Source: Nitrosopumilaceae archaeon (GTDB lineage Archaea > Thermoproteota > Nitrososphaeria > Nitrososphaerales > Nitrosopumilaceae). From it: a stretch of DNA of 64,000 nucleotides. Shown here piece after piece: positions 1-64,000 of the stretch. Within the stretch, counting starts at the first letter, position 1; each line of letters begins with the position of its first letter. Under the pieces are notes generated by a model. That model made no database searches and was not told the DNA's origin. It saw nothing but the letters and a program-made list of their open reading frames with translations. The position numbers were made by a program, and so were the translations under genes. The DNA lies in contig OZ242376.1 in assembly GCA_965209085.1 (NCBI GenBank), positions 288,001 to 352,000 on the forward strand. The letters run 5' to 3'.

Positions 1-1226
1 AATCGTTTGAATAAGCTAATCCACATTAAAACTTTCCAACGAATTTTTGCTTCGGGAGATTTTACATCATTTTTATTTGCAACGTATCTCTCCCAAAATG
101 GAACTGAATTAGGATTTTTTAGTATGTCTTGGGGATATTTTTCTAAATTAAAACCTATTATGTGTGCAGCTCTAGGCGAATCTCCACATTCTCTGGCCCA
201 TTTAGAAATATGTTCTTTTGGAATATGATATTTTTCTAATATAGATTCTATTTGTTTATTTGATAATAGTGGTGGAGAAAATTTATTATTCGAATAATCT
301 TCATTAAATTCATTATGAATTGTTATAAGTTTAATTCTAGAACCATGTTGACGAAATTGATTACTAATCCGTTCATATGCCATATCATCACATTCATCGA
401 CAACTAATATCATGTGTTTATTTGTATCATGTTTAATCGAACGACTAAAATCGTTATAATCTAGATCGTCAGGTGTTTCAAAATATAATACTAATGGGGC
501 TATATCATCAGATCTTGTTGTTTCTAAAATTATCCGTGTTTTTCCCGCACCGGGTTCTTCAATAACACGAATATTGGTAGATTGGCTCCAATTTCTTAGC
601 TGATCTTGGATATTATTCATATAAACAATTTGTTTTTCATCCTTAATGAATTCTTGACGGAAGTCATTATTTTTGGACCATGTTTCATGTGTTATGAAAT
701 TTGATTTTATATTTTTTATATCTACGATTAATGATGGAAAATGATTTAAAAAGCTGACGATTGTGTTTTTTTTCCAAATTTCTATATTTGGTTTTGTGTC
801 GGTTATGGACACATTTTGTAACGCATCATAAAATTTCTTTAATAATTCATTATTATGAGTTTCTGGTTTATCATATCCGGTTAGTATAAGGATCAATGTG
901 TTATTGTTGTCAAAACACATTTTAATTTTTGGCTTTAATTTTCCTTTGCTGTTAAATAAAATTTCTTTAATAATTAAATTTTTGCCAGATTTGACTTGAT
1001 AATACGTTGTACCTTTTTTTATAAGGCCATATTTACTATTTCTATCCGCATTAACAACCTCTGCATCAATTCCTCCATCTGAATCATTAATTTCACTTGG
1101 TATGTTTATATTGGTTGAAGGGATTTCAGATATGCTAGCATCTGTCCAAAGCATCTTATGTAATAATTCTACAGATCTTGTTGGATCTAGTTGTGTTAAT
1201 TCGTCTACTAATATCTCAAACATCAT
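1..1226 (-). CDS. PD-(D/E)xK (Mrr-like) nuclease-STAND NTPase fusion, Avs/NLR-like defence protein (runs off the left edge)
   Basis: Manual translation from ATG 1226 stays open for about 408 codons to the window edge: MMFEILVDEL...DSDGGIDAEV...YYQVKSG (nuclease motif), IRVIEEPGAGKTR (Walker A), MILVVDEC (Walker B), CGDSP (STAND GxP-like motif). Absent from the ORF track because its stop is outside the window. Confidence 0.8.
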   Translation of the reverse strand, partial: MMFEILVDELTQLDPTRSVELLHKMLWTDASISEIPSTNINIPSEINDSDGGIDAEVVNADRNSKYGLIKKGTTYYQVKSGKNLIIKEILFNSKGKLKPKIKMCFDNNNTLILILTGYDKPETHNNELLKKFYDALQNVSITDTKPNIEIWKKNTIVSFLNHFPSLIVDIKNIKSNFITHETWSKNNDFRQEFIKDEKQIVYMNNIQDQLRNWSQSTNIRVIEEPGAGKTRIILETTRSDDIAPLVLYFETPDDLDYNDFSRSIKHDTNKHMILVVDECDDMAYERISNQFRQHGSRIKLITIHNEFNEDYSNNKFSPPLLSNKQIESILEKYHIPKEHISKWARECGDSPRAAHIIGFNLEKYPQDILKNPNSVPFWERYVANKNDVKSPEAKIRWKVLMWISLFKR

Positions 1227-1429
1227 ATTAAATTAATTTTGCTATTATATATTAGACACTATACTGACACGTAAAAGTAACTGCAATTTATGACTCTGCA
1301 CAATGTTACCGCAAGATATTTTGATCACATCGTGTATGAATCAATCATGAACAAAGAACATCAAGAACTGTACAATGCAAGCAGGCATGTCAAAGATGGT
1401 AGAGATCGAGAAAATACATTTTGTAAGCA

Positions 1430-2334
1430 TGGATGATCCTCTCTTTTTTGCAAGACATCGGTAAAATTCAGAAATGTTACTCTCTGATGTAAATCAGACA
1501 TGAGTGATAACCGATTCCACCAGTGCCCACCACACCATCTGGCTTTCCTCTTTTTGTTATATGTCCGTGATGGACCACATCTGCTGAACTGCGAACCTAT
1601 GGGGCAAGACTCACATATGATTTGAATTGTTTTAGTTCAGAAAACCTCTCAACTCCATCAATCTCTGCTGTCAGTATCAATGAAATAAAATCACCTATGC
1701 CAGGTATTGTCTTGAGCAACATTGCATCCTTGTTTGAACAGGATGCGTTGTGTATTTATGTTTGAATCCGCAATTTTTGTATTAATAATCCAATAGAATC
1801 CAAATATCCATTTATACGATAATCCTTGAGAACGCAGTTTTTTATTGTGTGCAAGCGTAAATGTTGCTCCAAAGATCTCTATCCCTCCCTGTAACAAAAT
1901 TCCATGCATTTTGTTTTTTTTAGAATTGTTCTTGTCTTGACAAGACTGTAGCGATATCGTACAAGTTGTCGTTGTTCCATTATGTCCTTGTTTGAGACAT
2001 GACAGAGGGATATGTATCCACAACGTAATAGGTCTGCAAGTGTTATAGCATCTCTTTTGTCAGTTTTTTTCTTGGATGCGGCGATGATTTTTGTAGCCCA
2101 TGGATTTGACAATACGACATCATAACCCATTTTATCTGTTATGTATCGATATAATCCGTACCATATGGATGAAGATTCCATGACGATTTTTGCATTTTCA
2201 GGTACGCTTGATCTGAAGAATCATCAGATAGACTTGTTTTCATTTTCAATCCTCTCATTAAAAACCACTTTGGCTTTTTTATCCATCATTGCAAATTGAA
2301 GAAATTTCTTGTGGACGTCCATTCCAACAAACAT
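1430..2334 (-). pseudogene. IS110-family transposase/recombinase pseudogene
   Basis: MFVGMDVHKK, IVMESS and KKKTDKRDA (DEDD domain); LLKTIPGIG...AEIDGVERF...SYVSLAP*VRSS...GHITKRG (Transposase_20). Stops at 2221-2226, 1597-1599 and 1494-1496, plus frameshifts. Confidence 0.9.
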
Positions 2335-2577
2335 ATCCTTCCTAGAATATCGGGTAATCTGTTTGTTTACATTTGGATCTTTTTTAGATGATTTACGTCT
2401 CGGCAATACGGATCGTTTGACATTCTGACAACCATCTGTGGTCTTAGAAGCTCTCTTCACATATGGTTATGCATAATGAGTCAAATTCCCAATTTTTACG
2501 AATAAAAATGACAGATTTGAACGATTATGCATACGGTCTAATAAAGATAAAAATATGACAATTAATTAAAAATATCT

Positions 2578-3450
2578 ATGAATAATAATATAGCCATAAT
2601 ATGCGATTGTGATGAAACACTAGCTGATGATACAACTAGTACTCTTATAAAAGAAAATGATATTGATGTAAAGGACTTTTGGAATGGCATAAATAAAAAT
2701 TTTGTAGAAAAAGGCTGGGATCCTCCTCAAGCATATATGAGTGAAATTTTAAGATATATGATAAATAAACAAATTAAACAAAATACACCTGAGAAGATGA
2801 AATGTTTTGGAGAAACGATCAAACCATATCGTGGGGTTGATAATTTTATGAAAGAATTAAAAGATATGATATCGGATAATTCTAGATGTATAAAAGCAGG
2901 CATTAATTTGAAAGGATATATTATTTCATCTGGTATTGAAGATTTGATAAGAGGTTGTAGTTTTGCTAATAAAGAACAATTTGAAGACATATTTGCATGT
3001 AATTATAATTGTGATGAAAATGGAATATATGATTCAATAAAAAATATAACGACATTTACAGAAAAAACAAAATTTCTTTATGCAATTAATAAAGGTATAA
3101 ACGGTAAAAGTTTAAGAAAATACCCATATTTAGTAAATGGCACAATTGAAAAAAAATCTAGAATACTCCCATTTGAAAATATGATCTATATTGGGGATGG
3201 ATCTGGAGACATACCCTGTTTTTCCGCTGTTCAATCTAATGGAGGTCATTGTATTGGAATATTTAATCCAGATAATATGAATGATGATCAAAATCAAATC
3301 ACCAGTACAAGAATTCGAAAAAAAGCATATGAATTATCATATGGAGGAAGAACAAATCATGGAAATTACTCTAATAATTTTTGTGAGAACAGTGATTTAC
3401 GATTAAATTTAGACATAATAATACACGAGATCACTGATCGTATATTATAA
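2578..3450 (+). CDS. HAD-superfamily hydrolase/phosphatase
   Basis: Motif I DCDETL, motif II IISSG, conserved Lys in TEKT, motif IV YIGDGSGD; AT-rich. Confidence 0.85.
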   Translation: MNNNIAIICDCDETLADDTTSTLIKENDIDVKDFWNGINKNFVEKGWDPPQAYMSEILRYMINKQIKQNTPEKMKCFGETIKPYRGVDNFMKELKDMISDNSRCIKAGINLKGYIISSGIEDLIRGCSFANKEQFEDIFACNYNCDENGIYDSIKNITTFTEKTKFLYAINKGINGKSLRKYPYLVNGTIEKKSRILPFENMIYIGDGSGDIPCFSAVQSNGGHCIGIFNPDNMNDDQNQITSTRIRKKAYELSYGGRTNHGNYSNNFCENSDLRLNLDIIIHEITDRIL

Positions 3451-3554
3451 TATAAAATCGTGAAGTGGAATGGATGTCACATTTGCTAGATGGAGGGAAT
3501 TATTTCTCATAACAGGCAGAATCGCATTTTCTAACAAATCCACAGACAATTGGA

Positions 3555-3648
3555 ATGTAGTATAGCCGCGAAGCGTCTCATTGCTCTGTATGGATTAGAT
3601 GAAATTCTCATACGCAGTACCTGTCATATCTTCTATTTTTATATCCAT
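3555..3648 (-). pseudogene. Probable N-terminal stub of a tyrosine integrase
   Basis: MDIKIEDMTGTAYENFI*SIQSNETLRGY, co-oriented with and about 45 bp downstream of tRNA-Lys; resembles thaumarchaeal integrase N-termini from recall; in-frame TAA at 3595-3597. Confidence 0.45.
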
Positions 3649-3691
3649 GCTGTATATGCGGTGTGGGCCTTTATTTGTCATCAAAATATAG

Positions 3692-3765
3692 CGGGTCTAG
3701 TGGGATTCGAACCCACGACAGCCGGATTAAAAGTCCGGTGCGCTACCTGGCTGCGCTATAGACCC
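3692..3765 (-). tRNA. tRNA-Lys(UUU)
   Basis: Cloverleaf GGGTCTA...CCGGA-CTTTTAA-TCCGG...GGTTCGAATCC...TAGACCCG. Confidence 0.97.
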
Positions 3766-3861
3766 ATATTTGCACAAACCCTATATCGCATAATTTAGTC
3801 TTTATAGACGGCATAAAAATTCCGTAATGCTTTAATCGGACATACTGCCGATTGAAAATTA

Positions 3862-3939
3862 GCCCTTGTAGTATAGCCTGGTCTAGAATTCGGCCCTGTC
3901 ACGGCTGAGACGCGTGTTCAAATCCCGCCGAGGGCGCCA
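3862..3939 (+). tRNA. tRNA-Asp(GUC)
   Basis: GCCCTTG...CGGCC-CTGTCAC-GGCTG...TTCAAAT...CGAGGGCG-CCA. Confidence 0.95.
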
Positions 3940-3951
3940 CTCTTTTCAAAC

Positions 3952-4749
3952 CTACCTTATATCTTTGACAATCTCATCTAGCATCTTTTCACTTGAAGCT
4001 GCCAAAAACGAGAGCCTTGTGGAATATTCCAAATCCGAATCCAAAGGTTTCAATTTCTCATCCAGTATTATCCCGCCGGCCTCTTTTACGAGAATATACC
4101 CCGCAGCAATATCCTGTATGCGTATCTTGCCGCGCAAATCCACCATCGCATCCATCAGACCGCGGGAAAACAGCGCCATCTCTAATGCGTTTGCACCAAA
4201 GTGGCGCAGATGATTGTAACTCTCAAAGAGCGGCTGCAACCTTGATAACAGTGCAGCATCAGCTCCGGAAATATTTAATCCAAGAATATTGTACAGCGGC
4301 TTTCCAGAATACACATGTATGGGTGAATCATTTAGAAAAGCACCTTTGTCTTTTGCTGCCCAATACACATCACCGTTTGTGAGATCACATACCACACCGG
4401 CAGATACTGTAGATAATTTATTTTCTCTAGCATAAGCTAGAGAGCAGCAAAAAAACGGCACGCCCCGTACGGCATTGGTTGATCCGTCTATTGCATCCAT
4501 TATTAAAAATCCCCCAGGTTCTCCTCCAAGCTCAATCCTACCGCACTCTTCGCCCAGTATTGTACATCCAAAACCTTTCTCCTTTACATAATCAATTACG
4601 GTTTTCTCCGCCACAACGTCTATGTTTCTTGAAATATCGCCGCCTGCACCAATACCAAAATCGCCTCCGGCCTCGTCAGTACCTGCCATGTTCTTTACTG
4701 CCTTGTACACAAGATTCGATGCCTCCCTTAACAGATCCTCTATTTCCAT
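3952..4749 (-). CDS. Inositol monophosphatase / FBPase family protein
   Basis: GEE, DAIDGSTN and DIAAGY motifs. Confidence 0.92.
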   Translation of the reverse strand: MEIEDLLREASNLVYKAVKNMAGTDEAGGDFGIGAGGDISRNIDVVAEKTVIDYVKEKGFGCTILGEECGRIELGGEPGGFLIMDAIDGSTNAVRGVPFFCCSLAYARENKLSTVSAGVVCDLTNGDVYWAAKDKGAFLNDSPIHVYSGKPLYNILGLNISGADAALLSRLQPLFESYNHLRHFGANALEMALFSRGLMDAMVDLRGKIRIQDIAAGYILVKEAGGIILDEKLKPLDSDLEYSTRLSFLAASSEKMLDEIVKDIR

Positions 4750-4825
4750 GAAAAATCATACAGGCGCACCAATTTAAGTCAAATTTTGTATAAACCATTA
4801 ATAATAAAACATCCCCTGTCCGCAT

Positions 4826-5947
4826 ATGAGCGGCAAGGATTCATCCCTAGTAAGCAAAGAGGCCCTCATGGGAACCAAACCAGGCAAGAAGATAATCAAA
4901 CAGGGACTCTTCAAATCCAAAGGATACCGCATGTTCTCAAAGTACAAGATGGAAGCTGAAAAAGAGCTGCCAAACCTTGCAAAAAGATTTGCCAAACAGA
5001 TGCATGCTGCGATCAAGGCAGATGGTGCGCCAGCTGACACGCTAAAGGCGTTTGTGGCAGAAACCGGAGAGATGGAGATGGATTTACAGCCATCAATGAT
5101 AGAAAAAGTCAAGGCAAATCTGAACGATCCACAGATATTGCAGGATCGTATCATGCGCATACTTGATTCAAATTTTGTAAAAATGACATATCCTGTGTTT
5201 AACGCCCTATATGATGCAGCAGCTGCACACGATGGCCGTGACTCCTCGCTGAGACAGGACATGGTGGAGGGGCATATACTGGCAATCGATTTGAGTGAGC
5301 CGATGGACCGCATCGTGGACAAGGATGAGGATTTGGAATATCTTGACGATTACAGACTGATGAATCCGTACATTTTGCAGATTGCTAGAGAAAAAATAAA
5401 ACGCGGAGGCGAGCACGTACTAGAAGAATTTGAAAATGGGTTTGCACAGGCTCGGATGGGACAGGACATGGATACTGCATTAAAACAAAGGCCGGATAAA
5501 ATAACAAAAGAAGAGATGAGCGAATCATACAAGAAATACCGTTCTGTAATGGGAACTGCGGGACGCAACATGGCGCTTGCAAAAAATCCGCTGGGTGAGA
5601 TATTTTATTCTGGAATGGCGCACGCAGCTGAAGGCGTAGGGTGCGGAAACGAGATGGAGGATTCCCTAAAGCACGGGTTCATCAAAGTGCCCTCCTGGCC
5701 CTTGTACTATACCTTTTGCGCACAAAATGTGGAAAAAGGATTTGAATTGACAATGGAAAAAAGCGATCTGTATCTGAATGAGGCAAGACTTGCAATTGAA
5801 GCTGTGCCGAAAAATTTCACACACACGGATTTTCTAAACTTTCTCTTTCTTTCAGTGGAACACTATAACCGATACTGGTACAACCGCATTACAAAGGCGT
5901 CCGTTTGGAAGAGATTTGAATCAAACCTTCCGGTGAGCCTTCAATGA
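4826..5947 (+). CDS. Conserved thaumarchaeal hypothetical protein (helical)
   Basis: 373-aa ORF with backbone composition, coupled to the RFC gene. Confidence 0.8.
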   Translation: MSGKDSSLVSKEALMGTKPGKKIIKQGLFKSKGYRMFSKYKMEAEKELPNLAKRFAKQMHAAIKADGAPADTLKAFVAETGEMEMDLQPSMIEKVKANLNDPQILQDRIMRILDSNFVKMTYPVFNALYDAAAAHDGRDSSLRQDMVEGHILAIDLSEPMDRIVDKDEDLEYLDDYRLMNPYILQIAREKIKRGGEHVLEEFENGFAQARMGQDMDTALKQRPDKITKEEMSESYKKYRSVMGTAGRNMALAKNPLGEIFYSGMAHAAEGVGCGNEMEDSLKHGFIKVPSWPLYYTFCAQNVEKGFELTMEKSDLYLNEARLAIEAVPKNFTHTDFLNFLFLSVEHYNRYWYNRITKASVWKRFESNLPVSLQ

Positions 5948-7104
5948 TGTGGTCTGAGACATACAGGCCAAAAGGCATAGCATACATGGTGGGCAATGAG
6001 GAGGCGCGCGCCACACTTGTGGAATGGTTTACAAAATGGAAAAAAGGACTGAAACCTGTTCTCTTGGTTGGTCCGCCCGGAGTGGGCAAGACTACTGCTG
6101 CCATTCTTGCTGCAAATTCGTTTGGGTATGATATTGTGGGATTAAATGCTAGCGATATGAGAAACAAGGCCGGAATACATGATACGCTATACCCGATACT
6201 TGGAAATTTGAGCGTGAGGGGAACTCCGATGATATTCGTTGATGAGGTGGACGGCATACACGGACGCAACGATTTTGGAGGGGCAGAAGCTTTGCTCAAG
6301 ATACTCAAAGAGCCCACAATCCCGATTATTCTTGCGGCAAATTCTGCATCTAGTAAAAAAATGAAAAGCATAGCCAAAGCATGCAAAGTCATAAAGTTTA
6401 ATCCCTTATCCCCAAGACTGCTTCGGATGTATTTGCAAAACGTCCTAAAAATCGAAGGTGCAACGCTAGATACGCAAAGCATAATGCACGTTTTATCCTC
6501 CTCCAACGGGGACATGCGCTCCATGATGAATATGGCGCAGGCGTTTGTGGGCGGATTTTTACCTGACACTGAAAAACCTTTCATCACGCTTGATGCGCAG
6601 ACGGGCGTGGAGATGTTTTTCAAATCAAAGACAAAACAGGATGCGCGCCATATACTGGGCCGTATGAGGATGGATCCGTTTGAGAAAATATCCTCATTTT
6701 ATTCAAGCATAATAACAAGCGGTGCAAAACCTGTACAAATGGCTCGCATGATGGACGTACTCTCAAGGGCAGATGTACTGTACGGACGCATAATGTCAAC
6801 GCAACAGTGGAGACTGCTGCGCTATTTGGATGCAATTTTACTTGATTTGTTTGAGGTAAATTCCGGTATTTCATACAAACAGTACAATCTTCCATGGCCG
6901 CTGTTAAACCGGCTGCGCTGGGAGGGAAGATCGTTTGCAAAGATAAATGCCGAGATTGGATCAATGGTGCACGCATCAAAGAGCGCAATTGCTGCAATCT
7001 TTTTACCGTATTTTCTTATCTGCATTCGCAATGGTTCGATGAATCTGCAGCTATACAAGGAAGGATCAAATGAGGCCCTGCAAAAAGAGGTTGAGAGAAA
7101 ATGA
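5944..7104 (+). CDS. rfcL: Replication factor C large subunit (AAA+)
   Basis: WSETYRP, GPPGVGKT, LNASD, DEVDG and GDMR motifs. Confidence 0.93.
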   Translation: MMWSETYRPKGIAYMVGNEEARATLVEWFTKWKKGLKPVLLVGPPGVGKTTAAILAANSFGYDIVGLNASDMRNKAGIHDTLYPILGNLSVRGTPMIFVDEVDGIHGRNDFGGAEALLKILKEPTIPIILAANSASSKKMKSIAKACKVIKFNPLSPRLLRMYLQNVLKIEGATLDTQSIMHVLSSSNGDMRSMMNMAQAFVGGFLPDTEKPFITLDAQTGVEMFFKSKTKQDARHILGRMRMDPFEKISSFYSSIITSGAKPVQMARMMDVLSRADVLYGRIMSTQQWRLLRYLDAILLDLFEVNSGISYKQYNLPWPLLNRLRWEGRSFAKINAEIGSMVHASKSAIAAIFLPYFLICIRNGSMNLQLYKEGSNEALQKEVERK

Positions 7105-7418
7105 GCTGGATAAAAATGACAATGAAATTTGCAGGCAAATGTACAGTATGCGGCAAAACTGTAGATGCGGGCAAGACCGGATTTTGGGCGCAAGGTATTG
7201 GGGTAAAACACGAAGAGTGCGCGCAGACAAAGGATCTTGAATGCATGGTTTGTGGCTCTTCTACAGGCTGTCCTTCCTGCGAATTTGCGGATTTTTGCGA
7301 TCCAAATCTAGTATCACAAAAATGCATCTGTACAAAATGCTCAAATTCTGAAGATCCGCTTTTATCGTACCTGAACCGCGCATCGAGGCAGTTTCCGGTG
7401 CTAAATCTTAAAATTTAA
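7101..7418 (+). CDS. Small Cys-rich zinc-binding protein
   Basis: Several CxxC pairs; ATGA overlap with rfcL. Confidence 0.75.
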   Translation: MSWIKMTMKFAGKCTVCGKTVDAGKTGFWAQGIGVKHEECAQTKDLECMVCGSSTGCPSCEFADFCDPNLVSQKCICTKCSNSEDPLLSYLNRASRQFPVLNLKI

Positions 7419-7425
7419 CCAAATA

Positions 7426-7851
7426 ATGCCTTTGAACATAATGTCAAAAGATGAGGCTGCAGCGGGAAAGAAAATTATTGATGCACCAACAGAAAAGGCA
7501 CCTGATGCTGCCTCTAATGCCGTGGAAAAGGTAGAGCCAAAGCCAAAAGAATACACTCCAGAAGAGATTGAATCCATTGCCAATAAAGTGGAGGTGCCAG
7601 GAGATCAGACGCCGCCGTACAATCCAAAATTTATACTCTCAAAGGAATTTGAAGGCACGTCAAGTTATGAACACGGCATAAAGACGGTAAAGACTGAGCT
7701 TCAAAAAACAATTGATACTGAACAGGATCCGGTAAATTTGAAGAGGGCAAAAGAAGAGATGCGCAAATTGGACTATCTTTATCAGAATTTTAACATCGGC
7801 ATGAACGTCTTTAGAACCTCCAAAGGCGGCAGGGACAAACTGCGGGTTTAA
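7426..7851 (+). CDS. Hypothetical protein
   Basis: 141-aa ORF following the operon; acidic/Pro-rich N-terminus and helical C-terminus. Confidence 0.7.
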   Translation: MPLNIMSKDEAAAGKKIIDAPTEKAPDAASNAVEKVEPKPKEYTPEEIESIANKVEVPGDQTPPYNPKFILSKEFEGTSSYEHGIKTVKTELQKTIDTEQDPVNLKRAKEEMRKLDYLYQNFNIGMNVFRTSKGGRDKLRV

Positions 7852-7920
7852 CTGCGGATTTTAAAACCCTCACTGCCATATGTTGGATAATTTTAAATAA
7901 TTGTACGTACAATATATGAC

Positions 7921-7998
7921 ATGGCTGGAAAAAAAGGCAAAGGCGGAAAACCCAGTAAAACGGGCAGACCGTCTGGAAAAGGCAGAGACAACGACTAG
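7921..7998 (+). CDS. Candidate 25-aa Gly/Lys-rich micropeptide MAGKKGKGGKPSKTGRPSGKGRDND
   Basis: Clean ATG-TAG ORF; TATA-like TTTAAATA at 7892-7899 at leaderless spacing. Confidence 0.55.
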   Translation: MAGKKGKGGKPSKTGRPSGKGRDND

Positions 7999-8049
7999 TG
8001 CCGGATATTTTACCAAACTTTTTTTAACGCACATACACTAGGTGACGTA

Positions 8050-8934
8050 TTGGATTTTAAAACACTGGAGCATTTTATAAAGAAAAAAATGAAAATGACC
8101 CACATCTATCAGCCTCTAATGATAAGGACGCTTTTGACGTCAAATAATACGGCCACAGTTGAGGATATTGCACGGGTGTTTGTGAACAGCGATCCTTCCC
8201 AATTGGAATATTACAAACAGATAACAAAACGCTGGCCGCACATTACCTTGAAAAAACACAGCATCATTAGCTATGAAAAAGGAACGTACACACTGCTTGC
8301 CGAAAACATGACGAAAAAACAAAAACGAATGCTTGTCGAGCTGTGTAATTTGCGGCTAGAGGAATTTATCGACAAAGATCCGGCCATAAAACTGGCACAC
8401 GAGATGGACGACAGAAGCGTTTCTGGAAGCATGAAGTATGATGTATTGGCAAAGACAAAAGGAATATGCGCCGCATGCGGCGTAAAAGCCTCTTCAGGTT
8501 ATCCGATGCACATTGATCACATAATTCCAGCAAGCCGTGGAGGGAAATCTGTACTTGAAAACTTGCAGCCTCTTTGCTACAAATGTAATACTGGAAAAAG
8601 AGACAGGGACGATACGGATTTTCTAAAATGGCACAACCAGTTAAAATTCAGAAATGAAAAATGCAAACTGTGCGCTCCTGCCGGACCGATAAAAGAAAAC
8701 ATAATGGCGTACGCCCTTGACACCTCCAAATCAACCACGTTGATAACTCCGAAAAGGCACGTTGGCAGCTTTATCGAACTTTTTCCCTCTGAGAGGCACC
8801 TGTGCTTTGAATTGGTGGATTCTGTACAGTCAGCCGTTCGGGAACGTAACAAGTCTGCCAAATTTGACGTGCATTTTGATTCAAATTACAACGCGGCCCA
8901 AAAACATTATTCCATAATACTGCGCCAAATCTGA
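8050..8934 (+). CDS. HNH endonuclease with N-terminal helical domain and C-terminal degenerate HIT-like domain
   Basis: CAAC...HIDHIIPASRGG...NLQPLCYKCN (HNH); CKLC...EN.MAYA...TLITPKRHV (HIT fold) without the HxHxH triad. Confidence 0.88.
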   Translation: MDFKTLEHFIKKKMKMTHIYQPLMIRTLLTSNNTATVEDIARVFVNSDPSQLEYYKQITKRWPHITLKKHSIISYEKGTYTLLAENMTKKQKRMLVELCNLRLEEFIDKDPAIKLAHEMDDRSVSGSMKYDVLAKTKGICAACGVKASSGYPMHIDHIIPASRGGKSVLENLQPLCYKCNTGKRDRDDTDFLKWHNQLKFRNEKCKLCAPAGPIKENIMAYALDTSKSTTLITPKRHVGSFIELFPSERHLCFELVDSVQSAVRERNKSAKFDVHFDSNYNAAQKHYSIILRQI

Positions 8935-9181
8935 CGTTTTTGATCAAAGTACTGTGACAGTTGGTGAAAAAATATGTTGCACCATATATGAAATCATCAC
9001 GTAAAATATTTGGCAAAGATGATGTGAATTAATGATAAAACTCTAAGAGGCATCTAAAATTAAGATTGATGGATTAAATGAATGACCGATGTTGATAAAG
9101 AACGCAAGTTTGCATACATATGAATAAATGGTTATATGTAATACCTACGATTAATGATGTGTATGAAATGGGGTTTTATCG

Positions 9182-9736
9182 ATGACAATTAAAAATCTTT
9201 GGTCATTAACTGTAGGAGAAGCTATAGTGGCAGAGAAGATTGGTGATAACAAAATGTTGAAGAATCATCAAGTATTTTTTCCAACAAATTCACAACTTAA
9301 AGACATTGATCTTATCTTATACAATTTACAAACTCAAAAAATAAAATCCATTCAAGTAAAAGAATCTAGAACATATAATCCACAACCTCGAGAAATAAAA
9401 AAACACGGTGTGGGTCATACTAGCTGGCTTCGTATTAAAAAAAATAAAATATGTAATCCAAAGAACAAAATTGATTTTTTTATTTTTGTGTTTTACCGTT
9501 TAGATTGTGACAAAAAATCTGCCACGTATGGGAAAATCACTCCAAAATGTCTTGTTGTACCGATAGGTAAATTCAGAGATCTAATAAAGGGGAAAACTCT
9601 TAAAGCTAAGGATATGTATGACTTTGTTTTTTTCATCAGCTTGGATGGCAAACAAATAGGCGATATTGATCATAATAATCAAGACTTGGTAGATTATACA
9701 AAATTTATGGATAAATTTGAATTGTTGAAATTTTGA
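9182..9736 (+). CDS. PD-(D/E)xK-superfamily nuclease
   Basis: GEAIV...DIDLI...IQVK motif followed by DFFIFV; AT-rich. Confidence 0.75.
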   Translation: MTIKNLWSLTVGEAIVAEKIGDNKMLKNHQVFFPTNSQLKDIDLILYNLQTQKIKSIQVKESRTYNPQPREIKKHGVGHTSWLRIKKNKICNPKNKIDFFIFVFYRLDCDKKSATYGKITPKCLVVPIGKFRDLIKGKTLKAKDMYDFVFFISLDGKQIGDIDHNNQDLVDYTKFMDKFELLKF

Positions 9737-9879
9737 GCACAAGAGTCAGCAAGCAATCCTAGATATGTTGACATTTTGGCTCAATTCATGGTAGATCGCA
9801 TTTTAAACCTCGATAATTGAACAGAAATACCTCGCACAAATAATTATATTCTGTGGCAAAAAAGTACAGATTGCCCATT

Positions 9880-11424
9880 ATGCATGCTAAAAAGATAGAC
9901 GATCACTCTGAAAAAGTCCGAAAAGCCCTGCAGGGTGGCGGACAGGATAGAATAGACGCACAGCATGATAAAGGCAAACTTACCGCACGCGAACGCATCA
10001 GCATACTAGTCGATGAGGGCTCTTTTGTGGAAATTGACTCAATGGCAACGCACCACTATCACGAGTTTGACATGCAAAAAAAGATCTATCCTGGAGATGG
10101 CGTGGTGGGAGGATATGCAAAAATTGCCGGAAGACAAGTTTACGTTTATGCATACGACTTTACCGTTCTTGGCGGAACCCTCAGCCACATGGGAGCTAAA
10201 AAAATTACAAAACTTATGGATCATGCATTAAAGAACGGATGTCCAATCATAGGAATAATGGATTCGGGCGGAGCCCGCATACAGGAGGGAATAATGAGTC
10301 TTGATGGCTTTGCGGATATTTTTTACCACAACCAGGCATCCTCTGGCGTAATACCTCAAATAACTGCAAGCGTCGGCCCGTCCGCGGGAGGTTCTGTATA
10401 TTCTCCGGCAATGACTGACTTTGTAATCATGGTTGAAAAATCCTCAACAATGTTTGTTACCGGTCCGGACGTGGTAAAGACGGTACTTGGCGAGGAGATT
10501 ACAGCAGAAAAGCTTGGAGGCGCAGCGGCGCACGGCAAAAGCGGTGTTGCACACTTTGTGGTAAAAAATGAATACGAATGCATGGATCACATACGCGAAC
10601 TAGTCTCGTTTCTGCCGCAAAACAACACGGAAAATCCGCCAACATTGCACTCCTCTGATAATCCGGACCGCACAGACAACAATCTTGTAGCAATCATTCC
10701 GGAAAATGAAAAAGAACCCTACGATATGTCTGAAATCATAAAATCAATCATTGATGATGGCCATTTCCTAGAAGTTCACAAACTCTTTGCTGAAAACATT
10801 ATTGTGGGATTTGCCCGCTTTAACGGCAGACCGGTGGGAATTGTTGCAAACCAGCCGATGCACCTTGCAGGTGCCCTTGATATCAGCTCATCAAACAAGG
10901 CTGCCAGATTCATACGGTTTTGTGATGCATTCAATTTGCCAATAGTTACCCTCGTGGATACTCCAGGATACATGCCCGGATACAACCAGGAGAGTAACGG
11001 AATAATCAGGCACGGTAGCAAACTGCTCTTTGCATATTGTGAGGCAACGGTGCCAAAGATCACGCTTGTAGTGGGCAAGGCGTACGGTGGGGCGTACATT
11101 GCAATGGGCAGCAAGAATCTGAGAACTGACATAAACTATGCATGGCCCACTGCCAGATGCGCCGTTTTGGGGGCAGAGGCGGCAGTTAAAATCGTAAACC
11201 GCAAGGATTTGAAAAATTCCAAAGATCCCGAATCCCTAAGAAAAGAGCTCGAGGCTGACTTTGGCAAAAAGTTTGACAATCCGTACGTTGCAGCCTCGCA
11301 TGGAACAGTTGATGAGGTAATAAATCCGGCCCAGACCCGTCCGATGATAGTAAAGGCGCTTGAAATGCTTGCAAACAAGAGGGAGCCTACTCCGTCCCGC
11401 AAACATGGAAACATAAATCTGTGA
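9880..11424 (+). CDS. pccB: Acetyl-CoA/propionyl-CoA carboxylase, carboxyltransferase subunit
   Basis: GKLTARERI, DSGGARIQEG, DTPG and RKHGNI motifs. Confidence 0.97.
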   Translation: MHAKKIDDHSEKVRKALQGGGQDRIDAQHDKGKLTARERISILVDEGSFVEIDSMATHHYHEFDMQKKIYPGDGVVGGYAKIAGRQVYVYAYDFTVLGGTLSHMGAKKITKLMDHALKNGCPIIGIMDSGGARIQEGIMSLDGFADIFYHNQASSGVIPQITASVGPSAGGSVYSPAMTDFVIMVEKSSTMFVTGPDVVKTVLGEEITAEKLGGAAAHGKSGVAHFVVKNEYECMDHIRELVSFLPQNNTENPPTLHSSDNPDRTDNNLVAIIPENEKEPYDMSEIIKSIIDDGHFLEVHKLFAENIIVGFARFNGRPVGIVANQPMHLAGALDISSSNKAARFIRFCDAFNLPIVTLVDTPGYMPGYNQESNGIIRHGSKLLFAYCEATVPKITLVVGKAYGGAYIAMGSKNLRTDINYAWPTARCAVLGAEAAVKIVNRKDLKNSKDPESLRKELEADFGKKFDNPYVAASHGTVDEVINPAQTRPMIVKALEMLANKREPTPSRKHGNINL

Positions 11425-11427
11425 TGT

Positions 11428-12918
11428 ATGATGATTGACAAAGTACTGGTAGCAAACCGCGGGGAAATTGCACTCAGGGTAATCCATACGTGCAAGGCAC
11501 TTGGTATACAAACCGTCGCCGTATACTCGGATGAGGATAAAAATTCACTTCACGTAAAGAATGCAACCGAATCATACCATATAGGGGAGGGTGTCCCATC
11601 CAAAAGCTATCTGAATCAGGAAAAGATACTAGAGGTTGCCATAAAATCCGGCGCTGATTCACTGCATCCAGGATACGGATTTTTATCCGAAAATGCCGCA
11701 TTTGCAAAATTGTGCGAGGATGAGAAAATAAAATTCATAGGTCCTCCGTCAAAATCAATCGAGCTCTGCGGTGATAAGATGCGCTGCAAGGCAGTAATGC
11801 GCAATGCTGCAGTTCCAACCGTTCCGGGAAGTCCGGATTTGGTAAAAAACGCCGACGAGGCGTTAAAAATCGCAAACGAGATAGGATATCCGATTCTCCT
11901 AAAATCCGTCTACGGCGGAGGAGGGCGCGGAATACGTCTGGTCGCAGGAGATGCTGAACTGCGTGAAAATTACGAGGCTGCAACCGGAGAATCCATGGCA
12001 GCCTTTGGAAAATCCGCAATTTTGGTTGAAAAATATCTTGAAAAAATCCGCCACATTGAATACCAGCTTGCCTGTGATTCGCACGGAAATGCCGTGCACA
12101 TATTTGAGCGCGAATGCTCCATACAAAGGCGCAATCAGAAACTAATCGAGATGACCCCCTCGCCGGTCATGGATGAGCAGACGCGTCAAAAAGTGGGGGC
12201 GCTTGCAGTCAAAGCTGCAGAGGCTGTGGGATATGAAAACCTTGGAACTGCTGAATTTTTGCGTGCCGATGATGGAACGTTTTACTTTATAGAGATAAAC
12301 GCAAGGCTGCAGGTGGAGCATCCGATAACTGAGCTTGTATCCGGACTGGATCTTGTAAAACTGCAGCTGGACATTGCAAACGGCGAGAAACTGCCGTTCA
12401 AACAGGATGATCTAAAGATGAACGGGCATGCAATAGAATGCCGAATAAACGCCGAAGACACGTTTGCAGACTTTGCCCCATCTACCGGTCCGGTACCAGA
12501 GGTTACAATTCCCGCCGGTCCCGGAGTGCGGTGTGATACATACCTGTATTCAGGATGTACGGTATCTTCTTTTTATGATTCGCTCATGGCAAAGCTTTGC
12601 ACGTGGGGGCAGACGTTTGATGAGACGCGGCTGCGCATGATTGCAGCCCTTGGCGATTTTTACATAGAGGGGGTTGAAACATCAATACCCCTGTACAAGA
12701 CAATTCTTAAAACGCCGGAATTTTGCAACGGCGATCTCTCTACTGACTTTTTAAAAAGATATGAAATTTTAAAACGCCTGGAAATGGACATCTCTACTGA
12801 CAGATTGGATAAAACTGACGCAGCTTTGGCAGCAGCTGCAATGCATCCGGAATTTCTCAAAGGTGCAACAAAACCATCAGCGAGACCGGGGTTTGCCATG
12901 TGGAAGGCAGGATTGTAA
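11428..12918 (+). CDS. accC: Biotin carboxylase subunit
   Basis: ANRGEIA, HPGYGFLSEN, GGGGRG and RLQVEH motifs. Confidence 0.97.
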   Translation: MMIDKVLVANRGEIALRVIHTCKALGIQTVAVYSDEDKNSLHVKNATESYHIGEGVPSKSYLNQEKILEVAIKSGADSLHPGYGFLSENAAFAKLCEDEKIKFIGPPSKSIELCGDKMRCKAVMRNAAVPTVPGSPDLVKNADEALKIANEIGYPILLKSVYGGGGRGIRLVAGDAELRENYEAATGESMAAFGKSAILVEKYLEKIRHIEYQLACDSHGNAVHIFERECSIQRRNQKLIEMTPSPVMDEQTRQKVGALAVKAAEAVGYENLGTAEFLRADDGTFYFIEINARLQVEHPITELVSGLDLVKLQLDIANGEKLPFKQDDLKMNGHAIECRINAEDTFADFAPSTGPVPEVTIPAGPGVRCDTYLYSGCTVSSFYDSLMAKLCTWGQTFDETRLRMIAALGDFYIEGVETSIPLYKTILKTPEFCNGDLSTDFLKRYEILKRLEMDISTDRLDKTDAALAAAAMHPEFLKGATKPSARPGFAMWKAGL

Positions 12919-13430
12919 TGGAATACCGCATAAAAGACGTGGAAAAATCCTTCAACTGTACGGTTCTAGGCCGTAACCTGGAGGGTAATTTTGAGATTGA
13001 CATGGATGGCAAAAAACGCGTTTTACAGGTGCTCTCTGTAACACCTGGCCGGATGGAGTTTATACTGGACGGGAAATATCATAATGTAAAATATCTACAG
13101 GCGTCCACTTCGGCAATGAACATGGTCGTGGACGGCATTGCCGTCTCACTTGACATGCACTCTATACTTGATAAAATTGTATACAAAAACTCTGGCGGTA
13201 CAAGCAAGGCAGCTTCGAGCTCTTCACTGCTAAGCAAGATACCAGGTAAGGTTGTCTCTGTTGCAGTAAAAGAAGGAGATGAGGTCAAAACCGGGGATAC
13301 TATATGCACGCTTGAATCCATGAAAATGCAGGTGGGAGTAAAGGCGCATCATGATGGAAAGGTAACATCGCTAAAGGTGGATTCTGGAAAAAGCGTTGCC
13401 AAAGGCGATGTTATCGCAGAAATTGAATAA
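12918..13430 (+). CDS. accB: Biotin carboxyl carrier protein
   Basis: ESMKM biotinylation motif; TAATG overlap with accC. Confidence 0.95.
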   Translation: MEYRIKDVEKSFNCTVLGRNLEGNFEIDMDGKKRVLQVLSVTPGRMEFILDGKYHNVKYLQASTSAMNMVVDGIAVSLDMHSILDKIVYKNSGGTSKAASSSSLLSKIPGKVVSVAVKEGDEVKTGDTICTLESMKMQVGVKAHHDGKVTSLKVDSGKSVAKGDVIAEIE

Positions 13431-13558
13431 ATGTGCGATTTTAATTCAAACTCTCTGATATTGGTTATAATCTGTTGTGCGTATTTGTAAAAAATATCTC
13501 TGCAAGTAAATCCATTATAATAAACACCGGTTAAAACTCAAACCGTATTGACAATAAT

Positions 13559-14101
13559 TTATTTTTGTTTATTTCTACAGTTTTTGCACCATGAATGCGA
13601 CCTAGATATCCCGGCCACAGTGCGATAACCAAATATATTTTCGATCTCTTGTTTTGACTCAGCATTAGTATTGCAATTGGGGCATGTTGCATACTCTATT
13701 AGAGAAATTTCTTTTTTGTCATCTTTGATTATGCCAATTAATTTATCGATCGTTCTAAAAATAAGTTTTGCATGTTCTGATATTGTATCTGAATCCAGAT
13801 TTGCCTCATAAAAATTTCTGTGCAACAAACTTGCATTTGATAATGAATTAAAAATCATCGCATCATGTTGTCGTTTTGCTAACTCTTTTGCATAACTCAT
13901 TAATATTGCATGACTTTTAATTGATTTATTTTCTTTTGCGGCAACAGCTTTTATTGTACATGACATTGCTCCCCATATCATTTCACTAGCCTTTTGATAA
14001 TCTTTTTTTTCCAAATATTTTTTTGCATTATTACCGTAATGTAATACTAGGTCTGTAAATTTATCGACATCAATTTCACCATCATAAAACTTTACTGACA
14101 T
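13559..14101 (-). CDS. PaREP1 (HEPN-like) domain protein with C-terminal zinc finger
   Basis: DYQKASEMIWGA...IKAVA...SH...LHRNFYE (PaREP1); CPNC...FGYR...SWCKNCR. Confidence 0.82.
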   Translation of the reverse strand: MSVKFYDGEIDVDKFTDLVLHYGNNAKKYLEKKDYQKASEMIWGAMSCTIKAVAAKENKSIKSHAILMSYAKELAKRQHDAMIFNSLSNASLLHRNFYEANLDSDTISEHAKLIFRTIDKLIGIIKDDKKEISLIEYATCPNCNTNAESKQEIENIFGYRTVAGISRSHSWCKNCRNKQK

Positions 14102-14318
14102 GCATATACCCTAAAATTTTTCCAGAATTTGAATGTACTTTTACTTCGACATAGTCATCACCAAGAAATCCAACATCAATTATAATTGACCATGTATCAT
14201 TTTCTATATTTGCAGATTTCAGCATAATTGTATTATGATACTCGTATAGAAATTTTTCAGCTATTTCAATTGCTCTTCTTGCATCGATCTCTGGGTCCAT
14301 ACTTGATATATTCATCAA
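14082..14318 (-). CDS. Small acidic PepSY-like protein
   Basis: IDARRAIEIA...W...VKVHSNSGKIL pattern; overlaps the downstream PaREP1 gene by 20 nt. Confidence 0.65.
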   Translation of the reverse strand: MMNISSMDPEIDARRAIEIAEKFLYEYHNTIMLKSANIENDTWSIIIDVGFLGDDYVEVKVHSNSGKILGYMHVSKVL

Positions 14319-14756
14319 TATTATTTATTTATTTATTTTTGATATAGGCACGAATTTACCTGTTAATTAAATCAACAGTGCATAATAGCATCAATTAGGA
14401 AATTCATACAAAATCCTGATTGTACAAAATTTAATTGAAATTTTTTAAATTAATTTGAAATGTCTGCCGATCATACATTGCACAAATAAAACTGTCAAAC
14501 CCATCTTTGATAATTTTGACAACTGTGAACGGCCAAAAAAATTAATCATAAATAATATATTGGATGCAGGAACACACACTAAAATATTCGGTGGTAAAAA
14601 ACGCCCAACCATCATGCATCAAACATTTTTAATTCTTGTAACAATTTAAAATAAATTCATCCAAAAATACACAAATCAAAATTTTGATTCCATGTTTGTA
14701 ATAAAATTCACAATTATAAAATAACGTACAAATTAATCCGTAAATGTAAAATAAAA

Positions 14757-15242
14757 TCAAACTTTGTTTGCTAGTAAAAATTCCCGAATTTCAGCATAAT
14801 TTGGCTCTTTTAGCGGATCTTCAGATACCCACTTGTATCCTATTTTGCCATCCTTTGTTATGATGAATATGGAGCGTTTTGCCGCATTGTACCCTTTAAT
14901 ATGTAACAGATCCGGCATTAAAATGTCGTAATTTTTTATCGTACCGCTTGTATAGTCGCCAAGAATCGGAAACGTCAGATTGTTTTTCTCTGCAAACGCC
15001 TTGTTCGCAAACGGTCCATCATTACTAATGGCCAAAACCTGCGCGCCAAGACTTTGCAGCTCATCATGGGAATCTCGAAAAGAACACAATTCAGTCTCGC
15101 ATACAGGAGAGCTGGCCGCTACAAAAAACGCCAATACGACGTTTTTACCGGCAAACTCTTCCAATTTGCGCATCTTTAATTCAGTATCAACAAGCTCAAA
15201 ATCCGGAGCCTTGTCCCCTATGTTGACCATGACGGTTGTCAT
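14757..15242 (-). CDS. Peroxiredoxin (AhpC/TSA, BCP-like)
   Basis: GDKAPDFEL, SPVCETELC and KRSIF motifs. Confidence 0.92.
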   Translation of the reverse strand: MTTVMVNIGDKAPDFELVDTELKMRKLEEFAGKNVVLAFFVAASSPVCETELCSFRDSHDELQSLGAQVLAISNDGPFANKAFAEKNNLTFPILGDYTSGTIKNYDILMPDLLHIKGYNAAKRSIFIITKDGKIGYKWVSEDPLKEPNYAEIREFLLANKV

Positions 15243-15356
15243 TTCCAGAGTAATATTAAGACATAGAATATAAAAAAATGCGGCAAATCTTCAGACCGAT
15301 TTGATCGCAAAAAATGGGTATAGGTTTTTATACATAACGGCGGGATTTTAGCTGAA

Positions 15357-15731
15357 TTGGTAGGCGAAATTGCCGGCAGCTATAGCACAGTGATCCTAAT
15401 GTTTGGTTTTGCAGTTGTAGCCACAGCTCCTGCATTGCTGATTTCAAGAATGATCGCGCCAAGAACCGGCAACAATCCTGTAAAATTTCTCCCAATGGAG
15501 TGCGGTCAGGTTCCATCTGGTGCCGGTCGGACGCATTTTATGATGCAATACTATGCGTATATACTCATGTTTGTAATATTCGACGTTATGGCAATATTCC
15601 TGTATGCGTGGGGCGGCGCGGTTTTAGACCTTCCAAAATCCGCAACGCTTCCAATTTTGGCTTTTCTTGCAATAATGTTTGCGGCAATGTCGTTTGCATT
15701 GTACCAGTCAAAGAGGAGAAACATCTGGTGA
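15357..15731 (+). CDS. nuoA: NADH-quinone oxidoreductase subunit A
   Basis: ECG and FVIFDV motifs; three TM helices. Confidence 0.95.
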   Translation: MVGEIAGSYSTVILMFGFAVVATAPALLISRMIAPRTGNNPVKFLPMECGQVPSGAGRTHFMMQYYAYILMFVIFDVMAIFLYAWGGAVLDLPKSATLPILAFLAIMFAAMSFALYQSKRRNIW

Positions 15732-15735
15732 CCCA

Positions 15736-16260
15736 ATGTTAAAAGAACTCATAACTCCGCATGCAACAAATGTTTTTATCGGCAAGCTTGGAGACATTTT
15801 GGAAAAAGCGATAGACAAACCGCTTGGATACGCGCTAAAATGGGGAAGGCTGTGGTCTTTGTGGCCGGTGCACATTGAGACGGCGTGTTGCAGTGTGGAA
15901 TTTGGCGCAGCTTCAGGACCAAAGTATGATGTTGAAAGATTTGGAATCATAGAGGCGTTTGGTTCACTGCGGCAGTGCGACTTGGTAGTTGTACAGGGTA
16001 CGATAACAAGAAAGATGGCACCAAGACTGCGGCTTGTATACGATCAAATGCCGGAACCAAAATACGTCATAGCAATGGGAGCATGCGCCATTACCGGCGG
16101 ACTATATTTTGATTCATACAACGTGCTGCCGGGAATAGACGGCGTACTGCCTGTTGACGTGTACGTTCCAGGATGTCCGCCAAGACCGGAAACTTTGATA
16201 CAGGGATGCATGCTGTTGCAGGAAAAAATAAAACGCATGAATGCAAGGAACAGGGTATAA
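15736..16260 (+). CDS. nuoB: NADH-quinone oxidoreductase subunit B
   Basis: ACCSVE, MGACA and PGCPPRPE motifs. Confidence 0.97.
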   Translation: MLKELITPHATNVFIGKLGDILEKAIDKPLGYALKWGRLWSLWPVHIETACCSVEFGAASGPKYDVERFGIIEAFGSLRQCDLVVVQGTITRKMAPRLRLVYDQMPEPKYVIAMGACAITGGLYFDSYNVLPGIDGVLPVDVYVPGCPPRPETLIQGCMLLQEKIKRMNARNRV

Positions 16261-16262
16261 AA

Positions 16263-16805
16263 TTGAGCCAACTGGTACCAGAAAAAAAAGAGGAAACACC
16301 GGCGTCTGTTGTGCCAAAATTTGAAAAAGACATTGCCGATTCTGTAAAAAAACAGTTCCCCTCCTACGTAGAGGTGATCTCCGTGCAGCCAAAGAGGGTG
16401 AAATTGATCACAAAAAAAGAAAATATCGTAGAGGTTGCCCAGTTTATACGCGATGAGCTAAAATTTGATCATGCCGAATCCGTGACTGGAATCGACTATC
16501 CTGAGGAAAACCAGATAGAACTAATCTATCATCTTGGTTCGTATACGGATGAGACGCTTGCATCGCAGGTTTTAGCACTCTCCACAAAGGTTCCGCGCGA
16601 AAAGATTCCAAATCCTGGGAATGATTCTACAAGAATACACAGCCTCCGGGAGGTCTTTTACAGCGTGGAATTTCACGAGCGCGAATGCTTTGAAATGCTC
16701 GGCATATACTTTGAAGGCCATCCTGACAACAGAAGACTGCTTTTACCTGAAGACTGGGCCGATCTGCCACCGCTTAGACGTGACTTTAAGCTAAAGGGGC
16801 GGTAA
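16263..16805 (+). CDS. nuoC: NADH-quinone oxidoreductase subunit C
   Basis: ERECFEMLGIYFEGHP...PLRRDF; TTG start inferred. Confidence 0.95.
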   Translation: MSQLVPEKKEETPASVVPKFEKDIADSVKKQFPSYVEVISVQPKRVKLITKKENIVEVAQFIRDELKFDHAESVTGIDYPEENQIELIYHLGSYTDETLASQVLALSTKVPREKIPNPGNDSTRIHSLREVFYSVEFHERECFEMLGIYFEGHPDNRRLLLPEDWADLPPLRRDFKLKGR

Positions 16806-17944
16806 TGCAGATGAGCAAACAACTGCCATCTGGTATGACATTAGATACAGTAGATGAGAACATTATGACGCTAAACGTCGGCCCGCAGCATCCGGGCTCC
16901 GGACACATGAGGCTTATCGTAAAGATAGACGGCGACTATATCGTCAGCTGTGATCCCGATCCAGGATACGTGCACCGCGGCGAGGAAAAAATGGCCGAAC
17001 ACCGCAACTATATTACAAACATACCCCACCTGGAGAGGCCGGTAATTCATGATTCATGCAACGTGCTGTATCCGTACTGTCTTGCATCAGAAGATCTTCT
17101 CGGAGTCGAGGTTCCAGAGCGCGCAAAATACGTGCGCGTTATTGCATCAGAGCTGAACCGCTGTGTATACACCACATACTGGCTTGCAATTTACGGAATA
17201 TTCCTTGGACACTCGACAATGTTCATGTGGCCTACGGGCGATCGCGAACTGTTAATCGACTTGCTTGAAAAACTCACCGGCGCGCGCGTAACGCACGCAT
17301 ACTTTGTACCCGGCGGAGTAAGAAACGACTTGCCACCGGGATTTGAGGATGTATGTCTGCGGCAGGTAGATTATTTTGAAAAACGCATCAAAGAGTATGC
17401 TGCCATATTTTACGACAATCCAATCCTCATAGCAAGAACGGAAAAAACGGGAATACTCTCAAGGGAGGATGCAATACGCCTTGGAACTACCGGTTCGGTT
17501 CTGCGCGCAAGCGGCGTTGACTATGATCTGCGCAAAAAAGAACCCTACGACGTATACGATGAGCTTGACTTTGAGACGCAATATCTAAAGGACGGCGACT
17601 CTTACGCGCGCTCCAAAGTTCCCTGGCTTGACATGCTTGAGAGCTGCCGGATAATCCGCGATGCGCTAGAAAAAATGCCAAAGTCCGGCTCTGTACGCAC
17701 AAAACTAAAACCAAATCCCAAAGGAATCATAGGTGACTCATACCGCAGGGTTGAATCCGGACGCGGCTCGCTTGGATGCCATCTAGTATCTGATGGCAAG
17801 ATAGAACCCTATAGGGTAAAGCTCAGCGTGGGATCTTTTAGAAATCTCATATGCATTCCATACCTGCTAAAGGGTGAAAAACTGGGAAACATGCCGGCAG
17901 TATACTGGAGCTTGAATTACTGGCCCGTGGAGGCAGACCGGTAA
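16805..17944 (+). CDS. nuoD: NADH-quinone oxidoreductase subunit D
   Basis: NVGPQHP, GYVHRGEEK and terminal EADR. Confidence 0.97.
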   Translation: MQMSKQLPSGMTLDTVDENIMTLNVGPQHPGSGHMRLIVKIDGDYIVSCDPDPGYVHRGEEKMAEHRNYITNIPHLERPVIHDSCNVLYPYCLASEDLLGVEVPERAKYVRVIASELNRCVYTTYWLAIYGIFLGHSTMFMWPTGDRELLIDLLEKLTGARVTHAYFVPGGVRNDLPPGFEDVCLRQVDYFEKRIKEYAAIFYDNPILIARTEKTGILSREDAIRLGTTGSVLRASGVDYDLRKKEPYDVYDELDFETQYLKDGDSYARSKVPWLDMLESCRIIRDALEKMPKSGSVRTKLKPNPKGIIGDSYRRVESGRGSLGCHLVSDGKIEPYRVKLSVGSFRNLICIPYLLKGEKLGNMPAVYWSLNYWPVEADR

Positions 17945-19242
17945 TGTCCACAATCGCGCCAAAGTTCCGCCTGGGATATTTCATAAAGTCAATAACTGAC
18001 AATGCATTTTGGGTGCTCGTACTTGCCACGCTTGCCGGAATACCAATAATGCAGATTGCACTCTTTTACATAGACCTGCCGGTGGTGGACGGAAACCTGG
18101 TAAACCCGTTTCTTGCACTCACGCTTTTGGCACATCCGGAGTTTTCACTGCCGTTAATCAAATCCCTGCTGTACACTGACCTTTTCAGGGTGATTGCGTT
18201 TCCAGGCTTTGGATTTGCAGCATTGGTAGCAGCTGGAACAATATTTGTCGAGCGCAAAATGCTTGCAAAACTCCAGCTTCGTGTTGGACCATTTTACTGC
18301 GGTAAAGTGGAGGGAATTTTACAGCTAATGGCTGACGGTCTAAAGCTTGTCTCAAAAGAGATAATTATTCCGGCAAAGGCGGACAAACCGATATTTGTAG
18401 CAGCTCCGCTTCTTTTCATAGGAGCTGCAGCTGCATTTGTAGCGTTCATACCTGTAGCTCCTGGCTGGGTGGTAGCGGACGTTGACATGGGTTTGATTGC
18501 AATATTTGCAGTAATTGGATTTTTCCCGATAATCACAGTACTCTCTGCATGGTCCTCAAACAGCAAATATCCGTTCATCGGGGGAATTCGCGCGCTGTAC
18601 CAAATGGTCTCATTTGAGATTCCCCTGATACTCTCGTGTCTTGGCGTGGTAATCCTGACCGGCACGCTGAATCTCTCTGAAATCGTGGCGAGTCAGTCGT
18701 TTCTGCCGTGGATTATATTCATGCCCATAGGTGCTGTGGTCTTTTTCATATGCGCCTTGGCCGAGCTTGAACGCATCCCATTTGATCTGCCAGAAGCTGA
18801 GAGTGAGATTGTGGCCGGATGGCTTACGGAATTTTCCGGCATGATGTACGGACTAGTACAGCTTGGCTCTTACCTGAAACTTTATGCGTTTGCGGCTCTT
18901 TTTGTGGTTTTATTCCTTGGAGGATGGAATGGTCCGACATTCTGGCCCCCTCTTGATGCGCAGCTGATAAATGACGGAATAACAATGGGACCGATTAAAA
19001 CATCGCTGCCGGGCCTTCCGATATTCTCAATGGAGTTTTTCAGCGCCGTTGGATGGTTTGTACTAAAAACGATGGGAGTGATATTTTTCATCCTGTTACC
19101 AAGGGGCGTTTTTCCGCGCATCAGAATAGACATGCTGCTGCAGATAGGCTGGTACAAACTCATCGGAATGGCGTTTGTAAACATTTTTGTCGCACTCGCG
19201 CTCGTATATGCAGGCGTTTTAGGTCCTGGAGGTATAATCTAA
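17944..19242 (+). CDS. nuoH: NADH-quinone oxidoreductase subunit H
   Basis: ERK...RVGP, PFDLPEAESE and PRIRID motifs. Confidence 0.97.
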   Translation: MSTIAPKFRLGYFIKSITDNAFWVLVLATLAGIPIMQIALFYIDLPVVDGNLVNPFLALTLLAHPEFSLPLIKSLLYTDLFRVIAFPGFGFAALVAAGTIFVERKMLAKLQLRVGPFYCGKVEGILQLMADGLKLVSKEIIIPAKADKPIFVAAPLLFIGAAAAFVAFIPVAPGWVVADVDMGLIAIFAVIGFFPIITVLSAWSSNSKYPFIGGIRALYQMVSFEIPLILSCLGVVILTGTLNLSEIVASQSFLPWIIFMPIGAVVFFICALAELERIPFDLPEAESEIVAGWLTEFSGMMYGLVQLGSYLKLYAFAALFVVLFLGGWNGPTFWPPLDAQLINDGITMGPIKTSLPGLPIFSMEFFSAVGWFVLKTMGVIFFILLPRGVFPRIRIDMLLQIGWYKLIGMAFVNIFVALALVYAGVLGPGGII

Positions 19243-19243
19243 A

Positions 19244-19741
19244 ATGGGTACTGCAACTGGAATCATCAGGGCGCTAAACTCCGGGGTAAAACATTTGGCG
19301 GTAAAAAGATTCACCCTCAAATATCCCGAAGAGAAACTAAAGTTTGTAGGTGACGGATACCAGTATGATCCGAGCACCGGGGTGGGAGTGGCCGGATTAA
19401 AGGGCCGCCACATACTCTTTCATGACCACTGTACGGGCTGCCAGCTTTGTGCAATAGCGTGCGAGGGTGTGGCAGAGGCTATTGCAATGGTAAAGGTTCC
19501 CGAAGACTGGAAACATAACAAAAAAGCGATAATGCCGCAGATAGATTATGGCAAATGCGTATTTTGCGGACTGTGCGTTGATGCGTGCCCGTTTTACGCC
19601 CTATACATGACAAACGATTACGAGCTATCCTCGTTTACAAAAGAGGGGCTGATTTACACGCCATCACAACTGCAGGTAAAACCGCACGTGGCGCAGGATT
19701 CCGAAATTATCATAGACGAGAGGGGCGCCACCCATGGCTGA
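19244..19741 (+). CDS. nuoI: NADH-quinone oxidoreductase subunit I
   Basis: Two 4Fe-4S CxxCxxCxxxC motifs. Confidence 0.97.
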   Translation: MGTATGIIRALNSGVKHLAVKRFTLKYPEEKLKFVGDGYQYDPSTGVGVAGLKGRHILFHDHCTGCQLCAIACEGVAEAIAMVKVPEDWKHNKKAIMPQIDYGKCVFCGLCVDACPFYALYMTNDYELSSFTKEGLIYTPSQLQVKPHVAQDSEIIIDERGATHG

Positions 19742-20246
19742 TGCGGTATTTTTGGCACTCTCTGTTCTTACCATCGGCTCTGCAATCGCAGCCTTGGAGA
19801 TGCGCTCGCTCATATACGGTTCAATAGCATTGATGGGAACCCTTGCCGGAATTGCCGGATTTTTCCTTTTACTTGATGCTCCATTTGTAGCGCTCTTTCA
19901 GATTGCCGTCTACGTAGGCTCCATTGCCGTACTGATACTCTTTACTGTAATGCTGGTGAAAAGGGAGCTTATTTTTACAAAAATCGAAGATCCGCGCAGA
20001 AGGTATGCGGGCATAGGGCTGATGCTTGTATTCATGATGGCAATCGGCGCAATCATCGTGGATTCTGGAATACGGCAAATTACAACAGATGAGCCGCCCG
20101 TGGACTTTACGTCCATTGGGGAGGACTTTTTGATTCATTATTGGCCGGCACTTATTGCAATGGCACTGATACTTTCTGCATCAGTAACTGCCGCGCTTGT
20201 CCTGGCAAGAAGGGAAGGGGAGATTCCAAATGAGCGAACTGATTGA
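19734..20246 (+). CDS. nuoJ: NADH-quinone oxidoreductase subunit J
   Basis: QIAVYVGSIAVLILF motif. Confidence 0.95.
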   Translation: MADAVFLALSVLTIGSAIAALEMRSLIYGSIALMGTLAGIAGFFLLLDAPFVALFQIAVYVGSIAVLILFTVMLVKRELIFTKIEDPRRRYAGIGLMLVFMMAIGAIIVDSGIRQITTDEPPVDFTSIGEDFLIHYWPALIAMALILSASVTAALVLARREGEIPNERTD

Positions 20247-20532
20247 CTTTTCACTCGTATCGGTGGCACTGCTTGCCATCGGAATATACGGCCTGGCCGT
20301 AAAACGCAACGCAATACGTATGCTCTTTTCAGTGGAGATTGTCATAAACGCGGCAAACCTCAATCTGGTGGCGTTTGCAAGATTTATTCCGAACAGCAGC
20401 GGGCAGACGTTGGCACTGTTTTCAATAGCCATAGCTGCTGCCGAAGTTGCCGTGGGACTCTCGCTGATAATCGTGGCATACCGCATATACAAAAACGTCG
20501 ACGTTGCAGAATTCCGGAGCCTGAAAGGTTAG
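20230..20532 (+). CDS. nuoK: NADH-quinone oxidoreductase subunit K
   Basis: SVEIVINA and AAAEVAVGL motifs. Confidence 0.96.
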   Translation: MSELIDFSLVSVALLAIGIYGLAVKRNAIRMLFSVEIVINAANLNLVAFARFIPNSSGQTLALFSIAIAAAEVAVGLSLIIVAYRIYKNVDVAEFRSLKG

Positions 20533-20533
20533 A

Positions 20534-22090
20534 ATGGAATATGCCCTACTGCAGGCAGTATTTCTGCCCCTTTTATTGTCCCCCGTAGCATACATTTTGG
20601 GAAGAAAACTTGGCATCTTTGCTGCAACGTGGTTTACGTTCGGACTGTTACTTTACTGTACGGTGCTGGTAATTATCGCCTCGTTGCAGGGCGGATACGA
20701 GGAGCACTATCCGTGGACCCAAATGTTTGGAGAGTTTGGATTTGCACTTGACGGACTTGCCTCGCCGTTTGCAATTCTCATATATGTAATGAGTACCATA
20801 TTGGCTATATACTCAAAACCTTACATGACCCACAAGTTTCAGGAAAAATACGCCCAAATGTACGGCTCTAATTCAGGCAGCGGGGGAACAAATACAATTG
20901 TCACAGGATCCGATTCTGAGAGATTTGTAAATTCCCAGTCCGGAACATACTATGCGCTCTTTTTGGTATTTGCAATGGGAATGCTTGGAACAATCCTGGC
21001 TACAAACCTGATTGAATTTTACATATTTTTCGAGGTAATGCTCATACCTGGTTTCTTTTTGGTGGCATTTTGGGGCGATGGGGCGCGGCGCAAAATCTCG
21101 CTCATGTTTCTGTTTTGGACGCACGTGGGTGCAGTCGTACTCTTGTTGGGATTTCTGGCAATAGGATTCTCCATTGGCAGCTTTGATTATGCTGACATTG
21201 CAGAGGCTGAACTTACAGGAAATCTAATGCTGATTGCCGCAGTTGCGATAATCCTCGGCCTTGGGGTAAAACTTGCAGCATTCATGTTCCACGTATGGCT
21301 TCCGTGGGTTCACGGCGCGGCCCCGACGCCGATAAGCGCGCTTTTATCGCCGGTCATGATTGGAATCGGCGCGTACGGAATATTCCGTCTGGTGATAGAG
21401 TTTATGCCGATGCAGTATGATCAGCTTGCCATATGGCTGCACGTCTGGGGGCTTGTCACCATGATATACGGCGGTGCCATGGCACTGATGCAAGATGACA
21501 TAAAGCGGCTCTTTGCGTATTCGAGCATAAGCCAGATGGGCTATCTGCTGTTTGGCATCGGCTCGTATTCTGCAACCGGACTTGCAGGTGCTGAAATGAT
21601 GTATGTAACGCACGCCCTGGGAAAAGGACTGCTCTTTATGACGGCGGGAATTCTCATAGTAAATGTTGGAACGCGCAGCCTCTCAAAGCTGGGCGGACTT
21701 GCCGGCAAGATGCCGATAACTGCAGTATGTGCAGTAATTGGCGCCCTGACGATAATGGGCGTGCCACCAACCAGCGGATTTATGGGTGAATGGATTGTAT
21801 TTTACGGAGCACTGGAGACTGCAATTGATGAGGGCTCCACCCTCCGCATGGTGACATTCGGACTTGGCATGCTTGCCACGGCCCTTACAATGGCGTACAT
21901 GCTGTGGATGTTAAAGCGCGTCTTTTTTGGCAAACTGCCAGAGAATTTATCACACGTCAAAGATGGCAGCTGGTACATGCTCGCCCCGATGATGATTTTG
22001 GCCGGATTTACAATAGTGCTTGGAATTTATCCTGATATTTTCCTGGAAGGAATAACCGGATACATGAACGGCGTACTGGGAGGAGCCTAA
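20534..22090 (+). CDS. nuoM: NADH-quinone oxidoreductase subunit M
   Basis: FYIFFE, HVWLP..H..AP and AYSSISQMG motifs. Confidence 0.94.
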   Translation: MEYALLQAVFLPLLLSPVAYILGRKLGIFAATWFTFGLLLYCTVLVIIASLQGGYEEHYPWTQMFGEFGFALDGLASPFAILIYVMSTILAIYSKPYMTHKFQEKYAQMYGSNSGSGGTNTIVTGSDSERFVNSQSGTYYALFLVFAMGMLGTILATNLIEFYIFFEVMLIPGFFLVAFWGDGARRKISLMFLFWTHVGAVVLLLGFLAIGFSIGSFDYADIAEAELTGNLMLIAAVAIILGLGVKLAAFMFHVWLPWVHGAAPTPISALLSPVMIGIGAYGIFRLVIEFMPMQYDQLAIWLHVWGLVTMIYGGAMALMQDDIKRLFAYSSISQMGYLLFGIGSYSATGLAGAEMMYVTHALGKGLLFMTAGILIVNVGTRSLSKLGGLAGKMPITAVCAVIGALTIMGVPPTSGFMGEWIVFYGALETAIDEGSTLRMVTFGLGMLATALTMAYMLWMLKRVFFGKLPENLSHVKDGSWYMLAPMMILAGFTIVLGIYPDIFLEGITGYMNGVLGGA

Positions 22091-22091
22091 A

Positions 22092-24155
22092 ATGGAATCA
22101 ATCTCATTTGGATTTGAAACACTTGCCCCGTGGCTTGTATGGATACTGCCGTTTGCAGCTGCACTGATTATTCCCGCAGTTGCCAAAGGATCCAAAAAAG
22201 CCATAGGATATACTGCGATCGCGTTTGCACTGATGAGCGCCCTCTCTGCGGCGTATCTTTTGCCAGGTGCGCTTGAATCCGGCGAAATACACCATCAGAT
22301 TGGATGGATTGACTCACTGGGTATCAAAGCCGGCGTGTTAGCTGACCCAATAGCTGTCATAATGGCAAACGTTGTCGCATGGATATCGTTCCTGATTATG
22401 ATATACAGCACAGGATACATGAAGGGCGAAAAGGATCTGACCCGATTTTGGTTTTGGATGCTGTTCTTTGTAGGATCCATGCAGCTGATCGTACTGTCTG
22501 ATAACCTCCTGCAGGTCTTCTTTGGATGGGAGGGCGTGGGGCTTGCCTCGTATGGACTGATTAGTTTCTGGTACAGGGACAAGGAAAAACATCACGTCGG
22601 AAGCTCCGATAGGTCAGTACTTGGCGTGCTGGATTACTATTCTCCCACACACGCGGGCATGAAGGCGTTCATCATGACAAAGGTTGGAGATATCATGATG
22701 CTTGCCGGAATGTTTTTGATATTTGCATTTGCCGGAACATTTGGATTCAAAGAGCTGCTAAATGATACGACATGGGCCACCTCGATGGCAGCACAGGGCC
22801 TGCTGGTACCTGCTGCCGTACTGCTGTTTGGAGGCGCGGTTGGAAAATCCGCCCAGTTTCCGCTAAACGAGTGGCTGATGGAAGCTATGACCGGACCTAC
22901 CGCAGTATCTGCACTCATACATGCTGCAACAATGGTTAAAGCGGGAGTCTTTTTGGTTGCCCGCATTGGTCCTTTATTTTTTGCACTAGGAGCTGCGGGA
23001 ATACTGGCCGACCAATTTTTCGAGGTTATCGCGTGGACCGGTGCGATTACCGCACTGTTACTTGCAACGCAGGGCATGGTGGCCAAGGAGATAAAAAAAG
23101 TGCTTGCATACTCTACCGGTTCACAGATTGGATACATGATGATGGCGCTTGGAATTGCCGGATTGTCGCACCAGTTTGTTGACGGATTTACCGCCGGATT
23201 CTACCACCTCATATCGCACGCAATATTCAAGGCCTCGCTGTTTATGGCTGCCGGCTCGCTGATACATGTAGTCGGCTCGAGATTTATGACCGACATGGGG
23301 GGATTGCGCAAACATATGAAAAAAACATACGTCTTCATGTGGGCTGCCGGTCTTGGACTGATGGGCGCCCCGTTCATTACAACGGGATTTTGGAGCAAGG
23401 ATGCCATATTTGCCGCCGTCTATGATTCCGGAAGCACATGGGCAGCTCCTATATTTGCAATCGCGGTTTTAACTGCGGTAATTACGGCATTTTACACTAC
23501 AAGAATGATAGGACTGGTATTCTTTGGACCAAAAAGCAAACATGCAGAAAAATTGGATGCAGAGCACCGTCTACATGAGGCACCGTTCTCAATGTGGGCC
23601 CCATATGGAATACTTGCCGTAATGACCATAGGGATAGGCCTAATCGGACTTTCAGTGGAAGGGGGGCTGCATAATCTCTTTGATGGATATCTCTCACATA
23701 CATTTGGCATACATTCGGATCATGTAGAAACGGCAGCATCCGTACTTCCCTCGTTCCTCTCGGGTCTAAATCCTGTGGCGCTTGGCGCCTCGCTTATTGC
23801 GTTTTCAGTTGGCATAGGGTTGGGATACGTGTTTTACATTGGACGGTTTGTGAGTGCTGAGAAATTTGTAAACAGTAACATTTTCTTCTACTCTATGCAC
23901 AAATTTTTCCTAAACAGGTGGTACATTAACGCCGGAATTTACTGGTGCTTTGTAATCGCCCCGCTGTGGCTTGCACGCGCAGTCTTTAGATACTTTGAAA
24001 AGACTGTCATAGATTACGGAATGAACATGGGAATGCAAAAAGCGGTAGGATGGAGCGCAAAGGTGGTCCAGGGTACTCAAACCGGGGTTGCCCAGTCGTA
24101 TCTGTTCGTATTTGGAGCGGGGATTTTATTTCTAGCCCTGATACTGCTAATGTAG
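22092..24155 (+). CDS. nuoL: NADH-quinone oxidoreductase subunit L
   Basis: GKSAQFPL and AMTGPTAVSALIHAATMV motifs. Confidence 0.96.
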   Translation: MESISFGFETLAPWLVWILPFAAALIIPAVAKGSKKAIGYTAIAFALMSALSAAYLLPGALESGEIHHQIGWIDSLGIKAGVLADPIAVIMANVVAWISFLIMIYSTGYMKGEKDLTRFWFWMLFFVGSMQLIVLSDNLLQVFFGWEGVGLASYGLISFWYRDKEKHHVGSSDRSVLGVLDYYSPTHAGMKAFIMTKVGDIMMLAGMFLIFAFAGTFGFKELLNDTTWATSMAAQGLLVPAAVLLFGGAVGKSAQFPLNEWLMEAMTGPTAVSALIHAATMVKAGVFLVARIGPLFFALGAAGILADQFFEVIAWTGAITALLLATQGMVAKEIKKVLAYSTGSQIGYMMMALGIAGLSHQFVDGFTAGFYHLISHAIFKASLFMAAGSLIHVVGSRFMTDMGGLRKHMKKTYVFMWAAGLGLMGAPFITTGFWSKDAIFAAVYDSGSTWAAPIFAIAVLTAVITAFYTTRMIGLVFFGPKSKHAEKLDAEHRLHEAPFSMWAPYGILAVMTIGIGLIGLSVEGGLHNLFDGYLSHTFGIHSDHVETAASVLPSFLSGLNPVALGASLIAFSVGIGLGYVFYIGRFVSAEKFVNSNIFFYSMHKFFLNRWYINAGIYWCFVIAPLWLARAVFRYFEKTVIDYGMNMGMQKAVGWSAKVVQGTQTGVAQSYLFVFGAGILFLALILLM

Positions 24156-24165
24156 GTGTGATGGT

Positions 24166-25644
24166 ATGATTGAACTCTTTTCAACCCCGATGGTACTAGT
24201 GGCAATTTTGGGAACGGTTGGCGTTTTACTCCCTGTGGTAAGCATTGCTAGAAAGGAGCGCGGCTCAAGCCCGTTTTATGGTCTAATCGCCCTTGGATCT
24301 CTTGGAGCGTCTATGGCGTTTATCGGATATAGGATCTTGACTGATTCCATACAGCCTGCCGCCCTCTTTTCCAAAGAAGTTTTATCAGATGATATGTTTG
24401 GGGCATTTTTTGCAATTGCCATGCTAATCGTTGCGGCAATGACCACCGTAGGATCATTCAACTATATGCGCAAACACGGACACCATGCCGTCTATTATTC
24501 GCTCATCCTCATGTCAGCTGTAGGAATGGTGCTTGTGGCATATTCTGCGGATCTTGTCATGCTCTTTGTAGCCTGGGAGCTTATGAGCATCCCAACGTAT
24601 GCACTAGTAGCATTTGCAAAACGCGACCCGTCTTCAAACGAAGCTGCCATAAAATATTTCCTGTTTGGAGCTTTAGCTTCGGCAATAATCGTATATGCAA
24701 TATCGTTGGCGTACGGAATTACCGGCTCTACAAACATTGGCGATGTTATACAGGGTTTTTCAAATTTGGATTCGGCAATGCTGCCGCTGGGTCTGCTCTC
24801 AGTGGCCCTGTTTATAGCCGGATTTGGATTCAAGATGGGGCTGGTGCCGTTTCACATGTGGCTTCCGGATACGTACGAGGGCGCACCTGCACCCGTTACA
24901 GCACTGCTTGCAGCCGGAACCAAAAAAGCCGGATTTGCAGCGGCATTGCGCGTAGTGGTTATGGGTGCAGTAGCTTTGAGCATAGACTGGACGCTGGCGC
25001 TTGGAATCATTGCCATAATGACGATGACTGTTGGAAACGTTGCAGCCATAATGCAGAAAAACCTCTCCCGCATGCTTGCATACTCTAGCATAGGACACGC
25101 AGGGTATATCCTGATAGGACTTGCAGTGGCGCCATACTCACCAACCGGTCTTAGCGGCTCGATGCTCCACATCATGAATCATGCGGTAATGAAGGGTGCA
25201 GCATTCATTGCAATCGCCGGAATAACTGTAGCTTTGGCCACAACCCAACTTGACAAAATAAAAGGTCTTGGACGGCGCATGCCGATTACCTCTATAGGAC
25301 TGCTTGTATCCTTGTTGGCGCTTGCCGGCGTGCCGCCCCTGAACGGATTTTGGTCAAAACTGATGCTCTTTGGCGGAGCAATTGATGCCGGCTCTGTTGC
25401 ACCATGGGCTCCGTGGCTTGCAATTGCCGGAGTTTTAAACAGCGCCCTCTCGCTTGCATATTACGGATGGATTATCCGTAAAATGTACTTTGAAGGGGAA
25501 AATGAAAAACGGATCTCTGAGCCAAAATCCATAATCGCCGTAATGATATTCTCGGTAATATTCATGGTCGGCTTTGGCGTGTATCCTGACCCGCTTATTC
25601 AGTTTGCACAGAGCGCAGCTCCTGTAATAGGCCTTATGCCTTGA
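24166..25644 (+). CDS. nuoN: NADH-quinone oxidoreductase subunit N
   Basis: EAAIKYF and PFHMWLPDTYEGAP motifs. Confidence 0.96.
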   Translation: MIELFSTPMVLVAILGTVGVLLPVVSIARKERGSSPFYGLIALGSLGASMAFIGYRILTDSIQPAALFSKEVLSDDMFGAFFAIAMLIVAAMTTVGSFNYMRKHGHHAVYYSLILMSAVGMVLVAYSADLVMLFVAWELMSIPTYALVAFAKRDPSSNEAAIKYFLFGALASAIIVYAISLAYGITGSTNIGDVIQGFSNLDSAMLPLGLLSVALFIAGFGFKMGLVPFHMWLPDTYEGAPAPVTALLAAGTKKAGFAAALRVVVMGAVALSIDWTLALGIIAIMTMTVGNVAAIMQKNLSRMLAYSSIGHAGYILIGLAVAPYSPTGLSGSMLHIMNHAVMKGAAFIAIAGITVALATTQLDKIKGLGRRMPITSIGLLVSLLALAGVPPLNGFWSKLMLFGGAIDAGSVAPWAPWLAIAGVLNSALSLAYYGWIIRKMYFEGENEKRISEPKSIIAVMIFSVIFMVGFGVYPDPLIQFAQSAAPVIGLMP

Positions 25645-26491
25645 ACATTGTAAATTCCACGAGCGTTTCCAGCTTGAGTCTTGCATGAGATTCCGGCAGC
25701 TTTGATAAGGCAGTGCGAGCTTTGGACGAGTAATTTTTGAGCATCTCATCCATCTTGTCAAATACATCCCTTGGATCTTTTGATTTTTTTATCAAAATAT
25801 TGAATAATTTATCCTCGTTTTTCCAGTCCAAAAGATCGTCGCGTATCTGGTATGCAATGCCGATATTTTTTCCAAACGCAGTTAATGCTTTCACGTGCAT
25901 ATCAGAACCGCCGGAAATTGCAGCTCCAATCTTTGCGGCTGCCTCAAAGACTGCCGCAGTCTTGTATTCTATCACTTTGAGATAGTCATTAAATGTAACA
26001 TCGCATCCGTTCTCCAGTCTTCCCTCCATTGCCTCGCCTTCACTCATCTGCATGGCAGCTGTGGCAAGATCCTTTGTTATGCGCGGATTGTCAAGACGCG
26101 AGGCGATATTCAGTATGAGTCCGAGTACAAAATCGCCGCTAAGTATGCTCTTATTTTGGCCGTATTTTACATGAAATGGCTTGCGCAATCTCCGCTGTTT
26201 TTCATCGTCTATAATGTCATCGTGTATTACCGACTCTGTATGCAGAAATTCCACAGCACACGCTGCTGCATACACGTTTTCATCAGCGTCCCCCCCTCCT
26301 GCGCTTTCTGCGGCAAGGGCAAGTATTATGGGGCGGATTCTTTTGCCTCCTGCCACGGCGTATTTTAGCGGCTCTACGAATTCTGAGCCAGAGTACAGAT
26401 TTAATTCCGCCTCTAGAGCCATGTCTATACGCTCTATATGCACTCCATATGATTCTAAAAGGGGATTTGTCTTGATATTTTTTCTATCCAT
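25634..26491 (-). CDS. Polyprenyl (geranylgeranyl) diphosphate synthase
   Basis: GGKRIRP, HDDIID..RR and YQIRDD motifs. Confidence 0.95.
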   Translation of the reverse strand: MDRKNIKTNPLLESYGVHIERIDMALEAELNLYSGSEFVEPLKYAVAGGKRIRPIILALAAESAGGGDADENVYAAACAVEFLHTESVIHDDIIDDEKQRRLRKPFHVKYGQNKSILSGDFVLGLILNIASRLDNPRITKDLATAAMQMSEGEAMEGRLENGCDVTFNDYLKVIEYKTAAVFEAAAKIGAAISGGSDMHVKALTAFGKNIGIAYQIRDDLLDWKNEDKLFNILIKKSKDPRDVFDKMDEMLKNYSSKARTALSKLPESHARLKLETLVEFTMFKA

Positions 26492-26528
26492 TTGCTGATT
26501 TTAGTGCATAAAAATGCTAATTAAATCT

Positions 26529-26623
26529 TGGTGCTCCAGTCGGGATTTTCATCTTTTGGAGTTTGAACCCGAGATCACTGCCTTGAAAGGGCAGTATGCT
26601 TGACCGGTCTACACCACTGGAGC
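26529..26623 (-). tRNA. tRNA-Glu(UUC) with a 16-nt non-canonical intron in the T-loop
   Basis: CTGCC-CTTTCAA-GGCAG anticodon arm; GGGTTCAAA[CTCCAAAAGATGAAAA]TCCC; CCA encoded. Confidence 0.9.
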
Positions 26624-26702
26624 CCGATCTTGGTCAGTATAGGCGCCCTTAAAAAGCAATTTGTAACAAAGATTTTTTTATCGGCTTTTGGAGAATGACT
26701 CT

Positions 26703-27380
26703 ATGGACATATCATCTAAAATCGACGAACTGGTACGGGAGCACAGTCTGTTAAAACACCCGTTTTATCAGAGATGGTCTGATGGCAAACTAGAGATGCA
26801 ATCGCTTGCCGGATATTCAAAAGAATATTACCAGCTTGTAAAGGCAGTCCCTGAATTTATGAGCCCGCTTATAACAATGTCCCCTGTGAGCTCTAAAAAA
26901 GAGCTAGAGGAGAACCGTACGGAGGAATCCGAGCATATTGCGCTGTGGGAAAAATTTGCCGGCTCTTTGGGGATTGATTCTGGGCAGCTTTTGGCATACG
27001 GGGGCAGTGAAAAAACCCGCAGAGCCGTTTCTAGACTTGCCGCATTGATGGGTACGCTTGGGCAAGGCGCGGCTGCAATGTATGCGTTTGAAAAAGAAAT
27101 TCCTGAATTAAGCCGGATCAAACTGGAAGGACTGAAAGAATTTTACGGCATGGATTCAAAAGATGCGACAGATTATTTTAAACTGCACATAACAGCTGAC
27201 GTGCGACACGCCGCATCATGGAGAAACATTATAGACACATCTGATGAATCCGCAGATGATCTTTACAGTGCGGCAGTTAAATCCGTATGGGCGCAAAATC
27301 TTTTGCTTGACACGTGTTATGAGCAGTACTTCCATAATACTTTATATCATGACGACTGTCGGTTTGATCAGGGCCCGTAA
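26703..27380 (+). CDS. CADD/PqqC-like heme-oxygenase-fold dimetal oxidase
   Basis: LLKHPFYQRWS, EESEH, YAFE...K and YF..H...D..H metal ligands. Confidence 0.85.
   Translation: MDISSKIDELVREHSLLKHPFYQRWSDGKLEMQSLAGYSKEYYQLVKAVPEFMSPLITMSPVSSKKELEENRTEESEHIALWEKFAGSLGIDSGQLLAYGGSEKTRRAVSRLAALMGTLGQGAAAMYAFEKEIPELSRIKLEGLKEFYGMDSKDATDYFKLHITADVRHAASWRNIIDTSDESADDLYSAAVKSVWAQNLLLDTCYEQYFHNTLYHDDCRFDQGP
27341..27348 (+). promoter_or_regulatory. TATA box for the tRNA(CAU) gene
   Basis: TTTATATC 30 nt upstream of the tRNA start. Confidence 0.5.
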
Positions 27381-27444
27381 CTCAGCTTGGTAGAGTAACC
27401 GACTCATAATCGGTGAGCCAAGGGATCGAAGCCCTTCGGGCCCA
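27371..27444 (+). tRNA. tRNA with CAU anticodon, probably tRNA-Ile2 (agmatidine type)
   Basis: ACCGA-CTCATAA-TCGGT anticodon arm; GGGCCCG acceptor stem is typical of archaeal Ile rather than Met tRNAs. Confidence 0.88.
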
Positions 27445-28398
27445 TCATTACATCTTGCAACGAAGAGAACACGTTTGTATCATGGAATCATTACTAGATG
27501 GTCATCATTTTGACTTTGAAATTATGATGATAAAAATCACATCACACATGAAATAAAAAAATGCACAATCTGCAAAAAATGTCTGATGAATCTTTAATGG
27601 CCTTTACGAACCGTTCCTAAATTCATTCTTTACTATACATTCTGGTCATATGGTACAGATAATTGCCATTATCAATTATATAATCCAAATGTTCATCAGC
27701 ATGCTTTTTTTATCATCACTGCTCGGAGCCGTTTTTTTGTAGTGTTGATTCTCTGCTTTCATCTTTTTCCAGCCTGCGATCATCTCTGCCTGCATGGAGA
27801 TTTTATGCCTGTCTGGGGAATACATACTGTGAATATGATCCTTTATCCGTCAAAATTGCTTTTTTTGGTCAATTATGCACAACCTCTATTGACTAATACA
27901 TTCCAAATAATACATGAGCGCCGTTGCCGTATTTGCACTAGTATTGCTCTCCTCGTTGCCATTTGTAATGGAGATCCCATGGTAAAAACGTCTTTGAAGA
28001 TGTGCTCAGTATCGTTTAATAGCTGACCTCATACTAGAGCGCACTAGACCATCTATCTGCCGTACGCGGATGCATAATGCAGCGTACAATTCTATATGTG
28101 TGTGTGATAACATGCGAGAATAATTCGGACATTTATACGTGCTAGCAAATTAACGCCGCACCGTCGGCAAACTTGATTTTCCTGCATTTATCCATTGGTT
28201 TTTTATATCTCAAAAATAGAATCTTGTATGTTTTATCCTGACCGAATTGAACGTATTTTATTGATTTTATTAAAATGACCCTGTTTACTAGATTTTCGTG
28301 TCTATATCCACGAATTAAAAATTACTGTGGATTTTTGGTATCATTTATGAAGTCATCTGGGGCAATACTTGATATATGGCAACGTCCATATCGAATAC

Positions 28399-28638
28399 AT
28401 GGCAACCGCATACGTTCTGATAAACTGCGAACTTGGCTCCGAGGAACCAATCATAAAACAGCTTAAAGATTTGGATGGAGTGCGCGAAGTACACGGTACT
28501 TTTGGCGCTTATGACATTTTGGCAAAGATAGAATCCGATACGGTGGAAAAACTCCGGGAAACAATCACATGGAAAATCCGTAAAATAGACAAAATCCGCT
28601 CAACGCTCACACTTATGGGCATAGACGGACAGACATAA
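28399..28638 (+). CDS. Stand-alone Lrp/AsnC ligand-binding (RAM) domain protein
   Basis: AYVLINC...GAYDI...IRSTLTL pattern. Confidence 0.92.
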   Translation: MATAYVLINCELGSEEPIIKQLKDLDGVREVHGTFGAYDILAKIESDTVEKLRETITWKIRKIDKIRSTLTLMGIDGQT

Positions 28639-28653
28639 TCCTCGGAAACTATT

Positions 28654-29232
28654 TTGCGCTTATCTTTTATTTTCATGTCTGCTCGGGACGATCTGAATCT
28701 GCGTGAAAAAGAATATTCATACGTGCACCGCATGGCAAATTTTTACTCATCATGGGTGCGGGAAAATTTCAACGAGGATTTTCAGACAAGCTGCGATCAG
28801 ATGGCCGTTGACAAGCGAGGACTACTGGACAGAATTGACACGCACACGCTGCTAAAAGATCATAATTCCAGGGATCCGGAAACGCTTCATTTCTATCTTG
28901 CAAACTTTAGGCCCATCTGGACTGACTGCACGTGCGAGGGGTATTCTGCGGAAAATTTTGGCATGTCACTCTGGCTTCAACCCAAAGACGGCGATGACGT
29001 GGATGATTTTTGCGCAACGAAAAACTGTCCTGTGGTATCGCACGTCCTGTGCCATGAGATGCTGCGGCGTAGCGGATACAAACGGCACGAGCAGGACGTA
29101 CATGAAGTATGGATGCGGCACTATCACGGAAGATTTGCACTACGGACGTACGATACGGATCATGCAGAGACAAAAGACAAACCTCTTTTTACCACGATTG
29201 ACGTGCAGGCGGTAAAAGCACTCAGTCGTTGA
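28654..29232 (+). CDS. Conserved hypothetical protein, zincin-like (SHVLCHE)
   Basis: 192-aa ORF with His/Cys cluster. Confidence 0.7.
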   Translation: MRLSFIFMSARDDLNLREKEYSYVHRMANFYSSWVRENFNEDFQTSCDQMAVDKRGLLDRIDTHTLLKDHNSRDPETLHFYLANFRPIWTDCTCEGYSAENFGMSLWLQPKDGDDVDDFCATKNCPVVSHVLCHEMLRRSGYKRHEQDVHEVWMRHYHGRFALRTYDTDHAETKDKPLFTTIDVQAVKALSR

Positions 29233-29854
29233 TTATGGAATAAATATTGCCCTCGAAATTTGCAAGCCGGAAGCTTAACGCGTTTTCAGGATCTGCGGGT
29301 CTCTCATCTGAGAGTCTTCCAAGCTCAGCTACAGCCTCTGTACTAAAACCTACAGACGAACCGTATACGGCCTCTACTAGCTGTGTGCCGTGATCGCCGG
29401 CCTTTATGTCATCTACAATGCGGTAAAACTTTGAAGTTTCTTTTTTGTTTATTGAATTGCCTACTGCCTTGTTAAAGGCCACTGCCGTATACATGCCGTT
29501 GCTTTTTACGGCAACCTGTACCTTGTGGTTTTTTCCAGTACCGCCAGGGATTGACTCGTCTACGAGTATTTCACACTTGTGATACATGCTAGTAACATAT
29601 GCGTAAAACCTCAAATTCGCAAATTTGCCTTCCTTGTCCTCGGCTGTATTCACAAACACCTTGTGCAGCATTTCTAGTGCGCGGTTGTTCATGCTCTGCA
29701 GCCTGTCATCTATGCGGCCTTTTTCAAGCAAATCCGAACCGCATTCCTTTGCCACAATGTTTAGGACAAAGTCAGGCAGATTGTAATTCTTCAGATCTGT
29801 AATGAGGGTGCCAGACTGTGACATGCTGAATTTGGGAAATCCTTTGTTTACCAT
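29222..29854 (-). CDS. Conserved thaumarchaeal hypothetical protein
   Basis: 210-aa ORF with backbone composition. Confidence 0.75.
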   Translation of the reverse strand: MVNKGFPKFSMSQSGTLITDLKNYNLPDFVLNIVAKECGSDLLEKGRIDDRLQSMNNRALEMLHKVFVNTAEDKEGKFANLRFYAYVTSMYHKCEILVDESIPGGTGKNHKVQVAVKSNGMYTAVAFNKAVGNSINKKETSKFYRIVDDIKAGDHGTQLVEAVYGSSVGFSTEAVAELGRLSDERPADPENALSFRLANFEGNIYSIIND

Positions 29855-30013
29855 TTTTCATACAATCCGCTATACATCAGTGTAAAAATGTAGCCTTTGT
29901 TTATAATTGTTAAGCGTAATATGCCATCAGGATGTAGCGCATACTGCGGTTTTTGACGCCAAACGTACACGCTGTGTGCAAATTATAAATTCATGTAAGC
30001 GCATACATAGTAC

Positions 30014-32278
30014 ATGGATGTGGAAACCACCCAAGAGATGGCATCAAAAATATACTCGATAATGGCCCAGCGCATAGCAGAATACAAAAACACCGCCAAC
30101 CGTCCGCTCACTCTAGCAGAAAAGATAATGGCTGGCCATTATGCAAAAAAACCCGAATCAATTCCAAAAAAAGGAATCGATTACGTATTTTTGCACCCAG
30201 ATAGAGTGGCTTTGCAGGATGTTACAGGACAGATGGTGATGCTACAGTTTATGCTTGCGGAAATGAAACAAACGTCGCTTCCGACAACAGTGCACTGCGA
30301 TCATTTGATACGCGCCGTAAGAGATGGCGAATCGGATACAAAAAATTCACTTGATGAGAACCGCGAGGTGTTTTTATTTTTAGAGTCTGCTGCATCAAAA
30401 TACGGCTGCGGATTTTGGAGGCCGGGTGCGGGAATAATACACCAGGTGGTGCTTGAAAATTACGCGTTTCCAGGGGGACTGCTGATAGGAACTGACTCGC
30501 ACACGCCAAATGCGGGAGGTCTTGGAATGATGGCAATCGGAGTAGGCGGCGTTGATGCAGCTGAAACCATGGCCGGCATGCCATGGGAGATATTGCACCC
30601 AAAACTAATTGGCATAAAACTTGTGGGCAGCTTCAACGGATGGACCTCGCCAAAAGATGTCATATTAAAGGTGGCCGGCGAGCTTGGAGTTTCAGGCGGA
30701 ACAAATTCAATCGTGGAATATTTTGGCCCTGGCGCATCATCATTAAGCTGCACGGGCAAGGCAACAATATGCAACATGGGAGCTGAGATTGGCGCGACCA
30801 CTTCTATATTTGCATACGATGAGAGCATGGGCAGATATCTGCGATCCACTGGCAGAGAAGAGATTGCGAATTTGGCCGATGAGAACAGATATCTGCTGAC
30901 TCCGGACTCAGAAGTTGAATCCGAGCCTGAAAAATACTATGATACAATACTGGAGATTGATCTTTCAACTTTGGAGCCGCATGTGGTAGGACCGCACACA
31001 CCGGATCTTGCCAGGCCAATATCTGAATTTGCCAAAGAGGTGGCCCAGAAAGGATATGTTGACAGGATATCAGTGGCGCTAATCGGCAGTTGTACAAATT
31101 CTTCGTACGAGGACATGTCGCGCGCAGCTGATGTGGCAGGCCAGGCTGCCAAAATGGGCGTCTCTTCTGCCGTGCCGCTGCTTGTCACACCCGGCTCTGA
31201 GATGATACGTGCCACGATAATGCGGGACGGACAGATGAGATCGCTGCAAAAAATCGGTGCCACCGTGCTTGCCAACGCATGCGGTCCGTGCATAGGCCAG
31301 TGGAGCCGTCCGGAACTGCAAAAAGGGGATGCAAATACAATCGTCACATCGTTTAACCGCAACTTTCCGGGACGCAACGACGGCAGGCGGGAGACGATGA
31401 ACTTTATTGCAAGTCCTGAAATTGTTCTAGCGTTCGCACTCGGAGGCAGACTCTCCTTTAATCCAATGCATGACAAGCTGCGTTCATCTGATGGTGCGGA
31501 ATTTTTACTAGAGCCGCCAAAAACCGCGCCGGATGTACCAAAAGACGGATTTGAAAATACCGCGGAAATTTATGTGCCGCCATCAAATGATCCCTCTTCT
31601 GTGCGGATAACGCTTGATCCCTCTAGCAAGAGACTGCAAAAACTTGAACCGTTCAAACCCTGGGATGGGGGGGACTTTGAGGATATGCATTTGATGGCAA
31701 AGGCGCAAGGCAAGTGCACCACGGATCACATATCTCCCGCGGGAGCCTGGCTTTCGCTGCGCGGACACCTTGATGCATTAAGCGATAACATGCTGCTTGG
31801 GGCGGTGAGCGACTTTGATGGCACAATCGGCGAGGGAACAAACGTCCTAAACGGGGAGCGGGCACCGTACGCGCAGATTGCAAGAGAGTACAAAAAACAG
31901 AATATGCGCTGGGTTATAATCGGGGATGAGAATTATGGCGAGGGAAGCAGCAGGGAACATGCTGCAATGACTCCAAGGTATCTTGGATGCGCTGCAGTCA
32001 TTGCCAAAAGTTTTGCCCGCATACACGAGACAAATCTGAAAAAACAGGGCGTGCTTGCACTGGTTTTTGAAAACTCTGACGATTATGCAAAGGTGCAAGA
32101 GGGGGATAAAATATCCCTGCTGGAACTTGGGAGCCTGGCTCCTGACGCGCCGGTAAAATGCATCATACGCCGGAAATCAGGACAGGATGAGATACTGCTG
32201 CATCATTCCTATAATAAAATGCAGCTTGAATGGTTTTATGCCGGTTCGGCACTGAACGTTTTGCGCAAAAAACAGTAG
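30014..32278 (+). CDS. acnA: Aconitate hydratase
   Basis: HCDH, DSHTPN, GSCTNSS, CGPCIG, TTDHIS and GSSREHAA motifs. Confidence 0.97.
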   Translation: MDVETTQEMASKIYSIMAQRIAEYKNTANRPLTLAEKIMAGHYAKKPESIPKKGIDYVFLHPDRVALQDVTGQMVMLQFMLAEMKQTSLPTTVHCDHLIRAVRDGESDTKNSLDENREVFLFLESAASKYGCGFWRPGAGIIHQVVLENYAFPGGLLIGTDSHTPNAGGLGMMAIGVGGVDAAETMAGMPWEILHPKLIGIKLVGSFNGWTSPKDVILKVAGELGVSGGTNSIVEYFGPGASSLSCTGKATICNMGAEIGATTSIFAYDESMGRYLRSTGREEIANLADENRYLLTPDSEVESEPEKYYDTILEIDLSTLEPHVVGPHTPDLARPISEFAKEVAQKGYVDRISVALIGSCTNSSYEDMSRAADVAGQAAKMGVSSAVPLLVTPGSEMIRATIMRDGQMRSLQKIGATVLANACGPCIGQWSRPELQKGDANTIVTSFNRNFPGRNDGRRETMNFIASPEIVLAFALGGRLSFNPMHDKLRSSDGAEFLLEPPKTAPDVPKDGFENTAEIYVPPSNDPSSVRITLDPSSKRLQKLEPFKPWDGGDFEDMHLMAKAQGKCTTDHISPAGAWLSLRGHLDALSDNMLLGAVSDFDGTIGEGTNVLNGERAPYAQIAREYKKQNMRWVIIGDENYGEGSSREHAAMTPRYLGCAAVIAKSFARIHETNLKKQGVLALVFENSDDYAKVQEGDKISLLELGSLAPDAPVKCIIRRKSGQDEILLHHSYNKMQLEWFYAGSALNVLRKKQ

Positions 32279-32282
32279 GATG

Positions 32283-32427
32283 TGGGGCCGACCGGAATTG
32301 AACCGGCGACCTACGGGTCACTGCAGCTCCAAACTTACATCATTCCTGAGTCAGAAGTTTAGCGACCTCTGGAGCCCTTTGCGGTGATTTATCGCACTGT
32401 CGCCCTACCAGGCTAGGCTACGACCCC
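32283..32427 (-). tRNA. tRNA-Trp(CCA) with two introns (about 32378-32398 non-canonical; 32319-32368 canonical)
   Basis: Removing both inserts gives ACGGG-CTCCAGA-CCCGT and a complete cloverleaf. Confidence 0.9.
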
Positions 32428-32504
32428 ACGAATGTGCCATGTTGCAACCTGAATTTAAGTTGTTTTTGACAATCTTAATGAATACTCTATAGTGAAAAGC
32501 ATGT

Positions 32505-33032
32505 ATGGTAAAACCTGTAACCGTTTTGGCTGCGGCCATACCCGCAGCTGTTGCAATACTGTTTGCGGCGGCACTTTTGGGACAGGATCAGATTCCGTTT
32601 CAGGCTGCCGGTCCATACGACCGACTGGATATAGAGTATGCCCGCCACGAGGTGCGTCTTGTACAGTATGGTGTGGTGGAAAACAAAGTATCGCTATCAA
32701 GTGAGTTGCTTTTGCTGCGCGATGACGGTTCTGCAGAATATACTACGGTAACAGCAGATGGCGCATCGTCGACAATACAGTATTCTGTGGGTGCAGATGG
32801 CGTCAACCGGCTAAAGGCGCTGATAAAAGAGACGGGGTTTTCCTCCATTAATGCAAAATTTCCAATATCTGAGAACACCCCCGAATATACAGTATCGACA
32901 ATAAAGGTAAACCTAAACGGGGATCGATCGCAGATTCGATGGCCCGAGCAGAACGCAACTGACGCGTTTATTCCGCCAGTTATTACAGCAGTAGAGGATG
33001 AGATTGATAAAATAATCCGCATGGCTCCGTAA
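32505..33032 (+). CDS. Secreted or membrane-anchored hypothetical protein
   Basis: N-terminal hydrophobic helix followed by a beta-rich domain. Confidence 0.75.
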   Translation: MVKPVTVLAAAIPAAVAILFAAALLGQDQIPFQAAGPYDRLDIEYARHEVRLVQYGVVENKVSLSSELLLLRDDGSAEYTTVTADGASSTIQYSVGADGVNRLKALIKETGFSSINAKFPISENTPEYTVSTIKVNLNGDRSQIRWPEQNATDAFIPPVITAVEDEIDKIIRMAP

Positions 33033-33105
33033 TTTTTGCAGACTATGGATTCATTGTACAAATCCGTGCCCAAACTAGAAATAGCTACTGCCACTCTCAT
33101 ACAGC

Positions 33106-34062
33106 ATGATCTCACTTGCAGGCAATATTCCTGATGCAAAAGGCAGGGTGGAATCGGAGGGTAGAATTCGAGGATCATCTGAGGTAAAGCGCGGCTTTGC
33201 GCACATGCTAAAGAACGGCGTGGTAATGGACGTTACCACAGTAGAGCAGGCAAAGATTGCGGAAAAAGCCGGAGCTGTTTCTGTAATGGTGCTAGACAAA
33301 CTTCCTTCGGACGTGCGTAAGGCGGGCGGTGTTGCGCGCACTGCAAGTATAAAAATAATAAAAGAAATCATGGATTCAGTTACAATACCTGTAATGGCAA
33401 AATGCCGCATCGGACACGGATATGAGGCAAAAATACTTGCGGAAACGGACGTTGACATGATTGACGAATCTGAAGTTTTAACGCCGGCAGATGAGCTGCG
33501 CCACATTTGGAAATGGGATTACACCACCCCTTTTGTAAACGGAGCTAGGTCTTTGGATGAGGCACTGCGCCGCATAGAAGAGGGCGCAGCTATGATACGC
33601 ACCAAAGGCGAACCGGGTACTGGAAACGTTGCCGAAGCTGTAACCCACATCAAAAAGGTAAATGACGGACTGCGGCTGATAAAATCCGTATACGATTCAG
33701 GCGACACGCAGGAGCTTGTGCGCATATGCCGGCAGATGCGCGTATCGTATGAAATGGTAAAAGAGACCGCAAAACTTGGCCGCCTTCCGGTGGTGAATTT
33801 TGCAGCAGGAGGAATTGCCACACCAGCTGATGCTGCATACCTGATGTCGCTTGGATGCGACGGCGTGTTTGTGGGATCCGGAATATTCTCATCTGATGAT
33901 GCACAACGCCGGGCGCGCTCCATCGTACTTGCCACTACATACTGGAAAAACCCCTCCAAAGTGGCAGAGGCGCAAAATATGATAGACGAGAGGCAGTCAA
34001 TGCTGGGATTGGATGCCGAATCAATCCACCTGAAAATGCAGGAGCGGGGTGCTGACGCATGA
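33106..34062 (+). CDS. pdxS: Pyridoxal 5'-phosphate synthase lyase subunit
   Basis: [20 protein letters not shown] and [11 protein letters not shown] motifs. Confidence 0.97.
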
Positions 34063-34658
34063 AAACTGTGGGGGTGTATTCTGTACAGGGCGATGTTGCA
34101 GAAAACATTGCAGCACTTGAAAACGCATCACTGCACGGCTCTGTAAAATGCACCGCAAAGACTGTCATATCTCCTGAGCAGATAATGAATCTTGACGCAC
34201 TGGTAATTCCGGGCGGGGAGAGCACCGTGATTGGGGGTGCCGGATTTGAAGATGGGGCACTGCAGGCGATAAAAGACAAAGTCGGTGCCGGAATGCCCGT
34301 ACTTGGAGTGTGCGCCGGAATGGTTTTGCTCTCAAAACAGGCATCGGATAAAACAATCGGAACCACAGGACAGCCGCTGCTAGGACTGCTTGACATGCAG
34401 GTGGAACGCAATTCGTTTGGACGGCAGAGCAAATCATTTGAAACCGATATTGACATAAAAGCGCTTAAAATTACAAAAATGCGCGCGTTGTTTATCCGCT
34501 CGCCTTCCGTACTTGCAACAGGTTCCAAAGTTGAATCCATTGCAGAGTTTGAGGGTAAAATTGTGGCAGTCCGTTCGGGAAAAATATTAGCAACCTCGTT
34601 TCATCCGGAACTTTGCGAGGATACCCTGCTGTATGAGCGGTTCCTTGAAACTATTTGA
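34059..34658 (+). CDS. pdxT: PLP synthase glutaminase subunit
   Basis: PGGEST, GVCAG and FHPE motifs. Confidence 0.96.
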
Positions 34659-35250
34659 ACCGCTCTAAAATTGAAAATGCCGCCATGTTGTTCATGGCTA
34701 TTCCGCAGTACTGGGCGTTTTTTCTGGTTTTCTCGCAGTATTTGTTTACTTTTTTGTGGGACTGTTCTGCGGCAATCTCTAGGATGACCGCGTGTTTGTA
34801 GGGAAAATCAAATTTCTGCGGAATCGGGGAATGGATGCGCATATTGCATACGCTTGCAGTACACACCCTGTCCCTTTTCACTACGACTGATGCCACACTT
34901 GATACGTCATCCTCGACTGCCTCGTATTCAAGATAATACGCGCTTACAAACGTGGCCCGGCTCTCCAAGTCGCGATCAAAGAGGTCTTCGGCGGTGTGGA
35001 ATACAAACGATGCCTTTTCGGCGCCGTATCCTGCGACGTCTTTTTCAACCTTTAAAGTATCTGAGCATTTTGCAATCATGTACAAATTGGATGTCTCATT
35101 CAGATACTGCTTTACGTCCCTTGGAAACGTTGCCGTAACAAGGAACACCTCGTGGACGTTTTTGGAGTCAATCCACGAGTCTTTTATCCTGATGGATTCG
35201 GCGTTGTGCATGTCCGGCACGCACACATATCCGTCCATATTTTTACCCAT
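34651..35250 (-). CDS. Conserved hypothetical protein
   Basis: 199-aa ORF filling the gap between convergent genes. Confidence 0.7.
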   Translation of the reverse strand: MGKNMDGYVCVPDMHNAESIRIKDSWIDSKNVHEVFLVTATFPRDVKQYLNETSNLYMIAKCSDTLKVEKDVAGYGAEKASFVFHTAEDLFDRDLESRATFVSAYYLEYEAVEDDVSSVASVVVKRDRVCTASVCNMRIHSPIPQKFDFPYKHAVILEIAAEQSHKKVNKYCEKTRKNAQYCGIAMNNMAAFSILERFK

Positions 35251-35373
35251 AAGCCTCTTGTCACGACAACTGCTAGGTAATTAAGATTTACAAAAAACCC
35301 GAGTACGGGGTATCTTCATTTATTGTGCATGCTGTACAAACCTGACATCAATTAAATACATGAGGACATTAGC

Positions 35374-35889
35374 ATGCGTATGTTTGGAGGAAAACCCATT
35401 TTACAGGAGGGCCAGTATGTCTTTGCGGCAGTGGGCAATGATGAATACCGCAACTTTGTAATCGGCGTCGTAACCGGAGTGGACGGCAAAAGCGTGGGCA
35501 TTAACGGAATTCTTGTAAACCCTGTAGGATTAAAAAACAAAGTGGGAGAAAATAAAGCCGGACCGCGTTCGGTGGAAATTCTGACAAATCCCACTTCTGA
35601 GAACTGTATATTTTCGCTGATTTACAGGGTAGAATATGAAAATTTTACCGGCGTACTGCACGAGACTGAAAACCGCATAGAGCACATGCCTCCGCGTACA
35701 TATGCAGTTATTGACGGATGGCTGCGCGAATCAATTCCCGATCTGATAAACGCAGTATTATCACAGAATGCCGGCGATGATCGGGACAAGGCAAAGTCAA
35801 TACTGCGTGGAAAAATGGAATCACTGCGCGAGAAAAGCCTGCGCAGAAACTTGTATTCGGTATGCCGCAGTCTGAAAATTCTGACATAA
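35374..35889 (+). CDS. Conserved hypothetical protein
   Basis: 171-aa ORF with backbone composition. Confidence 0.75.
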   Translation: MRMFGGKPILQEGQYVFAAVGNDEYRNFVIGVVTGVDGKSVGINGILVNPVGLKNKVGENKAGPRSVEILTNPTSENCIFSLIYRVEYENFTGVLHETENRIEHMPPRTYAVIDGWLRESIPDLINAVLSQNAGDDRDKAKSILRGKMESLREKSLRRNLYSVCRSLKILT

Positions 35890-35930
35890 ATTTTGTAAAT
35901 TGACAATATTTGGAAATAATTTTGCCCGGT

Positions 35931-36233
35931 TTATCCAAACAGTGAAGAGAGGCCTTCCATTGCCTCGTCTGCGGATTTTCCATCCTCTTTGGGTTTTTCT
36001 TCCTTTTTGGCATTGTCTTTGGCTTCTGCTGCAGGTGCTGCCGCGGCTGCAACTGTTACCGGAGCTGCCTTTATGGCCTCTTCGATATTTACGTCTGCGA
36101 GTGCTGCAACTAGGGATTTGACCTGTGCCTCGTTTACATTAGTACCTGCCGCCTTTACAACGGATGTAATGTTTTCTTCACTGACATCTTTTTGCAATTT
36201 GTGCAAAAGCAGTGCCGCATAGACGTATTCCAT
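35931..36233 (-). CDS. rpl12: 50S ribosomal protein L12 (aP1)
   Basis: MEYVYAALLLH...GLSSLFG. Confidence 0.97.
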   Translation of the reverse strand: MEYVYAALLLHKLQKDVSEENITSVVKAAGTNVNEAQVKSLVAALADVNIEEAIKAAPVTVAAAAAPAAEAKDNAKKEEKPKEDGKSADEAMEGLSSLFG

Positions 36234-36286
36234 AAATAAAAGCCCCATGGGACATAATATAAAACTATACTGAGCAGTTGCAGTTC

Positions 36287-37141
36287 CTATTTTGATTCGT
36301 ATTTGGAGGTGGATGCCACAGAAGATGCCTGTGCGTTCGCCTTTTGCAGAATCGGCTTTATTGTATCCTTTGTGGGATATCCTGATTCTGTCGAGAGTGA
36401 GAGTGCGTTTCTTGACGCTTCTGCAAGTATGCCCCTGATGTTTTCTGCTGTAACGTATCCGGCCTTTATTGAGAGCGCTACGGCTTTGGCGTGCGAGCTG
36501 GCAAATTCAGCCCTTATCGCTTCAACGTCAACTAGGAGATCCTCTGCGCTATACATGAGACCATCTTCAAGGGCACCATCAAGCACTATGCCAGCCTCTA
36601 TGGGTTTTATGTCAAGTTTTGTGAGTAATGCTGCAATCTTTTCAGGTACCGGCTCGCCTTTTTTGACCGGTATCGTCTCCTCTGTAATCCAAATGGTGCC
36701 CTGGTCTATCTTTGTGGGTATTTTTGCCTCTTTGAAATCAGTAAGCATGGGTCCTGGAGCGACTCCGGTGTTTTTTGGCGGAACCACCACGTCAATGCTG
36801 GCAATATCGCCGCCTCTGGCGGGCATCATTATTTTGTTTTTAGCCAACAATACGTTGAGCTTGAACGGGGACATGTTTGTAAACATTAGCATGCACTGGC
36901 CGCCGAGACGTTCGGCCATCTCTTTTATGCCTAATTCGCCAAATGCTTTTTTGACCACACGGTTTTTGACGCTTAAAAATTCCACATCTCCGAGAAGTTT
37001 TCTGCGCAGATCAAGTATCTGCGATGCGCGAACTTTGTCCATCTTTACAAGCGCCATTACTTTGTATTTTTTTGGTAGCTCTGTTGCCTGTTTGTACATT
37101 TGCACTTTTTTTTCGGGAAACTTTGTACTGTTTTGTCGCAT
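36287..37141 (-). CDS. rpl10: 50S ribosomal protein L10 (P0)
   Basis: KNRV, FTNMSPF and TGVAPGP motifs; operon position. Confidence 0.96.
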   Translation of the reverse strand: MRQNSTKFPEKKVQMYKQATELPKKYKVMALVKMDKVRASQILDLRRKLLGDVEFLSVKNRVVKKAFGELGIKEMAERLGGQCMLMFTNMSPFKLNVLLAKNKIMMPARGGDIASIDVVVPPKNTGVAPGPMLTDFKEAKIPTKIDQGTIWITEETIPVKKGEPVPEKIAALLTKLDIKPIEAGIVLDGALEDGLMYSAEDLLVDVEAIRAEFASSHAKAVALSIKAGYVTAENIRGILAEASRNALSLSTESGYPTKDTIKPILQKANAQASSVASTSKYESK

Positions 37142-37144
37142 TTC

Positions 37145-37804
37145 CTAACCCTTTTTCCTAGTCCGTATGATCTGTTTTACCACCGGTCCCATTGTTGTCT
37201 TTACCAAAATTCTCTTTATGTTTTTCTCGCCGTTTGGAAGTTTCTTTTCAACTGCGTTTATTACGATAAGTGCGTTTGCAGCCAAATCCGCATCGTCCAT
37301 CCCCTCGTTGCCTATTTTACAGGACATTGCAAGCGAGCTGCGTACTCTAACTCTGACCGAAGTGCGGAACCTCTCAAGAAAAGATTCAATCGGTGCGTTG
37401 AACGGAACCGGCGTTGGCATTTTGCCTCTTGGACCAAGCATTTGTCCCAAAACTTTTCCCACCAGGGGCATCAGTTTTGTATCCGCCAGAAAAAAATCAT
37501 ACCTGCCGACAAACTTGCGCGATTCGCGTTTGTTTGTACCAAGCTTGTTTAACTCGTCTGTATCCACCACTTTGTCAGCTTTGGCAGTTTTTGCCTTTAG
37601 GTTCATATCGCCTGTGGCCATTACGCACACCTGCGCTGGAGCACTGGTCTTTGCAAGCTGTACTGTTTCGTTTATGGCAAAACCTTTCTTGACGTCAATG
37701 TCCTTGAATGTCATTATCAGCTCTACTGACTGTTTGAATTTTAGCTTTTTTGCACCATCTTTTGCCTTGTTTACCATCTCTAATATCTCAGATTCTGCTA
37801 CCAT
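37145..37804 (-). CDS. rpl1: 50S ribosomal protein L1
   Basis: FKQSVEL, LGPRGKMP and KTTMG motifs. Confidence 0.97.
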   Translation of the reverse strand: MVAESEILEMVNKAKDGAKKLKFKQSVELIMTFKDIDVKKGFAINETVQLAKTSAPAQVCVMATGDMNLKAKTAKADKVVDTDELNKLGTNKRESRKFVGRYDFFLADTKLMPLVGKVLGQMLGPRGKMPTPVPFNAPIESFLERFRTSVRVRVRSSLAMSCKIGNEGMDDADLAANALIVINAVEKKLPNGEKNIKRILVKTTMGPVVKQIIRTRKKG

Positions 37805-37896
37805 GAATTAAAACCCCAATCTCCTATTTAAAATCGTTTAGCGAAGAATACTTTACGGGCATGCTTATTAACATACAAACGACGGTTAAAGAGATA

Positions 37897-38346
37897 ATGC
37901 ACCCTTTTGATGATTTGGACAAAAATCTGCTTACCGAGCTCTCAAAGGACAGTTCCATATCAATACCGCTTTTGGCCAAAAAACTAGACTCCAAACAGTC
38001 GGTTCTGTATGGCCGAATAAAACGCCTGCGCAGTGCGGGGGTCATACAAAAATTTACCATCATCGTAGATGATAAAGTGCTCGGAGTGGGAGTAAAGGCC
38101 ACGATTGGCATATCAAGAAACCCGCAGGTAAAAACCGAGATTCACAAGGCGCTTGAATCCACATCCGAAGTGGATGAGATATCCGAGGTGACCGGCAGAT
38201 TTGACATGCTCGTACGCATACGTGCAAAAGATCTTGAAGGGCTGCACAACATTGTGATAGATAAGATTGGAAAGATAAACGGTATTTACAATACAGAAAC
38301 ATTTATCGATCTGCAAAAAACAGAGAAAAATCCAACATTTTCCTAG
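37897..38346 (+). CDS. Lrp/AsnC family transcriptional regulator
   Basis: N-terminal HTH ending RIKRL..AGVIQKF; VTGRFD. Confidence 0.93.
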   Translation: MHPFDDLDKNLLTELSKDSSISIPLLAKKLDSKQSVLYGRIKRLRSAGVIQKFTIIVDDKVLGVGVKATIGISRNPQVKTEIHKALESTSEVDEISEVTGRFDMLVRIRAKDLEGLHNIVIDKIGKINGIYNTETFIDLQKTEKNPTFS

Positions 38347-38825
38347 GCGAACGCCTGATCCCACTTGCCTTCGTTTATCTCAGCTGTAGCTTCGGCGGGA
38401 GTCTTACCCTCCACCTTTATGCCAAGCGTCCGGCAGGTGCCTACAATCGACTTTACAACCGATTTAAGAGATGTCGCATACGAATCATCCATCTTTGTTT
38501 TTGCCACTTTGGCAATGGATTCCATCTTTATGTCGCCAACCCATTCGGTGCCTGCGGTTCCGGTGCCTTTTTTAATTCCAATTTCTTTTAAAATAAGGGC
38601 TGATGCGGACGGAATGCCTATTGTAATGTCCCATTTTTTCGTGTCCGTATCAATTGAAACCGTAACAGGAACCTTCATGCCTTCAAAATCTTTTGTCTTT
38701 TCGTTGATGGCGTTTACGATCTCCATTATATTGACGCCAAGCGGACCCAAAGCCGGACCCAAAGGAGGACCAGCGGATGCTGCACCGCCCGTAACCAGTG
38801 ATGATATTTTCTGCATTTCGCCCAT
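38343..38825 (-). CDS. rpl11: 50S ribosomal protein L11
   Basis: GPPLGPALGPLG motif. Confidence 0.97.
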   Translation of the reverse strand: MGEMQKISSLVTGGAASAGPPLGPALGPLGVNIMEIVNAINEKTKDFEGMKVPVTVSIDTDTKKWDITIGIPSASALILKEIGIKKGTGTAGTEWVGDIKMESIAKVAKTKMDDSYATSLKSVVKSIVGTCRTLGIKVEGKTPAEATAEINEGKWDQAFA

Positions 38826-38853
38826 TACAAACGCGTATCCTTGTACATGTGAT

Positions 38854-39321
38854 TTATTCCTTGCCTTTGACTTCTGCGGGTTTTAGATAGTTTGCATCCA
38901 CGGTTACGGGAAGCTGGTATGCGGCGTCTAGCAGCACGACTGTCGCCTCTTCTTTTTCATGATCAATCCTTGATACTGTGGCATTCATTCCCTTGAACGG
39001 ACCGCCGGTAATCTCAACAGTGCCGTCCACATGGAGCTGTTTTACGGTGGATCTCTTTACAAGATAACCCTCTATATCGTCAAATGTAAGCTCCCCTCTC
39101 AGCTGTCCCCTGATGTGGCGCACTCCGTCCACTGCCTGGTATGCAGCATTTGGGTTTTCAACCTCTACTACAACGTATCCTTTTAATCCGTCCACCAAAA
39201 GTACGGACATTACGTTGAGTTTGTTCCTGCGTGCCTTTACCTCCAAAAGACCCATGACGACCTTTTCCTGACCTCCGGTGGTTCTGATTGCAAACAGGTG
39301 GGATTGTTTCTCTTCGGACAT
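38854..39321 (-). CDS. spt5: Transcription elongation factor Spt5
   Basis: RTTGGQE, KGYV and KOW motif GGPFKG. Confidence 0.96.
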   Translation of the reverse strand: MSEEKQSHLFAIRTTGGQEKVVMGLLEVKARRNKLNVMSVLLVDGLKGYVVVEVENPNAAYQAVDGVRHIRGQLRGELTFDDIEGYLVKRSTVKQLHVDGTVEITGGPFKGMNATVSRIDHEKEEATVVLLDAAYQLPVTVDANYLKPAEVKGKE

Positions 39322-39322
39322 T

Positions 39323-39496
39323 TTATTCACCAATTGTGATTACCGAAAAGACAAACTGGATGATAAATCCGATTGTACCCACTCCGGCTATACCCAAAAG
39401 CACCAGCCGCAGGTGTTGTACATAGTCTTCCTTGTCGGATTTTTTGGCAATCTTTATCGTATTTGACATGTTTCTCAGCGTCTGTCTTGGGTTCAC
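39323..39496 (-). CDS. secE: Protein translocase subunit SecE/Sec61-gamma
   Basis: Manual translation MNPRQTLRNMSNTIKIAKKSDKEDY...GIAGVGTIGFII; lies upstream of spt5; below the ORF track cutoff. Confidence 0.9.
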   Translation of the reverse strand: MNPRQTLRNMSNTIKIAKKSDKEDYVQHLRLVLLGIAGVGTIGFIIQFVFSVITIGE

Positions 39497-39533
39497 GGGG
39501 GCAATTATTAAGGCGTCCTTATATCCCTTTCAT

Positions 39534-40310
39534 GTGGATTTGTTAGTGGCATCGCGTGAGGATCCCGCCGGTCTGAACATGGCCAATCACATAGCTTCAG
39601 GCATGAATGGCTCCGGCTCTGAATTTTCCGGTGATCTCTATGATCTGCTGATAATTGACACTCCTACAATCTCATCTGATCATCTCTCCGGTATGACCGG
39701 ATATGATGCATGCGTATTTTTATCGCGGCATGCTGCCGAATCCGGCAAACTTGCTTTGACGTGCCACTGTACTGGAAATTTCAACGACGCACTATATGGG
39801 GGATTTCCAAAACAGATGGCAGTGCCGTACCCGGCGTTTCAAAAACAGTACATGAAGGTTCTCTTGGAGAGGGAAAAAGAGTTTGAAAGATTTCAAATTA
39901 CACTGGAAGCTACGCACCATGGTCCGACATCGCTTGGGATTCCGTCCGTATTTGTAGAGGTTGGAACAACGCCGGAACAGTGGAACGATACCCTGCTGTG
40001 CGCCAGGGTTGCTGACGCTGTGACAGAAACGTACAGGAGAAAAATACCCGAGGCTCCGCACGCAATATGCTTTGGCGGAACGCACTATCCTGAAAAATTT
40101 ACAGAAATGGTTTTGCACGGCAAATACGCCCTTGGAACAATCGTGCCAAAACATTCCATGGAATACGTTGATGGGAAAATGTTTTCACACATACTAGAGC
40201 GCAATCCTGGTGTAAAAACCGTGCTGCTTGATTCTGGGGGACTTGGAAAGTACAAGGCGGACATTGTATCAATGGCCGAAACATCAAATCTTGAGGTTGT
40301 AAAACTGTGA
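39534..40310 (+). CDS. dtdA: D-aminoacyl-tRNA deacylase (DTD2)
   Basis: SRH, LTCH.TGN, EATHHGP, FVEVG and GGTHY motifs. Confidence 0.93.
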   Translation: MDLLVASREDPAGLNMANHIASGMNGSGSEFSGDLYDLLIIDTPTISSDHLSGMTGYDACVFLSRHAAESGKLALTCHCTGNFNDALYGGFPKQMAVPYPAFQKQYMKVLLEREKEFERFQITLEATHHGPTSLGIPSVFVEVGTTPEQWNDTLLCARVADAVTETYRRKIPEAPHAICFGGTHYPEKFTEMVLHGKYALGTIVPKHSMEYVDGKMFSHILERNPGVKTVLLDSGGLGKYKADIVSMAETSNLEVVKL

Positions 40311-40609
40311 GTGAGCTCTCATCACGCGTGTACAAAAAACTTCTCAAAGTTCCAAAGGGGCGCGTTACAACGTATGCGGAACTTGCAAGGGCAGTGGGCG
40401 TTGAAAACGGCCAGCGCGCCATTGGAAATATTATGAACAAAAACCCAAACCCGATAATCGTCCCGTGCCACCGGGTGGTAAGATCCGACGGCTCGATAGG
40501 CGGATACGCGTTTGGTCAGGCAGAGAAAGAGCTTCTTTTATCATCAGAAGGCGTAAACATAAAGGACGGCCGCATTGTAAATATGGACGAGACAGTATAC
40601 CGGTTTTAG
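40307..40609 (+). CDS. ogt: O6-methylguanine-DNA methyltransferase family protein
   Basis: PCHRVV active-site motif. Confidence 0.93.
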   Translation: MSELSSRVYKKLLKVPKGRVTTYAELARAVGVENGQRAIGNIMNKNPNPIIVPCHRVVRSDGSIGGYAFGQAEKELLLSSEGVNIKDGRIVNMDETVYRF

Positions 40610-41061
40610 GATTTTTTTACAACCAGCACTTCTGCCATAAGGGAACGCAGGTGTGCCTTGTTTCTTATCGTATTTCCTCGCGCCATCTTGTAGAGTTTCC
40701 AAAATTCTTCGTTTGGCAGCTCGCCGCGGTCTTTTGCAACTCCAAGCAGATATCTTAACGAGCGGATCTTTTTGACATAGACTTGTTTTTTGCCAACCCT
40801 TGCTCCTTTTCTGCCCTGTTTGGAGCCGGCTTTTTTTCCGCGTTTTGTTTTCTGCAGTTTCTTTTGATGCGCCCTGCCGCGGGATGTTCCAACTATGGGT
40901 TTGAATGTAATTGTATTTGCAGTAATCAGACCGCGTACGTTCTCGCGGGTAATTGCATCTGCAATATCTTCCAAATGATCATTGTCGAATCTGATGCGGT
41001 GTATTCCGACACCGGTAACCCTGGAGACCAGGCGTTTTTTTGCCCTAAGATTTACTACCAA
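40606..41061 (-). CDS. rpl19e: 50S ribosomal protein L19e
   Basis: AITRE, SRGR and GS..G.KGAR motifs. Confidence 0.97.
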   Translation of the reverse strand: MVVNLRAKKRLVSRVTGVGIHRIRFDNDHLEDIADAITRENVRGLITANTITFKPIVGTSRGRAHQKKLQKTKRGKKAGSKQGRKGARVGKKQVYVKKIRSLRYLLGVAKDRGELPNEEFWKLYKMARGNTIRNKAHLRSLMAEVLVVKKS

Positions 41062-41449
41062 CCGGACTCACTCTTGCGTTAAACACTTTGAATTTTGCCT
41101 CAATGGCAGCTGCTACGATAACCCTGCGGTTTTTTGCCCCGACACTGTGACCCAATCTTATTCCGTCTTTTTTCGGATCAAGACCTTTGAGATTATTTGT
41201 ACAGTATACAAGATTATCAGTTAAACCGGACGGATGCAATCCGCGGCTTACCCTTGGACCGCCGTATCCTATTTTTACAATTCCTGGGCGTCCTCTACTT
41301 TTCTGCTTGCGCTGGTGGTTGTCAACTCCCTTTGGTTTTCTCCACGTGGTGCGCAGCCTGACATATCTCCAGCTCTCGGGTCTGATGAATTTTGGACGGT
41401 TGGATGATTCCTTTGTCCTCTTTTCCATCATCTCAGCGTTAATTGGCAT
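41045..41449 (-). CDS. rpl32e: 50S ribosomal protein L32e
   Basis: WRKPKG, IGYG and GLHPSG motifs. Confidence 0.97.
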   Translation of the reverse strand: MPINAEMMEKRTKESSNRPKFIRPESWRYVRLRTTWRKPKGVDNHQRKQKSRGRPGIVKIGYGGPRVSRGLHPSGLTDNLVYCTNNLKGLDPKKDGIRLGHSVGAKNRRVIVAAAIEAKFKVFNARVSPVGSKS

Positions 41450-41901
41450 AATCGGACTTTTGGAATTTTGGAATAAATAGGTTGCCTAAATATCTCATTG
41501 GCTATTATCATAAAAATCGCATACTTTTGATCTAGGGTGATGATTGTGGGAATAGTGTCACAAATGGACACATGTCTCTCATTATTTCATTGGAAAAGCA
41601 GCCCCTAGCGGATACTGGACAAAAATATAGAAAAATGCAAAGAATATCTAAAAAAGCGGCACATGGATTATACTCCCATCCTCATTTATTATGTAAATTC
41701 TAGGTACGATGCGTCATACTATTTCACGACTCTCAACTGTACAAAACCTGTGAGTTTAGCATCTAATCTTATTTTGTGCTTGATTCTTAATTATTTGTGT
41801 GGATTCGGTACATTGTGAATTCGTATAAACTTGTACTAGCAAGAAATAATAAGGATTTTTCAAGGTCATGAATTGATCCCCATGAAAACGGCAAAGTCAG
41901 G

Positions 41902-43509
41902 TTGTTTGATTTGAGCAGGGAAGAGACCTTCATCTCTGGCAGTTATTTGGAACAGATAAGAAAACTGGGCATAAATCCGGGCAAACTGTACAAAAATCTC
42001 ACAGTGGAGGATCTGGTGTCACATTCTGTCTCAAACGGCGAGGGTAAACTTGTATCCACAGGTTCGTTGGCTGTCAAGACCGGCAAATACACGGGAAGAT
42101 CTCCTGATGACCGTTTTATCGTAAGGGACGAGCTTACAAAAGATACCGTAGACTGGGGAAAGATAAACCACCCGATAGCTCCGGATAAATTTGATGGAAT
42201 ATTTGAGAGATTAAAACAACATTTAGAGGGAAAAGACATGTACGTCTTTGACGGATTTGTCGGAGCGGATCCGGAAACCCGCCTGCCAATACGCGTAATA
42301 AACGACAGAGCCTGGCAAAATCTCTTTGGACGGCAGCTCTTCATACGTCCCACCGATGCAGAGGCTGCATCGCATGTGCCCGAATTCAATCTTGTATGTA
42401 TAAACGACTTTGAGGCAGTACCAGAAGAGGACGGAACAAACTCCAACGTATTCATAATGATAGATCTATCGCGCAAGCTGGTGCTCATCGGCGGAACAAA
42501 GTATGCCGGCGAGATGAAAAAATCAATGTTTAGTGTAATGAACTTTATCCTGCCGCAGCGCGGCATACTTCCGATGCACTGTTCTGCAAACGTGGGAGAA
42601 AACGGCCATACGGCATTATTTTACGGACTCTCCGGCACGGGCAAGACGACGCTCTCAGCAGATCCGGAACGCAAACTTGTCGGCGATGACGAGCATGGCT
42701 GGTCGGATTCGGGAATCTTTAATTTTGAAGGGGGATGCTATGCAAAATGCATCAATCTAAGCCAAGAGGCAGAACCGCAAATCTGGAACGCCATCAAAGG
42801 AGGAACCGTACTTGAAAACGTCGTAATCGATGCAGACGGCAAACCCGATTACGGGGACAATTCACTCACGGAAAACACGCGTGCGGCATACCCGCTTGAT
42901 TACATTCCCGGCGCCGTTATTCCCAGTACCGGCGGGCATCCTGAAACAATCGTCTTTTTGACAGCTGATGCGATGGGGGTGCTGCCGCCGCTTGCACGTC
43001 TCTCAAATGACGGTGCAATGTACCACTTTATGTCCGGATATACAAGCAAACTTGCCGGAACCGAACGGGGGATAAAGGAACCAAAGGCGGTATTTTCTGA
43101 ATGTTTTGGAGCCCCGTTCATGCCCCGCTCTGCGTCCGTTTACGCAAAGATGCTGGGCGAGAAGATACGCAAACACGGCACCTCAGTATACCTGATAAAC
43201 ACAGGCTGGTCTGGCGGATCGTACGGCGTGGGAAAACGCGTCAGCATAAAGTACAGCCGGGCCATGGTGACGGCTGCAATATCCGGAACGCTTGAAAACG
43301 TCCGGTATAGGCACGATGAGATCTTTAATTTGGATGTTCCAATAGAATGCCCCGGCGTGCCTTTTGAAATTTTGGATGCGAGCAGCACATGGCCTGATTT
43401 GAATTCATACCAGAGTACTGCAAGAAAACTGGCCGGCATGTTTGTTCAGAATTTTGAAAAATTCAGCGATGCATCGCCTGAGACGCTCGCCGCCGGTCCG
43501 AGCGCCTGA
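41902..43509 (+). CDS. pckA: Phosphoenolpyruvate carboxykinase (ATP)
   Basis: TGRSP, GLSGTGKTTLS, GDDEH and NFEGGCYAK motifs. Confidence 0.97.
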   Translation: MFDLSREETFISGSYLEQIRKLGINPGKLYKNLTVEDLVSHSVSNGEGKLVSTGSLAVKTGKYTGRSPDDRFIVRDELTKDTVDWGKINHPIAPDKFDGIFERLKQHLEGKDMYVFDGFVGADPETRLPIRVINDRAWQNLFGRQLFIRPTDAEAASHVPEFNLVCINDFEAVPEEDGTNSNVFIMIDLSRKLVLIGGTKYAGEMKKSMFSVMNFILPQRGILPMHCSANVGENGHTALFYGLSGTGKTTLSADPERKLVGDDEHGWSDSGIFNFEGGCYAKCINLSQEAEPQIWNAIKGGTVLENVVIDADGKPDYGDNSLTENTRAAYPLDYIPGAVIPSTGGHPETIVFLTADAMGVLPPLARLSNDGAMYHFMSGYTSKLAGTERGIKEPKAVFSECFGAPFMPRSASVYAKMLGEKIRKHGTSVYLINTGWSGGSYGVGKRVSIKYSRAMVTAAISGTLENVRYRHDEIFNLDVPIECPGVPFEILDASSTWPDLNSYQSTARKLAGMFVQNFEKFSDASPETLAAGPSA

Positions 43510-45463
43510 CAATTTCATATACTGCATATACTGCTGCCAAAGTCAGCGCTGCAATTGCAATAACATCAAACGGTATTGCGGGAAAATTGCGCGCCACGCC
43601 GCCTGCGGATGCATCAGTATCTATTGTTGCATACGCCTCGTATGATCTTCCTGCAGAATCTATTACGGCACTAATCCAATACGTGCCGTTTTCTGGCACC
43701 TGTATGTATGCTGGCGAATCCGGCCTTGCAGTTACAGTATCAGACCATCCTACGGCCGGATTTTCCACTTTTATTCTTGCATACGACCAGTCATCGGGCC
43801 AGAGAATATCTGCACCAAGTGTACCATTTTTAATATCCACACCAATTGAACCGTTTGTTACAGTAACCATCATGGGGATTCCATAATTTACGGCTCCATC
43901 GTCTATCAAAATCCTGCCGTGGTATGTTGCAGGTTTTGAGGAATCAACCTCCACATCCACTTTGATAAAACCATCCCGCACTTTGAGTGCAGCCTTTGCA
44001 CCATCAGAAATTGTAACAGTTGCGCTTATTTTTTCCGGTCCATCACCAATCGGTTTTAGAAAAATGGTGCCTGTAACTGCAGGATTTGCAGGAGATCCGT
44101 GCAGCACAAGCTGGTGTGGATTTGGGGCGATGTTTGCAGCAAACGCCTGCGTTACGTTCAGCCTACCCCCGCCTTCTGCATGGTGGTCTGTACTGCCGGA
44201 TGCGTCAGCGGTGGTCGCAATTATGGATTTAATATCATACGGGGTAAGATTCGGATTTTTACTCATCAGGGCTATTGCAGCTCCGGTAACGTGCGGCGTT
44301 GCAAAACTTGTCCCGCTTGCTATGGAATATCCGCCGTCAATTGTGGTTGTATTGATGTACGCCCCTGGTGCCACAAGGTCAGGTTTTATGTAAAACGGCG
44401 AGATAGGACCTCTGGAGCTGAAATGGGTCACAGTATCTATGCCAAGAAGCGTTTCTAGATTGCCGGTCGCGTCTTCTTCAGCATGCTCTTTTATCTTCAG
44501 ACCATCCTCCCTTGATACGGAGACGATAAGTATGCTCGAAGTATGCTTTACACCGGTTATGTTGTGGTTAAGATCTCCTAAAAATATCCCATCCACGTTG
44601 TTGTATACTATAATGGCCACCGCACCGGCATTTGCAGCAGCAGTCTCTTTTTCGGTAAAATACACCAACTGCTCGGCAATGTCGCTTCCACGTTCTGCTA
44701 TGATAATTGTGCCGTTGTATCCGCCGCCTTGCAGATCCGATTCCCTTGCATATCCGCCGTATGCTAATCTGGCCTCTATTGCCTCCTCTAAAGAAATTGT
44801 GCCGAACATGGGGGCAGCGTCGTAATATTCTCCGTTTACCCTAAGCGATGCCACCGTGCTGGAGGATATGTTGTTGTATGATGCGCCCACCGTAATGGAA
44901 TTAAAATTTATTCCTGGGCTTCCTATGCTGGATTCCTTTGGCCCATCATTGCCTGCAGCCGTAATTACTAAAACGCCAGCTGCCGTTGCGCGGGTTATCG
45001 CCGCATCTATATTTGGATTTGTTCTGTTTATCCCAAGACTGATGTTTACAACGTCCGCTCCGTCGGCCACGGCTTTTTCTATCGCACTGACAATTCTCTC
45101 ATCGGAAATTCCAATACCATCCTCTGATATTTTATACGAGATTACCTTTACGCCAGGAACTATGCCCTGCAGGCTTCCGTTGGCTGCGATAATGCCAAGA
45201 ACCTGCGTTCCGTGCCCGTCAACATCATCTGAAAAGTTTTTTCCAATATTTATAAAATCAGGATGTGTAAAATCAACTCCCGTATCTATAATGGCCACCG
45301 TAATTCCTGCACCATCGTATCCTGTTTTGGCTGGAAGATCCGCTCCAACGTACGGAATACTTGCATCCATGAGCGGTCCGCCGGCATACTGGGCCATTGC
45401 CTGACTTGGCATCAAAACTGCAAATGCACACAATACAAAAACTGCAAACACCCTGACAGTCAT
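43463..45463 (-). CDS. Secreted, membrane-anchored subtilisin-like S8 protease with PA domain
   Basis: DTGVD, HGTQV and GTSFATP triad; signal peptide; C-terminal TM helix. Confidence 0.94.
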   Translation of the reverse strand: MTVRVFAVFVLCAFAVLMPSQAMAQYAGGPLMDASIPYVGADLPAKTGYDGAGITVAIIDTGVDFTHPDFINIGKNFSDDVDGHGTQVLGIIAANGSLQGIVPGVKVISYKISEDGIGISDERIVSAIEKAVADGADVVNISLGINRTNPNIDAAITRATAAGVLVITAAGNDGPKESSIGSPGINFNSITVGASYNNISSSTVASLRVNGEYYDAAPMFGTISLEEAIEARLAYGGYARESDLQGGGYNGTIIIAERGSDIAEQLVYFTEKETAAANAGAVAIIVYNNVDGIFLGDLNHNITGVKHTSSILIVSVSREDGLKIKEHAEEDATGNLETLLGIDTVTHFSSRGPISPFYIKPDLVAPGAYINTTTIDGGYSIASGTSFATPHVTGAAIALMSKNPNLTPYDIKSIIATTADASGSTDHHAEGGGRLNVTQAFAANIAPNPHQLVLHGSPANPAVTGTIFLKPIGDGPEKISATVTISDGAKAALKVRDGFIKVDVEVDSSKPATYHGRILIDDGAVNYGIPMMVTVTNGSIGVDIKNGTLGADILWPDDWSYARIKVENPAVGWSDTVTARPDSPAYIQVPENGTYWISAVIDSAGRSYEAYATIDTDASAGGVARNFPAIPFDVIAIAALTLAAVYAVYEIVRRSDRRRASQAMHR

Positions 45464-45549
45464 ACGGATATAAAATCCGCTCTAGGTAAAAACCGTATAT
45501 GCTATATCGCGATAGTTATTTAATGGATGACTGGGCGCCTCACATACGT

Positions 45550-45672
45550 CCCAAGCTAGCTCAGCCTGGTAGAGCTTCCGGCTGTAGTTGTCGGCTGAGG
45601 CTGACCGAATAACAGCATATCAGGCATACAGACACCGGGTTGTCGCAGGCTCAAATCCTGCGCTTGGGACCA
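45550..45672 (+). tRNA. tRNA-Tyr(GUA) with canonical intron (about 45588-45633)
   Basis: CCCAAGC/GCTTGGG acceptor stem; TCCGG-CTGTAG[intron]A-CCGGG; CCA encoded. Confidence 0.92.
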
Positions 45673-46328
45673 CATTTTCATTTGTACTAATACATCATCA
45701 TATGTGAGTAATATTGCCGCACTGAATGTGTTCATGCATGAATAATTTTAACATCCATTTACATACGGTCTTACCGAAATGTGTATTAACAGCCAATTCC
45801 ATATGTAATGATCTTGTTGGATCAATATAACGACCTGGAAAAATGACATTATGATGGTCCACGATTAAAACCAGAACTTTATGCATACAACTGGCAGTAT
45901 GGGAAAAAAATATGTGTAAATTGTTCAAAAGAAACGCAAAAAATACAATTGTCACAAGGTAAACAGATTTGTTGACAGAATACAAGAAACACATTGTAGT
46001 AAACTGATTAAATCTAGAACGAGAAATAATAAACGTATTATTGAAGATTTTTTACACTTACATCAATCCTGTAATGGAATTTAGCGACTCTGAAAGTCCT
46101 ATTCTATTTGGAATATAATTGTTGAAATATGTCTGCTTGATTATGTGTTTTCTTGCAAGTTTGTTTTCTAAAATTTGATTTTTAATACTAGATGAAATCA
46201 CAATAGGCGAGAACATCGATAGTGGTAAATGTGCTAGTTTTATGCACTTTAAAAAATATGCATATTTTACTCTTATGAATCCCAATTTAGTAAGAAAAGT
46301 TTTAATGTGCAAACAACATAATATGCAT

Positions 46329-47618
46329 ATGTCAAATTATAAATTTTTTATCATTTTTCTAATGACTGCATCCATAATAATTATGACCGGTATTTCATAC
46401 GCGCAATTTTCAGAGCAAATTCCTAGTCCAAAAAAACAGATTGACAACGACGTGGCACCATATGATGTAGTTTGCAGAAATGATTTATTACTTGTAGAAA
46501 GGTCTATTGATAACATTGCATGTGTGTCTGAAAACACAGCACAAATATTTAATTGGCATATCATAGATCCATCTTCAAATACAACTACAAAGGATTCTGA
46601 ACCGTCATCTGAAGAATTTTACAGTGATGGACCACATACTCTTGCTGAAGCATTATTTGAACAATCATTCAAACACAGGCAGGATACTTCTCCTAGCATA
46701 TTTACACCTTCTTTGCCCGTGGCATATCCTAGCATATTTACACCTTGGCCCGTAGCATATCCAAATGGATCATTTTCCAATCTTGCATATGTTGATGCAA
46801 TATTCCCACAATCTGTATCTGTTGGAGATGCATTCACTATAGAATATTCATGGTCAACAAATGGTCTAATCCCAATTGTTCGTGATCTCACATCTATGAA
46901 AAAAGATCTGAAAAATTTTAATCATAGTATGATGAAATCTATGACAGAACGTGAAAAACTTAATGTTAGTATTATAACATCAGATGTAGAATTTATCAAT
47001 CCCAAAGTACCTCGTAGTACTTACTGTGATACTGATTATTTACACACGTATATTCTATATGATTCAGATAATATTGAAGATAGATCTGGAAATGTTACCG
47101 TAAAATTTAAAAATATTTTTAACTCAACTGAATATAAACCCGCAATTCTTATTGGATTTCTAGATCATACTTTTATTGAAATACACGCATCATCTGATAA
47201 AGATGGAATGATAAATCTTAAAAGATCGACAGAACCTAGACCTGAATTTAAATTTACATATGACTGTGATGGTATGGATTCACTTCCCACTTCTAATACG
47301 TCAAATCCGCCTGTAGTGGAAAATTCAATTATTTCTGAAATACCTGACTGTATACACGAACAGTCATGGGGATATCTGTACGAGGATGAAAAAATAACAA
47401 TACTCGAAAATCCCACTACGTGTCAAATGATAAATGGTACCCACATAACAAATTTACCCGATGGTTGGAACAGAATACAAAAGCCAGATTTTGATACTAT
47501 GATACAAATAATGGATGATCTGTCAATGAATACTCCTGAGGAGTTACTAGAATTTGGAAATATTTCTGGAAATTGGACTGATGATTTTATTTCATATTAT
47601 TACAATATTTCAAAATAG
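46329..47618 (+). CDS. Secreted hypothetical protein with a thaumarchaeal SPxKQ...C...ACV N-terminal module
   Basis: Signal peptide (..SYA|Q); SPKKQ...DVVC...IACV...W; AT-rich. Confidence 0.8.
   Translation: MSNYKFFIIFLMTASIIIMTGISYAQFSEQIPSPKKQIDNDVAPYDVVCRNDLLLVERSIDNIACVSENTAQIFNWHIIDPSSNTTTKDSEPSSEEFYSDGPHTLAEALFEQSFKHRQDTSPSIFTPSLPVAYPSIFTPWPVAYPNGSFSNLAYVDAIFPQSVSVGDAFTIEYSWSTNGLIPIVRDLTSMKKDLKNFNHSMMKSMTEREKLNVSIITSDVEFINPKVPRSTYCDTDYLHTYILYDSDNIEDRSGNVTVKFKNIFNSTEYKPAILIGFLDHTFIEIHASSDKDGMINLKRSTEPRPEFKFTYDCDGMDSLPTSNTSNPPVVENSIISEIPDCIHEQSWGYLYEDEKITILENPTTCQMINGTHITNLPDGWNRIQKPDFDTMIQIMDDLSMNTPEELLEFGNISGNWTDDFISYYYNISK
46692..46760 (+). repeat. In-frame tandem duplication (36 + 33 nt)
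   Basis: cctagcatatttacacctt...gcccgt.gcatat occurs twice (PSIFTPSLPVAY / PSIFTPWPVAY). Confidence 0.9.
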
Positions 47619-47772
47619 TCATATGATTTTTTTTATCCGTTAAATATTGACATAATACCGACTGTAATGGCACAAACCTCAAACACTATAATCGCGATGC
47701 CAAAAACATAACTGTATCTTGATATTTACATATAATACTGAAAATTAGGGTGATTTTGAACCTAAAAACGGT

Positions 47773-48825
47773 CTATGGATTTATGACCGCACGGCCAAGA
47801 ATCTTTCTGTCTTTTAGATCGTTGAGCGCCGTATTTGCATCATCAAGGGAATATCTCTTGGATATGATTGGACTGATTGAGCCTTTTTTTGCAAGCTCTA
47901 CAAGCTCTTTCATGTCATCAAAGTTTCCAGTATACGCACCCTGTATGGTTATGGATTTTAGCGGTATCGTGACAAGTGAAATATCCAGCGAGCCTCCAAA
48001 GAGTCCGACAAGAACCAGGTTTCCCCTTTTGCGCAGAACGGACAGGCCCATCTTTGCGGTGGGCGGAGCGTTTACAAAATCAATGACGCTCTCAGCTCCC
48101 AATCCTCCGCACGTTTTTATTATTTTCTCTGCGGTTTCAGATTCTTTTGAATTGAAAACATAATCTGCTCCTTTTGATTTTGCAACATCAAGTTTCTTAT
48201 CGTCCAAATCCACACAGATTATCTTTGCACCGGTTACAGCCTTTGCCACCTGCACTCCCATCAAACCAAGACCGCCTGCGCCTATGATTACAATGTAATG
48301 GGGAGAGTTTGCATTTGCTTTTTTTATCGCAGTATATGCGGTAAGCCCAGAGCATGCAAGCGAGGTTGCCTCTTCCGGATTCATTCCCTCTATGTTGACA
48401 AGATATTTTGGATGCGGAACCATCACTTCCTGTGCGTACCCGCCGTCGCAGAACACTCCGATGGATTTTGGCGTATCGCATAAATTTTCATTTCCTGCAG
48501 AGCATCCAGGACAGCTGCCGCATCCGACCCACGGATATACAAGCACCAAATCGCCTTTTGAGACGCCCTGTGAGTCCGGACCCGTTTCCTGTACGGTTCC
48601 AGTAATCTCATGGCCAGGTGTAACGGGGTATTTTACGCCGCGGTCTGTAACTTTCATAAACTGTCCGTCTCCCATGTCGTATCCTCCTTCCAACAAATGC
48701 AGGTCGCTGTGGCATACTCCGACAGATTTTACGCGGATTATCACTTCGGTACCGGTAGGCTTTAGATCCTCAACTTGTGCAATCTCCAAAGGCTGTTCTG
48801 ATCCGATTATACGCGCCGTCTTCAC
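47773..48825 (-). CDS. Zinc-dependent alcohol dehydrogenase
   Basis: CHSD, GHE, structural Cys4 and GAGGLG motifs. Confidence 0.95.
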   Translation of the reverse strand: MKTARIIGSEQPLEIAQVEDLKPTGTEVIIRVKSVGVCHSDLHLLEGGYDMGDGQFMKVTDRGVKYPVTPGHEITGTVQETGPDSQGVSKGDLVLVYPWVGCGSCPGCSAGNENLCDTPKSIGVFCDGGYAQEVMVPHPKYLVNIEGMNPEEATSLACSGLTAYTAIKKANANSPHYIVIIGAGGLGLMGVQVAKAVTGAKIICVDLDDKKLDVAKSKGADYVFNSKESETAEKIIKTCGGLGAESVIDFVNAPPTAKMGLSVLRKRGNLVLVGLFGGSLDISLVTIPLKSITIQGAYTGNFDDMKELVELAKKGSISPIISKRYSLDDANTALNDLKDRKILGRAVINP

Positions 48826-48915
48826 GCGCAACAGCCGAATGATAACAATATAAGTCAATTCTGGCATATTATACGATCATTTCACTAAAATTATACGGCA
48901 TACTGTACATGCAGC

Positions 48916-50286
48916 ATGAATGATTTCATGACGTCTGTATTTCCCCATGCGTACGCCAAAATATACAACGGAATGCTTCAGCACAACGGGGCCACGTTTG
49001 TATCAAAATACGTAGCAAATCTCAAAGACGGGGCAACTCCGGACAAGTTTATCGAAGGGCATGCAACCCAGCGTCCAAGCGATCAGGTATATGATGCGTT
49101 AAAACAAGTATACGAAATTTGGCAGGCAGGATACCTGCACCTGCTCTCACACCTGAAAAATGATTCCGGATCGTTTACGATGCGCAATATGCGTGCGGTG
49201 GTTTTACAGATTGACGAGAACGAGAGATGGAAAAAAATGTACGATGTGGAAGGAACGCAGTTTGATCTTTTACTTGCGGTACCTTTGCTGTCAAGAATCG
49301 TATCGGTCAGCACTTCAAAGATTGGAAAGGGGGTGAAAAACGCGCCAAAACCATTTGATGTATTGAATATCAACATGTATGGATTTTATGGCGGATTTAA
49401 CAAACTGCACGGAACATCGCACCGAAGCATCTCAGCTGTGAAACAGGCGGATGTGGAAAAAACAGAAACGTTTGACTCTGTAAAGTTTGCATTCCGTACA
49501 ATCGGTGATGCAAAAATGCTTGCAGGCTGCTCCAATATGGGATTGTTCGCACTGCATATGTTAAATGAGAGGCTGATACTTGGATTAAATTTTTTATGCA
49601 TCTGTAAAATTTCACACGCTGAATCATCCTCGGCAACAATGTATGCACCCGCAGGTTCTGCAGAATTTCTACTAAGCGACGAATCCGATAGCGTACGGGC
49701 CATTATGAGCCCCGAAGCGCTGAAATTATCCGCCAAACTGGCCGGCACTCCTGAGAAATTGGGAATGTGCAGTGGCAGCATCCGTGATGAAAAATTGGAA
49801 AAATTCAAAGATTTGGAGAATATTGAAGGATATTTTGTATTCTTGTGCAGCTGGTCCATGGGCTCAAACATGCCAGTGATAATGTGTGCAATGCCGCTTG
49901 GAGAGAATCTGCCGTACAGGCGATTGTACGTGGAAGCTCTGATGAACACTAGGCGAAAACTGGGACCTGATGATCTAAACTATCTGGCAGGCGTGGATAC
50001 TGCCAAAATAGTGCAGGAGAGCGAACATTTGGCTGCGGACAGATCCGGCAGGTGGGTCTATTACAAGGATCCCAAATGGGACGGGGATGCACTCTCTTTT
50101 CTTGCAGCAAGGGATTTTAAAAAACCAAAACTTTCCGAAGTGTTTAAATCCGGACTGTCAAGGGCTGCCCTGAATGAATGCTACAGCATGACTGATGCAT
50201 ATTTTAGATGCAATGCGTTTGTCAAAAATCTGTACTGTTCAGACGATCCAAAGGCCGATCTTGCATTATTGTACCCAAAGATTTAG
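48916..50286 (+). CDS. Hypothetical protein, possibly OB-fold(s) plus winged helix
   Basis: 456-aa ORF; FLLSDESDSVRA resembles the OB-fold LxDxTGxI strand. Confidence 0.7.
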   Translation: MNDFMTSVFPHAYAKIYNGMLQHNGATFVSKYVANLKDGATPDKFIEGHATQRPSDQVYDALKQVYEIWQAGYLHLLSHLKNDSGSFTMRNMRAVVLQIDENERWKKMYDVEGTQFDLLLAVPLLSRIVSVSTSKIGKGVKNAPKPFDVLNINMYGFYGGFNKLHGTSHRSISAVKQADVEKTETFDSVKFAFRTIGDAKMLAGCSNMGLFALHMLNERLILGLNFLCICKISHAESSSATMYAPAGSAEFLLSDESDSVRAIMSPEALKLSAKLAGTPEKLGMCSGSIRDEKLEKFKDLENIEGYFVFLCSWSMGSNMPVIMCAMPLGENLPYRRLYVEALMNTRRKLGPDDLNYLAGVDTAKIVQESEHLAADRSGRWVYYKDPKWDGDALSFLAARDFKKPKLSEVFKSGLSRAALNECYSMTDAYFRCNAFVKNLYCSDDPKADLALLYPKI

Positions 50287-50376
50287 CATAATGCGATCTT
50301 GTGTGGTAAATCTATTGACCATGTGTGAAATAAAATCAAATCCGACACACAATTAACTTGCGGTGCAGTATGAGAT

Positions 50377-51069
50377 ATGATGAGTGCGGAGGAAAAAAAC
50401 GAGGATCCAAAGACGATCTCAGAAGATCCTGTAAACGTGCTGTTCAATACATCGTCGATCGCAAAAAAAGACATATGGGACATAGACATTGTCGGAATTT
50501 TGGAAATGTTGACGCGCATACTTGAAAAATCAGGAAAAAAAGATCTGCGCGTGGCCGGTATGGCAGCACTCTCCTCGTCTCTGATATACCGCATGAAGGT
50601 GGAGAGCATATTTGCGCTGCACCGTGCGGCAATGGAAAAGAAATCATCGCGCGTAAGAACCGACGTGGATATTCCGCTTCTTGGAATTCCGTACAGGCAC
50701 GAGCCGACGTATCCTGTCACACTTGATGAGCTTTTGGGACTGCTGCAAAACCTGATAGGGTCCATGGCAAATCCAAGGGAGAGGCGCCTAAAGTTTGACC
50801 CCATACAAGAGCAGCCAAAATTCGAGGATTTTTTTACAAATACTGAAAAAATAATTGCCAAATATGAGGATCTACTCATGGAAAAACTCCACCTGTCTAG
50901 CAGCATACTGCTGAGCGAGATTACCCTCTCACTTGAGCCAATCGACGGCGTCAGGTGCTTTTTTGCCGCATTGTTTTTGGCCAGGGATCAAAAAGTGGAT
51001 TTGGAGCAGACAGGCGAGGATATACGCATTACATTGTCAAAGACACCGAATAAATCAGATTCAGCCTGA
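50377..51069 (+). CDS. scpA: Segregation/condensation kleisin ScpA
   Basis: DIWDIDI, VTLDELL and FFAALFLA...LEQ...DI motifs. Confidence 0.9.
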   Translation: MMSAEEKNEDPKTISEDPVNVLFNTSSIAKKDIWDIDIVGILEMLTRILEKSGKKDLRVAGMAALSSSLIYRMKVESIFALHRAAMEKKSSRVRTDVDIPLLGIPYRHEPTYPVTLDELLGLLQNLIGSMANPRERRLKFDPIQEQPKFEDFFTNTEKIIAKYEDLLMEKLHLSSSILLSEITLSLEPIDGVRCFFAALFLARDQKVDLEQTGEDIRITLSKTPNKSDSA

Positions 51070-52191
51070 ATTGCCCATCGGAATTTCCCTGTACTCTAGT
51101 TTGTCTTTTTCAAGGGATTCTTTTAGATCGTCGGGAATGGATGGGGCAATCAGCATAAATCTGGAAAACTCTCCTGTCTTGTGTTCATAATCGGATTTGT
51201 ATCCGGCAAGCTGGCGTTTGTCTTTTTTTGACGCAGACGGATATTTTAATTCAATTCCCACGTGGGTTCCGTTTACATCGGTGCATAAAAGATCAAGTCT
51301 TCCGGTGTCAAGTGAATATTCTGTCGTCTTTAACAAAATCCCTTCTTCAATCAGCCAGACGTTGTTTTTTATATAATCCTGATAATCTTTTTCTTTTATT
51401 ACCGATCCGCCAAGCCTGTTCTGTAGCCAGTCCGGATTGTCAACATAGCTGAATATCCACTCCCATTCGGGATTTACATAATATGCGGAGATTTCTTTTT
51501 TGGTTGCGATTCCGGCACCGTCCAATTTTTTTAAAAATTCCTTGCAGGGTCCGATTGGTATGCCCGATGATACGATGAGATCAGCTTCAGCGTCCGGTGC
51601 AAGGCCGCCCCTTAGCAGTTTTATCAGCTGGCACTGCCAGTTTATCACGCGGGTCTGCGTGCTGTCAAATATGGCCGCAAGCGATTTCATCCTCTCAGCT
51701 GATTCATCGGATCCTATGATCTTTTCGAGTCTGCCCTTTAGGGAATCAAATTCGTCCCTTGTAACGCTCTTGTTTTTTATGTGACTGTCTGCGAATTTTT
51801 CAATTTCAGCTGACGCCATGCTTATCATCTCGGTCCTTGCCAGATTGAGATCTTCGACCGTATCCCGGCTTAATTTGGAAATTCTCTCCTCCATATTGTC
51901 CCTAAGGGCGGTAAAATCACCACAGAGTTTTGATACATCCTCCCTTACGATTCCAACTTCGGTGCTGCGGGGTATGGCATCCCTAAATTTTTCAAGATCC
52001 GTTGATACGTCCTGGAAATCTTTCTGCAGCCTCTCAACTTCGAATTTTATCTTTGGATCCGCCTTTACGTTCTTTTTTACGGAACGAATCTGTGCTGCGG
52101 CAACTCCTGCCGATATTATGACTGCAACAATTACAGCAGCGCCCAGCATTACCGTGTTGTCCTGAATCTGTAAAATGGCAGGATCAAACAT
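51061..52191 (-). CDS. Membrane-anchored coiled-coil protein with wHTH and C-terminal NucS/EndoMS-like nuclease domain
   Basis: TM at about aa 14-33; heptad region; EKDYQDYI...EY...GRLDLL...IELK...QL..Y. Confidence 0.82.
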   Translation of the reverse strand: MFDPAILQIQDNTVMLGAAVIVAVIISAGVAAAQIRSVKKNVKADPKIKFEVERLQKDFQDVSTDLEKFRDAIPRSTEVGIVREDVSKLCGDFTALRDNMEERISKLSRDTVEDLNLARTEMISMASAEIEKFADSHIKNKSVTRDEFDSLKGRLEKIIGSDESAERMKSLAAIFDSTQTRVINWQCQLIKLLRGGLAPDAEADLIVSSGIPIGPCKEFLKKLDGAGIATKKEISAYYVNPEWEWIFSYVDNPDWLQNRLGGSVIKEKDYQDYIKNNVWLIEEGILLKTTEYSLDTGRLDLLCTDVNGTHVGIELKYPSASKKDKRQLAGYKSDYEHKTGEFSRFMLIAPSIPDDLKESLEKDKLEYREIPMGNSG

Positions 52192-52210
52192 CGCATATGC
52201 ATGTGCAATC

Positions 52211-52975
52211 TTATGTATTAATCATAGCATCATCATCGTCAAAGCGAGAATATTTTGATATTACATCCTTCATGGGCGTGCGTTTGCCGCCCACTATTTT
52301 CAAATCGACGCTCAATTTTTTATCGTTTATGTTGATTATATTGTAGGAATTTGCAAACAGTCCCCTGACGCGTTCGGAAGTGGCGGTTCCGGCGTTTACT
52401 ATGGACAATCCTCCAAACTGCCACAGCCAGGGCCTGTGTTTGTGTCCGCACAAAACGGCGTTTACATCAGTATCCAGTATGGTACGGAGGGCATCTCCTG
52501 CATCCGTGATGGTGGCCTTGTCTGAACCCGTGTTTGGTATGCCGACTAGATGGTGGTGCATCGCAACTATCTTTACGCGGTTTTTGTATTTTTTCATGGT
52601 TTTCTCAAGCCATAAAGCCTGCCTGTATCCAATCTCCCCGTCGTTTCTGTCCGGTCTTGCAGTGCCCACCGTTACCACAACCACGTCCCTGCCGATTTCA
52701 TTTACGTGATCAAAGGGAAAATATTTTTTAAACAACAAATATCCTGTATTCCTGTAATCATGGTTTCCACTCATCGTGATTAGTTTTTTAGTTTTGAATT
52801 TGGAGACGAGTCTTTTGCATTCCTCGAATTCTTTTACCAGTCCCTCGTTGGTCAGATCACCGGTTATTACTATGGCGTCAGGTTTTATAACGTTCACCTC
52901 TTCAAGTAAAACATCAAAGACATCCGGCTGAAACTGTGAACCCACATGCATGTCCGAAAGGTGTACTATGATCAT
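52211..52975 (-). CDS. Calcineurin-like metallophosphoesterase (CpdA-like)
   Basis: SDMH, TGD, GNHD, HH and GHKH motifs. Confidence 0.94.
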   Translation of the reverse strand: MIIVHLSDMHVGSQFQPDVFDVLLEEVNVIKPDAIVITGDLTNEGLVKEFEECKRLVSKFKTKKLITMSGNHDYRNTGYLLFKKYFPFDHVNEIGRDVVVVTVGTARPDRNDGEIGYRQALWLEKTMKKYKNRVKIVAMHHHLVGIPNTGSDKATITDAGDALRTILDTDVNAVLCGHKHRPWLWQFGGLSIVNAGTATSERVRGLFANSYNIININDKKLSVDLKIVGGKRTPMKDVISKYSRFDDDDAMINT

Positions 52976-53072
52976 CTCAACTGCAATCTAACACGTACGT
53001 GTTAATAAATACGCCAGCGTAATGATATTACCGCCAACCGTTAAAATTGCGGCATGTCCAATCTATCGCATA

Positions 53073-54107
53073 TTGGGAAAAACCGCGGTTGTAATGAAAG
53101 GGGATGGAATAGGTCCAGAAGCTGTGGATTCGATGCTAAAGATACTCTCCGAGTGCGGTTTCTCCTCTGAGATTCTCGAGGCTGATGCCGGCTCTGAGCA
53201 GTGGGAAAAAAACGGCAGAAAAGATCCCACGTACATTCCGGATTCCACAATGGATGCACTCTCCTCAGCTGATGCATGCTTTAAGGGTCCGACAACCACA
53301 ATTCCCGCTCCAAATACGCCCCGCAGTGTGGCAGTTACACTGCGGCAAAAATTCGAGCTGTATTCAAACATCCGCCCGTGCAAAACCTTTGAGCGCCTCA
53401 CTCCTGGCCGTACGCTTGACTGCGTCTGTTTCAGGGAAGCCACAGAGGGGCTTTATTCGGGGGAAGAGGCGATGACTTCGCCGGATTCTGCCATTGCGGT
53501 GCGCAAAATAACCCGCAAAGGCTGCAAAAGGTTTGCACAAGCCTCCGCACGGTGGGCAGAGGAGCGCGGAATGAAAAAAATGGTTGCAATAACAAAGCGT
53601 AACATACTGAAAATGACCGACGGAATATTCTGGGAAGAGATGCAAAAGGCCGCAGAATCCGTACCAGGACTGGAATTGTCTGAAATTTACATAGACAACA
53701 TGGCGCAGCAAATGCTGGTAAACACAGAACAGTTTAACGGGGCAGTACTTGCAAGCACAAACCTGTTCATGGACATAATATCCGAGCTTGCCTCCGGACT
53801 GATAGGATCCATCGGGCTGATTTATTCTGCAAACATGGGTGAGAAATTTGCAATGTTTGAGGCAGCACACGGAAGTGCCCCGTCAATTGCAGGAAAGAAT
53901 ATTGCAAATCCTACGGCAACCGTGCTCTCGGGCGCGTGGATGGCCGAATACCTTGGGGAAAAACACGTACGCGATGCCATATTTGGGGCAACATGGGATG
54001 TCATAAACGAGGGAAAATACGTAACATCGGACATCGGGGGAGATGCCACCACGACGCAAATGGCCGGAGCAATATCCGAAATTGCCAAAAAAAATCTGAA
54101 AAAATAA
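53073..54107 (+). CDS. Isocitrate/isopropylmalate dehydrogenase family protein
   Basis: GDGIGPE, REATEGLY and FEAAHGSAP motifs. Confidence 0.95.
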   Translation: MGKTAVVMKGDGIGPEAVDSMLKILSECGFSSEILEADAGSEQWEKNGRKDPTYIPDSTMDALSSADACFKGPTTTIPAPNTPRSVAVTLRQKFELYSNIRPCKTFERLTPGRTLDCVCFREATEGLYSGEEAMTSPDSAIAVRKITRKGCKRFAQASARWAEERGMKKMVAITKRNILKMTDGIFWEEMQKAAESVPGLELSEIYIDNMAQQMLVNTEQFNGAVLASTNLFMDIISELASGLIGSIGLIYSANMGEKFAMFEAAHGSAPSIAGKNIANPTATVLSGAWMAEYLGEKHVRDAIFGATWDVINEGKYVTSDIGGDATTTQMAGAISEIAKKNLKK

Positions 54108-54111
54108 ACCC

Positions 54112-54630
54112 TTATGCGGTACAGCACACTAGGAGCAGCTCTTCAAAAAAGATTTTTTTCCTGAAAACAATCTCAGCCTTTGTGCCGCACTTTTGGGCCA
54201 CTGCAATGAGTGCCCCATAATTTGAGAGCGACGATGTGACAAAGTAAAACCTGCCGCCTTTGAGAAGATGCGGCACCGCAGAGCGTATTATTTTGGAGGG
54301 CACCTGTATGCCTTCGGGTCCGCCGTCGGTTGCCACATCATCTATTGTATCTGTTGCAAGATACGGCATGTTGCATACGATAACCTCAAAACCGCAACTT
54401 AGGGCACCTGCACCATCGCAGCAGATTAGCTTTCCTTTTCTGCTGCGCAGCACCTCTAAATTTACATCCGTACCGACAACAATTTTGAACTTTTTCTCCA
54501 AAACTTTGGTTATGTATCCGGGACCTGTTCCAATTTCCAGTGCAAGACTGCCGGATTCTTTGCGTATTCCATCCTCTAAAAAATAAGTGTCCTCTGCGGG
54601 AAGATACGGATCATTATGCGGCAGTGTCAA
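54112..54630 (-). CDS. HemK2/PrmC-like SAM methyltransferase
   Basis: Y.PAEDT, EIGTG, NMPY and DGG.EG motifs. Confidence 0.9.
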   Translation of the reverse strand: MTLPHNDPYLPAEDTYFLEDGIRKESGSLALEIGTGPGYITKVLEKKFKIVVGTDVNLEVLRSRKGKLICCDGAGALSCGFEVIVCNMPYLATDTIDDVATDGGPEGIQVPSKIIRSAVPHLLKGGRFYFVTSSLSNYGALIAVAQKCGTKAEIVFRKKIFFEELLLVCCTA

Positions 54631-55300
54631 CAGCCTCCATGATTTGCTCGCAGCTTAGATCGTCAAGCCTTGCATTTGATTTTATCTTGAATCCTGGTAT
54701 GTTTGAGAGGATTTTGCGCCTGTATGAAAATATCCTGTTTATTTCCCGTATCGTTTTGAGCGGAATGATGCGTTTTTGCTCCAGATACAGTATCGCAGAT
54801 TCCACACGGGGGGGTGGATCAAAGCTTTGGCGTGAAACGGACGATATTCTCTTCATATCAAAGGCACAGCATGCAAGAACAGAGACTGCCTTTCTTTGTC
54901 CGCCGGATTTGGCGTACAGTTTGCATGCAAATTCTTCCTGCACCATTATAACCGCCCTTGAGAATTTTTTTTGCATCAGCCACTCTATGGCCCTTCTGCT
55001 TTGAGAATACGGCAGACTTGATACAAACACATCAAAGTGTTCTTTTGATTTGAATCCGTCCCCGCATACGGGCCTGATGTTTGGATGTTTTTCCAAAACA
55101 GATACGGCTTTTGCATGCATTTTCATGTCCGTCTCGTACGTTGTCACACTTTTGCCCCCAAGCAGCAGGGTAATTGCACATTTGCCGGTTCCAATCTCCA
55201 AAACATCATCGTCTGCAGTAATGCGTGCAGTCTCTGCCATGAGATTTGCAACGGCTAGCGATCTTAGATAATGTCTTCCGGTATGGTGTCTCTGATTCAT
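54614..55300 (-). CDS. ksgA: 16S rRNA adenine dimethyltransferase KsgA/Dim1 (divergent)
   Basis: LEIGTG, SLPY, MVQ.E, F.PPPRVES and RRK motifs. Confidence 0.88.
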   Translation of the reverse strand: MNQRHHTGRHYLRSLAVANLMAETARITADDDVLEIGTGKCAITLLLGGKSVTTYETDMKMHAKAVSVLEKHPNIRPVCGDGFKSKEHFDVFVSSLPYSQSRRAIEWLMQKKFSRAVIMVQEEFACKLYAKSGGQRKAVSVLACCAFDMKRISSVSRQSFDPPPRVESAILYLEQKRIIPLKTIREINRIFSYRRKILSNIPGFKIKSNARLDDLSCEQIMEAVDTAA

Positions 55301-55863
55301 CTTTTTACAAACACATTGGTTTTGGTATCGTCTATAATCTCTTCTTTTATGCGGCTTGAAATATTTTTTGCAATGTTTCTAACGCTGGCCCTCTCTTCAA
55401 TGTCAGCATAACTGTCAAATTTCCTGTCATCTCTCTCCATGATGATGTTTTGTGACAGCTTTTCACTGATTCCAGGTATGGTTTTTAGCGAATGAATTCT
55501 GTATGTTAGGGGACCTGCGGTATTGATAAACTCGACAAACCTCTCTTCTTCTTTTGCAACAATGGTGTCAACTATGGGGGATATGGCGTCTGCTATGTCA
55601 TCTGGCGTTTTTTTATACTGTACGCGGCCGAGAACCGAGAGTATATTCAAGCGGTTTACGGCATCTATGGGTATTTTTGAACCGGCCTCAAACATCACAT
55701 TATCATATATTAAAATCTCCATAATGTTTAGAAATTTTTGTCCCAGTGCATACAATATGTCCCCTGATTTGTTTTTGATTATTACGGATTTTGCACGTCT
55801 TTTAATTCCAATTACATATGCAAACTTTTCATATTTTTTCCCCGGCGTGCCAAGCAACGGCAA
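55297..55863 (-). CDS. DUF655 putative RNA-binding protein
   Basis: FVEFIN.AGPLT.RIHSL..IPGI; conserved position between rpo4 and ksgA. Confidence 0.88.
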   Translation of the reverse strand: MPLLGTPGKKYEKFAYVIGIKRRAKSVIIKNKSGDILYALGQKFLNIMEILIYDNVMFEAGSKIPIDAVNRLNILSVLGRVQYKKTPDDIADAISPIVDTIVAKEEERFVEFINTAGPLTYRIHSLKTIPGISEKLSQNIIMERDDRKFDSYADIEERASVRNIAKNISSRIKEEIIDDTKTNVFVKR

Positions 55864-55880
55864 GAAAATCCCGGTTACCT

Positions 55881-56207
55881 CTATGCCTTTCCCGTTATGA
55901 TGGCGAGCATTTTTTCAAGAGTCTCTGCCAGTACAAGTTTTTTCCACCCGAATGTAAATGCGCGAAGCTCGGCCAACGTTGTGGGACCGATGTTTACAAT
56001 TTCCGCGGATTCCTCTTCACTGAGTTGGCATTCTTTTACGAGCCGCTGTCTTATTTTTTTTGCATCTTCTGGTTCAAGTTCGGAAAATTTTGTTACATAA
56101 TCAAACGTCCATCGTTGAAATTGATCCATCTCGTCAACGTTGTTTTTTGAGAGTATACCTTTTACTTCGGATATTGATATTGGTTGTTTTTTCTTTATCT
56201 CTTCCAT
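55881..56207 (-). CDS. rpo4: RNA polymerase subunit Rpo4 (F)
   Basis: ISISEVK..L and IVNI.P....ELR motifs; follows rpl21e. Confidence 0.92.
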   Translation of the reverse strand: MEEIKKKQPISISEVKGILSKNNVDEMDQFQRWTFDYVTKFSELEPEDAKKIRQRLVKECQLSEEESAEIVNIGPTTLAELRAFTFGWKKLVLAETLEKMLAIITGKA

Positions 56208-56208
56208 T

Positions 56209-56508
56209 TTATACACCGAACGGTTTTACGTGGTCAAATCTTGTAATAAGGGTCTTGCTTTTGTTTCCAAGTTTTATATCCAGTGTTAGAGTTCTTCTGC
56301 CTACCTGCTTTATAATTCCAACTTTGCCGTGGTATCTTCTGTGCGGAAGTCCCTTGTGCTGTCTTGGATCTATAATTACAAGAGCACGTTCGTTTTCTAC
56401 ATATCTTCGTAGCAGGAATGATACCCCCCTTGGAGCCTTTTTTGTCATAATTGATCTTGATTTGTGTCTGAATCCATGTGAGCGGCCAGACGGCTTTTTA
56501 GTAGTCAT
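56209..56508 (-). CDS. rpl21e: 50S ribosomal protein L21e
   Basis: KGLPHRRYHGKVG motif. Confidence 0.97.
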   Translation of the reverse strand: MTTKKPSGRSHGFRHKSRSIMTKKAPRGVSFLLRRYVENERALVIIDPRQHKGLPHRRYHGKVGIIKQVGRRTLTLDIKLGNKSKTLITRFDHVKPFGV

Positions 56509-56733
56509 AACGATCGTAGGCACGAACGCCCATATTTTAACACTTATGCAAAATACCCGTATGAAGTCACATCATGCCTAAAATCTACGCAATAAATGAA
56601 GATGTGGGCACAAAATAGCACAAGGTGTTGACCTCACAAATACTCTGCATTACGGACTCATTGTGCATGAATTTGCATCAAATATGACGCGGCAGCGTCT
56701 GCCGTGTGGGTATAAAAAATAAAAAAAATGTGA

Positions 56734-57966
56734 TTATTCTTTTGTATTGTCGGGAACTGTGTCGTTTAATTTTGTTGTTTCCGCAGCGTCTGTAATTTTT
56801 TCATCAGCTTTTGGAGTATCTGTTATCTCTTCAGTTTTTTCAGATTCTATATTTTTTGTTTCTGCAGCATCTGCAATTTTTTCATCAGCTTTTGGAGTAT
56901 CTGTTATCTCTTCAGTTTTTTCAGATTCTGTATTTTTTGTTTCCGTTTTTTCGACTATAGTCTTTTTGGGCGTGGCGACTTTTTTTGGCTTTTTTGCTCC
57001 TTCCGAATCAAGATCTACTACACCTGCTTCGCCTAGTGCAAAGATTACTTCTTCTTCCGGATGGTGCGGACTGTCGACCATGCGTGCAATTCGTTTTTTG
57101 CCGGATTTTTTAAAGTAAATCCTGTATGTACTTGTATGCGCGACAACGTTTCCTCCTACGGGTCTTGTGGGATCTCCAAAGAAAACGTCCGGTGATGCCA
57201 TTACCTGGTTTGTGGCAACGGCTGCACAGTTGTATGTCTCAGCTATTCTTGAAAGCATATGGACAAAGTGGTTTAGCTTTTGCTGTCTGGCTGAAAGTGT
57301 TCCTCTTCCAAGGTATTCTGCTCTGAAAAGTCCAACGGCTGAATCTACAACCAAGAGTTTGACGTTGTTTTCTTTTATTATGGGACCCGCTTCTTCTAAA
57401 ATGAGTGTTTGATGTGCACTGTTGTAGGCTCTAGCAACAACAATTTTGTCTAAAGCTTTTTCAGGATCCATTCCGTTTACTTTTGCAATGGATACAATTC
57501 TTTCTGGTCTGAAAGTGTTTTCAGTATCAATGTATAGCACAGTGCCATCTAGACCACCTTCCTCTTTTGATCGTTGTACCTGGACACATAGGGTGTGACA
57601 AAATTGTGTTTTACCGCATCCGTATTCTCCATATACTTCTGTAAGTGCCTGTGTTTCAACTCCTCCATCTAGGAGAGCATCAAGGCATTCGGTTCCGGTG
57701 GTAATTTTACCAATATCCTGTCTTCTTTTGTATACTTCTGTGGCACTCTCAAAACTTTTTTTGATGAGGCCTTCGGCTTCAAGATGTTCGCGTGACTTGT
57801 TTACGATTTTATCGGCCGTATCTCTTTCCATTCCAGTAATTTCTGCGATTTCAACAGGACCGCGCACGATTATATCCATAATACTGTGGACGCCTGCATT
57901 GCTTAGTTTTTTGGTCGTTACAGGACCCACGCCTTCGAGACTGTCTATTCTAATGTCTTCTGTCAT
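56734..57966 (-). CDS. radA: DNA repair and recombination protein RadA with repetitive C-terminal tail
   Basis: HhH domain, GEYGCGKTQ, YIDTE.TFRPER and TNQV motifs. Confidence 0.97.
   Translation of the reverse strand: MTEDIRIDSLEGVGPVTTKKLSNAGVHSIMDIIVRGPVEIAEITGMERDTADKIVNKSREHLEAEGLIKKSFESATEVYKRRQDIGKITTGTECLDALLDGGVETQALTEVYGEYGCGKTQFCHTLCVQVQRSKEEGGLDGTVLYIDTENTFRPERIVSIAKVNGMDPEKALDKIVVARAYNSAHQTLILEEAGPIIKENNVKLLVVDSAVGLFRAEYLGRGTLSARQQKLNHFVHMLSRIAETYNCAAVATNQVMASPDVFFGDPTRPVGGNVVAHTSTYRIYFKKSGKKRIARMVDSPHHPEEEVIFALGEAGVVDLDSEGAKKPKKVATPKKTIVEKTETKNTESEKTEEITDTPKADEKIADAAETKNIESEKTEEITDTPKADEKITDAAETTKLNDTVPDNTKE
56776..56944 (-). repeat. 81-bp (27-aa) tandem repeat, two copies, in the radA tail
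   Basis: ETKN(T/I)ESEKTEEITDTPKADEKI(A/T)DAA twice; units begin at 56776 and 56857. Confidence 0.93.
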
Positions 57967-58114
57967 TAGTACGGTATAGTACGGTACCTATAAAAGAGTT
58001 GTGCTTTTGCCACTGATCGGAACTAATTGCATGATCAAGATGTTAAACTCGATCGGGTGTTATGCTGTAAGATCATTCTAAATAATATATAAGATTCCGG
58101 TGATATTATCTGGC

Positions 58115-60055
58115 ATGAATAGATCATATTATTCTAAACCCATGGGACAATTTTTACAAGATGAGCATATACTTGGGAAATTAACTAAAAATCCTCAATT
58201 TTCATCTGATGGGGAACAAAGAAGTGCTTGGATGGAGCAAATTGATTTTCTAAAAAAAATTTTTAAAAATCTAAAATCTGGTCATATAATATTTGAATAT
58301 GTTATCCCACGAATGGGAAAACGAGCAGATGTGATTTTAATTTACTCTGGCCTTGTATTTATTATCGAATTTAAAATTGGTATGGAAAAATATGAAAAAT
58401 CTGCACTTGATCAAGTTTGGGATTATGCACTAGATTTAAAAAATTTCCAAAAAGAAAGTCATGCCATCCAACTTGTTCCTATATTGGTTGCAACTAACGC
58501 ATCTGACATTGATAACACATTTGAACAAGATGATGACGGTGTCTTCAAACCATTATGTTGTAACAAAAATACATTGCTAGATGTAATAAATCACATATGT
58601 ACAAATTACACTACCGATAATGTAAAACCAATAATATGGGAAGAATCTACATACATGCCCACTCCAACAATTATTGAATTAGCTCAGGCATTATACCGAG
58701 GTCATAGCGTTGAAGATATTTCACGACGTGATGCTGATGCAACTAATTTAACAAATACAACAGATGCAATAAATAATATAATTTCTACAACAAAAAAGAA
58801 AAAACTAAAATCAATTTGTTTTGTTACTGGCGTTCCTGGTGCTGGAAAAACACTTGTTGGCTTAAATGTAGCTAGCATTAGAGAAAAATTAGAACAATCA
58901 GAACATGCAGTTTTCTTATCTGGAAATGGCCCCCTTGTAGATGTTTTACAAGAAGCATTAGCTCAAGATCAAGTCTATAACTCTAAAGTGAAATTAAAAA
59001 TATCTGATGCTAGAAGATCTGTAAAGGTATTCATACAAAACATTCATCATTTTCGTGATGAATATCTGAGAGATAAATCTGCACCAGATGATCATATTGT
59101 CATATTTGATGAAGCACAACGTGCATGGGATAAAAAACACACTTCAAAATTTATGAAACAAAAAAGAGAAGTATTGGATTTTAACATGTCTGAGCCTGAA
59201 TTTCTTATTGATATAATGAATAGACATTCTGATTGGGCTGTTATTATTTGTCTAATTGGTAGTGGACAAGAAATCAATACTGGTGAAGCTGGATTATCAG
59301 AATGGTTTTCTGCATTAAATAATAAATTTCATAATTGGAATGTATATACATCTACAAATGAATCAATTAATAGCTCTATATTACAAAAAAATAATCATGA
59401 ATTTATAGATGCATTACATCTTAAAACAAGCATAAGATCCTATAGAAATAAACATGTTTCAGGTTATATTAATGCTATACTAGATCAAGATATTGATAAA
59501 GCATTAGAGTTATCTGCAGAATTAAAAACTAGAGAAAAACAATACCCAATAGTTTTAACACGTGATTTGAATACTGCTAAAAAATGGATGCGAGATCATG
59601 CTAAAGGTAGTAGAAGATATGGTCTTGTGGCTAGTTCTGGAGCATATCGCCTTAGACCATTTGGTATTTTTATAAACTCTGAAATTAATGCTAAAAACTG
59701 GTTTCTAAAAGATTCACTTGATGTTAGATCTTCATTTTATATGGAATATGTTGCAACTGAATTTCATGTACAAGGTTTAGAATTAGATTGGATTTGTGTT
59801 GGATGGGATGGTGATTTTAGATTTAGTGATGGTGAGTGGACATTTAATCAATTTAGAGGCTCTAAATGGATGAAAATAAATAAAAAATCAAACATGAACT
59901 ATCTGAAAAATGCGTACAGAGTTTTATTGACACGTGCTAGACAAGGTATGATTATATTCATTCCAAAAGGTGATGCATCTGATCATACTCGTGATCCAAA
60001 ATATTATGATGAAACGTATGAATATCTAAAAAAAGTGGGGATACAAGAAATATAA
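58115..60055 (+). CDS. Nuclease-DUF2075 (Schlafen group 3-like SF1 helicase) protein
   Basis: FEY...RADV...IEFK...QV.DY (nuclease); GVPGAGKT, FDEAQR, QGLELD and YRVLLTRAR motifs; AT-rich. Confidence 0.9.
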   Translation: MNRSYYSKPMGQFLQDEHILGKLTKNPQFSSDGEQRSAWMEQIDFLKKIFKNLKSGHIIFEYVIPRMGKRADVILIYSGLVFIIEFKIGMEKYEKSALDQVWDYALDLKNFQKESHAIQLVPILVATNASDIDNTFEQDDDGVFKPLCCNKNTLLDVINHICTNYTTDNVKPIIWEESTYMPTPTIIELAQALYRGHSVEDISRRDADATNLTNTTDAINNIISTTKKKKLKSICFVTGVPGAGKTLVGLNVASIREKLEQSEHAVFLSGNGPLVDVLQEALAQDQVYNSKVKLKISDARRSVKVFIQNIHHFRDEYLRDKSAPDDHIVIFDEAQRAWDKKHTSKFMKQKREVLDFNMSEPEFLIDIMNRHSDWAVIICLIGSGQEINTGEAGLSEWFSALNNKFHNWNVYTSTNESINSSILQKNNHEFIDALHLKTSIRSYRNKHVSGYINAILDQDIDKALELSAELKTREKQYPIVLTRDLNTAKKWMRDHAKGSRRYGLVASSGAYRLRPFGIFINSEINAKNWFLKDSLDVRSSFYMEYVATEFHVQGLELDWICVGWDGDFRFSDGEWTFNQFRGSKWMKINKKSNMNYLKNAYRVLLTRARQGMIIFIPKGDASDHTRDPKYYDETYEYLKKVGIQEI

Positions 60056-60095
60056 TTAAAAATTAAAAGAAAAATATTGTATGTATGTGGTTTGA

Positions 60096-60398
60096 TTATG
60101 GAATGACTTGGATTTCGCCGAATTTGCCCTTGCCGATCGAGATTTCGCCCTTGAATGATGACGTGTAGCCGTTTGTGATTTTGATCTTTGCCCCTTGGGA
60201 TATTTTTTCAATATCTTCTGCCCATAGGGTTATTTTGATCTCCTCATTTGCGCTGTCTTTCAAATATGCGTCGCAAACATCGATGGTGCCGCCAGTCTTT
60301 TTACTTACCGTGCGTGTTTCGCCCTTGCGGACGACTTCACCCTCGAGGTTGATACCGTTTCTCATGTTTTTGGCTTGGTCGATTGTGTGCATGCTCAT
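60096..60398 (-). CDS. ssb: Single-OB-fold ssDNA-binding protein
   Basis: IKITLW, NGY..F.G and GKFG motifs. Confidence 0.92.
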   Translation of the reverse strand: MSMHTIDQAKNMRNGINLEGEVVRKGETRTVSKKTGGTIDVCDAYLKDSANEEIKITLWAEDIEKISQGAKIKITNGYTSSFKGEISIGKGKFGEIQVIP

Positions 60399-60495
60399 GT
60401 ATGCCTATGCCAACATGGTAATTATTAAGTTTTCTTAATAAATGGGGCCTCGAACAGCCGCAATTGAAAAATACGGCTCATTCTGACCGTTATCT

Positions 60496-60595
60496 GCAGG
60501 GATATCGAAGCCTGGTCAACCGAGAAGGACTCAAGATCTATTAAGATATCCTTTCCCTTAGGGGTTCGTGGGTTCGAATCCCACTCCCTGCACCA
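60496..60595 (+). tRNA. tRNA-Leu(CAA) with 12-nt canonical intron (60536-60547)
   Basis: AAGGA-CTCAAG[ATCTATTAAGAT]A-TCCTT; long variable arm; CCA encoded. Confidence 0.93.
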
Positions 60596-60597
60596 AT

Positions 60598-60711
60598 TTA
60601 TGCAGTCAGTTCTCTGACTGAATGGTGGGAGATCTCTTCGTGCAGTTCTGCATGATCCTGTTCTTTGAAAGTTAATTTACATCTAAAACATTTCCAGACC
60701 GTAGTATCCAT
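60598..60711 (-). CDS. 37-aa C2H2-type zinc-finger microprotein
   Basis: MDTTVWKCFRCKLTFKEQDHAELHEEISHHSVRELTA fits W-x-C-x2-C-x3-F-x8-H-x4/5-H. Confidence 0.75.
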   Translation of the reverse strand: MDTTVWKCFRCKLTFKEQDHAELHEEISHHSVRELTA

Positions 60712-60846
60712 AACACTGTTACGTCACCAAAATATAAAAAGATGCCGAAGCATCGATCTTTTTACAATTTCCAAAAATACGGCAAAAACACCCTCCGTAT
60801 GCACGGCAGCAAAAACTGTTTAGTAGAGAGGGGATCATTCAACGGT

Positions 60847-61464
60847 ATGGATATTTTTGAAATGTTTGCAGAACTCTCCTATGTCGGAGTGCTGGCAGTA
60901 CTGGTGGCCGTTAATACGGCTCCAATTCTGATGCCGCCCACCTGGATAATACTCTCCTCGTTTTATGCTGCCGATCCGTCATTTAATATAACATATCTTG
61001 CACTGGTGGGAGCTACCGGCGCCACCGCAGGACGGTTTGTACTGCAAAGAATAAGCGGACAGTTTAGGAGATTTGTGCAAGGCGAGCAAAAATCAAATTT
61101 GGATTACATTTCAAATTATCTTGGAAAAAAACGATTCGGATATGCGCTCGCCTCGTTTCTCTTTGCGGCAACGCCGCTTCCAAGCAATATGCTTTTTGTA
61201 GCGTACGGACTGATGCGGGCCCGCAGCGTGGGACTGTACGCGGGATTTTGGGCGGGTAGGGCGATATCATACTATGTTATGATATCAATAAGCCGGATAG
61301 TGCTTCTTCCGTTTCTGGAACTGTTTGAAGATAGGCTGGTGGGAATACTGGTGGCGGATGTTATCGGAATAGCAGTGGTTGTTTTGTTTGCGTCAGTAAA
61401 GTGGGGCGTACTGGTAAGGGAGAGGAGGCTTCGGTTTGCAAGACCGCACATATGGAAATTTTAA
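60847..61464 (+). CDS. DedA/VTT-like membrane protein
   Basis: PILMPP, GATAG and ATPLP motifs; several TM helices. Confidence 0.8.
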   Translation: MDIFEMFAELSYVGVLAVLVAVNTAPILMPPTWIILSSFYAADPSFNITYLALVGATGATAGRFVLQRISGQFRRFVQGEQKSNLDYISNYLGKKRFGYALASFLFAATPLPSNMLFVAYGLMRARSVGLYAGFWAGRAISYYVMISISRIVLLPFLELFEDRLVGILVADVIGIAVVVLFASVKWGVLVRERRLRFARPHIWKF

Positions 61465-61507
61465 AACCGGCAGACTCGGGGGCGTATTTTACGAATCAAA
61501 ACGCCTG

Positions 61508-62092
61508 ATGGGGAATGAACCGGCGCACGATTTTGAACATATAATGAGGGTGTGCAAAAACGCCAAATTTTTGTGCAAAAAGGAAAACCTGGATGCAGAA
61601 CTGGTTCTTGCAGCCTCTTTGCTGCACGATACGGTCTCTTATCCAAAGACTGCAAAGAATGCAAAAAATTCCTCAAAAGAGAGCGCCGATGTGGCAAAGC
61701 CGATACTGGATAAAGCCGGATATTCAAAAGACGAGGTGGGGATTATAGTCGGGGCAATAGCGGATCATGGTTTTTCCCTTGGAAAAAACCCAAAAACAAT
61801 ACACGGCAAAATACTGCAGGATGCAGACCGCCTTGATGCGCTCGGAGCGGTGGGAATTGCCAGGGCGTTTGCGGTGGCAGGATCTGAGAACAGGAGGTTT
61901 TACCATCCGGAGGATCCCTTCTGCAAAGAGAGGGTGCCGGATGATAATGTCTGGACAGTGGATCATTTTTACAAAAAACTGCTCATACTGGAAAAAAGCA
62001 TGCACACAGATTCGGCAAAAATGGAGGCAAAACGCCGTACCGCGGTACTGGGAGAATACCTTGAAGAGATGCGGCGGGAAATTCAGCCATAG
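61508..62092 (+). CDS. HD-domain phosphohydrolase (start uncertain)
   Basis: HDFEH, LLHD and DADRLDALGA motifs. Confidence 0.9.
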   Translation: MGNEPAHDFEHIMRVCKNAKFLCKKENLDAELVLAASLLHDTVSYPKTAKNAKNSSKESADVAKPILDKAGYSKDEVGIIVGAIADHGFSLGKNPKTIHGKILQDADRLDALGAVGIARAFAVAGSENRRFYHPEDPFCKERVPDDNVWTVDHFYKKLLILEKSMHTDSAKMEAKRRTAVLGEYLEEMRREIQP

Positions 62093-62394
62093 TCGACGTA
62101 ACGTTCGTATCGTTTTTCAATTTCTCCATTCTCGCCGGCAAGTATCTTTTTTGACTCTTCGGCATTGCGGTGCCGTATGTACGAGACCATTTCTTCAAAT
62201 TCTTTTGAATCCGGATATACGGAAAATAACGGTTCCAACAGTCCAAAATACTCTGCAGTCTTGCGACGAAACTCTTCGGCGGTGGGATTTTTCTGACCCT
62301 TCATGCGAAACCACACGGTCGCCCAGCTTGCGCCGGCCGCATGGGGCAGAATGTCAAAGGCCCTCTCTATCTCAAAGCGCCAGTCGTCTCTCAT
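62083..62394 (-). CDS. Conserved hypothetical protein
   Basis: 103-aa ORF with ATGA coupling to hemB. Confidence 0.75.
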   Translation of the reverse strand: MRDDWRFEIERAFDILPHAAGASWATVWFRMKGQKNPTAEEFRRKTAEYFGLLEPLFSVYPDSKEFEEMVSYIRHRNAEESKKILAGENGEIEKRYERYVDYG

Positions 62395-63374
62395 CGGTTT
62401 TCAGCCATTTTTTCTGCAGCCTGCCTTGCAAAATACGTGACTATAATGTCCGCACCGGCCCTCTTTATCGAGGATAAAATCTCAAAGGTTATCTCGTCCT
62501 CATCAACCCATCCCTGCATGGCCGCAGCCTTTACCAGTGCAAACTCGCCAGAAACGCTGTATGCTGCAATTGGAACACTGAATCTTTTTTTCGCTTCTGC
62601 GACAAGATCAAGGTATGCAAGGGCGGGTTTTATCATCAGTATGTCAACTCCCTCATCGTAATCTGCCTGCAGCTCGCTTATGGACTCGCGGCGGTTCGTA
62701 TACGGAACCTGGTATGTCTTTCTGTCGCCAAATTTTGGAGCGCATTCTGCGGCGTCTCTAAACGGGGAATAAAATGAAGAGCGGTGCTTTGCAGAATGCG
62801 ACATTATGGAAACATCCTGGTGTCCTGCATCATCAAGTGCTGCCCTGATGGCTGCAACCTGTCCGTCCATCATTGCCGAAGGGGAGACGACGTTAACTCC
62901 GGCGTCGGCCTGACTTACGGCGGTACGTGCAAGTGCATCAAGGCTTGTATCGTTGTCGATTTTACCGTTTTTTTCCAGCCCGCAGTGTCCTGAGAGAGTA
63001 TACTGGCACAGACATACGTCTGCCATTACGACAATCTTTTCCCCCAAAACAGAACGTATAGAGGATATGGCCTGCTGTACGGCGCCTTTTTCATCGTATG
63101 CAGCAGAGCCGGCATCATCTTTGAGAGATGGAACGCCAAACAGCATGACTGCAGGTATTCCAAGATCTGATGCGGATCCGGCCTCGGATGCGGCATCCTT
63201 TACGGGGAGGCGGCGCATTTGAGGCATTGATTTTATCTCGACGGGAGAATCTATCCCGTCCTGTACGAATATTGGAAGGACCATGTCTGATGGACCAATT
63301 GTGCTCTCGCGTACAAGATCCCTCATGGCGGGCGTGCTGCGCAGTCTTCGAAGGCGTCTTGATGGAAACGACAT
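62391..63374 (-). CDS. hemB: Porphobilinogen synthase
   Basis: RLRRLR, DVCLC.YT..GHCG, PSAMMDG and YSVSGE motifs. Confidence 0.97.
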   Translation of the reverse strand: MSFPSRRLRRLRSTPAMRDLVRESTIGPSDMVLPIFVQDGIDSPVEIKSMPQMRRLPVKDAASEAGSASDLGIPAVMLFGVPSLKDDAGSAAYDEKGAVQQAISSIRSVLGEKIVVMADVCLCQYTLSGHCGLEKNGKIDNDTSLDALARTAVSQADAGVNVVSPSAMMDGQVAAIRAALDDAGHQDVSIMSHSAKHRSSFYSPFRDAAECAPKFGDRKTYQVPYTNRRESISELQADYDEGVDILMIKPALAYLDLVAEAKKRFSVPIAAYSVSGEFALVKAAAMQGWVDEDEITFEILSSIKRAGADIIVTYFARQAAEKMAENR

Positions 63375-63407
63375 TTGAAATGAAAATCCATCCCGCAAAT
63401 ATTAATC

Positions 63408-64000
63408 CTAGTTAGAACCGTAGTCGAAGATCTTTGAGGCAGCCTCTAACACGTCCGTTCTGCCCTCCTCTGAGGCCTTTCTGAGGTTGTTCATCGGACC
63501 TGAGACTATGCTCTCAACAACGGCCTTTGTCAGCTCGTCCACTATCTTTGCCGTATCTGAATCGGCATTATTGAGCATGCGCAGCGCTTTTTGGAGCTCT
63601 TTTTGTCTGAGCGCATCCATGTTTTTGAATATGTCGCTTACCAGCGGTTCTGCATCAAGCCTGTTCATGGACATTTCAATGATGGGAACCTCTTCACTAA
63701 TTATGTTTTCAACCTCGTGCAGCTTGCCCCGTTTTTTGCGCACGTTTTTCTCGACCATCTCCGCTATCTGATCCAAATTCATCAGTTTTATACCGCTTAT
63801 TGTGGCCACGCGCTCATCAACGGTGCGGGGATTTGAGAGATCCAGTATCATAATGCCGCCTGCATTATTTTCCCTGGCAGCAGCTATCTTTTCATGCGTG
63901 ACAAGAAAATACGGGGCCGAAGTTGCGACAAATATCACATCATATTCTCCAAATCCATCAAAGGTGTCTTCAAATTTTACCGCCCGGCCGCCGCCCATCG
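63408..64000 (-). CDS. hemA: Glutamyl-tRNA reductase (C-terminal part; start outside the window)
   Basis: ATSAP and DLSNPR.V motifs, dimerisation helices; upstream of hemB. Confidence 0.93.
   Translation of the reverse strand, partial: MGGGRAVKFEDTFDGFGEYDVIFVATSAPYFLVTHEKIAAARENNAGGIMILDLSNPRTVDERVATISGIKLMNLDQIAEMVEKNVRKKRGKLHEVENIISEEVPIIEMSMNRLDAEPLVSDIFKNMDALRQKELQKALRMLNNADSDTAKIVDELTKAVVESIVSGPMNNLRKASEEGRTDVLEAASKIFDYGSN

What the first reader, a model, noticed from the sequence alone, without database searches (positions are those of the whole stretch)
1..1226. Hidden NLR-like (Avs-type) nuclease-STAND ATPase in an ammonia-oxidising archaeon
Seen: an uninterrupted minus-strand ORF of at least 408 codons, missing from the ORF track. 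It has DGGIDA...YQVK at the N-terminus, Walker A EEPGAGKT (first Gly replaced by Glu), Walker B ILVVDE and CGDSP, with a TATA-like element at about 1243-1252. Known: Mrr-like nuclease + STAND + helical sensor is the architecture of Avs (AVAST) pattern receptors that recognise viral terminase or portal proteins. Inference: an intact-looking innate immune receptor in a lineage whose known viruses include spindle-shaped ones, so its ligand could be new.
Basis: partly seen in the sequence, partly recalled or inferred. Interest (0 to 1): 0.85.

Follow-up and report, generated by a model that had tools for sequence, protein, structure and literature searches.

The report
Avs8-like antiviral STAND nuclease gene
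The open frame at the window's left edge is the first third of an intact 1245-residue immune-sensor gene in an ammonia-oxidising archaeon, a distant relative of the bacterial Avs8 (PD-lambda-4) protein that cuts DNA when it detects a viral capsid protein, so it is a new member of a known kind.

Summary
Window 3-1226 (minus strand) is open, and in the genome it continues to a 1245-aa ORF (G000:C1:285489-289226). It was missing from the ORF track only because it runs off the window edge.

The protein has three parts:
- An N-terminal Mrr-like PD-(D/E)xK domain with invariant D50, D54, Q77 and K79.
- A STAND NTPase. The model has pLDDT 89.5, and the best PDB folds are plant NRC NB-ARC, SAMD9 and Apaf-1.
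- A 775-aa HEAT/ARM-like helical solenoid.

The only defence model that matches is PD-Lambda-4_A (Avs8A). A family profile aligns end to end with a bona fide Enterobacter Avs8A (hhalign probability 100%, E 8e-40, 1202 columns, 16% identity).

The Walker A Gly-to-Glu change is shared with the closest relatives and recurs elsewhere in the family. No conserved partner gene was found.

The gene lies in a 6.8-kb low-GC islet (28.5% against 41.2%) between znuABC and tRNA-Lys. IS debris flanks it, and a PDC-S34 defence-candidate gene lies nearby.

The likely mechanism is Avs8-like: a viral protein, probably an HK97-fold capsid protein of tailed archaeal viruses, triggers oligomerisation and DNA cleavage. 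The trigger is untested. The gene is a new member of a known kind, of modest interest.

The parts
1..1226 (-). First 408 codons of the 1245-codon Avs8-like gene. The remaining 837 codons lie left of the window, at G000:C1:285489-288000 (L004:9489-12000).
657..1226 (-). N-terminal Mrr-like PD-(D/E)xK nuclease domain (residues 1 to about 190). D50, G51, G52, D54, Q77 and K79 are invariant in 52 aligned family members.
   Evidence: alpha-beta-beta-beta-alpha-beta secondary structure; 20 of 30 Atlas hits are Mrr_cat clusters; a lead only; aligns to the Avs8A N-terminus
312..638 (-). STAND nucleotide-binding domain (residues about 197-305)
537..560 (-). Walker A EEPGAGKT (residues 223-230). The first Gly of the family consensus GEPGIGKT is replaced by Glu.
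390..410 (-). Walker B ILVVDEC (residues 273-279). D277 and C279 are invariant.
174..188 (-). CGDSP, the GxP-type motif of the STAND helical domain (residues 347-351). P351 is invariant. The motif aligns to Apaf-1 C-K-G-S-P.
1242..1253 (-). TATA-like box, about 21 nt upstream of the ATG. It lies in the 33 bp of unique sequence between the ATG and the IS-A end.
   Evidence: sequence only; transcription not tested
1259..1432 (.). Terminal fragment of a multi-copy element ('IS-A'; 7 other copies at 87-92% identity), abutting the promoter
1430..2543 (-). IS110-family element ('IS-B', about 1.1 kb, at least 7 near-full copies at 91-93% identity). In this copy the transposase frame is broken into pieces.
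2578..3450 (+). HAD-like ORF matching the PADLOC defence-candidate model PDC-S34 (E 1.1e-55). It is also low in GC (27.4%) and is the second cargo gene of the islet.
3691..3765 (-). tRNA-Lys(UUU), marking the right border of the variable islet. Sequence conserved with the same-genus genome resumes here.

Best explanation
The frame is the 5' third of an intact, single-gene antiviral STAND (Avs) receptor of the Avs8 / PD-lambda-4A lineage, carried on a small, horizontally acquired defence islet of an ammonia-oxidising archaeon.

Shown here:
- The protein has 1245 aa.
- It has an N-terminal Mrr-like PD-(D/E)xK domain with intact invariant D...D...QxK residues.
- It has a central STAND NTPase with Walker A, Walker B, a GxP motif and a winged-helix module.
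- It has a C-terminal HEAT/ARM-like solenoid of about 770 aa.
- It is collinearly homologous to Avs8A over the whole length.

Inferred from the experimentally studied E. coli Avs8A:
- In the resting state the sensor holds the NTPase inactive.
- During infection a newly made viral protein monomer binds the solenoid. The most likely candidate is the HK97-fold major capsid protein of a tailed archaeal virus.
- The NTPase binds ATP and the protein oligomerises.
- The clustered nuclease domains degrade double-stranded DNA, aborting the infection.

The trigger identity is the least certain step. I put it at about 45% for an HK97 capsid protein.
For: Completeness and family size:
- The ORF is complete.
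- 180 homologues were found, most about 1250 aa with 98-100% coverage.
- The sensor alone finds 1552 representative clusters at E<=0.001 and 353 at E<=1e-30. Of the 134 newly stored representatives, 94 are 1200-1320 aa and carry the sensor at the same position.

STAND assignment:
- The N-terminal model has pLDDT 89.5 and pTM 0.89.
- The top Foldseek PDB hits are NRC2/3/4 and NRC1 NB-ARC, SAMD9, Apaf-1 and Dark (E 2.6e-8 to 1e-6), ahead of ORC/Cdc6/RFC.
- The best family-profile hit in the PDB is Apaf-1. It is weak (E 0.035) but aligns both the P-loop and the C-x-G-S-P motif.

Sensor:
- The model has pLDDT 87.3 and is all-helical. It matches HEAT/ARM solenoids.

Avs8 relationship:
- Among PADLOC models, PD-Lambda-4_A models PDLC03991 (E 1.7e-16) and PDLC03990 (E 6.7e-5) match; the only other entry listed at E<=1 is PD-T4-6 at E 0.06. 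The six-frame match is collinear, profile 3-251 and 527-715.
- 7 of 7 bacterial family members tested hit the same model, one of them end to end (residues 22-1277 against profile 3-1276 of 1283, E 3.8e-41).
- hhalign of the 52-sequence family profile against a bona fide Enterobacter Avs8A (1777 bits to the model) gives probability 100%, E 8e-40 and 1202 aligned columns.

Integrity:
- The protein deviates at 10 of 134 highly conserved columns, which is the family median. Six of the ten deviations are shared with the 63%-identical P0002.
- Glu at the first Walker A position is shared with P0002 and P0003 and recurs in P0067 and P0130. Ala, Asp or Ser occurs in 9 others, out of 210 members with a matching motif.

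Defence and mobile context:
- GC is 28.5% against 41.2% for the genome, in the lowest 0.7% of 3380 windows.
- IS fragments lie on both sides.
- The islet lies between znuABC and tRNA-Lys and is replaced by different DNA in the same-genus genome.
- A PDC-S34 candidate gene lies nearby.
- Relatives are found in only 5 of 200 other genomes of the taxonomic family.
- In other loci the neighbours include a PIN-TPR-GreABC protein, type IIG restriction-modification genes and AbiEi.

Mechanism of Avs8A, from 10.1101/2025.07.02.662641 (section 8 read in full, passages of section 9):
- It binds lambda gpE with a KD of 127 nM.
- It degrades dsDNA in the presence of capsid protein, ATP and Mg.
- Nuclease active-site mutants lose defence.
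- Avs8B is dispensable.
Against: - Identity to bona fide Avs8A is only 16% over the profile alignment. It is 21% over 337 aa by BLASTP, with a single weak sensor segment at E 4e-5. Ligand specificity could therefore differ.
- No Pfam or NCBIfam model reaches its cut-off. The nuclease assignment has no curated-model support: DUF4365 scores only E 0.053, and no nuclease family matched in 38 members.
- Foldseek separates STAND hits from ORC/RFC by only one to two orders of magnitude in E-value, and the TM-scores are low (0.28-0.34), because the model spans several domains.
- The first Walker A glycine is replaced by a charged residue, and ATP binding has not been tested.
- An IS end lies 33 bp upstream of the ATG, so upstream regulatory sequence has been displaced.
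- No HK97 capsid gene (PF05065) was found in the organism's own genome. It was found in only 2 of 200 other family genomes, both below 90% completeness.
Confidence: 0.72

Rival explanations
1. The receptor has the same architecture and output as Avs8 (an Avs-type nuclease), but this deep-branching clade recognises a different viral protein from the HK97 capsid. Candidates are another conserved virion or replication protein, or a protein of spindle-shaped AOA viruses.
For: - The sensor is only weakly similar in sequence to the Avs8A sensor (16% over the profile alignment; a single BLASTP segment at E 4e-5).
- Different Avs families with helical sensors recognise different targets (10.64898/2026.01.04.697583, section 10).
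- No PF05065 capsid gene was found in the organism's own genome.
Against: - The sensor is homologous and collinear with the Avs8A sensor to within 8 residues of its end.
- The sensor is conserved from archaea to many bacterial phyla. That fits a universal target such as the HK97 fold better than an archaea-specific spindle-virus protein.
- Tailed viruses of Thaumarchaeota exist (PMC6563490).
Confidence: 0.2
2. The gene is an inactive or silenced relic. The Walker A Gly-to-Glu change disables nucleotide binding, or the IS insertion 33 bp upstream has cut off its promoter, so the frame is intact but does nothing.
For: - The first Walker A residue is Gly in 196 of the 210 family members whose motif matched.
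- IS-A and IS-B sit directly upstream.
- 3 of 16 bacterial loci carry split copies, so decay does happen in this family.
Against: - A 1245-codon frame without a stop at 28.5% GC is unlikely to persist without selection.
- All 24 invariant columns are kept, and the number of deviations at conserved columns is the family median.
- The Glu is retained across a 63%-identical relative and arose independently elsewhere.
- The TATA-like box and the 33 bp before the ATG are intact.
Confidence: 0.06
3. The protein is a non-immune STAND protein, for example a signal-transducing regulator or a housekeeping nuclease-ATPase.
For: Some family members carry an N-terminal XRE-type HTH (PF13744 or PF01381), and STAND proteins include transcription regulators (recalled).
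Against: - The protein has a nuclease effector with conserved catalytic residues.
- Its distribution is patchy (5 of 200 other genomes).
- It sits in a low-GC islet with IS elements.
- Neighbours at other loci are defence genes.
- It is homologous to a protein with demonstrated anti-phage activity.
Confidence: 0.02

Closest known systems
Avs8A / PD-lambda-4A of Enterobacteriaceae (E. coli ECOR07 protein studied in 10.1101/2025.07.02.662641; comparison sequence here: Enterobacter cancerogenus plasmid NZ_CP082282.1, L024:5998-9846)
   Same: - Similar length (1245 against 1283 aa).
- The same domain order: Mrr-like nuclease, STAND NTPase, helical sensor.
- End-to-end collinear profile homology (hhalign probability 100%, E 8e-40, 1202 columns).
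- It is the only PADLOC family with a significant match.
- Avs8A works without its neighbour Avs8B.
   Different: - Only 16-21% identity.
- Walker B reads hhhhDEC here against hhhLDNC in the Enterobacter protein.
- Walker A starts with Glu here.
- No conserved downstream partner across 16 loci.
- The host is archaeal.
- The trigger is untested.
Avs1-4 (AVAST) terminase- and portal-sensing STAND nucleases; Avs7 and Avs10 capsid sensors
   Same: The general logic is the same: an N-terminal effector (often a Mrr- or Cap4-type nuclease), a STAND NTPase, and a C-terminal repeat sensor that binds a conserved viral protein fold and drives oligomerisation (10.64898/2026.01.04.697583, passages).
   Different: At E<=1, the only PADLOC entries listed were the PD-Lambda-4_A models and PD-T4-6 at E 0.06. 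No solved Avs structure appeared among the listed Foldseek hits for either model. The sensor here is a HEAT/ARM-like solenoid.
Eukaryotic NB-ARC / Apaf-1 / SAMD9 STAND modules
   Same: These are the best structural matches of the central module. The P-loop and GxP motifs align with Apaf-1.
   Different: Sequence similarity is only marginal (E 0.035). The effector and sensor domains are different. The resemblance is at the superfamily level, not family membership.

Membership tests
STAND NTPase superfamily | P-loop Walker A (GxxGxGK[ST]) | tested here: met
   ExxGxGKT at residues 223-230. G226, G228 and K229 are invariant. The first Gly is replaced by Glu, a minority state: 5 Glu, 6 Ala, 2 Asp and 1 Ser among 210 matched members.
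STAND NTPase superfamily | Walker B hhhhD(D/E) | tested here: met
   ILVVDE at residues 273-278. D277 is invariant and E278 nearly so.
STAND NTPase superfamily | Helical domain with a GxP motif followed by a winged-helix domain | tested here: met
   C347-x-x-S-P351-R with P351 invariant. It aligns to Apaf-1 CKGSP. The model shows helices 323-447 followed by a beta hairpin and a helix at 455-479.
STAND NTPase superfamily | Fold closest to solved STAND modules rather than other AAA+ proteins | tested here: met
STAND NTPase superfamily | Curated Pfam STAND model above its threshold | tested here: not met
   P0001 has no Pfam family above its cut-off. Among 38 members at E<=0.01, AAA_16 matched 6, nSTAND_NTPase5 matched 2 and NB-ARC matched 1.
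Avs8 / PD-lambda-4A | Match to the PADLOC PD-Lambda-4_A models | tested here: met
   PDLC03991 E 1.7e-16 and PDLC03990 E 6.7e-5. The score is low (57 bits against 1777 bits for a bona fide member).
Avs8 / PD-lambda-4A | End-to-end collinear homology, including the sensor | tested here: met
   hhalign probability 100%, E 8e-40, family-profile columns 44-1302 against Avs8A residues 1-1275 of 1283. Family member L008 matches the model over positions 3-1276 of 1283.
Avs8 / PD-lambda-4A | N-terminal Mrr-family PD-(D/E)xK nuclease with catalytic residues | tested here: inconclusive
   In favour: invariant D50, D54, Q77 and K79; the motif is present in 195 of 213 full-length-like members; the secondary-structure order fits; the Atlas neighbours are Mrr_cat clusters (a lead only). 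Against: no curated nuclease model reaches threshold.
Avs8 / PD-lambda-4A | Two-gene operon with Avs8B | tested here: not met
   No intact ORF lies downstream, only IS debris. No conserved neighbour was found in 16 loci. Avs8B is reported to be dispensable, so this feature is weak.
Avs8 / PD-lambda-4A | Activation by HK97-fold major capsid protein; ATP- and Mg-dependent dsDNA degradation; anti-viral protection | not testable with these tools
   This needs expression and biochemistry. The single co-fold attempt gave no verdict and is reported only under Tried and rejected.

The most novel reading that the evidence does not exclude
This deep-branching, single-gene Avs8-like clade is found in ammonia-oxidising archaea, haloarchaeal plasmids and many bacterial phyla. 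Its specificity may have diverged from enterobacterial Avs8. In AOA it may sense a protein of non-tailed (for example spindle-shaped) archaeal viruses, or it may work with a Walker A variant (Glu for Gly) that changes the nucleotide requirement. Either would make it a functionally distinct Avs family and not just an Avs8 orthologue.
Probability: 0.12. Interest if true: 0.6.

Novelty: new member of a known kind. Interest (0 to 1): 0.3.

Why it matters
Little is known experimentally about antiviral immunity in ammonia-oxidising archaea, which are major players in the nitrogen cycle. This gene shows that the capsid-sensing Avs8 lineage of STAND receptors reaches into that group. It also reaches haloarchaeal plasmids as a mobile single-gene module. 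The gene offers a concrete, testable receptor-ligand pair for archaeal tailed viruses. It does not change the current picture of Avs biology. The family is already described in bacteria, and a 2026 preprint surveys about 90 STAND defence families across prokaryotes, probably including this clade. Its supplementary tables could not be read here.

Tried and rejected
- Co-fold of the sensor (residues 531-1245, with the 52-row alignment) and the core of an HK97 capsid protein from a genome of the same family (L033, residues 138-421, with a 4-row alignment): score 0.22 against a mark of 0.32, no verdict. This is evidence neither for nor against binding.
- RNA evidence: no RNA holder was listed for the gene. 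Expression is untested.
- The listing of cluster members: database switched off.
- NCBIfam: no match. PDB by sequence: only a chance-level SYF1 hit.
- Rfam on window 1-4200: only the two tRNAs, plus sub-threshold plastid UTR models that overlap the tRNA. No known RNA lies in the IS ends.
- Conserved partner gene: none among 147 neighbouring ORFs of 16 loci. The nearby PDC-S34-like gene has no counterpart in the other fetched loci. I rejected the idea of a two-gene system.
Discrimination rests on the PADLOC scan.
- The tree that was built used FastTree on 57 rows. It carries warnings about long branches and composition, including for P0001-P0004, so it is exploratory only. The L030 row was a 335-aa fragment.
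- Prior-print searches: 'PD-Lambda-4' (10 papers); 'Avs8' (16 papers, 3 of them relevant); 'ammonia-oxidizing archaea' + 'defense systems' + 'AVAST' (0 papers). Supplements are closed. The family tables of 10.64898/2026.01.04.697583 may already list this clade.
- Vassallo et al. 2022, the original PD-lambda-4 report, is cited from recall and through the two preprints. I did not read it.
Full report
**Observation**

One search lists a minus-strand ORF at window 3..1226 (408 aa, ATG start) that is open at the window's left end.

The window is G000:C1:288001-352000 of a single-contig 1.69-Mb genome. After I fetched the upstream DNA, the frame continued without interruption to 1245 codons, at L004:9489-13226 or G000:C1:285489-289226. 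The gene was 'hidden' only because frames that run off the window are not listed by default. The genome encodes archaeal AmoA (E 4.5e-119), so the host is an ammonia oxidiser.

**What the protein is**

Curated libraries say little:
- No Pfam family is above its cut-off.
- NCBIfam has no match.
- A sequence search of the PDB finds nothing meaningful.

PADLOC gives one clear answer, PD-Lambda-4_A: PDLC03991 at E 1.7e-16 and PDLC03990 at E 6.7e-5. A six-frame search of the genome with that model matches the gene collinearly, at profile positions 3-251 and 527-715.

The homologue search found 180 proteins at E<=0.001 among 8000 scored candidates. Nearly all of the 120 listed are 1220-1370 aa with 96-100% query coverage. 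Three are at 61-63% identity and the rest at 38% or below. Named sources include Thaumarchaeota, Zixibacteria, Planctomycetota, Patescibacteria, Nitrospira and Gammaproteobacteria.

An alignment of 52 members has 24 invariant columns. They include D50, G51, G52, D54, Q77 and K79 (nuclease), G226, G228 and K229 (Walker A), D277 and C279 (Walker B) and P351 (GxP motif). Further invariant residues are spread through the C-terminal two thirds: R583, F630, Y904, W1043, W1119 and W1142.

**Structure**

Residues 1-520 fold confidently (pLDDT 89.5, pTM 0.89).
- Foldseek against the PDB returns 165 matches at E<=0.001.
- Ranks 1-14 are STAND modules: NRC2, NRC3, NRC4 and NRC1 NB-ARC, SAMD9 and Apaf-1, at E 2.6e-8 to 1.1e-6. 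ORC/Cdc6/RFC follow from 1.3e-6.
- The margin is modest and the TM-scores are low (about 0.3), as expected for a multi-domain query.
- The family profile's best PDB hit is Apaf-1. It is weak (E 0.035), but it aligns both the P-loop and the C-x-G-S-P motif.

Residues 471-1245 fold as an all-helical solenoid (pLDDT 87.3, pTM 0.75). Its best matches are HEAT/ARM repeat proteins: SF3B1, CAND1, importin-beta and condensin HEAT subunits, at E about 1e-4. That is a generic repeat scaffold. No solved Avs sensor appears among the matches.

The N-terminal 190 residues have the strand and helix order of a PD-(D/E)xK core. Their language-model neighbours are mostly Mrr_cat clusters (20 of 30 hits, score 0.92, a lead only). 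No curated nuclease model reaches threshold, however: DUF4365 scores E 0.053, and none matched in 38 members.

**Relation to Avs8**

PD-lambda-4 has been renamed Avs8. I read section 8 of 10.1101/2025.07.02.662641 in full and passages of section 9. According to that preprint:
- Avs8A is a Mrr-nuclease STAND protein.
- It binds lambda gpE (KD 127 nM) and other HK97-fold capsid proteins.
- It then degrades dsDNA in the presence of ATP and Mg.
- Nuclease active-site mutants lose defence.
- Avs8B is dispensable.

A second preprint (10.64898/2026.01.04.697583; passages of the abstract and sections 3, 5 and 9-12) confirms capsid sensing by Avs8. It describes about 90 STAND defence families.

I tested the relationship directly:
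- 7 of 7 bacterial family members hit the PD-Lambda-4_A model (E 4.4e-14 to 3.8e-41). One of them matches from profile position 3 to 1276 of 1283.
- A tblastn search of plasmids (27 records) led to an Enterobacter cancerogenus plasmid protein that is a bona fide Avs8A (1777 bits, full length).
- hhalign of the 52-sequence family profile against that protein gives probability 100%, E 8e-40 and 1202 aligned columns. Family-profile columns 44-1302 align to Avs8A residues 1-1275 of 1283, at 16% identity.
- Pairwise BLASTP of the window protein finds 21% identity over the first 337 residues (E 1e-14) and one sensor segment at E 4e-5.

The protein is therefore homologous to Avs8A over its whole length, sensor included, but it belongs to a very distant branch.

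**Is it intact?**

The Walker A Gly-to-Glu change is not private to this genome.
- P0002 and P0003 (62-63% identical) also have Glu, and P0004 has Ala.
- Among 213 stored full-length-like members, the first residue is Gly in 196, Ala in 6, Glu in 5 (including the unrelated P0067 and P0130), Asp in 2 and Ser in 1. Three did not match the pattern.

The window protein departs from the consensus at 10 of 134 highly conserved columns, which is about the family median (rank 25-32 of 52). Six of the ten departures are shared with P0002. Together with an uninterrupted 1245-codon frame at 28.5% GC, this argues for continued selection.

**Genomic setting**

The gene's GC (28.5%) lies in the lowest 0.7% of 3380 same-length windows of a 41.2% GC genome.

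Upstream of the gene:
- The ATG is preceded by 33 bp of unique sequence that holds the TATA-like box.
- Next comes the end of a multi-copy element, IS-A (window 1259-1432, with 7 other copies at 87-92% identity).
- Into that element a 1.1-kb IS110-family element, IS-B, has inserted (window 1430-2543). It has DEDD transposase fragments in broken frames.

Downstream of the stop codon lie further repeat fragments, including an rve-like piece.

The left flank is znuABC. On the right lie a HAD-like ORF and then tRNA-Lys and tRNA-Asp. The HAD-like ORF matches the PADLOC defence-candidate model PDC-S34 (E 1.1e-55) and has a GC of 27.4%.

In the one same-genus genome searched, the two flanks are collinear but 19.5 kb apart, against 6.8 kb here, and neither cargo gene is present. 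This is a small variable defence islet beside tRNA genes.

**Distribution and partners**

- Within the organism's taxonomic family, 5 of 200 other genomes (4 of 27 genera, own genus included) carry a relative, at 31% identity or less.
- In 16 named bacterial genomes (4 Poribacteria, 2 Nitrospira, 1 Nitrospirales, 2 Gammaproteobacteria, and one each of Desulforhopalus, Alphaproteobacteria, Variovorax, Nitrosomonas, Sulfuricella, Planctomycetia and Coatesbacteria), no neighbouring gene is conserved beyond closely related genomes. Three of the 16 copies are split.
- Neighbours at those loci include a PIN-TPR-GreABC protein, type IIG restriction-modification genes and AbiEi.
- Full-length copies also sit on plasmids of Haloarcula, Haloglomus, Halorubrum and Pseudanabaena.
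- The sensor alone retrieves 1552 representative clusters at E<=0.001 and 353 at E<=1e-30. Of 134 newly stored representatives, 94 are 1200-1320 aa, 40 are shorter (possibly fragments) and none is longer. The architecture is uniform.
- An exploratory FastTree tree (57 rows, Avs8A as outgroup, with composition and long-branch warnings) places the window protein with P0002-P0004. That group sits inside a well-supported 21-row clade whose only labelled members are Thaumarchaeota. Two other genomes of the same family carry copies that group with bacteria.

**Mechanism**

By homology, the most likely mechanism is that of Avs8A. A viral protein monomer binds the solenoid, the STAND module exchanges nucleotide and oligomerises, and the Mrr-like domains degrade DNA, aborting the infection.

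The architecture and the homology are shown here. The activation steps are inferred.

The likeliest trigger is an HK97-fold capsid protein. Tailed viruses and proviruses of Thaumarchaeota are documented (PMC6563490, passages). PF05065 capsid genes occur in 2 of 200 other family genomes, although none occurs in this genome. Given the 16% identity to Avs8A, a changed specificity cannot be excluded.

**Verdict**

- The 'hidden' aspect is an artefact of the window edge.
- The suggestion that the ligand must be new is weakened.
- The gene is a new member of a known kind, of modest interest, mainly as an entry point into antiviral immunity of ammonia-oxidising archaea.

Noticed in passing
window 2578-3450 (+): A HAD/phosphatase-like ORF (290 aa; weak Pfam Put_Phosphatase hit) matches the PADLOC defence-candidate model PDC-S34 nearly end to end (E 1.1e-55). 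Its GC is 27.4%. It has no other copy in the genome and no counterpart next to the Avs8-like gene in the other fetched loci.
   Followed up: partly
window 1430-2543 and 1259-1432: Two related IS110-family elements are nested here. IS-B (about 1.1 kb, at least 7 near-full copies at 91-93% identity) is inserted into the terminal 174-186 bp of IS-A. The other IS-A copies lie about 1.2 kb from a transposase-like region that is 63% identical to IS-B. The window copy of IS-B has a broken transposase frame.
   Followed up: partly
window 2468-2545: A repeat of about 75 bp at one end of IS-B has more than 30 solo copies scattered over the genome (80-95% identity). It could be a MITE-like remnant or a preferred IS110 target. 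Rfam finds nothing there.
   Followed up: no
L004:1-426 (-) = G000:C1:276001-276426, outside the window: A TIR-like ORF, cut by the fetched stretch, matches the PADLOC ThsB models (best E 1.8e-10). It lies about 9 kb from the Avs8-like gene.
   Followed up: no
G000 genome-wide: Thirteen regions have a GC of 31% or less in 3.7-kb windows, for example 539.5-550.2 kb, 669-676 kb, 859.5-866.7 kb and 1174-1181 kb. Several lie near IS-A copies. They may be further islands of foreign cargo.
   Followed up: no
L012, L013, L014, L020 and proteins P0104-P0119: A sub-clade of about 1330-1367 aa carries an extra N-terminal XRE-type HTH (PF13744 or PF01381) in front of the nuclease domain.
   Followed up: no
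L019, L022, L023: Three of the 16 bacterial loci (Nitrosomonas, Sulfuricella, Planctomycetia) hold the gene split into two ORFs, so they are probably decaying copies.
   Followed up: no
L008, L011, L018, L021, L010; P0094: Many bacterial members come from MAGs of Poribacteria (4 of 16 loci) and other genomes whose record titles or source names suggest sponge symbionts. This may be a habitat bias of the family.
   Followed up: no
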